A DNA stretch of 57,082 bases from Catajapyx aquilonaris (taxonomy: Eukaryota). The position numbers and the translations under genes are program-made. The notes beneath the pieces are model-generated. The model saw only the letters and a program-made list of their open reading frames with translations, was not told the origin of the DNA and did not search any database. How positions within the stretch are numbered: position 1 is the stretch's first letter; each line of letters opens with the position of its first letter. The stretch is taken from contig JYFJ02002430.1 in the NCBI GenBank assembly GCA_000934665.2, positions 1 through 57,082 of the forward strand, written 5' to 3'. Shown one piece after another: positions 1-57,082 of this stretch.

Positions 1-70
1 TTAGTTCATATGTTGGGTTAGCTTGCATCTCCCTTCATCGCTGACTACCCCTCATAGGGAAATGTCGTGA

Positions 71-97
71 TGTTGTTGTTGTTGTTGTTGTTGTTGT
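71..97. repeat. (GTT)n microsatellite, possibly an RTE-type retroposon tail
   Basis: Nine TGT units preceded by a short CCC...GGG stem. Confidence 0.9.
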
Positions 98-362
98 AAA
101 TAGGTTACGTAGATCTAATACCCTCCAAGATATGGGATTTATCATTTTCGTACGAGGCCAATAATTTGTCTATAAAATAGTCAATAATATTGTGCCACTA
201 GGCCATCCCTAATAATCAGAAATGCATTGAAAGTGAGAACTTGTTTGGATGATTCAGGCTATCAGCTAATACTTTTGATAACTGCCAAGAATATTACTGA
301 CCCTCCTGCTTCGGATTTTGAAGAGAAAAAGGGAGTTCCACGAAGAAATTTTTTATATTAAC

Positions 363-496
363 CAAGGGGTTAGCAACTTCCCAAAAAAGTGTACACCAGA
401 TCCTGGTTCCAAGCCGGTTCCACCCGGTTCCAGGCCGGTTCCACCTGGTTCCTTGCCCAGTGTGTACACCGGTTCCAGGGAGTTGCTAACCCCTTG
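363..496. mobile_element. MITE-like element with TIRs and internal tandem CCGGTTCC repeats
   Basis: CAAGGGGTTAGCAACTTCCC (363-382) is the inverted repeat of GGGAGTTGCTAACCCCTTG (478-496); the interior has several (C/T)GGTTCC units. Confidence 0.65.
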
Positions 497-2079
497 ATAT
501 TAACATGAATTTAATCATATCCTGGCGTCATGCCATGTATGACGTATAGTGCGATTATTATAGGGATCCCACCCATGACGTTTAAGCACATCATGTCCTA
601 CGATCCTAGAAACCGGCCCCAAAGCAGATTCAGTTTCCGTTTAAACTCCATAACTCCATAATTCCACCCCACCCCCCCCCCCAAAAAAAAAAAACTTTCC
701 CAGCATGATGAATTTGGCCAGTTCGGAAATACAGCTATCAAAGTTGCGCGCAGCACAGTTCTTGGGGGACAATCAATCACCGCTTCACACGTTCTTTATT
801 TGAGAGCACGCCACATTTCCGCCCGCCGCCGCTGTACAGTCCCCCGGCAAACTTTGGCTCCCGAGGTGATTGAAAATCTTTAATGAGCAACCCCTCCCCA
901 ACCTCTAGATGACTGATGGTAGGCTGTTTGTCACTAGATATGGATGCTGGAATTTAATGAAACTCCTCCATAACGTAAATTGCAGGATAACGTTCGCCAT
1001 TGATCCCTTTTTTCACCCCACCTTCTAATGAAAAAAATGCGTGTTATTAATTATCCTCAGCGTGTTCCAAAAGAGGTGAAGAAAAAACACTCAAGTGCCA
1101 ACAAGTTTTAAGATAATTACCGCTATTTTTCCCCCACGGAAGGAGAGATGGTGACGTGAATCAATAGATATCTCAGTTTTTTTTCCTACGCTAACACCCC
1201 CCCTGGGCTCTTAAGGAAGACAATGAAACACACGTCAAGACGTTCAATTTCTCTCCTTGATGGTGCATTTGAGCCGTGTCTGATTCCACTGATCCCAACA
1301 GATTCCCCTTTTCGAGAAGAAAATAAATCACACTTAGCGAAAATTGCTTTCATTAATCGTCAGGTGGGTTAGACAAAAAAGGGCAAAAAAAATACTCCTG
1401 ATCACTAGTTTTTTTGTGCTCCAAATGTCCCGATACTTAACAGCTTCGTCAATAATATGCGGATGATAAAACTGGGCCTTAAAAAAGCGACCAGCGTGCA
1501 GAAATAAAAGGGTAATTCCATTATGGAATCACTTCAAGTTGGCTGTAGACTTGTGCAAGGGGCCATTACTGCAACTTCCAGACCTATCATAAAAAAATCC
1601 TCAAGAAAACTGGTAGGGGTCTTGTGCGTCCTATACCGTTTAAATCATCCCAACTTGAGCGCTTCCTTTGACGCTTATTGCTCCTATCTACGCATTGCAG
1701 CATCCACAAGCAACCGCAGATTTTTATTGCACTTAAGACACTCGGACCACGTTTGTAGCTCAGTTAACTATCCTTACAATGTAATAGTTATGCTGTTTTT
1801 GGAAAGAGAGGAAACGATGGAAAGATTGCCTTTTTTCACTGCTATTTTTATTCCTAGTCTTACAAAAGCGAACAAAATGCCCTTGATATGGAGACATAAA
1901 GTTTATTCAAGCGTCCAAAATAGTGTGGACCGCAATGCAGGATGTTCATAAATAGAGCCATGTTATTAAATCAGTGTTGGTTTTTATTATTTATAAGGTG
2001 TTTTTTGGGGGGTAGAAATGAGGATGCTGGCATGTGATGTATGGGTTGGCGATCTTGCATAGTAGGGACGTGGGTTCGA

Positions 2080-2158
2080 ATCTCAAACCAGGAGCACATT
2101 CAGGCAGAGAATACTGTATAGTATACAGTCTTCTCTGAATGTGCTCCAGGTTTGAGAT
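2080..2158. repeat. Imperfect inverted repeat fused to a tRNA/SINE-like head
   Basis: ATCTCAAACCAGGAGCACATTCAG...CTGAATGTGCTCCAGGTTTGAGAT, overlapping a B-box-like GGGTTCGAATC at 2072-2082. Confidence 0.7.
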
Positions 2159-2899
2159 ATTGAATATATGGGAGATCGAAAAGTTACGCCTATGTATTGA
2201 GCATTGTGCATCAAATTGTCAAAAAGCAGGATTTATTTCGTTTGACTGTACGACTGATGCTGGTTTCACCTGATGTAATAGTCCGTTGACGCTCCATGTG
2301 TGCAATTTACCGCGGCACTTGAACTTGGAGCAAAGTAAATATGAGATTCAGGGTTGGTTGGTTGGAAATGAAGTGCCGCCTGCTTTTTTTTTTCAACGCG
2401 ACTGTCACTCATTCCTGCTGAGAGAACTTTTGTGCTTGTAATTTACATGGCTTTGGTGGCAATATTATGGCGTCATTTTTGGCTATGAAATTTAAAACTT
2501 TAAGTACCGATACGTATGAGTTGTAGGTAAATCTACAAGCTTGCATCAATCTAACATGAATCTCGTTAAATATCACGAATTTAAGTAGCCTGTGGCGCTA
2601 AAACAAATTACAAAGGTAGTATACTACTGTATACAAATTACCTGCCAGTGTTACGGGGTATAATTGAAATTGTTCATTTACGAAGATTCCCGGAATATTA
2701 GGTCAATTATAATCATCCCTGTTATTACCTGAAAAGCCAATATTTCGGACATGCAATATGTGGTTTATAGAGTCTCTGTCTCATTCGCGTTATATTATAC
2801 TGTATAACTTAGACTATTAATTAGTGAGTGGTGCATCGGTCAAGTCCCCAGCAGTAGTAACGAATTCTATACCACAACAACTAGTGACAAGCAACAATC

Positions 2900-3200
2900 A
2901 CGACAAAGGTGAATGTGATCCTTATGGTTATTTCCAACAGGTTGCTTCTCTTTAAAATGATTGCAGAGGTAAACAATCAGGAACTTCTTTCCCTATCCAC
3001 TAAAAATCTAGGGATAGTGGTATCGTACTTTGAACATGATACGCCTTCGTCGCAGTTGGTGAATACCGGGCCTTTGTTGGAACACCTTGTACGAGGAACT
3101 TCTATAAATAATCCTAAAAAGCGGTAATGCTCTACACCTTCCATTTTTATCTCTCCAGCTGAATCATGATATCTCTTTGTAACATTTCTTTTACACCTAC
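2900..3200 (-). mobile_element. Degenerate LINE ORF2 (reverse transcriptase C-terminal) relic
   Basis: Minus-strand IKMEGVEHYRFLGLFI resembles the RT thumb V..(Y)KFLG..ID motif, followed by VDRERSS*LFTSAII resembling WGxDRxxLLxLYxAxI; disrupted. Confidence 0.4.
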
Positions 3201-5542
3201 GCGCCACGCCTCAGGAGATGGCAAACGCAACTGTACTTGATGACACGTCCATATGGCGTGCAGACACCTCCTGCCCTTTCTACACGCCATCTGTACGCTG
3301 AATAAACTCCCTAAAAACCAAACGACACACCTTATTCCCCACCTTACTCTTCCAACCCTTTCAACAAAAAAAAAAATCTGAACATTTTAAATATATCATA
3401 TGTGACATTTCCCCAGATTTATGGACGCCTACAAAATTGGACAAGTTGCGCGCATTACCCGAGTAAACGCGGTATTTCAACATGCAGATTGAGAACCCCG
3501 CTCGAGACATGGTAATCCTCAAATCGATAGTTCCTTCCTCCAACGTCCCCCAACTATACCTCTGTCCCCCCAGAGTTGTCCATCTGGTCTCCACTTCCGG
3601 AGAATTCACTTTGCCACCGTGCCCTGTACGTGTCTCTGGGCCTGAATTTTAATCTGCAAACTGGCTCCGGCACTACTGTATATTGATTAGATTGCCTCAT
3701 GCCTCCCAATGCGACCTTCCTCCCCCGCCTCCACCTTTCTCCCCGGTTATTTACACGATGCACTAAATGCCCTTCCCGATTTGCCCAGACCCAGACACTA
3801 CCACTGTTCAACTTGCCTAATAATTTAAATTTAATTCCAATTCCTGGAACATGGCGGGGCAACAATTGTGTGTTTTTTTTCTGCTGATAAAAGAGTATGC
3901 TATTAATTAGATAATGTAATCAGAAGTCTGGGCTCGAACGCAGCCGACCTTTAATTAAGTCATCAAAACGGCATAACTTTTTTATGAACTTGTAATACCC
4001 GTGTCAAAGTAGCCATATCATTAATCAAACTGATATAGAGTAACGTGCGTGCTCTATAATCCGGTGCAGCATAATCCATTAAGAATGTCTTAATAACACG
4101 TCTCAATAATACCAGTTTTTAAACATGGATGTGGTGTGAGAGTACAATTTTTTTCGGATTTTCCTTCACGATATATTGCAGCTCTCAGGCACAAATGACG
4201 AAAAAGAAGATGTCCACGCCCTTCCTATTCTTTCTTTAGGCTGACACCTCCTAGCCCTTCCTTTTGCTTTCTATTGATCCTCATAACCTCGCCATTTTTC
4301 TCCTGCCACAGCAAGATATTCCACAGCAGATATAACATTCCCTGGCAGTCCCCATTTCGGCCGAAATCTCAGCTAAGACTAGTCATATAGTCGGGTCGTT
4401 TTGCGAATGGAAGGACTTGTTCGTTATGCTATTCCAGGGGTGCAGTAGTCAGTGAAGAATGAATTATTGTTCATATCTCAGCTGGCATTATGTTATAGAG
4501 GCAATGTAATTACATAAGAGGCTTGTATATTCGAGTATGTCAAAAAGGCTACACGCTTTTGTAACGGGAGACCTCGCACTTTTATCTACTATCCTAGGCA
4601 TGTATGTGAAGGATAGGTGTGGATTCGCCGAAAGAGAGAGTTGGATCCGCTAAGGATAGGCGTGTATCCGCCGGTAAGGAAGGTTAGGTCATGGTGGGCT
4701 GGTGCAGTGTTCCCTAACCCCTGTCACATGTGGTCTCCCATTACGAAAATCATTTCGTCAAAAATACAGACCATATGACAACCTATACAGGGATACTCAA
4801 AAGTGGCATGCAATTTGAATATTTCTGTAAATTTCGATTGCAAGCAGCATGCAAAATACGATGGAGAAATTGGACATTTTGGATCTGTCAGAATAGTACG
4901 AATATCCTAAATTATGAATGTGCAAGCATTATAATGTTGGATGCTTCTCAAAATGCGAGAGTATTCTAATGATGAGTGGCGTTTTGGCCGCAGGTCTGTT
5001 GGGCATGTAGAGGGCATTACATCGCTCTGGGTCTTCTTGTCGTGCAAGCTATGCCGGACGATGCGGGGAAAACCACAAACACCGCCTGAAAACCACATCG
5101 TGTGTAACACGCAATGCTTCTCATCAGGACAGGCACAAAATCGCCTCTTTTCCTAATTGAAAGCCATAACGTCATAAAATCAATCGCCCTCATCACAAAG
5201 TCCTCTCATCAGTTTCACCGCTGTCAGTTCATGCCTTTAGAACATTATTTTGTGGTCAGCCCAGCATGTCACGCAGGCAAAAAAAAAAATCATTACGCTC
5301 ATTATGGGTTTACGTATTACTGGGCGATAGAATTCGCTTCGACTCATCTATTCATAGGCCTGAGAGTGGGTGTGCACCAATTACAACAGAATATTCGCGT
5401 TACGGGTAGATGTGATGTATGTAAGGTTGACCACTGCCTGTGCATCGCAATAATTTTGCCGGTTTCAGCCTCGGATTGTTTAGTAGAATTTGTGAGGGTT
5501 GACTTCCTGAGGTCATCCCTCTGACCCCGCAAGGTCACTCAT

Positions 5543-5593
5543 GGTCGTGGTCCAATAATACAATGGTACCCATTGTATTATTGGACCACGACC
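5543..5593. repeat. Perfect inverted repeat (24-bp arms, 3-nt loop)
   Basis: GGTCGTGGTCCAATAATACAATGG-TAC-CCATTGTATTATTGGACCACGACC. Confidence 0.9.
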
Positions 5594-8500
5594 GTTTATT
5601 AGACTGTGCTCTAATCAGATCCCAACACGACTGAATACACAAAAGAGCTCTCCCCCCCAGGTCTCCCACGTGGCCCCAGACTGCCATCTAGTGAGGCACG
5701 TCACAAATTTCAGAATATAAATTTAAAATATAAATATGCTGTACGTCTACTTTGCCCTATAGCCAAGTCATGTAGTTTGGCGAACGAAATTAGTTGCATA
5801 TTACATTGTTTGTTTAGGAAATATTGACATTATTTTGTTTAGAGCCAAGGACAAAATCCAGAGAATTGGAGGGAGTATAAGCATATGATGACAGAAAATG
5901 GCTGGGAGGCGCATTTGGAGAACAGGAATTTGTTTGCTAAAATAATGCCACAGTAGCGATGCTGGACAGTGACGAAAGGCCATTACGTATGTCTGAGTGA
6001 AAATGAAAGAAAGTCCTAGGCTATTTTTTATGTCGAGGAGGAAGGAGGATATGTGGTATACATACTGATGGAGTGTGAGGAGATGAAGATGAAAATGTTA
6101 AAACGCTTAGTATGGATTGAGGTCATGCAGGCAATGGAGGAAATGTACGGCTGTAAATAACAAACATAAAAGGGGAAGACGTGTTAGTGCAGCAGTTGGT
6201 ACAGAAAAAATGGGATAATGGCAGGAAAGATAAAAGGTTTTGTGCAATATGACCAATTATTGTAAGGGATTAGCAGGTGGTTTATGGTACTGTATATGCA
6301 GGATTGTATATTCTGTCTAGTGTTTGTCCGTGTCTGATTGTTTTGGAGCTTTCGCTTAAACAATATTAAAAGAGTAGTAATTGAATTAAAAATAAAAGAT
6401 ACATAGACATTTGTTTGGAAACGCATCATTTCCTACCATTTAAAAAATTAATTAACTCCATCCCCTTGGTTAACCTCCTGGGGCCTCTTATGGAATATAC
6501 TTTTAATTACCCTACTTCATTAACTTCCGCCGCTATATTTTGAACAACCACAGTATAAAACCCCATGCATAGAACATTCTGATCCGCATTTTGTAACTGT
6601 AGGTTAGTTCTTACAAACCTCACACGGATTTGAAAAAAAAACAACACCTAACCTACTCTAATATATGGAAGACCCCTTGAGGTCAAACAAAGGGGACGAG
6701 TGACGCGAATGATTCTGTAAGCTCGGAATTACAAGCCCCATCAGTTGCTTATCTGGCACGGAAATTAGAGCGGAGAAGCACAGAAAGGGACACCTGCAGG
6801 GCTCGACCCCACCATCGGAGACCAAGGGATTCTAAGTAGACACGGCCAAATTTATGGCCACTTTCCCAGCTTTCCGCTTGCACTAAATCCTTCTCGTCGA
6901 TAGAAACGACGCCTTACTTTCACACTAAATACCAGTTCAAGCACCTAAGGCCCACCAATAAGGTCTCACTGATTTTCCCTCTATGCAGGTAAGTAGTCGG
7001 AGGAGACGGAGAGAAGGGAGGAAAACGGGGAAATCACTTATTTACAACCAGATTCAGACGATGACGAGGTTTCTCTATTGGTACTCAATCTAGCTTGATA
7101 GTGTATTACATGGGGAAAAAAGCGATATTTCACGTTTTTCATGTGACATGAAACAGGATAGTAAGCGGGAGATGGATCAAAGTGTCGATTTACATGCATA
7201 ATCAGCAGACATGTAAGGTTAACCTTATGTCATTGAATTTTTGACCCTGCCCCCAAAAAACCTGTTTCCTGTCTCATAAAACTCGACGAATGGAAGATGC
7301 CCCTAAGGCCAAACAAAAATGCATTCTGCCTCTTGGACCAGAAAACTCTTACCTTATATTTTCCATAACTGCATATTGGAACCAAAGTTCTCCCTTTCAA
7401 CTGGCCTATGTCTCTCTGACGGTCACGAAACGAACAAATGGTAATAGTGTGCTCAGATCTAATAAAGGTTTAAGTCGAACAAGGAATCTCATTAATTGTA
7501 ACGTTCTATCCGAATGGTTTTGTAAATAGAAATATTCAGCCGGTGATGGTGAGTGTTTGTAACTTTATACTGACGTGTCATCAGCACTATCCCTGGAACT
7601 ATACTAACTAATAATAGAAATCCTGAATGACCTGCAAACCATGCATGAGACAGGGAGGCAACATTGTGTTTCAGTTTGATCAGTTCACTGCAATTACTGT
7701 ACAATATTGGATGATTAGTGATTTCATTAGCAAATATAATGTTTCATTGTGATTGATGAGTGTCACAGTTAGTATATAATTTACAGTATAGTCATTTATG
7801 CATCAGTTATGCACTTGCCAACCCACCAAAAAAGAGTGAACGCAAACTCGCACAAACTTTACCAATTTGGAGGTACATAAAAAAGGGCGGACAGAATCAG
7901 ACTGCAGGAATATTGGACATTACGTATTCATTGTTCCCCGTGCCATGTAGCAAATTACAACAAGATTGGATGACATGGCCTCCATACCTATTTTTTTACG
8001 CACTGCCATCTCATTTTTTTTTCTTGACTTACTCTGGCTTTCAGGCAAAGGAAGGGCTTTGAGAGGTATGTTTGTAAGGCCACGAAACTCATCCTGCAAC
8101 AAATTTACCAGCTTGGGTCGTAAACCTCGACAACATCCCTTCAATCTAGTGGTTCAGCAGAGGTCATGCTTTTAACACACCGCAGGGTGTGAACCTGCCA
8201 AAATCAACATGGCTGACCGAATAAGAGACGTGATTCGCGCAGTAACGTTGTCAGTGATAAAACGAAAGTATTGAGATATCAATGGTTTTAATAAGAATTT
8301 TGTCACTATACAACAGATTAAAAGTGACATCATGCGAATCTCTGCAAATAATATATATTCAATATCACATCGTATCAAGGAAAAAAAACAGTCAAAACTA
8401 TCAATTAAATCAATTGGCATTTACAAAGCTAGATTTTCATTACGACAGACTGATGTAACACAAGTTTTGTAAGGCTGAGTTTTTGCACTTCGTTTCTTGT

Positions 8501-11096
8501 GGAGCAACATATAATTATGTATTTGCATCACGTCCACCTCGTAATTTAGCAGCGGCCCACATACATAATTAGCAGATATCAGTAATTACCAGGCCAATCA
8601 GGACTCGGATTTTAGAACGCTAATGGCGTTTTATCATTTTAGAGCTAACAGAACCGTCACGTTTATTTGATGCATTCTTCTACACCGCCACGTCCTTTGA
8701 ATAATCAGAGCGGATTATATTTTTCCCTCCCCCTGGAGTCCTTTTTTGTGCAAAAAACTTTTGTGTTCATTTGTTATTTTCCTTGACGGAATTTATCAGT
8801 AATTATTACACGCTTTGGTCCACACAACGATTTTGTTAGTGACTTCCCGGCAGCAAAACACTTCATTAGGGCCTGATCGTGTCACCTTTTTTTTTCATTT
8901 CATGCCTTGCATAACTGATAGTGACCTACTTCCGGACGAATTACGTTCAATGAAATTCTCCCCTAATTGTGGAAAATGTGAGAGTAACGGCGCGGAACCC
9001 AAATTGTTTAGTCATTAACGAGAAACTTAATATTGCTATCGCAATGCCAGGGTCCCAAATTAAAACATGGCGATGGAAGGAATATTATGAAGGGTAAATG
9101 ACACGAAGTGGCTTATGAGGCTCGGATGTGTGTGGTGAAAGGGGAAATGGAGGCAGAGGGAGGGAGGGGGGGGGGGGAGGATATATCTCGTTCTGAAAAT
9201 TATGGTGACCGGTTTAATCAACCAAATGCTGCATCCGATGCATGAGGAAAGGTGAATCATGTGACTTTTCCTATATGAGAGCCTGTAGCATCTGCCCCGA
9301 ACAGTCAAACTCATGGATTTATATCAGGCAAGTGGTTGATGCAATTGTAAATAATGTAGGAAGGTTGTTTCGGCAAATGACCAATTACTAATCATTGTTT
9401 GCGAGACAATGACTTAATGGACATGATATTTAGAAAATGATGGAGACAAGCTACACGTTCTTGATGTAATGAGTTCATCTGCTTTGATATGCTGCCAAAG
9501 TGCTTCTTTTGCCTTGGCTAATGAAGCGGGGTTATAACCCGTGCGGATTACTTTGAAACTATGCAAATTGCGTCGCGGGAAAGAGGGTGCTGGGTTGATA
9601 TCAATAAGTAGTAACTGCTTGATAGTGGAGGGGAATGTTTGAAAGTGCGCCATAATTAACCGGCCAGAATATCAACTCTCAGTATTTAACATCTTGGTTC
9701 TGTTTGTTTTGGTGTATTAGCGAAGCCCAGGCAACTACGGCCATAATGCAGAGGCGAAAGGAGGAGAGCGAGAGTCTGATCTGAGTAAGTATGACTCGTC
9801 TCCGTCTGATTCTTTCATAACTTAATACCCCCATAGTAGTTCTTATCCCTACGACATTATTTTGGATTCCATTACGTCCGTCATGAGGAGTGGGCCCGAC
9901 GCGGGGACAAATCCATGACAGAAAGCCATACAAATACAAAATAGAACATCAACTTTTGCCGTGTCAGCATTTCAAGAGAACTTCAAAACAGGCTTAACTC
10001 TGGTATTAATTTTTATTTCATTCAAGGTGATAATTATGAACTCTTACTTACACGACATCATCGCATTATTGTTCTCCATTGTTGCTTATCATCGTTCATG
10101 AGGGTGTTCCTAACATGGATCTTAACTTAGAGCCAACAGGGTCTGAAATTCAATGCAAAGGAGTGAGCTCGACACATGCGAGTGACACAACAACATAACC
10201 AAGATATGTCAAAAATCTAGGAATTCAAATAATACCTTGAGACGAATCTTTTTTCAGCCCTTCGCCATGTAGTTCAGGAACACTCGCGGAGAAGGTAACA
10301 GTGTAACTACTTGAACATGGGGATAAAAATAAAGTTGGTTTCTCTTCGGATGCGAGAATATTCCGATGGGTAAAGTTAAAGTGAAAAATTGTTCCGCCAG
10401 AGTGAATGTGTGTCTTGGTGCCATTTCTTTGGATGCATGCATGTTGGATGTTTATGCAAACTGACAAACCAGCCCGTCCTTCAAACCGACTCATTCGGTC
10501 CGGTGGTACCAATGATGTCATGGTATCATCGTGGATTCTACAGAAAAGGGTACAGGTATAGTCCCTGTTTTACGATGGGGTTAGGTACCAGCAAAACAGG
10601 CACTTAAAATGAACTGTCATAAAATTAGGTCTCGCTACCTGTACATATCTATAGCCTCTGCCACAAACGTTAGGTTAGGTTAGGTTGGTACAACATTCCC
10701 GGATCCAAAAAATCCCAAATCCAAAAAAATCAATACTTGCATCCTTGCGTTTGCGACACAGCCGCAGCCCCCGGCCACTACTCACCCTCCCGCCTTCAGC
10801 GATGCCTGTCAACCCTACTCCTTCCGAAAAATATAGCTGTTTGGGGGGTGAAACACCCTGTATTTCGTGGCCTTTATTTTTTCGTTGAACAACACATTCC
10901 AATTGTAATGCGTTGACTTGCCAAGTCGCTATTAGAGAGATTACACAACATCTTCAGTTTCTCTGCAGCTTAATCTGTGCAGACCTGCTCATTCCCTAAT
11001 AGCTTATGGAGCCACGGCACTGGAAGGTAACGAGTGGGATCTACAACAGTTTATAAGCTTATTTGAGAAAATCACAACACGGTCAAGTCTAACAGA

Positions 11097-11300
11097 CGGG
11101 GGTAGCATGTTGTTGTAGTGGCTAATGTCGTAACATTCCACCTCTGAGATCCTGTGTTGGATCCCTGGTCGAACAGATAACACACTCTCATGTGGATAGA
11201 GCTTCAAGAAGTTTTCTGTGTTCCAGTGGGTTTTCTCGGGGTTCTTCCGTTTCTTCTCACTGTCCAAAACCTTCCCTTCGCCCCAGATAACTGTTTGTGT
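11097..11300 (+). mobile_element. Degenerate tRNA-derived SINE with a V-SINE-like motif
   Basis: A-box-like TGTTGTAGTGG, B-box-like GTGTTGGATCCC, then GTGGGTTTTCTCGGGGTTCTTCCGTTTC (11226-11253); followed by (CT)n. Confidence 0.5.
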
Positions 11301-11303
11301 TTT

Positions 11304-11305
<2 letters not shown>

Positions 11306-11360
<55 letters not shown>
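11306..11360. repeat. (CT)n microsatellite
   Basis: Uninterrupted CT run. Confidence 0.97.
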
Positions 11361-11362
<2 letters not shown>

Positions 11363-11591
11363 CCTCGGCTAAACAACCAAACAACTTTCTGCGTTATAAA
11401 AAAGCAGCAAGATAATTGGCAGGAATGGATATCACACTATATACCAGCAATTACGGTACATAAAGGAATAATCACAATGTGACAAAGTTCAATATATGGC
11501 AATGTGTTCAAGAATGTGTTATTGAAGTAATCAGCAAGAGAGTTATAAAAGTGGTTGACAAAAGAGCAAAAATTTAAACATACAGTATTTT

Positions 11592-11858
11592 TATTTATTT
11601 ATCATACCCCATGCTAGAGCCTTTGGCTCCCTTAGGGGGGTGGATTACCACCATTGGATGGGACCAGGGATAGGGAAGGAAGGAAGCGGCTGTGGCCTAT
11701 TTTTACGGAAACGACCTCGGAATTGTCCTGGAGGGGACCATGGAAAACCACGGAAAACCACAGAAAACCATGGTCAGGGTCGCCGGCCGCGGGATTTGAA
11801 CCCAGGACCTCCCAATTAGCAGGCGGGCTCCTTATCCCCTACACCAACCTGCTTCGGT
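11592..11858 (-). mobile_element. tRNA-derived SINE, family A
   Basis: Minus-strand head ACCGAAGCAGGTTGGTGTAGGGG...GGGTTCAAATCCC (A and B boxes). TSD AAACATACAGTATTTT at 11576-11591 and 11860-11875. Homologous to 23080-23363 and 55296-55621. Confidence 0.9.
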
Positions 11859-14619
11859 AAAACATACAGTATTTTGGCACAACATTACACTTCGGGATAA
11901 CTAATGTAGGCTATCCAGGAAGAGTTAGGCGCCGATGTCCTGCTCTAGAGTTGTCAGTTGGTCTATTACTTAATAATGTCATGTTTTGCTTGATCTTGCT
12001 GTGGGAACCATGCTTGGTCTCTCTTCTAATTATTTTGCTACTTTTTGATCACTTTCAAAATGGACACATGCTACTTTTACAACCTCCAGAACTTTGATGT
12101 ATCAGGTCCAGAAACTGTCTGTCGGACTGAATAAAGTATTGTGTAATTTCATAAAGTTCTAGCTGCTTCACATCTTATTCAGACCACAACAGCCGACAAC
12201 AAGTGATACATGTTCCAAGTCATCGTTCCCGGGAGCACAGAGCGTTTGCATGCCTGTTGACTTAGATCACTGAATATAATTATATGCCTTCATTTTTTCA
12301 TGAATTCAATTCATTCATCAATTTCTGTGAGAAGAACGGGTACCCTGATTGCAGGATGGAAGAACCAGCAGTGTGACCCCTATTATTCAGATGTACTGTA
12401 CGCTATGTCATAACTAAAATTAATACTCAACTAGGGTCCAGTTGCCAAAATTTCCCAAAAGTAAAAGTGGTTAGTGTGGTAAATGCAGCAGAGAGAGGGA
12501 GGGAGGGAGGGGAGCGACATCCGACGGCAAAGGGGTAAACTCCAGAAGTAAGGGAGTCGCCATCCACCAGGAGGTGGCGCCATGAGCGCCGAGCGGCGAA
12601 ATTGGGAATTCCATGGAGCCGGTTTTTTAAAAAGGTTTTCGGAGTATTTTGCATTTGACAAAGTCCCTCAGCACTTTTTCCAAAAAAAAACAAAAGTGGT
12701 TTGCAAATATAGAAAACGCGGGCTAAATTTTGAGATCACTCCCAACTCTGTAGGCCGTACGGTGCGGGAGGAGTTTCCACGACAGTCGGGTATTAATAAT
12801 ATAGATTCTCTCCCTAAAGAATCAAAAAATTCCCAAAATTAGTGCTATTTCATTTTGATATACCGTATATTGGGAAACCTAAGCCCGACAAGAAGTTCTC
12901 ACATTTAGTAACACCCTGTATAACCATCAAATGCAACCTCTGAAAAACAACACCTTGAACTGACACCCTCAGTGCACACTACCTCACTATTTTGGCCACC
13001 CACTTCTCCTTTTTGGCACAAAAAATTGCCACATTTTTACCTCATCATGATGTACAACCCGACCAGTAAAAATACACCTTACACCCACTCTCTATACACA
13101 CATACACAAGGGCTCTGTTAATGACCATTAAGGGCAGACCAACTAGTGCTCCAAGTGTCCCCACTGCACTGTAACCCGAGTGGTGCCAGAGCTGCGCATT
13201 ACTCCCGCCATCTGTTCTCGAATGAGGCGAACCCCATGACCTAACAAGGTTCCACTAGCCACAATCGGATTGCCCAGAATTAGTCATCTCTTCTTCTTCC
13301 CTAGTTGATCAAAGAAAGTCCGCAAAAGAAGTGGGTTGATTACACCCAAACCTTTTTATACCTATTCAGACCTTTGCAAAAACAGGGTGCACAAAGAGCA
13401 CAAGCAAATTGGCCACATCTTTGAAGTTACAGCCACAGATGTAACCAAGGGGAGGAAGCGAAGTAAAAAAAAAAAAAAAGTCCGAGTGCTGTGTGGGATG
13501 AAGGAGGGTGGAATATAAGGGAGAAGGGAATAGAGAGAGAAGCATCCCTTGAGAAATCCGGACTTGCAGATACCTGATCTCTTCTTGGGAGTGGAGAGCG
13601 GGGGTATTGGAGCCCTTTGGGACCCCCCTGAGGCAAAGAAAGGTAGACAGCAACAAGGCTACGGCACAGATATAACACGGCATTTCGGATTACACTCTTC
13701 CCCCTAGAAATTTATGGCGCCTCTCTTGGTGCTAAGAAATATATGCTCTGGGATCCCCACTATAAATTTATAAAGTTATTACTCTTTGGGCTAGGCGCGA
13801 TATATAATAACCCGGGTGCTGTTGGGCAGCATGGTATATTTTTGAGCAACGTACCCCTCAAAAAAAATGTTTGAATGAGGAATGCAAGAGTTATGGGACG
13901 ATAATGAGGTACTAATTACGTACTAATGTCGCCGTTTTGTTCCAATTTGTAGTGTTGGGTGTGGGATTGCTGAACCATGCATTATCATGTAAACATAGTT
14001 TTAGGCACTGCAACTGTAATTTCTAATTTGTATTCCGTCTGTTTTCTGGTTCCTCTGATATATATGTGACAGGAGAGTGCGCAGAGAAGTATCTCGCTTA
14101 TACGAGACTACAAATTGAATAGATGAAACCAAAACCATAAGACTCTCTGATGAAAAATGGTTTTGCTTTTAACCTTCTTTCCGCAACTTATGGCATGCAT
14201 CTGAAAGAGCAGTATTTTAATAAGCCTTTTATAAGCAGCTTTTCATTTTCCTCAGGATATCTCTCTTTTCAGAGTTGTAACAAAGTGGCACCGTCCAATT
14301 TCAGGCTCACTCGTTACTTAGGGAGAGTCCCGAGGTCTACATAGCCGGTTTTACCTTCATTTTCCCACATGCACACATGGCCTTGTTTGTCGTATAAATG
14401 ATGCACCACCTATACTGTAACTAGGTGGAAAGGTCAGAAACTTTCCAGTATGTGCTCCTGGACTCTGTATTATAAAGTTGAAGGAACAGCTTCATGAGAT
14501 TAACAATAACGAGGGGGTGTCATTATATCATATTTCAGTGTCGTTCGATATGTGATTAATATATGCACGAATCTTGATGAGGAACATACCGTATACATAA
14601 TAATTATTGTAGAAATAAT

Positions 14620-14872
14620 ATTATTATTTATAATCAGTTACCCCGTGATTAGACTGTGGCCTCTTAGGGGATCTTTGAGATCTAATCTGTGATAATGATG
14701 GATTTTGATTATGGAAGGAACGGGAGAATCCCGAGAACATCCACGCTGACGCGGAGAGAACCCATCGTACCTCTTATCACGCAATATGTATTCCTCCACC
14801 CGGCACTGAGATCGAACTATAGGGACATCAGATGTGGGAGGCTGTGGTTTTAACCACTATGCCATCATTCCC
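14620..14872 (-). mobile_element. tRNA-derived SINE, family E (older, with a V-SINE-like central motif)
   Basis: Minus-strand TGGCATAGTGG (A box) and AGTTCGATCTC (B box), central GCGTGGATGTTCTCGGGATTCTCCCGTTC, and the shared 3' stem-loop at about 14638-14670. No TSD seen. Confidence 0.65.
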
Positions 14873-17800
14873 ACATATCTGGACCAGGAATTTTTACTCA
14901 ATACACGGAAAATCATTTTGAAAATTACATTCAACTATAGTTTCTCACTGAACGACATGGCTACTTCACGTCAGTGACACTCCAATATTTTTCAGTTACA
15001 GTTACGCCATGTCGGTTGGCTAGAAGTTCTAGTATTTAGGAATGTTCCCCACAAAAACTCATCACTCATCCTGAAATATGGAAAAAGAGGGGATATAGGA
15101 ACCAAAATTCGCCTAGAAAGGATGTCAATTCCAATTTATGCAATACAATACAGTGTGCAAGTAAAGTACACAATATTAAGACCACACATTTATGTATAGT
15201 GTTTAAGTTTTAGATTGCTCATAAAGAAACTAACCTTGTAAAAAAAGCACACGGCATAATGAAAACTAATCTTAATTGAAAATGTCCCACTATTTTCTTC
15301 CGCACCGAAAGATTTAAGTATGAAATTTACATGTAGCAACACGCCACAAAATGATGGCATTAACCGCAACGAGCCAGAGCCTCGACCACAGTGAATTTCA
15401 TGTGACCACACACAAAATAATCGTATGCAACAGCAATAATTCTAAACTCAACCCAGTACTTTTAAACGTACTCTCGCATAGCTGAGCCACTGGGAGCAGT
15501 TGGCAAAATAAGCCATACGAGAAATATGACAACCCTAGGATTATGCATCTCTTCCCCCCCTCTCCGCCCCCCCTCTCTCTCTCTGGCCCATGCACTTCCT
15601 GCCCAACTGCAGAAAGACAAGCGTAATCCTCCTTGATGAGAAAAAGTAAGAGTGCGTTGGAAATTTATCAGGCTCATTAAAGAGCCATCCCCAGGCTGGT
15701 CCCTCGCCGTTTACCTTCCGTACGTTTTTGTAAGCCTTCATTTGAGTTCCCATTGCATTCCGAAATGATTGGCCTTCTCTCTGCGATTACTTCAGGAAAA
15801 GGTCTCTGACAAGCGCAGATAAGCGGTCTTAACAGCCCCTTCAGGGAAAAGTGGGGAGAGGTGGAGAGAGGGAGGGAGTAGGGAGGATGCGACAGTAGTA
15901 ACTCTATGCCGCCAGCCAGCCAATTAAAACAAAGTGATGCTAAAGAAGATGGCCGATTTCGTGCCCATCTCCCACACCCTGCTACCTGCAGATTAAAATG
16001 GCAACTCGGACAAGGGAGTCCCTGAGCACTGAAGATACGGCTTCATCCCCTGTGATATCGGACTATTGCCGACTATCAGGTTGGGTAGATGGTGAAATGA
16101 TATCTACCTGGTGTGTGGTGCCCTCTTTCGGATGCATTCGCCCGGTGCTGACCTGTAATACACTTGTGGCGTGGTGATATTGTGTGACAATGTTGGCATA
16201 TGTTTTGTGTAAAAGCTTCTATTGTGATCATATAGTGCTCTGTCAGGGATGGAGGTTGGGTTTTGAACACAACGCCACAAGGTTTTGCAAGCTTACTTTA
16301 AATATTTAATGTTTCTCTGGAGATCACTACCCGACCCTCCCTCCGCCTCCGAAATGGCAGTCATGCTTAATAAATTTTTAATTAGCAGGTACGGTTAAGT
16401 ATAAAGTTATTCCAAACACGTCTCTCCGACATATTCGAATATAATATATTATTAATATTTGTTTTACTGGAGGCTAATATTGTATCATTATTTCCTTCAG
16501 GGTTGGTTTAAATATTGCTTGAGGAAATATATTTCAAATTATTATTGACTAATATATTCACAGAACCTGATTGTGTAACATAATCTTACTAAAAATACTA
16601 TAAAGGAATTGTCGCACTTATGTATAGTATATACATACACAGAACTCTATAGGGAAAAGCCGTGATGGAAAGTACGGTACAGTACCGGTATCTAATTTCA
16701 TTAATAATCAGAAGCAGCTACAGTTTTACAGCCAAGACATTTTGGTGGCAGTTAAAAAGAGATTTGTAACCAGTCTATCCCTCCAACGACCGGTCACTAA
16801 ATCTCGAGTGCTTGCAGAAAGCTTATGATCTTTTGACTATATCTCTCTATTGATATATCGATTCGTACCAGGTATCTGCATTTGCGCATCTAAATATCTT
16901 AGCCGCTCTTTAATGGAAAATTGTTACCGTATGTAATGGAATGCATCGAGAACGAGAGCTTAGTAGGTTTTATGCATTTTCCAAATGCTACACTCTCATT
17001 CATGTACAGTAACTTCAATATCTACGTTACATGGATGAGAGTGCACTGCATATTTGGTATAAACCTACTCAGGACACTGGACATATAGGCGTAACAGCCT
17101 AAGTCAGAAAATTATAATAATGAGACCTAACGATAGCACGAATCATTATGTTTATATTGTTGTTAAGTCTTTACTATTATGGAAAAAATAATATTAATTT
17201 CTCTATTTCTCTACATCATTTTAAACCCACTCCAAACCTACAATGTCATTGTTTGAGTTTTCTGTTACTGATGGAATCAACTTTTTCAATGATTTGTAAA
17301 TATATGAGAGCATCAGCCCTATACACGTTGACGAGATTGGGATTGCATCTGGGCACATTGCAATTATAATTTGGGGGCCAGATGTGTCGCCACAGCACGC
17401 ATCTGGTTTCATAATACACTGCCCCTTATTGACTTTGTGTGGCTCCCGACGTGAACTCACCTGTGAACCCATAATTTCCTAATCAAAGACCGTAACATAT
17501 GGCAGATTCTTAGCAGCAGGGGTAAAAGCCGAGTCATGTCAAATTAATTGGACATTGATCATTCACAACACTTTTAATGACAAACGTCCTCTGTCATGTG
17601 CATTGTCCAGATCTGAAAGAGCTGGAGTGTGAGTGGTGAGTTGAATGTAACAACAGTGTGCAGCGAAAAAATGGCAACAACACAAAGACACCGATCGTAA
17701 TAAAATCTTTGCTTCGCAACGCTCACAATATTACATCAAGATATAATATGCTATCTTCCAATTTTATGTCGTATAAAATCACAAGCGTTGTTAAAATTAT

Positions 17801-18673
17801 TTTATTAAATCCAGATTGGTATGTACGATGTAGGCGTTTCAGTTGGTAAAGCGCAGATATCAAGCTAGTGATTACAAATGAAATTAAAACGTTACCGTAT
17901 TTCTTATACTAAAATCGCAACTCAGGGCGATGTAATGACTTGCGATAGATTCGATTCTCTCCTAAAGTCTAGTCCAAAAACTTTATCCTGCACGTGCGGA
18001 TTTTGTGGCTCTTAACGTTGTTAGAATCGCAAATGGAGGACGACTACAAAGCCTTTGTCAGACTAGTAGAAACGAAAGGCCTGTATATAACCGGGCCTAT
18101 ATCCTTTGCCCTAGTTTGCCTAATCTTACGGCATGCTAGAGTAAATCCAGACTATACAAGGCTTGTGGACAAAGTATGGTGTAACTTGCAGAACGCCACT
18201 GCACTCATGAAATACTGTGTAATTTCTGGGAGGTCAGGAAATGTTAGCCTTTGAGTAGCGGTTGGCCAAGAGCACAGCATATTTTGGGGAGACTGGAGAT
18301 AAATGTTCATATTGCGCAGGCTGTCTGCATGATCGTATTTCCCTTACATGGCGAATATGAAGGTCGCCTGCTGGCGCCTATTGTGTAGGTTGATTACGGT
18401 GAGGAATGTGTATGTTGCCAATTTTGCGAATCTCGCATGTGTCATTTTTTATGAGGTATAATTGCCTTTCTACACGTCAGTCAGGTATAACATGCCCATT
18501 TTGGCAAGGGATATTATGTCTACTAAAATGTCAGGAAGTATAACATTTCAAAACCACATTATGAAGTTATGGCGGTATATATCGTCATGCAAATAAAACA
18601 CTACATCCAAAAAACTCGAAAAATGCAGTTTCGAGATAATCGAAGGCAATCGATTTGACCTTGCACTTGCTTC

Positions 18674-18916
18674 AGGGTGGTATCCATTGCTCAATATCAA
18701 GGGGTTTCAACCCGTTCAATCCCTTGAATCAACCCTTTGAGTGGGCTTGAACCGAACCGAGTAGAGCACGACCCTACTTCATTCAACCCATTGAATTCAA
18801 GGGGTTGAATCAAGTAGGGTCATGTATGCTCTACTCGGTTCAAGCCCGCTCAAAGGGTTGATTCAAGGGGTTGAACGGGTTGAAACCCCTTGATATTGAG
18901 CAGTGGATACCACCCT
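18674..18916. mobile_element. 243-bp near-perfect palindromic foldback/MITE element
   Basis: AGGGTGGTATCCATTGCTCAATATCAAGGGGTTTCAACCCG...CGGGTTGAAACCCCTTGATATTGAGCAGTGGATACCACCCT; the symmetry extends to the centre (TTGAATTCAA). Confidence 0.8.
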
Positions 18917-21900
18917 TTACATTATAGTGATGGCAGACAATTCCGGTTTCCTGGCTCCTTATGGCATTTTAGGACTAAATGGTCTTCACCAGGCAATAGA
19001 ACAGAAAAAAAATTCAACTTTGTCGTATAACTCAAAACCGCCAAAATTGGAATTAGCAAGAGCCACGTGTATGCTGACTATATGATTTCTTTGATATAAC
19101 AGAGTGACCATTTATTCGCGTTACTTCCGCTCACATTTTAATTGTCGTCATTACCTACTCGGCACATACCTAAGTAGCTTGAGTCAAAGTAATCCTGTGA
19201 GGTTAGGAGCACGTGAGAGGTTGGCTTTTCTCATCCACACTGGTAATTAAAGATATTCCCCGGTTTTCGCTAACGTGTGCAAAGTAAACCTATTACGCAT
19301 TCCTCCCGACGGAAAATAAAGCCAGAAATTCTAGAGTATTCCCGCACTAGCCTGATTGCATATTCTTGCATTATACGAATATCCAGCTGAATTTCAACCA
19401 TCTCAACCTCTCCCTGTCTCTATGTAAATTTTGCAGGCAGGTAAAAATTCAAATAGGAGCCAGAAAGGGGATGAGGGGCAGAACGGCTTCAACTTAATGA
19501 AAGTGAAGAATATTGGATGTGTAAGGAATAACCAGCAGAGGAAGAAAAGGACTGTAGTGTCTGTATGTGGTTCGAAATTTTTTTCCTTCGATTATCCCTC
19601 CGGCCATATCCGTTTCCGACATTGGCAAAACGGCGTCGAAGCCACTGATCTCGACTTCGGCCGACGGTTTCGCTCCAGTCCTTCCAAGCTGACAAATGGT
19701 CTGGAGAGGATAATACCATCCAGAGGGAAGAGTTTTGGGATTGAAGAACGTCGGCCACCCCCAAGATGAGAGCTCTCTCCTTCTACCCCCACAATCCACA
19801 CCTCCCCACCAGACTCCCCCGTGGATCACTATCTCTATCCGTGCCAAAAAAGGAACTGTGAGAAAGATGGCCTTATTCCATCGGAGGGAGCCAACGAACT
19901 CAATATAACGTTCATTTCGCCTCCGAAGATGACCGAATGGGAATTATCTTTAATTCTCAGGAAAAAAGTTTTGTAGATGTAATCTGTGGCTCTTAATGAA
20001 AATTACAAGGTAACATGTTAACTATATAAAAACAGGAGATACAATGTGACAGTGGATAATTACATTCTGAAAGTATGGTATTTAAAAAAAAAGGATTATC
20101 CTGGAATATAAAGATAGAAATAAATAAAATTTCGATTGGGGAGCGCTTGACCCGCACCTCACTAAGTCTTCCACCCCACTAAGAGTTAATAAATATATTT
20201 AAAAAATCTTTCAAGGCCAAGAGTTGAGAATCCTGCAGGGTAAAGGTCCTATGTTATTTCCAACCTGACCCCTTGTTTGGCCTGCAGTGTGTCATCATGT
20301 GGGCAAGGCCGCACTGGATCCCACACTAACAACCTCTCGCGCTTGACATTTTCTGACACAAACATTTGCCTCACATCCCGCAGAGGAATGACGTCCATGC
20401 GCAGTTGGTGTCTTCAATGTAGAAGGTAACCGCAGCAGTTAAATCCGGTGTCATCACGCCCTACATTTAAAGCACAGGGGGATTTCTGGGAAACTCCCAG
20501 CTGTCCATCCGGAGTCTGAAGTTTGTGCCACCCGGTGATTAAATTACACCAAGCCATTGCGGTATTCCCTGGAAGACGGGCTGAGGGATTTATTTAGCCT
20601 ATCCAAATTATGGAATTGAGAAACGTGTCTGTACTTTCTGGAAGGAAAGCGTCGCGGGGACATGATGAAGTGAGAAATTTTACGCACTTATTCGCTTCTT
20701 CCTTCCGAGGCCGTCTTTAATTCGAATCCTTTATTCCATGCTCGTTCTATCCCCATTTAATCAAATTATAAGCCGGACGCGGAAAGAGAAGGAATTCCAA
20801 TGACTCCCTCTAATAAGATTATTAATGGCAATTTTCCTCATCCCTTCGCAAAATTTTCCCCTACCACGTTTTCCACTCTCCAAGATGAGCGATACGGTGA
20901 ATAATAACCACTTGAACCCAACTTGAATGCACTTAATTAAATACATATCTCAAATTTTGCGTATTAATTACAGTTGTGAAGCTTGTGTATATAGCCTAAC
21001 CATGAAGGCTCATGGCAGAATATACCTAGTTACTCTATTCAATGTGGATACTATGCATTTGTATTCCCTTGGAATATGGCATGCATGAGGTAAAGTACAG
21101 TACACTGTATATCCCACGAAGAGATGAAAGTTAGTGATACAAAACAGTCACAATTCACAAGAAAGTACATGGTACGGTATTGCAAATATCATTGTTACTT
21201 GAAAGAATAGATTGTCACAATACGCAACAAAGGCATATTATTGCGGTGCGAAATTCTTTTGTGGGGGGAAATAAAGTGGATCCCATTACTGTCATTTGCA
21301 TGCTGGTCACATTCACATCTGAACAGTAGGCAGTGTCACGTGGCGTATTTGACAATTAACTCACCTTTGTCATGTATGCTTCTTTCATTGGCCGAACACT
21401 TCAACTTCGATTCTGTGAGTGTCGCCGCCCTTTTGGAATTCACAAGCATGACGACTATTGTTCCCTGGCACTTTGGACAGTATTGACTCTCGTGCCATTT
21501 TTTTGTGCAGTGGGTGGGTGGGTGGGGGCATGGAAGCGAGAGAAGAAAGATAGGAATACTTATAAGTGTATAGGGACAAAATCGTGTCAAACTTTGCTTG
21601 TCATCCAATAATAAATAATAATAATTAACTACCTCAACTTTTTCAGTGTATTTTGCATATTCACTCACGCACATGAAATTCTCTTTTGCAAATGGACAGT
21701 CCCTACGCGTATAGAAACATATCCCATGTTCCCCTCTGCACACGCAAATTCAAAATACATCATTGCAGTTCTTGTTATAAAACTTCCCCCATGCCTATAG
21801 AGAAGCATTAAAGTACGATTCCCTTAAGAGTCCTCATAAACATGCATGTAAATATCCCTTCATGCTGTGCCGTGAATATTAACACGTTATTCCATCTCAC

Positions 21901-22829
21901 GCAAAAGCAATATGTGCACCGCTGTAAAAAGTTTGGCCCAAACGATTATTGAAGTTAATACTTTATTTCCCGCATTTCCAAGCGAGCCCACGCGGGACTA
22001 ATATTGCTATGACATACTGCGGTTGGAAAACGTTGCTTCCCCATACGCGTACCCAACTCTATTATCACGTTTCCGCAGTGTAGAAGAACGGTTACGTCAG
22101 ACTAAACACGTGCTAACTTGATGAGCATACTTTGTCGAGCGGCATGCCACCATTTTGCAAATGATATCCGTAATTACGTGGGCTGGGTGTATTAATAAAA
22201 AAAAAGTGTGATTAAGCTCAGCTTTGATGCCAAACCGAGCTGGCTATCTTTCAGGCCAAGTACGCATTGATTGGCTGAACCCTTCCATATAAACGCTATT
22301 ATAGCCAACTATTTTAGCGACAGCAGGAACACAATTTTAGGGGAAACCCCAACTATTCCGATGTAGCCAATTAACCAATTGCCTATTTGTTACAGTGCGC
22401 TAGTTCAGTCTGGATTACATCTCGCGGCGAGGCAAACGATCAGATATTGTGAATAGATGTGCGGTACCCACTACAGATAATGTATAGTAAGCCGCTTGGT
22501 ATATCAAATCCCCTGGGTGCAAATGAAAGGTGAAAGCTCACTTTATCCCTAAAATGTACTTAGAGCCGAATCACGTGCAAGCGTCATATTGCACAGGCTA
22601 TAAATCCCGCCCACCTATGAAGCTAAGCCTATCATCAATGTTGTCCCATGCTGTCATTACAGACTCCGGATGTATTTGTTTTAAAGCTCTGACACTCTCG
22701 CAGACAACTGGGATCAGTATTTGCATAACTACGACCGGTATTTTTTTCAGCGCTTTATACGGATTATTTGAAGTCGTGGCGATGCCAAGTTATGAATGGG
22801 AACTAGTTACCATAGCTGATTTTTTTTAA

Positions 22830-23062
22830 ACGAGCGCAACCGAGTGCGCAACACAGTTGGCGCAAATTGTTTCCAACCCTAAGCTTGAGGGGGTAACAAT
22901 ATGGCCGACTTTTGCGATATTGCCAAGGCTCTGGAAGAATCTTAGAGAATACTGGTGTGAATTTGGTCCCATACTCGCGCAACAAACAACGTTGCCAAAG
23001 TTACTCCACTTTGGCAACGTTGTTTGCTGCGCGAGTATGGGTGCTCACTCGGTTTCTCTCGT
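22830..23062. mobile_element. MITE-like element with an internal 34-bp-arm hairpin
   Basis: Imperfect TIRs ACGAGCGCAACCGAGTGCGCA and TGCTCACTCGGTTTCTCTCGT; internal hairpin at 22968-23041. Confidence 0.6.
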
Positions 23063-23079
23063 AAAAAATTCATATATAA

Positions 23080-23363
23080 TAATTAATAATTCATACCCCG
23101 TTATCAACCATCGGCTCTTTAGGGGGGAAGTTTGTTTTGCCTGGAACCCTTTGCTTTCATTTTACTGTGCTCTTTGGGATAGGATAGGGACGGAAGGAAG
23201 CGGCTGTGGCCTATTAATTACGGAAGCAACTCCGGAATTTTCCTGGAAGGACCGTGGGAAACCACAGAAAACCACGGTCAGAGTTGCCGGCCCCGGGATT
23301 TGATCCCAAGACCTCCCGATTAGCAGTCGGACACCATATCCACTCCACCACTACTGCTTCGGT
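23080..23363 (-). mobile_element. tRNA-derived SINE, family A
   Basis: Same body as the other copies (GGAAGCGGCTGTGGCCTA...GAAACCACAGAAAACCA...ACCTCCC...CTGCTTCGGT). TSD AAAAAATTCATATATAA at 23063-23079 and 23364-23380. Confidence 0.9.
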
Positions 23364-23639
23364 AAAAAATTCATATATAACTTGAATTACAACGAGCATG
23401 GTTGTTAGGATATTGGAAACATCCTCAGCAAAATTCGACTGTACATGGTGAGGTAAAGTTGATGTACCATATAGGCGCCTCACCTTGTACAGTCAAAGTT
23501 TGACCAAGTTCCACATAAGTCACGCCTTCCTGAGTGAGAACATGGTACAGAAAAAGGACCTTCAGCAGGCCGTGAGATTGAATCTTAGGGAAACCCCCCA
23601 CCCATCCAACTACCCCCTTCTCTCCACTGGATTCTGATG

Positions 23640-24100
23640 GACATGTGCCGTCCTCCGGTTTGCCCCCACCAATTCCTCCGAGTCGACCAAGCCCATTTCC
23701 CAGCCTGACGTGCGTCCTTTTCCGTCAGTCCCTAGCCCCGGAGACACTTGCGGTTCCCGCTCAAGGATCAAGGGATTCGGGCCTTGTCCACTCCCTAGTC
23801 CCCCAAGATGGCTTTTCCTTCACAATCCTCTACCCGCAACCAGTAATTCTTTTTTTTTTTCTCCTTCCTATACTTTTCTATCTGACATAGAAGTCGAACC
23901 TCCCCATCCAACCAGCCCCCTTGCGTTTCTGCTTTGTAAGAAATTGTCCCTTCACTCATTTTTCTTGCTCCGGACTGGAGTAAACACTTCTAGCATGGCT
24001 ATTGTCAGAAACTGGAGCGTTCTGTCATGGAACTTTTTCTTGCCGGTTTTTTAAAGGTTTGGACCTGTCTAGAAGCTAAGGATGTGTGTCACTTTCCATT
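23640..24100 (-). mobile_element. Degenerate LINE ORF1 (gag-like) relic
   Basis: Minus-strand KVTHILSF*...(A)RKKFHDRT resembles the KVxxxLSFxEARK motif that follows the zinc knuckles of I/Nimb-group ORF1 (recalled, not searched). Confidence 0.35.
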
Positions 24101-24771
24101 CAGTGCGTCTTGTCCAGGCAGATAGGTCGCCATTTTTAGGAATGGCTGTACTGAGTGGATGTAGAGATAATGTGGCAACAGTGGTTGGAAGCAGCCCCAG
24201 AGTGACATTGCGTGTAGAGTGAAACGACTCTTGTGTGCGATTCGTGCTGGAGGTGATGCTAGATGCATTTTTCATTTTTTTTTTTTTTTTCAAAAAATGT
24301 TCATCACAGCGTATATGGTTGGAGTTTTATGCCACTCGCTTGTCAACCTGAAGTTCAGGATGCATGGTGCTAGGGGCTGATGACTCCCCGGGGGAAGGAG
24401 GATGATGTAGGGCCTCCCAGTTTTAAGGGACACCAGTCTCAATTGAAATAATTATTTTGTATTAGCCCTGTATTGTGCGAAAAACTAAACCGATATGTAG
24501 ATCACTAGAGGTATTCGGATTAACGGATGACGTCAATTGGCGGACTCAAAAGCCAATGTGGAATGAATGGAGAACATCTGCAGCATAACGTCCTTGTATC
24601 TCATGTGTTACGTCTACAGTAAAGTATGCGGCATATGTTCAGTGCAACTTTGCTCGTAGCAAATTGAATGTATTTGCTGTCATTTCATGAAAGCTGGATC
24701 AGTGGTGCTGACAACATAGCTATATTACCAGTTTCACATTTTTTTTCTCATTTATTATAATTTTTCTCATT

Positions 24772-24825
24772 TAAAAAGTCTTATAGTACGGCTCTGTCCG
24801 TCTGTTTGTGGACAGGTATCAGGGC
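24772..24825 (+). repeat. Dispersed repeat end (DINE-1/Helentron-like), homologous to 32225-32288
   Basis: AAAAAGTCTTATAGTACGGCTCTGTCCGTCTGTTTGTGGACAGGTATCAGGG recurs at 32228-32288. GTCC/GTCT microrepeats are typical of DINE-like elements (classification inferred). Confidence 0.55.
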
Positions 24826-27800
24826 CTAAACCACAAGAGATAACGACAAATTGTTTTCGAATTCGGATTAAGCGTGACCTAAATAGCTTTTATGGTCAAC
24901 TTTCGGTGATCCGCCACTTTCGGTTTTTCGGGCTCACTATATACGCACAAGTCTACTTTACGGGCGGGCTATCGTTAGATTTCGAAATTAGTTTCCGTGG
25001 GTTCCTGACCAAGTGTATCGGGGATTTGCCCAGGGTTTTACCTGGCACTCTGACACAGGGGGCGTGGAATTAATTCCTGACGTTGGACATGTTTTCGATG
25101 CGCGTCCTCGGTCGCCATGATGTTATCACCCAGGCCGATACTGGAATCGATACGCTGCCTAGGTTACGATATCTCGGTATCGATATATCGATTCACATGC
25201 TCATACTTGAAACAATGAGAAAAAGTCTACTCGAATCACACTCATATGGTTTTTTTCCGACCTTGTTTCAATATAAAGATGATTTTCCAGGCATACACGG
25301 TTTTCCAAAAACGGTCATACAACCCTCAAACTACATACAGATTTTCCATATAATGCACTTCTAATAAAATAAAAAGTCGTAAATTATTGTTCATCATAAG
25401 AATAATTCAGATCTCACTGTCAGACAATTTTGCGTGAGAACATTGTTATGGCACCCACCTTCTACACTATACTGGTAGGATATGATCAGTACATTCAAGT
25501 AAAAATAGTCACATTGAGAATATGACAATATAAACAAAAAAAGGAATATTAATGAAACCAACGGAAGGCCATTAATTTCATGAAAAATGCACACACAAAC
25601 CGCATTACAGTGCACTACATGCAACCCGGTCTGAAAAATAAGAACAAAAGTAACGAAATAATAAAAGCGGTGATAATAGGATTCATAAAACAAACAGAGT
25701 CTAGGCCAGAACTCCTCTAAAAATGCAAGCTCACCAGCTAATTAATACTATAGTACAAATTATGCTAGAGGTGGTTTCTTGGGCTTGTTTCCTATCCCCT
25801 TTTTTCAACAAAATCTGGAATACATAGGCCTAAATCGGATTTCCTGAGAAAAAACTGAAAGTTCCGTGACAACTTTGAGCACAAAGCAGCTGAAGAGGAG
25901 TTCGTAAACTTGTTCCCAAGCAGATGTCGAGAATATTATCGCCAAAACGGTTAGGGTTTGCGCACCCGAATCGATCTGGTTGGTTCGGGAGGAGGGTGAT
26001 GAAGAGTGAAGAATGTAATAACGAGGAAAGAAAAGAGAGATTGTAGGCCAAAACCTTTCCCTTGGGAATCGGGCAGATGTATGGTACGTGTTACATCACT
26101 TTCATATGATCCTATGGATTTCGAACCCAGCACCTATATAACTTGATGTATGTAGGAACGTGACATAAAGACCAACCAGGCGTTAACATTTCAACGTGAT
26201 AACAACGTGTGCTAAATTGACACATCCATCACTTGGTTGACATGGTGTCATTAACATTTTGCAAATACCTGTAGGCCACTTTTCATGTATTGGGATCCCA
26301 TTCCCATCTCAATATTGCCACATTGTCGTGGTATAAATTGCTGGAAACAGCATGGGACATAAAACCCTCTGATTTATGCAGCGTGAAAGTAATTGGATCA
26401 TAAACAATCCACTTATTATAAATAGCAATCATGTATAGTACACACCTCTTTTAAGGGGTCCTAACATCTAAAATTTCAGATATTTGCATTTATTATTAGC
26501 CAATAATATTCCTTAATTTTTAATAGGCTACTGAATATTTGTTAGATATATAAGACATCAATTTGTTTCATAATGTATTGTACAGTTATTTTAGATTCAG
26601 ATGGTCCTGTATAGCAGCCCCACATGCCCAAAACACAAGAGCGTTTCGCCCACAAACAAGTATACGTATGTTACTTGTACTCAATTTGCTATTTAATATT
26701 ATTCTCATTATCACATCCGAGTATCATATTAACTATCAATGCAATCGCAAAGTCATCCGACTCCAACATGTAACCAGAAGACAGAAAGCAAATGTCGAAT
26801 TCTTGCTTTTTGTTCAGCAGTGGTGAAGACTAAGGCTCAAACAAAAGGAATGGCTATAGTATATAATCTCAACAGAAAACTTCCACATCCTTGGTCCTTC
26901 TTCTACCAAGGAATAAATAAAGGGGAAAGGGGAGACCTGAAGCAATCACAGGGCACCAACCTCGCGAGTCGAATCTCCTCCTGGGGGAGAACACACAACT
27001 GAAAAGGCCTTCCGCAGTAATGCTATAGATTTAAGACCTATCCCCTCCAAGAAGTATAGTCCACCAGAAAGTCCATGCAGATCATTGGAGTGGGAAATAA
27101 CCAAGAAGGAAAGAGTCTCTATTTTTAAAATGACGCACATACTTGCAGTGATAATTGTGGAAAGTTTTTATTTAGGCCTACTAGACAGGACTATTAAGGT
27201 ATTATGCATTATTTTGTAGGCATGCTCATTTTGGTACAAGTGCATTGTCATGCATAATTATGTTACGGGATGACCCACATTTTTTATCGGCAATATCAGA
27301 AAGACACTTTTCATGGGTATTATTCGCAATTATACCAGCAATATACCTATCCGATCTATCATGTTATGGCTTCATGGTTGTGAACATCTGTTGAATCAAG
27401 TGCAGATAATGCCAAGGATACTTGTCAATGTCATTAGGAAAATTCAGCTGTATTGGAAATTGAAGCCCAGGTTATATGTAGCTTTTAGGTCCGTTGTAAA
27501 TATACAAAAATTATACTACACTAACATGGCGACTGCTATCGTTATGTGCATCGGTAACTGCCTTTTAATTTGGCTGTTCATTATGTACAAAGATGATTAT
27601 TTACATGAAACATCAATTGATGTCCTTCTTTAGAGCTGAATTGACTGTAAGGGTGAAACCTCTTTAATACAGTATTTTAGTTAATGATGTAATATTACGT
27701 ATAACTAAAATTTATTGGCTAACCCTGACTTTCACCATATAGCAAGTATAGTGGTTCGGTTTATGAACGCCATTGATATTGACCTTGCCATTGTGTGAAC

Positions 27801-30274
27801 TTGTCCGAAGCAGCTGCTGACAGTCGGCATTCCAATCTCAACTGCCAGGAAGGGTTGATTGGATGCTTAATGCTACTTACGTAATGCTGTAATTACTGTC
27901 GTAAAGGTTGCGCGTGTAACGAATTCTTTCCGTAGTCCGTGGAGAAGCATTACACAATTGAGTACATGATTGCACAAACCTGATGGTAACAGCAATATAG
28001 TGTCGGTCTGAAAAAATTTGGATTTGGCGCTAATATTAAAATGCATAAATATTTCAGTTACATATATTGTTATTAAATTATTCTACTTAATATTGTGCAG
28101 TAGCATATGTAATTAACTCAGTCTATCATCACGTGGGTATGGGCAGAATCGCACTATTATCGGAATAAAGAATGACCAAGTGTTACCTTTAGTCACACAC
28201 TGGCACTAGGACGCACTTATTTCCTGCCCCAACGATATGGCTATGTAATCATAGCCCTGTCAAGATACGCTGTGCGGCACACAGTAATAAATCAGGATTA
28301 AGTTTCAGCAAAAGACAACTTGGCAGGTGCCAACTGTCTTGTTCTTGTAGGTCTGTACATTTTCAGTCCCTTAGTTGAGCCTTTCGGGCCATGTAATCCC
28401 AAAATATCGGACAGAAATCAACGTTAGGTGCCGACGTACTGTGTCTTCAGGCGACAGATAAGAAATTGCTTTAGTGAGACACAAACTCCCAGACAGTTTC
28501 ATGCCCCCAAGAGAAATGTGACTCTATTGGACCATACTTCCAACTCACTTCTGTAAACGAACATGACATTTGGAGCAAGCGTTTCTTCACCGGCTACTAT
28601 ACTGAGATTTTTTCCCCTGAACAAAGTTTGGATTTGCTGATGTTCTCATAAAGAGTATTCAGTTTTATTTTCATTTCTTGTTATGATCATAGCTCCTACT
28701 GTTGTACTCCATTTCCGTAATATGATCATCATTAACTCAGTAAAAATTGATTCTTTTAGCCAATATAGACGCATTAGATTTTAAAAAGAAATAGTTTAAA
28801 ATATATAGTACTCAGACAGTTGCGTGGTGAATATTTGAGTTTATATGACGGTCAATGTTGTGGGGTTGTGTTGATATATGAGAGAGTAGTAGTTCATGTT
28901 TAACCTAATTTTGGTTGCGAAGGTTAACAGTACATAATCAGGGGTCGGATTAAAGTGAGGTGTACATTATTATGCCATTTTGGTCAATTATTGTGAACCT
29001 AAAATGAAACACCCTTAATTGGGTTCAGATTTTTATCCAACGTTCAGGTAGGTTTCAAACAGTGAGAGATTGTGCAACAATCATATTTCATGGATTATAA
29101 CTACGGTACTGCATTTGTGTAAATATGGCGTAGATGACAATGTGAAATGACAGACCTCACAAATAATGAAATTATCAACATGAAATATTCAAACATTGTT
29201 ATTGTTTACAGCAATAAAACCAACCCAAATTCTGCTTATAGATGTTACACCACATGAATATGAGCTAGACTACAAACTGACTAGCAGTCAGAAACTCTAT
29301 CCTTATTGTCGCGCTCATAACTCACGTAATGATTTAGTGCACTACTGCTTGGAAATTAGTGTCCGCAAGCCAGCGGAGTGAAATCGTGCTCCCAAATGCA
29401 ACCCGCGCTGGTCGTACTCAGCTTACTCCTGCGGAATAAATCAAGAGCTGCAAAAGGCCCTCCCATTATGAATGGCATCACAAAATCTGGCCTAAATCAG
29501 ATGTAGAATAGTGACCCTTCACATCGGTTACAATAACAAATGACCCTTCTCATTTGGGGGAACTCCCTCTATCCCCTCCCCATGTTGCTGATTATCCCCC
29601 GTTTCATTGCAATGCAGGGCGGTGTCTTTTAATGAGACTAAGCTGCTATCGGACGTGGGTCCCTTTTAAACATTATGACATTTTAATTTTTTTGTGTGTG
29701 AGGGCTTATATGGTTGGAGAGGGAAAAAAAAGCATGGGCTATCTGAAATTCTCTCTGATGATGTTGCAGTATCAAGTAGAGAGCTTGTTTGATAACGAGT
29801 GTCCATTAGGGTAAAAAAAGTTGGTAAAATTTTTTTATGTGTGCCGCTATTGCTATTACACACCTTGTCAGAGATCAAGTTGATCACAAGCTTCCTTATT
29901 CTAAAACACAAAAAGTTATCGAAAATCAATATTAGTGTTCCTAACAGGTAAACACATCTCAAAAGCTACAGCCCGGTTTTACGCAACATAATAGGATGAT
30001 AAAATAGCAGTCTCAAGCAAGGCTCGTTTCCTGTTTATGACATCATCGTGTGAATAAAGCGCTTCCTTAATCGTTCCTGACACTGATTACTTGTCTGATT
30101 ATGCCTTCTTAGGAGGCAGTGGTAATTGATAAATACAGCATCCTCTTTCATGTCGATATAGAATCCGTCCAGATAGGGAATTGTAGAAATTATTCGAGGC
30201 AACAATTCAAAGGAGAGGCTTAAATATACGCCTATATAAATTACTCAACAATACTGTACTTATTAAATGCCGCA

Positions 30275-30334
<60 letters not shown>
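30275..30334. repeat. (ATT)n microsatellite
   Basis: Uninterrupted ATT run; source of the poly-Ile ORF. Confidence 0.97.
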
Positions 30335-30335
<1 letters not shown>

Positions 30336-32224
30336 AGACAACATGTGCAGACAAATATTTCTACTGGGTGTTGTGTTACAAAATTTTCGTTCTCATTCAT
30401 TTTTCATTCTAACTATAAGAGTTTTTCTTTACTGCCCTTTTACAACCTAAATCATTAGTTACTATTCCGAAACCAATTACTATGTCACGGGACGAAAAGT
30501 ATTTCACTTACTTGGACCTGTTACAGAAATGCTCAGCAGTTGGCCAATCTCCAAATAAAACTGGTGTAATTAGAAAAGTAAGAGGATGGACACATCCCAG
30601 TTTAGGGCAGGTTATCATTTATCAATCTGGCGGTCATAAATCGTGCAAGTTTACTACCCCTAGCATGATGGTAGTCCGCATTTTCCGCTCGGAATTGGGA
30701 TGGAATGCTTTATTGGAAAGTTTGAACATCACCCTTTAGTTAATCCGTAGAACTGCTTCAAAACTTGGCCTGTTCTACACAACTGGAGTAATATATTGGT
30801 AAAACTTTACAAAATGCTTTGATATGGTTTTAAAAATATATCATAGGCTATAATATTGGTCGAAATGGAGCGAAACATTACGTATACGACTATACTCCTT
30901 GACTTGTGTATTCTGAGGGCAAACTCAAATTTTTCTGTATTAACAAATGGAGTCCCTACAGAAATGTTTGAAAATTAGACATCACACAAAGATTCATGAA
31001 ATCGTCCCCATACCTCTAAATAATTCCAGAGTAACTCTTAGATTTGCATATTGAGTCATCATATGCTCCCATAATCCTGCTCCACATTAAGTATAGCTGA
31101 ATACAAGAATGAAACCTTCCATTTGTAGACTTTTGTTCCACCCAATGTGTCTTTTATGTAACAGGAAGTAGCACTCCCTAATGTCAGCCCACAAAAAAGT
31201 TTGATCCAACGTTTGAAAGCAGGGTATAAATTTAGACTGGGGTGGGGGTGGAGAGAGAGGGAGAGAGTAGGAGGGAGATCCATTGTGGTCTGGAATGAAG
31301 GAAGAATGCCTTTAACCTGCTTACCCGTATTGGTATGCCATTATGGCTGGGAGCTTCTTTCTGCCTTGAGTGTTGGCTATTTTCAACCGTATCACGTTCC
31401 GAGGCCTTCTCTACCCACCCACCCACCACCCCCGAGAGTTTGGGGAGAGGCTAAGAGCTCCCCGTACAGCAACGTTGCAAACCCTCCCTCCTTCCCTCTA
31501 CAACAACCCTCCTCCTCTTCCTATACTACAAGCTCCGGATCCTTTTCGTAGTTGCCACTTTACCCTAGCCATCTCTCGGCCCTCATTGTGCCTTACTGCT
31601 CTTGTCCAATTCCGGAGCCGGCGTCAGTCTTTGTATCTAAGACGCCTAGAACCATAGCGCTGCAAGAAGCTGCTGCACTCACATGTAGGGCAAAGATCTT
31701 ATGGTTGTGGTTGGCCTAGGGTCTGACAGGCATTCCACGTGAAGGCTCATTCTTGGCTGGGGCCCATGTTTCCACCACCCGTATAGGAAGGGTTTACTGT
31801 GTGTTAGTATACCATAGGAAAGTCCCAAGTAGGAGTACTATACGTGAAATAGTCATTTCAATTTTGCAACCTTGACAACTACCTGCTTCAGAAGTTATAA
31901 TGACCTAGAGAAATAATCCAGGGTGGTCTTAGACCAGACCAGTAGCAGCGAGCTGCGTGCGCAATTAGTCACCCACCAATCAGAGAACAAAATTGGCAAA
32001 TCACTTGAGCATGATGAGAGTATACTTTTTCATGTTTACTGCTATTGTCGCTAACGTTCGTCACGACATACTGGGAGTGAAACTGAAACCACCCATAACT
32101 CATTTTCGGCCAAAAGTGGACTTACCTTTTTCCCCCTCCCTCCTCCTACCCCCAAACCATCCCTTTCCCCCTTAAAAAATATGTCATATAGCAAACCTAA
32201 TCTTTCAGAGTATTTTCTCATCGA

Positions 32225-32497
32225 TCGAAAAAAGTCTTATAACACGGCCATGTCCGTCCATCCGTCCGTCTGTGGACAGGTATCAGGGAGTAGGAGGAGG
32301 GAGCGAGGAAAGGGTGATCTGGGAGAGGGGCGGTGGGGAGAATGGGCGGTCAGGGGGAGGGGGTGGTGGGGGAGGGGCAGCCAGGGGTAAGGGGCAGATA
32401 GAGTGAACCTGGAACCCGAAATCGAAAAAAGTCTTATAGCACGGCTTTGTCTGATATCTGTCCACAGACAGACAGAGCCGTTCTATGAGATTTTTTT
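32225..32497. repeat. Cluster of direct and inverted copies of the DINE-like end around a G-rich tract
   Basis: Direct copies at 32225-32288 and 32422-32452; inverted copy at 32451-32497. Confidence 0.6.
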
Positions 32498-35400
32498 CTC
32501 TCTCGAAAAAGTCTAAAAATGGCGGATAAAATGCTCAGAATAAAGTGGCAGGGACATTTTGAGGACTCTTGACCCTGTAATCTCCAGCATCCGACTTGCA
32601 AGAGAATCAATCACTATGCGGTTACATTCACTTTGTCATGAAGGGAAGTATACGAGACATGAACGGGATGCTCTCAATTAACATTGGTGCCCTGTTAGTG
32701 ACAGAATGATTGGCATACAACATTAACCAAGAGAGCCTTCACTTTAAGTTTGGTTTACGACGACACAGTTTTGCGATTTTCTGCTAGTTTGTAAGCAAAA
32801 GTACCAGGGTACATGCCTCGACACTAGTGGTGCAATTCGTCGAGAATGAAATGTGCATGGTAAATTCTCATCTGTAACATTGGTGAATGTCATCAGGGCC
32901 AGCTTTGTGTAGCAGTTAGTCCGGGCACAATGCTGCCATTTGTCAAGGCTTGGGAGTAGGAGACAGTGCTTGGCAACTGGGATAGGGGGTGGAGGGGAAT
33001 AGGTGCCGGCATGGGAGGGTAGGGGGTAGAGATGGAGGGAACGAGGTGGGGAGGCCAGATAAAGGGAGTATCATTACCCTCTGCGACTCTTCCACTTGGT
33101 GCCATCGCTCTGCCAATGCTAATTACCTCATCCAAACTGTTGCCCCGGTTTCAAATCATTGCCTTTTCACATTAAACGGTCCGACCCTTCCTTGTTCTTG
33201 CACCCTGAAGGAAAGGAGGTGGTGGGTGGGTGGGTGTGGAAAGCTTGTACAAGCATGGGAATTTATCGCTTACAACGGTTTAATTGTTTAGCTGGCTAAT
33301 AACCTTGGAGGCAGTTGTTTCACATATGCACTGCTGATATATCAGTCATGACAATTCATAGGAACGACAACTGTCAGTACAGAAATCCTAGAATTTACTA
33401 ATATCAGTATTTGTTATTTCGACAGTATCGTACGTCCTTAACTTTTTGGTATTTTATAACTGTTTGAGGGGAATTCTACTTTTGCATGAAAAAATATCCT
33501 AGGAGATATTACAGTATAAATTCATAAAGATTTGGCGCAAAATTAATAATATTCCCTCAGGAAGTCAAAGGGTCACTTACCTGTGTTTCATACATATCCT
33601 ATACGGTTATAACTCTGCTGTATCAAGCAAACAACACTGGCAAAAATATGTCTCTTTCAAGCTTTAATTCATATTGTTTAATTTTACTGAAACTATTAGC
33701 ATGCTTACAGTACCCTCACGCTACAGCATATTCACAAAAAGTGAAAACAGAGGTGCGGGCATTGATGCGATTCCTCATATGGAGTCATCAGTAATATGCT
33801 GATGGAGAGCACAATATTTCAGCACTAATAAGCACCACGCTAGTCTGATCAATTAGAGTACACTCGTTGTTGGAGATTTGAGGGCATAATTCCATAAGTT
33901 ATCATTCCCCGCTGGCAATGTCAACAAACGTTACATTCTGGTGAAAAATAACTTGTTTTTATCGGTAGCCCCAGAATGTTTTCTGTCATATTATATTGGA
34001 AAAACTTAAGAGTGTCGTTTCAAAATACACATTATTCTAAATGTTTCATTTTTAGGATATATATAAAAGCTGGCATCGCATTATTTAGCGTCACAACATT
34101 GCTTCATTGCAATTAACTGACTCAAATAGGCATTCGGGAGCTTGTTGGCTAGAAATGAAATTATTTATTAAATTATAGTTTACTGCAATTTTAAAACTAC
34201 TTTCAGCTAATTGTGTTTGTGACCGACCATACTGAATTACTCTTTGTTTGGAGTATAAAATGGAAATTATACAGTATTATAGGCTTCCTATACTTGTACA
34301 AGCAATTTTCATTGCCTCCATTGTTTGTTATAACATAGGGTGTGTTGTTATTGTGTTGTATAAATGCAATAAAACAACCAGTTAAAAGTTATTCAGTTTA
34401 ATGTGTCCGATTATTATAAGTCGCATAATAAATTATAAGAGAATTGAGAGTCAGGAATCTACAGCATATAGGCCTTGGTTTCAACTATATTGCTGGCAAA
34501 TGTCGCATATTAATGCATGGGCAGATTTTACTTGGCACCTGCATATTACATGATATGCAAAATATGGATAGAATATAGGCACTGCTTCACTTTCTACGAG
34601 CAGATATTGGTAGATGATGAGAGCTATCCACAATAATGTTTTTAGTTAATGACAAGTCCCAATTTGAAAGGATCTCATCATAAATTATTAAGTTATATGG
34701 AAAACATGTGCCAAAATTACCGCATGTAATAATGTCACTTGCTGTACGTTTATATCATTTTCATGCTATTTAATTCTTCTCGCCTGTTCGTGATTAACTT
34801 TATTATTGTAACGATATTATTATCCAAATAATTATACTCCATATTGTAATGTCAATCAATTTTACGCAGAGGTAATGATATTTACTTTCTCCCCTAACAG
34901 ATTTCCATAACTGGTCATTGTTCCCGAAAACAACGACCGCACATCTATGCGTATCATGGGCAATCACAATTATATTGTTTACGCTTCCTACAGCGGAAAA
35001 TAAATTGCCGGATATGCGTAGTTCCTTTATTCCCAGCTAGGAACCTGTTCAGTGTTCATATTACAAAAGCATACGTAAACAGGTTGCAGATTCACAAGTC
35101 TTGTGGTGTTATTCTGTCGTAAACAAAACAGCCATTTTAAAAATTAGATCAACTAATATAAAACTGGGAAGCCTGCATGCATTAAAACGCACAAATATTT
35201 TACTGCAGGATTTAAATTTCGGATCATTTGCAAATAAAGCTAGTGAGATGTGAATCACATCATAAACTTATGCACATTTCTGTGTAATTTTCCTGACCAA
35301 TACACAAAATAATTCACCCCTTTGTGTGACTTTATTCACACATTGCACCACATTTCATGCTCTCCGAAATAATGTTAGCAAGTAAGGTATGTAATCTGCA

Positions 35401-38070
35401 GATTATTTTTTGGTCATCTGGTGCAAATGGTGCTTGATAGTGTCTACTACCAAGGTTAAGGCTAGTACTGCATAGGCCTACCAGGCGGGAAACAGAAATG
35501 AGATGTTGTGGTAAAAGTGCTGCGAATTTGCTATTTTTCAAAATTACCACAGAAGGCACCATGGACCTTAAAAATAATAATTTTAATGACATTAATAGAC
35601 GATGGCAAATTTTCCGGATGGATTTAATCCTGGAAAAAATTATTTCAGACCACACTGTCATGTGTTACACTTGCAGGATTTGAATTGAGTTTTATAAAAT
35701 TCAGTAATATATTTCCTTTTGTCTTGAACAAAAATCAACAACATTGGGTTATTTCAAACTTCCGTCATGTGGAAAGTAAATTACTGTGAATGAGGTGTAA
35801 TGAAATATAAACGAATGAGTTTTGATTCGTTACGTAACATCAATGCTCTCTCAGATGGGCTGATACAAAACCAACTCTTTTACGTAGCTCACGTGAACCG
35901 TATGCGTGCATCTGCCCCATTGTGCACTGCATTCCTAAGCTTTGACACACATACGATTGCTTTACGCCACCAGCTGCTCACAGGCAACTTTTATTACAGA
36001 TATTGCGTATTGTTATAGGGGAGGAGATAGGACATAACTACTCTACCATTATCATTACAATTCTGCATTACAAAAATTATTGCCTTGGATTACCGTATGT
36101 TACACAGTCCCTAACGACGAGCAACTAAAATGTGGAATAGTTAACCAATATCATTTCCCTTTAATATGAACTGCATACAAAGAAAAAAAGGATTTCGAAA
36201 TGCGAGTAATAGTCGGCTGTCATTATTTTTATTTCACATGCGTGGTCGTATAAAGCTTTTCATGAAATGCCAATAAATTACCCCCCAAAAAAACCCCGCT
36301 TTATAATTTCTATGCAAGTGTATCGATTGGCTCTCTATTCAGTGTTATATTATTTTCTACACTCACTGCAAGTCCATGTGGTCTTTACCATATTAAATAT
36401 TTACTTGTTAAAACGAATCCTCGAAATAACATCATGCGAGTGCTTCCTGCATATATACTAGCTAATATGTTTGCACTAAGCAGAATCTTCTTAAGCAAAC
36501 ACTTTTGAATAGTTTTCAAAAGTGGTTTATCATACGTAACAGCTGCTAATATTAGGCCGAATTATCTATCCAAGCTCTGAATAGCAATGAATTTCCGATT
36601 AAGAATGGCCCATTGAACTACTGGCATAGAAAGTCAACGTTGAAACTCATTTTTCTTACAGGGTTTTTAATTGATGTGTTCAGGCAACCTTACGGGTATA
36701 TTAGTAACTAATATTTTTGATACTAAACTAATTTAAAAAGTAACTGCTTAAAATAGGCATCTTAGTGCCAAAAAAAATCGTTCACTACTACCGACATTTC
36801 AATGGGAACATCATGTATGCATACAGATGACCAGTCTCTCTCCGTCACTCAATACTGGGCTGGGCATCAATATCTACTTGCTCTTGAGGTCACACACATA
36901 ATTCTTCTCCATTTCCTTCATAATTGCCTTCAGTAGAGCATCAATCTGTAGTATAACACTAGACCAAGAATAGCAACTTATTTTAAAATTACCATTTACA
37001 TACTTCCATCCAAGCAAGGCTTATTTAGAAGCCTGTAAGACGCTGTACTTATTTTATAATAGCAATAGGTCATCACATATTCAACAAATTTTTAAAAAAA
37101 GTTAAAAATGCAATATTAATTCACGACACGCGCTTTGCATTTTTGTTCATGCTCTCTCTTCCTAGCCAGCTATAGTAAAGACAACTAAAAATATATATTC
37201 TCGTATGTTTATTAAGAGACGTAACTGAACTGCCTGTCACGACCAAAAAAACGTAGCCTATTTACGAAAAATAAAGCACAGCATGGATTATTCACACTCG
37301 TCGTACAGAGAAACCAGCCTTATGAAGTAGTCCTGAAACCACCGTCTTAACTTAATTTCACCTCACACCCCCAACCCAAGAACAATAACACGATTGCAAA
37401 AATGCGGAATTTGTCCATGCATATGATAATTTTTCTAAGGTATAGGCCTACGCGCCAATCTTGTGTCAAATTCAATTTTATAAAAATAGTTAAATAAAAA
37501 TTTAATAAAGCGTAAGTGGATGCCTTTCACAAAATGCGATTTAACTGCTTTCGCACAAAATCTTCTAACACCCGAGATTATTCTATGAGCACTGATAATA
37601 AATGAGTTAATTTATTTTTCAATCAACATTAATAGGTCGGTGAGTGGGTGTTCACTGAGAGAAGTTTTTGCCTTAATAATAGGGAAAACACAGAATATTC
37701 CCCGATTAATCCGTTGACAACAACATCGTATATCTGCTTCATTTCCAGCTATCCCATGAAAATATTTTTCCCGATATTCATTATCAGCCTTACGGTTAAT
37801 TCGACCATTACCGAGAAAATGAAATGCGCATTAGATGTTTCAAAACAAGGCTGACACAGCCAGGTAGTATCATGCGCTGAATCCCATTGTTATTTCCCTG
37901 GATTTCGCCACATAGCGACGTAGCACGTACAGATTGTTTGGTAACCCACATAAAGCGCAGCCATTGGTTACATCCACCTGGTAGTACCATTCCAATACTA
38001 CGTCAACACTTGCTATCTGTTGATTCGCAACGAAATCTGCAATTTGGGCCATTTGACGTGGTGACTCCCG

Positions 38071-38107
38071 GATAAATAGGAATACACAGTCGTCCCAGCA
38101 GTCATTC
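38071..38107 (+). promoter_or_regulatory. Core promoter of the apolipoprotein-like gene (TATA-like plus Inr)
   Basis: GATAAATAG at 38071-38079 lies about 31 nt upstream of TCATTC (38102-38107), which matches the arthropod Inr consensus TCAKTY, about 80 nt before the ATG. Confidence 0.55.
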
Positions 38108-38181
38108 CTGATTCAGAGCTTCCTGAGCTTGACTTGCCTTCTCTTCAACGTCGGTAACCACACCCCACCTCACCTATCAAC

Positions 38182-39202
38182 ATGAAGCTTGCACAGTTCT
38201 TCGTTCTGCTGGCAACAGCATGCTATGTCCAGGTACGTATTCCGATATTCGGTTACTAGTTATTGTCCTAATGTCATTTTGCCATTGTAGGGTGCCTCCA
38301 TCAAGGAAGTGTTCCCCCAGAGTGCATCGGCTATTACGCAGATTGGCGGACAAATGCAACCCGAAATCCAAAGAGCCGTTAGCGATATCGAAATGCAATC
38401 AGCCAAAATGCTAACTCCTCTGACGGTAAGAAATCACTTTCATAGCAATCTCTACTCAAACTGTTCAGTGAATCACCTGAGTTGAGATCAGTGTAATTTC
38501 AATGCCCATCGCGGATGATCTCAAAGCAGAATTGTGAACTGGACCGACTGAGTAAAGATGCTGGTATTATCGCCGAGGAAAATAATTCGGTTTAAGTTTA
38601 GACTAGAAATTAATTGTCTCACTTATGTTGCAGGCACAGGCAGCACAGCTTCTCCAGGTCGCCCAGAGCGTTCCAGTCAGCGCCATCAAAGAGCAGTTGG
38701 CCAGCGCAGTGTCTCGTTTGACTCCCCAGATGACCGACACATTTATCAAGCTGATCCCTGAAGCCGCTAAGCTGGAAGCAGCCATTGAAGAAAACTTTAA
38801 CGCTTTCACTCAAGATATTGCTCCTCAAATGGCAGCAGTCAAGCAAATGGTAAGCTAACATTTCATTTTTGGTGTCGTTTTGCTCAAGGGCAGAAGATCC
38901 CACCTCCCAAACAGCCTTTTACGCAGATTAGAATTGGTTTTGCTAGTGCATGAAACGTTGATCTAATTCACTATAATTTTCCACAGATTCAGCCAGAACT
39001 TCAGGCAGTCAAGGAACAGCTTATGCCTGTGGTTCAGCAGGCTATGCCTATTGTAAAAGAGATGGGCAATCAAATTGTGTCCAACTACCCAGCCTTGCAG
39101 CAAGCGGCCATTCAAAATTTTGCTACCCTAGTACAGCAGGCTGCCCCAGCATTGCAGAGTTTGATGGAGAGTGTCGCTGCAGACATGGCCAATACCAATT
39201 AA
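38182..39202 (+). CDS. Secreted apolipoprotein-like (amphipathic helical) protein, 205 aa, 4 exons: 38182-38232, 38291-38425, 38634-38849, 38987-39202
   Basis: ATG at 38182 starts a signal-peptide-like MKLAQFFVLLATACYVQ|GAS. Three GT-AG introns, all phase 0 (donors GTACGT, GTAAGA, GTAAGC; acceptors TTGTAG, TTGCAG, CCACAG), give a continuous frame to TAA at 39200-39202. Exon 3 corresponds to ORF 38625-38858. The protein is rich in Ala/Gln/Met/Leu with periodic Pro. The gene model is well supported; the product family is inferred. Confidence 0.9.
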
Positions 39203-39360
39203 TGTAACAGGATTGGGAGTAGCTCATACTGCACTATTGAGTAATGTAGATTCGTGAATTAATTAGGCTTATTAGATTTATCAGTAGTTAATAATTCGGG
39301 GACTTGAAAATTATATATCAATCTAATTTAATTGGAGTGGTATGTAAACATTTCAATTTT

Positions 39361-39366
39361 AATAAA
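39361..39366 (+). terminator. Polyadenylation signal of the apolipoprotein-like gene
   Basis: Canonical AATAAA about 160 nt downstream of the stop codon. Confidence 0.6.
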
Positions 39367-41549
39367 GAACAGCAGCAGGACTATTATTTGAACATTATTG
39401 AGTTAGATTCTGGAATTCCAATGAAATTGTGGTATTAGCTCATATTCTTATTAGACCTAATAAAATCTGGCTATTTAAATTGAGACTCTTATTTTTCACA
39501 ACGTAACTGTTACTTTAATTATGTATAGTTCTTTTATTTTCATAGATTTGTCCACATTTGAGGGTTACACGTAAGCCTTAACCAAGAACAATGTGGCATT
39601 AACGTTGTTGTAACATGGCCAGTAACAAATGACTGAATATTTTTGATAAACAGCACATAGGGCCAGTACCGAGGCCAGTACACTATTGCAACATGCTTCG
39701 CTAATCAGTCAACACTACACACTTTGTAGGGAACAATTTCCCCCCTGTATTTTTGAGCAGTATGCCACAAGACGTGTACAGTGTGTAATACGGTTTGCCA
39801 CTTGCAAGAATACCGATATTAATACTACTGTACGAACTGCAGTCTAATAACTTATACTACTAATGTTTGTGAGACACTTCCTGTATCCCAACAGAAATCA
39901 CAGTTATTTGTCCTGTATAAGCTGGTGAAGCAATAAATTATTATGTGCATCCAAACTATTCACAGCCTACTGCCTAATAATTTCCATTTGCCTTTCTCCA
40001 AACATTTTGACAAACATGATTCATAATATTATGGAATGTCTGAAATCCATACAGAATGAACATTTAATTTTCCCATTTTTCTTGGCTACAATAGCATTTA
40101 AAGTTGTTTAAATGCAGCGCTGAACTTCATGGTTGCATAGTTTCCGGAGATTTTAAACCCTGTATTAGTGGTTCTGTTAGTCATTTTACATAAGGCAATT
40201 ACTGTATTTTCAGGTTATATAGAACGTACATTATTTTCCTTGCTATCAGGATTATTTCTGCATCCTAATTAGCAAGCCAAAGACAAGTGACTTTTACAAA
40301 AACTCGAATTGAATTGAATGTATAGTCATTCATATACAAAACACCGAGATCGAAGGCAGGTAAATGATGGAGTAATAAGGGCGGGAAAAGAGTGCATGAA
40401 CATTTCCGTGGAGCAGTTTCCAACCTGAGGACTACGCTGATAGACACCCTATCGAAGAAAATTATTTTTAAAGGGTGATGTTAAGGAGGTGATTACACTA
40501 AAACATTCCAATTTTCATCTTCATGTTCAGTTCCTCCACAATTTTTTACCCTGAAATATGCAGTCATGGCTTTCATTTTTCATTTTTTTTAGAAAACTCA
40601 CTTTACCCTTTTAAAAATGAAGTTTGAACCTTTCTCTATCGCTTAAAATAATTGAAGCAAAACGTTTACAAGTACAGCACGACACAAACTATTCAGTAAA
40701 TACACGAACTTTGGACCCCCCTGTCCGGAGAAATACGCGAAAATTTGAAATCAATATCCTACGCAAGCTTGAATGAATACAGAAATTATTCCATTCAAGA
40801 TTAAATCCCTCGCAGTTGCACCATACCAGCCTGTTCTACAATACTTCATTAATATACCCCCTTCCATTTTGAATGCCGCTTGTGATATAGGCAAACTTAA
40901 TAATTCTTCCCATTCTCCTCCCCCGGTTCGGTTAGGTAGGCTACACTCTAGACCCAAAAACCCTGCGATATAACAACACAGCGTGTGTTACCTGCAGCAG
41001 CTCATTCCAAAGGCCCGCAGAGGAGCATCTCCGGAGGAATTTGGATCATTATCCTTTACCCCCCACCCCCTATCCCTTTCCTCACTCAACCTACCCCTAT
41101 CCTACCCTTCCCACCCCCACCCGAAAATGACTTTGGTAACTAATTGGATCCCCCGGGGGAACTTTCGTCTTCATCCAGAACCTCGCTGCCAACGAATCCC
41201 TTTTCTCGCCCGATGCCTCATTTTGCATCGCTCGGATGAGCCGAAAATCAGGCAGAAAAGTAGCTGTTGCCATACATCTTTTTAGGTCTGACTCCTTTAC
41301 ACCCTCTTTCCAGCCGAAGGATTTATCACATGGGCGTATCTGACGATAGTAATTTGCTTATGAACGACCAGGGAACACTTTGCAACATCACGGACTTGAA
41401 TCTCTTTGAAAGCGGTCTGTTGGCAACTCTGCAGGAAGGGAAAGAAATCTAATCTGGTTTTAAACGCTTGCAAAATGGGTTTTGGTTAGGAGATGGAGGT
41501 TTATCAAAAAATGTGTTTTCCTCCCCGGCAGGGCTTGAGGTGATTTGCC

Positions 41550-41716
41550 ATGAAGCCTCTATCGCCATGGCTGTTGTGTTTCATGGCGCTGCTTCTGGTG
41601 GCCCCCATGGGTCCTCCTGCTACCCCCTACCGGCTGGACTATGCAGCTTCGGCGTCAGCCAGAGAACGACTCGAAACGGTCAGGAAGATTCTGCAAGAGT
41701 CGCCGTTGATTGATGG
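41550..41716 (+). CDS. DPEP: Membrane dipeptidase (peptidase M19, DPEP-like), first coding exon
   Basis: Translates MKPLSPWLLCFMALLLVAPMGPPATPYRLDYAASASARERLETVRKILQESPLIDG: a signal peptide followed by the M19 N-terminal PLIDG motif. Ends GG|GTAATT (phase 2). An in-frame TGA precedes the ATG, and an acceptor (TGTTTTCCTCCCCGGCAG) ends at 41531. Confidence 0.9.
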
Positions 41717-43230
41717 GTAATTATGGTTTTGGAATCATGCCATGCATGCGGTAGTAACCTGATGGAAGTGAGGGCCAACTAATGCTTGTTTGGGAGACCT
41801 GAGCCAAATATCAGCAGATTTTTCGTAGGATAAAAATTTTATGCTATCCTACATCCCTCTAATAGTCCTAATAAACTCCATCTCCATACAAAAGATAGGA
41901 TATCCACAGCATATCCTTTTCTTTACTGCAATAAGATATTCGTCATAAATACTGTATAATGTGTGAAGAGGCCTTACCGAGAAGTGAAATGTATTTAAAA
42001 GGTAATGAGGTAAACCCTCCCACCTACTACATTATCGTAAATTGCAACTGTTTCACAGAAAAATTTTAATGTACTACTTAGAACATTAATTGATGTTGAA
42101 ATTTACAGCCCACAATTTCCTGCTTCTTAATATGCAATTTTTCAATAGCCTTTATTGCAATATTGCGTCCAGTCTTGCGAATTACAGTTACAGTCTTTTG
42201 CATTAAGTCCTAACCATTGATCCTAACTAACATTGTGTATTATGACGAGTGTGGAGGGATTTAACTGTAACCAAACTGTGATAAAATAATAAGTAAAATA
42301 ATAATGTAGTAAAAATTCGATTGTTATGATTAGTGAAGTTCGAATGTGATTATGTTAGACATATTTGATTGCATTCCATCCTTCAATGCGCTTTGTAGCC
42401 TATACAAAATTTAACTCTTTGCAAAATGAATTGTAGTAAATGATTAAATTTTGCCGCCCCATGAGTAAGCACAAGAGTTTGTAATGCTTTGCCCAATTGG
42501 AACTCGACTTCGGCCTACGAATCCCATAGCACAGTCATCAAGCGAGCTTCAAACCGTGATAATTATTCAGTAGGCATATATTGTTATGTTTCATTCCGAC
42601 TAACTCAATATCAGAACCGGAAATCCCTCCCTCCAAAAATGCCGGCGGCAAGAAACGAACAAAAATGAGGAACGCCTCGACCGCGTAATTAAATTTCTGT
42701 CATTTTCTGAGACACTCCCGAAACTTTGTTAGGAAACATGGCATCAAAGAGGACATTTAAGTCAGAGCGTCAGCTTCTGAGGAATTCCCAACATCCCAGC
42801 AAGACGACAAACAGAAGATTGCCTCGTAAATGTCTAACAGTTAGTCGAAGCCAACTGAAAGAATGCACTCGGCGGCTTTTAAGTAGCAGTCAGCGTGTCG
42901 CCATGTAAGGCATTAGGCATCCTAAAGCTAAGTCATTGCTAATCACGGACTAAATGTCATTACTGCGTCTCCAGAACCGGTCTGTAAAGTTGGTGTGACC
43001 ACATTAGAATTTCGAGATTTCAGATACGGCCCAATTTGCGCCGAAACAATTGTTTGGTGCTGCATTGTTAACTGGGTTAAAACAATTACTAAATTGGCCA
43101 GGAAAACTTTCAGGGTACCCAGTACTGGTACGAATATGTAGAAAAGCCATGTGAGGTTTTTTGACACGTATCTAACTAAGTGAACCAATTCGCAAATGAT
43201 CATTTTTTTCCCCTCCGACAACCAGAACTT

Positions 43231-43232
<2 letters not shown>

Positions 43233-43286
<54 letters not shown>
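43233..43286. repeat. (ATT)n microsatellite
   Basis: Uninterrupted ATT run. Confidence 0.97.
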
Positions 43287-43288
<2 letters not shown>

Positions 43289-44861
43289 TAATGATGTAAG
43301 ATTTAGAAGTGAAGCTAATTTTACCTGTTTTGTTATTGCAAAAATTCGAAATATTGTAATTATCTCATTTTACAATCAAAGCGTTGGAGTAGGAATAAAA
43401 TAGTTTGGACCGGCACAATAATACGTATTATTAGTTCTTTTTAATGACACATTAGTGCAATGCATTAGTGTCTCAAAATATCAGTCATAATCTATGATTG
43501 CTTGACAAATAAAAATAAAAATAATCTAACGTTCCTATTTGAGCTTACTGCCATGCTTTTTAAGTGGAAAAACTCGCAAAATTGAAAGTTTCAAAAGTTG
43601 ATTATCACAATACCAGAATAGATAGGACAAACTTGGGTTTCACTTTTTCATCTGACATTATTACGAACAATATTTCCACCGGAACTTGTAGCGGTCAGAG
43701 GAAAAAGCCATCCTGTGGGAGGTGTCCTGTGATCTGGAGAAAACCGCTGATTAGAGAGTCATCGTGGGTGGGAAATAGTTTGGATATTATTTTATAGACA
43801 TTTCTTAACTCTTTAGAATTTATTACATGTGATAGGCATGGTGATAGGAGATGAGATTCTGCTTTTGGTATTTAAAAATATATACGTATATCAGTGAATA
43901 TTAAGATTCCGTTACTGACATTGAAAAGTTGACTTCTTTGTAAATTTATATAAATAAATTCATATGATTCCTCACATCGTTGTAAATCCCGTGATACCTT
44001 GGCAAGTGCAAGTAGTTGCAGAGATATTAACAAATATGAAACGTTATATGTCACTCCGACTTCCTCTTTTGACCTTGGCGTTTCCCTTGACCTGACCCTA
44101 TATAGCAAGCATCAGATTCTACTGTTGCACCACTCTTTTTGGAGTAACCAGCCATGCCAATTATTGTCAGTGGTGCTAAAATATGTCGGGTGACATCTTT
44201 CAATGATATGTCGTGGGATGCCCGACCACTGAAGAGCAATAACGAAATTTCAAGGGAAATTTGAATGTTCTGAAAGCACTGGGGCATAAAAGCAGCAAAA
44301 TTCTCAACTGTCACGGTTGCCGTAAAGTTGACATGTCCAATTATTTAGTCATTGTTGTAAACCGGTTATATAGGCCTAGTTATCTTTAAATATCTCAACT
44401 TAAATATCTCTCCTCTGAGTAGTGAAAATTAAAATTGAAAGTTGAGAAATTGTAATTTTAAAAAAAGGGTTTCAAAAAATAAGGCACTACGAATCTGCCA
44501 AAATTTAAGTTTTTAAATTTATGACAATGGAAGGTGATTAGTCAGTATTTTGTGGTACGTATTGTTCATTAACAATAAGTATAATCAAATTAAATGGTAT
44601 GCATTATTACCAATTTTAATGTCTCATTTGAGGTGTTGGCAAATTTTGCAATCAGCATTAAGCATTGATTTCATTAAATATCAGTTTTCGTGAACAAGAT
44701 TCTACTCAAAAAATGATCATGATCTGCTTCTGTCATAAAAATTAAAATTCTGTCAAGCTCCTCACAAGTTCTGAGGCCGTTTTGAACGCGAATAAAATTG
44801 CACATTCTCAATTCTTATTATATATGGGCCACATTTTCACTATTCAAACAAAATACACATA

Positions 44862-44953
44862 CAGGGTGTTCAAAGTATTTGGATCACTTTTTGATAACTG
44901 ATATCGCCCGATAGCAGTTATCAAGAAGTGGCCCAAATACTTGGAACACCCTG
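44862..44953. mobile_element. Tc1/mariner-type MITE
   Basis: TA|CAGGGTGTTCAAAGTATTTGG...CCAAATACTTGGAACACCCTG|TA: long imperfect TIRs with a TA target duplication. Confidence 0.85.
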
Positions 44954-45094
44954 TATGGCTGTATTGATAGTAAAGACTGAGTTTAACTTATCATCTCATA
45001 TGATTTGGAAAAATTTCAACTCAAAATTAGAGTAGTACGGTACACCGCAAAATGAATCGGTTTTGAAGAAAATAAGCCTATAATTATGTTCATT

Positions 45095-45430
45095 ACTTTT
45101 ACTTACTTTTATGAATTGTGGGTAGTGCTTTGACCACTAGGGTAGAGCACGGACCTTTATTTTAGCCATTAGTACGTACAGTGGAACCTTTCGCGAAACG
45201 CCCGGGCCCAAGGACAGGGTGACAGGAGGGGGATGTGCAATGTGCAGTGCAAAGTTTCTAATATGGTATATAGTTTGTGAACTCCTCCGGGTGGATTGTC
45301 CAGCGGAAATTCCACCCGAGACAAAGTCAGAGACGACTCTTAACTCTACACGAGATGAAGGGGGGAACTCCGGGCTGGGATCGAACCCGGGACCATGGGC
45401 GCATACGTTATCGCAGCGCCACTCCGTCTC
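45095..45430 (-). mobile_element. tRNA-derived SINE, family C
   Basis: Minus-strand B box GGGTTCGATCCC. 18-bp TSD CCTATAATTATGTTCATT at 45077-45094 and 45431-45448. (AAGT)-like tail. Confidence 0.85.
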
Positions 45431-45514
45431 CCTATAATTATGTTCATTCCTTTTGATTATTTATTATTAAATAATTAATTACTCTTTTTGAACATGACAA
45501 TTATTTTACGACAA

Positions 45515-45650
45515 AAAGGAAGGAAGCAGACGTGGCCATGCTGCCGAGGATGGTATATCTTCCAGGAATTGCCCAGGAAGTGACTGGGATGAAACATACG
45601 GGATTCCCCCAATGGGAGGGCCGACCCCGGGGTCAGGGACTTCCCAATTA
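45515..45650 (-). mobile_element. Degenerate family A SINE fragment
   Basis: AAGGAAGGAAGCAGACGTGGCC...GGAATTGCCCAGGAAG...GGACTTCCCAATTA resembles the family A body; no TSD found. Confidence 0.5.
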
Positions 45651-46224
45651 ATTTCAGTTTGATTAAAATATTAAATTTTTGAGCTTCATTGTTGGAGATA
45701 ATAATAAAACCACCTACTCAAGAAGCCATTACTTATAGACACGGAGAGACATACCCATTTGCGGCAACAGTTCAACGCGGAAACATTTGCTATTTTTCAC
45801 GATTGCTTCTAGACTCTAGACGAAAGTATACAAGGCAGAGTCTAAATATACCATTTAAGGGTCGGTAATCCGTAACTATTTTCATTTAGATTTTTATGGT
45901 ATTGGTATTATGATAAGGTATTTTCTGAGTTACACTGTTCATTAAAACTTATATTCGATGAACTTGATGATTGAGCAATGCTTTTTGCCGCATATGGTAG
46001 CCCTTCGAGATGAACATTTAAAGGGGATAATATAATAACTCATCCAGTTTATTAAATATCAGCTTTAGTGAAAAATATAACACTCTAAAATGGGAAATCA
46101 TCTACCAATGCCATAAAATATTGAAAGTACAGTATAAATGTTTCAGGTCCTGGAGCCTTCAGTGGCCACTTGAAACTTGCTAAATTGAAAATTAGCAGCA
46201 TTTTTATCTCAATATCTCAGCTCT

Positions 46225-46570
46225 GGGGAGGTGCGGTGGCCGAGATGGTAACGGCTTGCTGAGTGAAAGGTCCCAGGTTCGATCGCCGTCTGGGAGTTCC
46301 CTTTAGCCTGCGTCAGGAGGGCTTCTGACCCGCACCTTGGAGGTGTCTGGCAACCTAACGTCCTGGGGGACTGCACATGGCCCGACATAATGACATTATA
46401 CCTGCACCAGCCTGTGTCCCCTCCCCAAAAATCCCTATCCTCACCCAATGTCCTTGATTCCCTGCACATGAGTGAAGATAAACCTATAGTAAATCGGAAT
46501 AAATGGTGGTGTACCACCCCCATACAGAACAAGTAAGAGTCATCACGGGGTACAACAAATAAAATTTAAA
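46225..46570 (+). mobile_element. tRNA-derived SINE, family D
   Basis: A box TGGCCGAGATGG and B box GGTTCGATCG. TSD AATATCTCAGCTCT at 46211-46224 and 46571-46584. 3' end CCCCCATA...ATCACGGGGTA plus an A-rich tail. Confidence 0.85.
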
Positions 46571-46580
46571 AATATCTCAG

Positions 46581-46586
<6 letters not shown>

Positions 46587-46642
<56 letters not shown>
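46587..46642. repeat. (CT)n microsatellite
   Basis: CT run abutting the right TSD of the family D SINE. Confidence 0.97.
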
Positions 46643-46645
<3 letters not shown>

Positions 46646-46892
46646 CAACTTTTTACATTTCTAGTAAACACTATCAAGTTCCATTAGTACCAAAAAACTT
46701 AAGTCAAAAGAACAAACCAGGTGACCAACAAATATATAAACCTATACGTACAGTACTTGCTATACCATTCTGTCCATTTTCCATAGAGAAACCAATATAT
46801 TTTCAACTATTTAAAATTGTTCCTCCACCTTCTGAATAGATGACTAAAAATGTATTTTCAAGAAAATAAATTTTTCTGTTTTTTATACTTGA

Positions 46893-47048
46893 AGGGACCG
46901 CGGAAATCGATCTGTTATAACCTAGGTCTGTACGTCTGTTATAGCCGAATACACAGGCCATACATTGAAGTATATCGGGACAGCCCTTTCGAGTCTCTTA
47001 TAACCGAAAATATGTTATAGCCGAGGCTGTTATATCCGGATTCAACTG
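46893..47048. mobile_element. Tigger/pogo-like MITE, partial (right end)
   Basis: The reverse complement begins CAGTTGAATCCGGATATAACAGCCTCGGCTATAAC, with repeated GTTATA(A/G)CC subterminal motifs. Confidence 0.5.
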
Positions 47049-48529
47049 CATTCTCGTATGATGAAAATCATTTCTTTTAAAAGCCACACTAGTGCTAGTG
47101 GTTTAAATGTAAGAAGATGATTCTACAAGTATATGCCAGCATTGCTATTTGCACTAATTTCTTTACTTCGAAAGGTGTCAAAAGTTTTTGGCCGTCCACC
47201 CTTTTATTTTATTTTCTACAGTTACAAGTACGGCAATGCCTCGCCAACACAGAATTCCCTGTGAATACCGATCAGTTATCCCATTTTGACAAGAATGGTG
47301 TCTCGCAGAAGACAGACGTGGAACAGATTCCAGAGCGATGTGCTCCCACGCTTCGAAATCAAACAGAAAAAAAAGGTCGCCAACTCCTCGTTTGCCATGT
47401 CATTAGCCATACAAAAGAATGCTCTATCCAACTCTTCATTAAACCCTCATTATGGCCAGATCAAAGAACCGGGTAATTAGGCAGCGTGTGCTCCCAAAGT
47501 TGTAAGACCAGTTTTATTACTTACATCATGGTATTATCTCCAAACTCACTTCCAAGTAGGCCTATGCATAAAGAACTTGAGACGCCTTTTTTTGAAAACT
47601 GAATGTATAAGGCACTTTCATGCTACCCATTCCCGACCGCATTATATTCTTTGAGAACAAATTCCCATCAACCACATGCATTTTTACTTTGTCACTTCGG
47701 CTCAAAAACAAACGTCGAGTAAACTCTCCGCCACGGTACTTTCCTTGTCAATTCGAGAACTGTTATTGGCAGTGAAACCTGACGTGGAACGATTTACGGT
47801 CATAGTGACTTTGACAAGCCTACTTTGGCTCAACTTTTGAAAAGGGCGATTTTCTTTTCCCACCCCACTCCCACCCTATCGTCCAGGGGCATTCTTTTAA
47901 AGTCTGAACGCGCAAAAAGAAAACTGGGTGGGTGAGGAGAGGAGGAGAAAAGAAAATCAAATCTGGTGCAGTATACAGTGTATTTTTCATTCCTAACATT
48001 CGTTATGGCAGAAATATTGACGAACGGAAAAGGGTGAAAACAAGACAAAAGTATTGCTAAACCGGTCCGCAGGTGCCTCAATACTCCGCTATGCCAACTC
48101 TTCCTATTATTATAATTTACAGTATAGCGCTACATGGAATCCCCTAAATTGTTCCTTTTGGCAGTGGCGCAGTACGGTTTGATTTATTGGGGCAGGCAGC
48201 GCGAGGACCTCATCCTTCAACGGTGCCTCCCAAATTGTACTTCCCAGAAATTCCATTCTTTGAATCATCTTCCCACAGAATTGTACTCTGCAGAAAAATT
48301 TTGTTCTCTGATACATTTCCCTATGATACGTCTCATTTCCGCAGTTATTCTTCCGCTATCTCAAATTTGTGCTTTGTCAGCTTTTCCACTGCATCTATCC
48401 TGTACTCTACGTGGTGGCGCCACATTCGAAGTGGGCATCCTTTGTCATTATAGGACTACAGGGACTACAGGGCTTATACTAGCAGATAAATATTAATTTG
48501 TTTACTATTTGTCTAGGAGAGAAGAAACT

Positions 48530-48670
48530 GGCAATTCGGTAATGTATAAGCCTACGGTTGGAAAAGTCCTGGGTTCGAACCCAAGCCCGGGTCTACTCCT
48601 CTTATCTTGCAGAGTTAGGTTGTCTCCGATTCTTTGTGGAGTCTAGCAGGAATCGCCGCTTTACACGTGG
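48530..48670 (+). mobile_element. Diverged 5' fragment of a family C SINE
   Basis: GTCCTGGGTTCGAACCCAAGCCCGG...AGAGTTAGG...GTCTC...GGAAT...CCGCT aligns by eye with the reverse complement of 45300-45395. Confidence 0.55.
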
Positions 48671-49341
48671 CGCTTTGTGTCATAAATTCTGGCAACATTA
48701 TTTATGTAAAATATCTCGTCTGATTGCTATTGACTAACTTCATAGAAGTTTAATATTCTTCTGTTTATTTTGAGTCTAAACTTTGAGTTTCAAAAACCCA
48801 TCCAAGAATTTTTGTCTTTTTTCTGATTTCTTATGGCATGATTAACTTTCCCAATACATTGATTAATGAATGGAAGACAAGTTCATATAAGAATGATTGA
48901 ATTTCAGACGCCTTTTCATCTAAAGTCCCCCTTTTTTATGACAAAAGGCACCGCTTTAGGGGGGGTTCGTATTACCAGCTGAAATTAAGTATCGGGTTTG
49001 AACGGCACATGAATGGGAGAATTTTCGGACAAAAGGGATTGCTCCAATAAGTCCTTTTTGAATCCATTCCAGCGGGAGAGAAGACTAATTATACTTTTCA
49101 AAGAACGCTTAATCATGGTGTTCTTATTAAGAATAAAGAAGGGAAGGGTTTCTATGCCTATTCTTGTTACATGCCCTTTTACTGGAATTGTTTCCCTGTC
49201 TCCTGGATGCAAATGTGATGTAAAATACGTTTCAAACTGATATCAAACATTTGCCTTTTTTCGACCAACTTTATGTCTAAGATATGTTACCGCATAATCC
49301 TATTTTAGCGAGAAGTGTAAACGGGACCAATAATGAATGAG

Positions 49342-49398
<57 letters not shown>
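49342..49398. repeat. (ATT)n microsatellite
   Basis: Uninterrupted ATT run. Confidence 0.97.
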
Positions 49399-51924
49399 GA
49401 CATACCATTTATTGATGTGACGCACTTTCCACGTCATGTACTCATACTGTACAGTACACCACACTGCTGTCTATATTCGTGTACAGTAAAACCAACTGCA
49501 TAAAAACCCTTCCGGGAGAAAGTTTATGGTTTATAATGTGGCAAAGCTGATTAATTAATAAAAACTAATTACAATTTTGGCCACTCATATCACCCGCGTA
49601 CTCTGCAAATTGGACAAATGGACGCGTTATAGGCCAATCGCATTATTTTCAAAGCTGAGGGTTTTTTCATCACGTTATAGAAATATCACAGTGAACCTTT
49701 TAGAAACTATTGCAAAAATTAATGTCCCGAAAAATTCTAATTTAACCCATTACTCTCATCATGACACTCTCTCTGTATTTAACTCATATGAACCTATATA
49801 CTAATTCCAGTTGTGCATTTCCACAAGTTTTCATATACGTGTACAATATTTTGTGTATACTAGTCCACTTGCATTCATGAATCCTCAGCAACAAAAGGCT
49901 GCCTACGTACTTTTCCCAGCATCTACCCTCCATTATCACATTATTTTCCTGGAAGCGAGCATGTCCAGGAAAGTGATTACCTGAAGCAACACTTGTCCCC
50001 ACACTTGTCCGCTACTAAGCGAAGCAAATAATTATAATCCCATAACTGTTCCCCACCACTCCAGTCCAGACTTATCTTCTAGAACCGGTGACTACACTAA
50101 AAAAAATAATTCAAAAGTGAAAAAATAGGCGTGAAGACCTTTCCCAAAACGCAAGCTTCATTACCAACAGATTTATGCGACTCTCAGCTTAAAGTATTTT
50201 AAAATGTAATCTCCGAGGTGCGAGCCTGTGGAAGGTTAGAGATGCATGGCACCTCGGGGAGAATGGGAGACAAGTCCACACGTTACCACGCCACCGGCAG
50301 ACGATGGCCACCGAAGGAGTGGAAGCGCCACTTGATATCACTTGGGGAAGCTGGCAGCATTATATTTGGTCTACAAGGCGGGGACCACTTGCAGGCATTC
50401 CGGGCGATAAAAGCGAGGGGACTAACGATGCGCGCGATTTATGTCATCGTTAGGTAAAAAGCCGCTGGGGTGCTAATTTTTGTTAGTGGTCGCGCTTTTG
50501 CTGGGGAAAATGCGAGTGCGGAAAGAATTTTGCAGGCGGTGGCCATATTATGAGTGTTCCGTATAGGGTTAGGTAAAGTTTGGAGCGGAGCAGGGATATT
50601 GTGGTGCTACTAATGGAAGGTGGTGATTGCAGGTAGTTGAGCAAAAAAAAAAAAAAACTGTATTAAAAATTTGCAGGTTGTACTGGAGATTCCGAGACCA
50701 TGAGTCGTGATTGGTATCATTAGGTGTGACATTGCGGTAGAGTAGCGTATTACTATCGACATGTACGGGGAATAGGAGTGAACTATTGATCTTTTTCGCG
50801 ACCAGAGGTTCGGACCTTTTTGCTTGGTATAGTTCGTTATTTTTGTCTCTTAGGCTGCATGGAATTTATGGTAAATTTGCATAATAGTTACTGTGCATGA
50901 GGTGAGGGTAGTTTTCAGACATGGCTCGACGATTAAGCTGGAGAGCGAAATTCCACCAAGAAACAACATGTGTAGAGGCATATGAGATAATTGGAAGCTC
51001 GTTAGTGCCTCGATATAAACACGTATACAGCTCATTATACGTACAATGTTTGGAAGGACAATGCAATACAGTTTGTAATCTATTCATATTAATGACATAG
51101 GCCTACTGTAGGCTTAATAAATGAGTTGGAAAACTCACTATGTGGAGAGTCCGGATTTACAGTATTATCCTGCGAATATTGTGTCCACACATAGCTCTGC
51201 AGTTCATAGAGAAGCTGTATTAGTACCGAATAGTTGAGCCAATGTATTCGCCGACAGCTATTTACAAAGTGATTTGGAGCTACTTTTGCCAACATTGCAA
51301 TTCACCTTGATAACACACACTGCACGGATTATTATGGCACTGCATTAAAACGACAGGTGGCGCAGATGGATGTGCTCTACCTGTCGCTCAATCAACAAAA
51401 TATGGGTTCACTTTCACCCTCCAATATTTGCGACCTCATACCCCCAAAGTCCCTGAGCTGATTTGTTTTCCCCACCGATCGAAATAAAAATTGACAACAT
51501 ATCCGTCATATTGACCAGAACTTCAATATTCAACGTAGATTTGGGTTACGGATGTTCCGTTTTCATTTCTAGCTTCCGATCTTCCCCTCTAGGGAACAAC
51601 AACTCAGGGCTTGTAGAAAACAAGAGAAATGACTTTTGAACTATGGCCACATGTGACGCCGGACTGCAGTCTAATGGCCGCTATAGATAGGAGAAATGGC
51701 ATCAGACCAGAATTTATGATCAGTTTAACTGCGGACTTGTGTTGATTTGTCCGCCTTAGACTATTGCTTTTTGGAATCGTCCGGATCTGCTCCATAATTC
51801 GTCCTGTCTAATGCGATTTTATTTTCACCACTGGCGTTTAATTTTGAAAACTTTCCTAATTTATTAGTTGCCCGGGGAAGCCAGCTCAATTGTCGACTTC
51901 ATAATTTTGTCCTACTTTATGGAC

Positions 51925-51952
51925 ATTATTATTATTATTATTATTATTATTA
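51925..51952. repeat. (ATT)n microsatellite
   Basis: Short ATT run. Confidence 0.9.
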
Positions 51953-53225
51953 CCTGGTCAAGCAATGATGTCGAGTGAATCATCACTTGCACGCCTGTGT
52001 CCTGTTTCCTAGGCAATTATTACGCTTCGCAGAAGATCTGACAGGCTAATTGCACTTGAGGACGACGCACAGACACTTAACCCTGTTGGAACTGGACCTT
52101 TATTACTCTGTGCCATGTAGATCTACCGGTTAGAGTCAGAGTCAACCTGACCACATAATTATATAGGGTAGAGTTAGAAGGAGGGAGTCAGTAACCCGGA
52201 GAAGTATAGGCCTATATAGGCACCTCTGTCTGCTCAGTGTAGTTCTACGTGTACACTTCAATCTTGAGTTTAATTTCAATTATAAATACAAGTGCTAACA
52301 TCTGAGAGCTGCCGACTTTGCAGGACTCGCTGATTTCTGGCGAAATTATTGCTAGGCTGTGGCATTGACGCTAGTTACACACTGAGTGAGACTACATCGC
52401 ATAGATATACAGTATGAAGAGGAAGGCAAGGATAGCAGATTGGCAGTGGTGATCACTGAACTGGCACAATCCATTAGTGCGGCATTATTTTGGGCAATCA
52501 TAAATTGTATAGGAAGCTGAATGGTGCAATGTATTTCATATACATGTAAATACTCATGCTTATAATTATGTAAATAGAAGTCACTACGGTATATTATTTT
52601 GCTGATGAAAAATAATGCAATTATTCATTTGGACCCTTTCAAACTACAATATTCATCTTTCAACTGATTGAAAGACGGGAATTTATTTACATGCATATTT
52701 CGGTTTTTAGAGAATAACAAACTATCAGACCTCGATTTATACGAAATAATTATTTGCCAATTATCTCAACACAATCTGCAATAATCTGACAGCTGATGCT
52801 GTATAATGCGAGTTCAGTACTCAGGTATCACTGTTCTTCGGGTGTATACATTTATCCAGAAAATATTGAAATAAGATGCACATTTCTCGGGAAGTTTCCT
52901 TAAGGTGGAATATTTTCTGAGTGGAAATTCTTAAGTTGCACTGCTTCAGGTCTTGTCAGGATGTTTTGAGTTTAATGGCATGCCAACAAACTCTTAAGAC
53001 TTCATTCTCTCTTAAAGTCTGCATAGCCAGAGGTTCCTTTCTTTTGGAAAATCAAACATTTTGAATTTCGCTGGTTCAGGTTAATCTTAAATTAGTTTGC
53101 ACATTACTCTTTAATTTTTTTGAATTCAATACCTTGCTTAGTAAGGTACTTTTATGTACTGTACAGTATGCACTTTACGACCTATATTTTGCAATATATA
53201 TTGCAAAATATATACACAGTACGTA

Positions 53226-53387
53226 CAGTGTTGGACATTAATCGAGGCATATTGCTAGCGATATTTTCCGAAGCGGCAGAAAAAGGAATCGAAGATAAGG
53301 ATACTGCAAGCCGGGCGAGCAAAATTCCTTTTTCTGCCGCTTCAGAAAATGTCCCTGGCAGTATGCCTCGATTTATGTCCAACACTG
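53226..53387. mobile_element. Tc1/mariner-type MITE
   Basis: TA|CAGTGTTGGACATTAATCGAGGCATA...TATGCCTCGATTTATGTCCAACACTG|TA, with inverted arms of about 60 bp. This explains the mirror-image ORFs 53120-53446 and 53182-53421. Confidence 0.88.
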
Positions 53388-53602
53388 TACGTGCATTCTT
53401 CCCTGTTAAATCAGATCTCAAATTATTTGTTAATAATATATGTTAAAACTATCCAACTTCATGATAATAGGGATTCGCAATAAGGAAACCCATATAAATA
53501 CTGCTCCGGACATTAATTTTAATTTTAATATACAGTGTAAGAAAGATATATACATACATTATTCTAACATCCTACGCTAGAACATTCTGGAACAAAGCAA
53601 AA

Positions 53603-53909
53603 TCTATATAAATAAAGCCGTTTGTGAGTGAGTCTGTCTGTCTGTCTGTCTGTCTGTCCGCCTGCCAACCGTCATTTGCCTGCCATCTGTGCTCCACCCC
53701 CAGGCCGGGAGAGGATGGAGGTGTTGGGGGTTGACTACATATGGCAGGCAAATGACGGTTGCGGTTATACAGGCGGGAGAGGTTGAAGGTGTTAGAGTAG
53801 CAGGACCACAGATGGCATTGGTGGCCGGACACACAGAAAGACAGACAGTACTGGCAGGTGTTTTCCCTTCATTCATTTCTTCCCGGGCAACGCCGAATGC
53901 CGCAGCAAG
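53603..53909 (+). mobile_element. Non-autonomous Helitron
   Basis: 5' A|TCTATATAAATAAAG, an internal (TCTG)n tract, and a 3' subterminal hairpin-like CCCGGGCAACGCCG followed by CAAG|T (degenerate CTAG|T). Confidence 0.7.
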
Positions 53910-54881
53910 TTGTAAATTTATAGCAAAATGTTGTACACAGCATGCGGGTAGCCCCTCTAATAAATTATTACTTGACAATATTTCTCCGTGATAGCATACA
54001 GTACTTCACTCACTTACATTAATTCTAGAGTGCACACACTTTTTCAACACTCATGATGCATACCTGGGTAAATTTGTAACTTCAATATTTTTAAAATTAT
54101 TTTTCATCAGTTGTAAACATGATTAGAAAATTAGATAGACCATATTCATAAGTATTTTTATGACACTGACTGGTTAGAAAAATAACAACTTAAATAAATG
54201 ACACTATTGCTTTTTGACATTATTGACGACAAATCCAGTCAAAATCACGGCACACTTTTCAATCACTTTCATTGTCGGTATCGTTGTCACTGACAGTTTC
54301 AGAAATATTGCAACTGCTTCGGTTGGTTCAGATGAATTAAGGCAGTGGCAACTTTCGCGGAACTATCCAAGACAGAAGATACACTGTATCCAAGGGCTTT
54401 TATTCTTTCCACAACTGAATTAATAAGCATATAGGCTTACCTCCTTTTGTTGTTAAGCCCGTCTTAGGTAGTTTGTTGCTGTCTTTGTTCAACAACGTGC
54501 TTTGCGTCGGAGCCGTCTTTAAGCGTACACAAAACGTAAGAATTTTCTTGATTTTTCATAAGCACTGTTTGCAATATAATAATGAACAATTTTCATAATT
54601 ACAATAATAAATATTGTAAGTTACATGTAAATTTAAACTTTCAAATTCAAAATTTTGCAAATTTAAATTAATAGCTCATCTAAATGACATTTTTTATTAA
54701 GAGTCATATTCATAACTTTTTTTCCACTCGCAAACCGAAACAATACCTGTCTTCACCCCAAGTGACAAAATTCCGCTCGAAATATTTTTACCGTGTAAAT
54801 ACGTTCTTGACCTACAATATATTGAAGACTGATCAAACAAGGTGTAGAACATATACGGAACTTTTCTCCGTAATAAATAAT

Positions 54882-55182
54882 TATTTATTTATTTTGTATT
54901 GCCCCGTGATAGGGTCTTGGGCCCTTTTAAGGGGGGAAGGGGAGATTCCCAGGGGGGCGTCTTAAATAGTTTCTAGTCATTTCAGACCTTCTTAAATGCC
55001 ATACCGTACCTTTTCTCTTGGTCTTTGGCAGAGAAAGGAGTGCAAGTCTGCCCGGGGACAATCATGTCGGGTGAAAAGCAGAAAAAGACCCGACCAAGCG
55101 AAGGTGACGGGGATGGGCTTTGAACCCCGGACCTCCCGCTTGGTTGGCCAGTAGCATAGCCACTAGACCACCATGCCCCCCG
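54882..55182 (-). mobile_element. tRNA-derived SINE, family B
   Basis: Minus-strand head with TGGTCTAGTGG (A box) and GGGGTTCAAAGCCC (B box). TSD GTAATAAATAAT at 54870-54881 and 55183-55194. 3' stem-loop shared with family A. Confidence 0.8.
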
Positions 55183-55289
55183 GTAATAAATAATAATTTG
55201 TCTAACGTCTGTGACGAAGTTGGACAAGTTTACCCTAAGTATCCCTACTAAGTTAATATTGGCAAAGTAGATATCCCTGAAACGCCATA

Positions 55290-55295
<6 letters not shown>

Positions 55296-55334
<39 letters not shown>

Positions 55335-55621
55335 TGATACCCCATTATCAGCCCTTTGGGCTTTAGGGGGGGATTTCTCCCAATTTTTTTGTCTGGAACT
55401 CTTTCCATTTTTACTATACTTTTTCATCGGAATTGAGGCAAGGATAGGTAAGGAAGGAAGCGGCTGTGGCCTATAATTACGGTAACGACCCCGGAATTAT
55501 TCTGCGATGACCATGGGAAACCACAGAAAACCATGATCAGGGTCGCCGGCCTCCGGGATTCGAACCCAGGACCTCCCGATTAGCAGTGGACACCATACCA
55601 CTACACCACTACTGCTTCGGT
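55296..55621 (-). mobile_element. tRNA-derived SINE, family A
   Basis: Same body; B box GGGTTCGAATCCC on the minus strand. TSD GCCATAAATAAT at 55284-55295 and 55622-55633. Confidence 0.9.
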
Positions 55622-56251
55622 GCCATAAATAATTATGTCTTTCCTAGCAGAAATGAACACTCTATTTGTATTTGTGACGTCACCTTTGTTGTCATTGTTT
55701 TGACGCGTTTATAAATCAAGTCAGTCCAAGCTTAAAATAAATCAGAGAATAACAAGATGTAAAATATTAACATATAAAAAGTTACTTGCCGGTGGTAATA
55801 GCTTTAAGAGATGAAATTGTCAACGGTGCTGACTGATTCAATCTCAACAACTAACTGTTCAATCTGAGAACGTGAGGGGAATTTTTTCAAAAAATAATCT
55901 TATGGAGAAAGGGGGGCGCATTTCTCACCGAGATGTCTTTACACTGTCACAGCCTAAAACCCAAGGGCCTTTTCAGTAGTTTTTGCCATCAATACTGTTC
56001 CGCTTGGGATTCAGAGCAACGATGCCACTACCATATCTCAAGTGTCGTTTTCCACGCCTTTTTTTTTTTGGTCCCACCCTTATCTCTCCTTTTATTCCAA
56101 ACATACCGCAAAACTTTTCCAGACACTTCTGCATGCTGGTTCAGGTCCGATGTTTCATTTTTCAGTCTCTGGCATCACAACAGACAGGAATCCCTAAAAC
56201 GAATCCTGGCAGCTTCTAGACTTTCTCACGTTATTTTCTATTCATTTACAG

Positions 56252-56408
56252 GCACAGCGACCTTCCCTGGAACATCAGAAAGTTTGTACACAGTCAACTG
56301 AAGGACTTTAACTTTGCGGCGGATTTAAGGAGAGTGGAGCCCTGGTCTCGAAGTCATTGGTCGCATACTGATCTGCAGAGGCTTAGGACGGGGATGGTGG
56401 GCGGACAG
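56252..56408 (+). CDS. DPEP: Membrane dipeptidase (peptidase M19, DPEP-like), second coding exon; gene continues beyond the window
   Basis: Acceptor TTATTTTCTATTCATTTACAG and donor CAG|GTGAGT. The phase-2 junction gives G-HSDLPWNIRKFVHSQLKDFNFAADLRRVEPWSRSHWSHTDLQRLRTGMVGGQ, matching the M19 motifs DGHxDLPW and HTDxxRLRxGxVGxQ(FW). Confidence 0.93.
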
Positions 56409-56429
56409 GTGAGTACTGGTTCTATCCTT

Positions 56430-57082
56430 TGTCAGGAACCCCCACCTGCGGGGTCCCTGGCTCCGTACTAGCTCACGGGTTCAATCAAACACGGACACCG
56501 GATGAGGTATAAATGTAACTGTATTTGGCCACAGGCCCGCCTGCACAGTCGCAAAGCGGGGAAGGGAATGTTATATCGGGGAAGGGAAAGGGAAGAAGGC
56601 GAACCCCCTCCTCCGACATGGTTGCCTCTTTCCCGGCCACCACGTGGCGGAGTTGCCACGTGGTGTCACAATTCCTCCCACCACGAAAAGCATGAGCAGA
56701 CACCTGCTCATTACAGTACTCAATCACTTCAAACAATCAAAGCAATTATGGAAAAAAAATCACTTCAAAAATCCCCCACGAAAATTTCATGAACGCTCAC
56801 ATGCACCCTGACATGTAAATATTAGTCCACACTGCTGGATCACAATTCCGGCGTCCAAACAGCAGCACCCACACAGGCATCCAGGTCCACAGAAGTCCAT
56901 GCAGCATACGCCAAACACACTTGGCAGGAGGTCCCATCTTCTGGAAGCTCCAGGGAAGATCCTCCCCCGATGACGATATCTTTTCTCCTCCGGTTCTCCT
57001 CTTCATCCTGCTGACCCCCAGTCAGCACAGCCATCTGCACCCGCGTCAACAGTGGTACAGCAGCTGACGACGCCGGAGATGA
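56430..57082 (-). mobile_element. Probable 3' end of an LTR retrotransposon (LTR 56430-56670, polypurine tract 56671-56683), truncated by the window edge
   Basis: On the minus strand the purine tract TGGTGGGAGGAAT directly precedes TGTGACAC..., and the 241-bp segment ends ...CCTGACA (TG...CA termini). A GC-rich open frame runs from the window edge to a stop near 56840. The second LTR and TSD are not visible. Confidence 0.5.

Follow-up and report, generated by a model that had tools for sequence, protein, structure and literature searches.

A secreted-type protein of Catajapyx aquilonaris with a strict, proline-punctuated 11-residue register: a candidate lineage-specific exchangeable-apolipoprotein-type lipid-surface binder

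Exchangeable apolipoproteins have been described from vertebrates, with one further report from amphioxus, and from insects, where they are represented by apolipophorin-III (apoLp-III) and Nplp2. Vertebrate apoA-I is made up of 11- or 22-residue repeats that are separated by prolines and predicted to form class A helices (PMC11433772), whose polar face has acidic residues in the middle and basic residues at the interface (PMC7279153). An apoA-I of amphioxus is cited in PMC7431520, and the family may thus predate the vertebrates. The apoLp-III of the mosquito Anopheles stephensi is a protein of 194 aa with a 19-residue signal, a mature chain of 175 aa, a pI of 5.13 and five helices, and the first coding exon of its gene measures 45 nt (PMC5383653). 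Locust apoLp-III unfolds to an elongated helix around DMPC discs, as described in a paper with 0 occurrences of the words ‘proline’ or ‘repeats’ (PMC9581338). Drosophila Nplp2 is a lineage-specific secreted exchangeable apolipoprotein according to the title of a reference cited in PMC13142913, and for the crustaceans the list given in PMC8545670 includes only large lipid-transfer-type apolipoproteins.

Amphipathic helices with a period of eleven residues are also found in other settings. The 11-mers of perilipin 3 have a hydrophobic moment of 0.32, and perilipins carry a PAT motif of the form (L/I)EPQ(L/I) (PMC10694602). A tardigrade group 3 LEA protein forms 11/3 amphipathic helices with a small apolar face and has secreted homologues (PMC10808001), and segments resembling apoA-IV are present in a bacterial growth-pole protein (PMC8262873). 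In the literature that we searched, which included few subscription journals, so that absence from it weighs little, no secreted arthropod protein with proline-punctuated 11-mers is described; the term apolipophorin-III was not found in the portion dealing with early hexapods and crustaceans, no report of a choanoflagellate apolipoprotein was found, and PMC13341560 and PMC13388675 added nothing specific on such proteins.

Here we describe a gene from Catajapyx aquilonaris (assembly GCA_000934665.2) that encodes a protein of this general kind. The window, i.e. the whole stretch of DNA that was analysed, comprises 57,082 nt and is the entire contig JYFJ02002430.1. The gene and its flanking elements are laid out as follows.

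38073..38106, + strand: putative core promoter, with a TATA-like hexamer at 38073-38078 and an arthropod-initiator-like pentamer at 38102-38106, about 30 nt apart; read from the sequence by consensus motif
38182-39202, + strand: gene of 4 exons encoding 205 aa plus stop; all exons in phase 0, GT..AG introns of 58, 208 and 137 nt
38182..38232, + strand: coding exon 1, residues 1-17, signal-peptide-like; from translation, outside the coverage of the X1 contig
38233..38290, + strand: intron 1, 58 nt, phase 0, GT..AG; predicted from frame and splice signals
38291..38425, + strand: exon 2, residues 18-62, amphipathic helix with Pro60, the strict 11-residue register starting at residue 47; from translation and the X1 contig
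38426..38633, + strand: intron 2, 208 nt, phase 0, GT..AG; absent from the X1 contig
38634..38849, + strand: exon 3, residues 63-134, with in-register Pro93, 104 and 126; from translation and the X1 contig
38850..38986, + strand: intron 3, 137 nt, phase 0, GT..AG; absent from the X1 contig
38987..39202, + strand: coding part of exon 4, residues 135-205 and stop, with in-register Pro137 and 148; from translation and the X1 contig
39203..39772, + strand: 3' untranslated region, 570 nt within the X1 contig, which reaches as far as 39772; AATAAA at 39361 and 39459

The X1 contig, the single one to align among the 85,611 contigs of a public run (X1), spans exons 2-4 together with the 3' untranslated region, skipping exactly 208 and 137 nt. 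The initial annotation had proposed a spliced gene with three introns; introns 2 and 3 are joined precisely at their GT..AG boundaries in this contig and the gene is real, while intron 1 is left unbridged and stands as a prediction. At its 5' end the contig has seven unaligned letters, as a splice from an exon further upstream would leave, though they fall short of proving one. Among all 85,611 contigs read, none aligned to the introns or to the upstream DNA. Support for splicing thus amounts to one contig from one study, with X1 as the one run found to contain the stretch, no such run being recorded as RNA and the library type of X1 being unrecorded, and with the contig depth of 1,783 not taken as expression, and we infer a cDNA origin because the assembly shows no second, intronless copy. 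The promoter-like motifs are compatible with a putative transcription start near 38104. The window has 38 stop-to-stop ORFs of at least 100 aa, and none of them corresponds to any of the four exons.

The product begins with a basic stretch followed by a hydrophobic core (8-residue window hydrophobicity up to 1.25), a composition that is signal-peptide-like, as had been suggested, and points to a secreted-type protein with probable cleavage after Gly18. The mature chain would then comprise 187 aa with a mass of 20.1 kDa, a pI of 4.6 and a GRAVY of +0.08, including 32 Ala (17%), 27 Gln, 26 charged residues (14%) and a single Tyr; Cys, Trp and His are absent from residues 19-205, in agreement with the initial annotation. 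There is no N-glycosylation site in the mature chain and no transmembrane segment, the best 19-residue hydropathy being 0.83. By these measures the protein, with its predicted secretion, resembles apoLp-III (PF07464), which is a secreted arthropod protein of the 20-kDa class and likewise acidic, all-helical and amphipathic; at 187 aa it is slightly longer than the roughly 160-175 mature residues of that family. The first coding exon is 51 nt long as against 45 nt in the A. stephensi gene, and in both it ends near the signal peptide.

The prolines were the starting point for a proposed likeness to apoA-I/A-IV/E, and their positions are as given: the positions of Pro60, 93, 104, 126, 137 and 148 leave a remainder of 5 on division by 11, with spacings of 33, 11, 22, 11 and 11, the register continues across the exon junctions after residues 62 and 134, and the quoted 11-mers IAPQMAAVKQM, IQPELQAVKEQ and LMPVVQQAMPI are found at 38817, 38987 and 39020. 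What went unmentioned is that the mature chain has 12 prolines and that half of them (26, 41, 76, 155, 169 and 188) are off register. The chance of at least six of 12 prolines falling into one class modulo 11 is P=0.0016, or 0.012 when 25 moduli are allowed for; with the hydrophobic positions held fixed the register has p=0.004, and when prolines are limited to hydrophobic-x-Pro-x-hydrophobic sites five of eight are in register (p=0.026). The p-values, between 0.0016 and 0.026, thus speak for a register of the prolines that exists but is of moderate strength.

The apolar residues carry a stronger periodic signal than the prolines. Across the mature chain the hydrophobic periodicity peaks at 98.0 degrees, which corresponds to 11 residues in three turns (11/3 helix), with a power of 2,704; at 100 degrees the power is 254, and at 102.9 degrees, as for a heptad, it is 418. 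The 98-degree peak exceeds the power at any angle in each of 2,000 shuffles. When columns are numbered so that Pro60 occupies column 1 of the 11-residue unit, column 10 is apolar in 15 of the 16 units between residues 27 and 202, which 0 of 20,000 shuffles reached, and from residue 47 onwards its residues are large and apolar in 15/15 units. Columns 2, 3 and 6 are apolar in 8/16 units each.

38378..39187, + strand: hendecad (11/3) stretch without interruption over residues 47-201, its column 10 apolar in 15/15 units

The apolar face keeps a phase of about 130-230 degrees in 8/8 blocks of 22 residues, with the prolines at 0 degrees on the 11/3 wheel. A long amphipathic 11/3 helix with prolines on its polar side is supported. 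The mean hydrophobic moment is 0.34. With a HeliQuest-type discriminant, a score that penalises acidic helices and for which we took the formula from PMC10808001, five of 170 windows of 18 residues reach 0.68 and 0/170 reach 1.34. A moment of this moderate size is compatible with lipid binding, given that the 11-mers of perilipin 3 have a comparable value.

The resemblance to the vertebrate proteins can be gauged from a hand count on the 94 residues of apoA-I that were aligned in our search of PDB sequences. The two have in common a long 11/3 amphipathic helix with polar-side prolines at spacings of 11, 22 or 33, a secreted type (predicted for the protein described here), apolar columns 3, 6 and 10, and, apparently, Lys/Arg that tend towards columns 7, 9 and 11; in the apoA-I stretch the prolines are 22 and 44 apart. 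The repeat region is about as long as the shortened apoA-I belt 2n5e (167 aa). The differences lie mainly in the charged residues, which account for 26/187 (14%) here and for 33/94 (~35%) in the apoA-I stretch. There, Lys/Arg fall into columns 7, 9 and 11 in 13 of 16 cases and all 17 acids sit in the polar-centre columns 1, 4, 5 and 8. Here, seven of ten Lys/Arg but four of 16 Asp/Glu occupy columns 7, 9 and 11 (Fisher p=0.03, the columns having been picked after seeing the data), and no enrichment of acids is seen in the polar-centre columns (9/16, p=0.18). The most constant apolar column is 10 rather than 6 as in apoA-I, and there are more prolines than in apoA-I/A-IV/E, half of them off register. 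Thus the 11/22-residue proline-punctuated repeats of the apoA/E type are present, with six of the 12 prolines and a 98-degree periodicity, whereas the centred acids and the high charge density of class A helices are not, and the class A character is only partial. The proposal of a lipid-binding or transport protein stands as far as the amphipathic register is concerned and is weakened by the charge pattern; lipid binding would be its most plausible use, with a serious rival that involves no lipid.

Gene architecture and internal symmetry may further set the protein apart. Vertebrate apoA/E genes have most of their repeats in one last exon, whereas here two phase-0 introns split the repeats, although introns can be gained. 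There is, moreover, a possible internal duplication.

38676..39187, + strand: possible 62-residue internal duplication, residues 77-139 against 139-201, gapless, 14/63 identical

This repeat maps Pro93 onto Pro155 and Pro126 onto Pro188 and may explain these two off-register prolines. Judged by column-preserving shuffles, the 62-residue lag has p=0.002 when lags divisible by 11 are set aside and p=0.065 when every lag is counted. A loose alignment of exon 2 to the repeat unit of about 60 residues is also seen. An origin through duplication of such a unit is possible but not established.

Structure models were made of exons 3 and 4 singly and without alignments (single-sequence AlphaFold2). Exon 3 is modelled with helices at exon residues 2-12, 15-27 and 31-70 (pLDDT 76, pTM 0.35), and exon 4 as one helix of 68 residues at exon residues 2-69 (pLDDT 88, pTM 0.46). 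Foldseek with the exon 3 model gave 0 matches at E<=0.001; in a fold search with the same model the best Z was about 5, to generic long helices at an rmsd near 20. When exons 3 and 4 were predicted as a complex the score was 0.00, which speaks neither for nor against an association.

The unbroken exon 4 helix brings in the main rival, a secreted structural or glandular protein such as a glue, thread, spermatophore, cuticle coat or surfactant-like component, in which the apolar stripe would mediate packing between proteins, as a straight hendecad coiled coil or a bundle of helices, with no lipid transport. We regard this as a serious contender, if somewhat unlikely. The low charge, the richness in Ala and Gln and the broad apolar face would all suit helix-helix packing, few windows exceed the lipid-binding discriminant, and orphan status is typical of fast-evolving secretions. 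Coiled-coil insect silks have a heptad apolar period and few prolines, and neither is seen here: with modulus 7 the best column is apolar in 12/25 units (p=0.33), the power at the heptad angle is 418 against 2,704, and a fibrous coiled coil without breaks would not usually contain 12 prolines in 187 residues. Further against a structural protein, the size, the pI and the Cys-free chain match those of exchangeable apolipoproteins, and the Lys/Arg tend towards the interface columns.

Relatives were sought with single exons (45-72 residues) or with a three-exon alignment (A1), and such exon-sized queries would miss relatives at 25-30% identity. Within that reach the expectation that no known family would give a confident match, apoLp-III included, was borne out in Pfam, PDB, protein and metagenome searches. 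A word search for longer proteins among 5.8 billion sequences gave 0/240 candidates at E<=10 for exon 3 and 0/144 for exon 4, and with alignment A1 0/3,656 candidates at E<=1. Against 1.84 billion representatives phmmer returned two matches for exon 3, neither of them an arthropod protein; both (P0004, 820 aa, and P0005, 1,886 aa, the latter carrying domains of dynein and ubiquitin) are unrelated repeat proteins whose scores sum five to six weak stretches. In the ESM Atlas exon 4 had no match, and those of exon 3 were confined to unnamed clusters below 0.9. In the JGI metagenomes exon 3 gave 0/594, and the single candidate for exon 4 (1/577) is an antisense frame over a bacterial cluster that, labelled by eye, is type VI secretion-like. 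Within the organism's own assembly (285.6 Mb, 20,583 contigs) no paralogue was seen; exons 2 and 3 match one place each, exon 4 has one additional, stop-containing match (E=1.6), and a minus-strand match of five residues at 36627 is not a paralogue. NCBIfam produced chance rows only, and Pfam searches with three exons gave no PF07464, LEA or perilipin row.

Two results touch on the vertebrate family. PF01442 is the second of three Pfam rows for exon 3 (14.1 bits, E=0.04, the whole-protein cut-off being 90), and among 177,635 PDB sequences the best match of exon 4 is human apoA-I (15.3 bits, E=0.26), constructs of which make up the top eight rows and nine of 13 rows (E=0.26-0.67). Together with the layout of prolines and apolar columns they could be read as true homology, with the protein descending from a bilaterian ancestor of apoA-I/A-IV/E and keeping the ancestral proline-punctuated 11/22 belt in an early-branching, probably non-insect arthropod; the amphioxus apoA-I would agree with such an age. 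Deep homology is very improbable all the same. The scores are insignificant and lie below that of a phage tape-measure family, phrog_5493, which matches exon 4 at 17.4 bits (E=0.0021), the best of any exon in a large profile library and a point in favour of the structural rival. As a control, PF01442 has matches in 13 of 14 prokaryote genomes, and no apolipoprotein turns up when the PDB is searched with the three-exon profile. For these reasons, and given the apoA-IV-like segments of the bacterial growth-pole protein (PMC8262873), the likeness to apoA-I is one of pattern and does not testify to descent, and the homology raised in the initial annotation is unsupported. The charge density and acid placement, the two introns within the repeats and the 62-residue repeat, which would point to a separate origin, argue in the same direction. 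Tape-measure proteins and the growth-pole ring protein of Agrobacterium have helical repeats that score here or resemble apoA-IV, yet they are prokaryotic or viral, 1,000-2,000 residues long and give no sign of a shared ancestry; evidently such a pattern can come up again and again. The hendecad pattern is thus unspecific for lipid binders, since the tape-measure family matches better than apoA-I.

An apoLp-III orthologue that has diverged beyond recognition in an early-branching lineage, with a five-helix bundle that would open on diacylglycerol-loaded lipophorin, has to be considered in view of the similar length, predicted signal peptide, acidic pI and short first coding exon. The genome would have room for it: PF07464 has five weak matches, 0/5 over the cut-off and none at this locus, so that no other candidate is present, and lipophorin-type genes exist, with 26 matches to PF01347 indicating large lipid-transfer proteins. 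Those of the weak PF07464 matches that were examined are unrelated coiled-coil-like frames. Nevertheless an orthologue is unlikely. None of the three exons gives a PF07464 row and no apoLp-III structure occurs among the PDB matches of the exon and three-exon queries, which is weak evidence given their size; the 1.84 billion representatives contain no arthropod match to exon 3. The chain is about 20 residues longer than typical apoLp-III, whose mature form has around 175 residues or fewer, and, in place of the loops expected of a five-helix bundle, its register runs unbroken over 155 residues and the modelled exon 4 is a continuous helix of 68 residues.

As an observation on the same genome, an exon-by-exon search in which 15 candidates were scored and the best one was checked showed that the best odorant-receptor-family match scores far better as a gustatory receptor; the host appears, on this slight evidence, to be without clear odorant receptors, a weak hint that it may not be an insect.

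Other 11-mer systems fit less well. LEA proteins are highly hydrophilic, whereas this chain has a GRAVY of +0.08, large apolar residues and no LEA row in Pfam; type I antifreeze proteins form an Ala-dominated helix with Thr every 11 residues, whereas Ala accounts for 17% here and the nine Thr are distributed over seven columns, with no Thr column. Perilipins (PF03036) share with the protein their low charge, a moderate moment (0.34 here, 0.32 there) and, in several of its proline pentapeptides, a resemblance to the PAT motif. They differ in that they are cytosolic and have a PAT domain, whereas here there is a signal-peptide-like start, no PAT domain and no sequence match; the locus is not among the four PF03036 matches of the genome, which lie on another contig, and three of the four perilipin segments do not align to the protein above shuffles, the fourth having an uncorrected p=0.034. 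To read the protein as one that protects against stress, like group 3 LEA or type I antifreeze proteins, or as a perilipin offshoot that is secreted, would agree with its 11-residue repeats, since 11/3 amphipathic helices are described for a tardigrade group 3 LEA protein and for perilipins, but this is barely probable on the composition, the Pfam results and the perilipin comparison.

We are thus left with a protein that, as far as its sequence can be placed, is classed neither in the vertebrate family nor in apoLp-III, an apparently expressed orphan whose 11/3 register is unusually strict but of a pattern known to arise repeatedly. The explanation that we favour, at a probability of roughly 40%, is a lineage-specific lipid-surface binder of the exchangeable-apolipoprotein type whose 11-residue design would have been reached independently of the vertebrates. 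In its favour we count the size and pI, which are close to those of mosquito apoLp-III, the lipid-transfer partners encoded in the genome, the lack of a PF07464 match over the cut-off and the lack of a transmembrane segment. Against it stand the 14% charge, the uncentred acids, the shifted apolar column and the few windows over 0.68, as well as the absence of Trp, the single Tyr, the better match to the tape-measure family and the lack of an orthologue that would show conservation of the prolines. Nplp2, a much shorter protein, provides an arthropod precedent. When this lineage-specific reading is taken together with apoLp-III orthology and deep homology, all of which entail binding to a lipid surface, the balance tips in favour of such binding.

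As to secretion, folding, lipid binding and tissue, we infer the following course for an apolipoprotein-type protein. A helical unit of about 60 residues may have been duplicated internally, giving rise to the vertebrate-like 11-residue design. The protein would be secreted to the body fluid, where the free form might keep its apolar stripe buried inside a dimer or a loosely packed bundle of helices. At a lipid surface, be it a lipoprotein particle, a lipid droplet or a membrane with packing defects, it would open out as one long, curved helix, laying the straight apolar stripe against the lipid, and the polar-side prolines would serve as kinks. At 1.5 angstrom per residue, 176 residues could form a closed ring of some 8.4 nm, which matches the belt of a discoidal HDL in size. 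The Ala/Gln-rich polar face, like the low charge, suggests binding by hydrophobic contact, as in the 11-mers of perilipins, more than by class A lysines.

If the protein does not bind lipid, it would be one more orphan secreted helix protein. If it is a lipid belt protein, the proline-punctuated 11-mer design has either evolved more than once or is far older than the vertebrates, and the gene would allow a test of the long-debated relation between apoLp-III and apoA/E; were deep homology true, the protein would connect insect apolipophorin-III and the apolipoproteins of vertebrates through a single ancestor among the bilaterians. In addition, a natural belt of this sort, about 8 nm in size, low in charge and with neither Cys nor Trp, could serve as a new nanodisc scaffold.

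Downstream of the four-exon gene at 38182-39202 (+), the public-run contig that joins its introns 2 and 3 continues through the 3' stretch (39203-39772). AATAAA signals lie at 39361 and 39459, and the spliced contig extends 300-400 nt beyond both to its end at 39772, which may reflect alternative polyadenylation.

Elsewhere in the genome assembly, two open frames of ~1,540-1,590 aa on a single contig (G000:C2577) rank among the genome's top matches, weak as these are, to the Pfam models ApoLp-III (PF07464) and Apolipoprotein (PF01442):

L004, match at 18867-19118
L011, match at 9947-10402

Both frames contain helical segments rich in Thr, Glu, Leu and Lys, and one of the two carries near-exact 11-residue tandem repeats. 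Perilipin (PF03036) profile matches, L027-L029, lie on the minus strand of G000:C388 (17420-21057), where two adjoining, closely alike segments apparently represent a tandem duplication. The genome's top match to the odorant-receptor model is a gustatory-receptor gene (L020; 7tm_7, E=5.5e-19; G000:C453, near 69645-69911), whose coding sequence is spread over three successive frames, either because it has short introns or because the gene is broken.

The window itself contains repeats of two kinds:

18674-18916, local inverted repeat, arms of 82 nt
44840-44975, local inverted repeat, arms of 67 nt
53221-53392, local inverted repeat, arms of 69 nt
11668-11846, 23182-23350 and 55442-55609, a dispersed repeat (families D3 and D4) present in three copies of ~170-180 nt

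The inverted repeats are probably mobile-element remnants; the one at 53221-53392 has open frames that are alike on the plus and minus strands, the minus-strand frame being without a Pfam match. The dispersed repeat includes a tRNA B-box-like motif and is probably a SINE, a label assigned by eye. The window's 38 long stop-to-stop ORFs (100 aa or more) offered no convincing candidate for a further protein-coding gene, and a second gene of the amphipathic 38182-39202 type was likewise not found in 1-57082. From this reading of ORFs, the 38182-39202 gene seems to stand alone on a repeat-rich contig.
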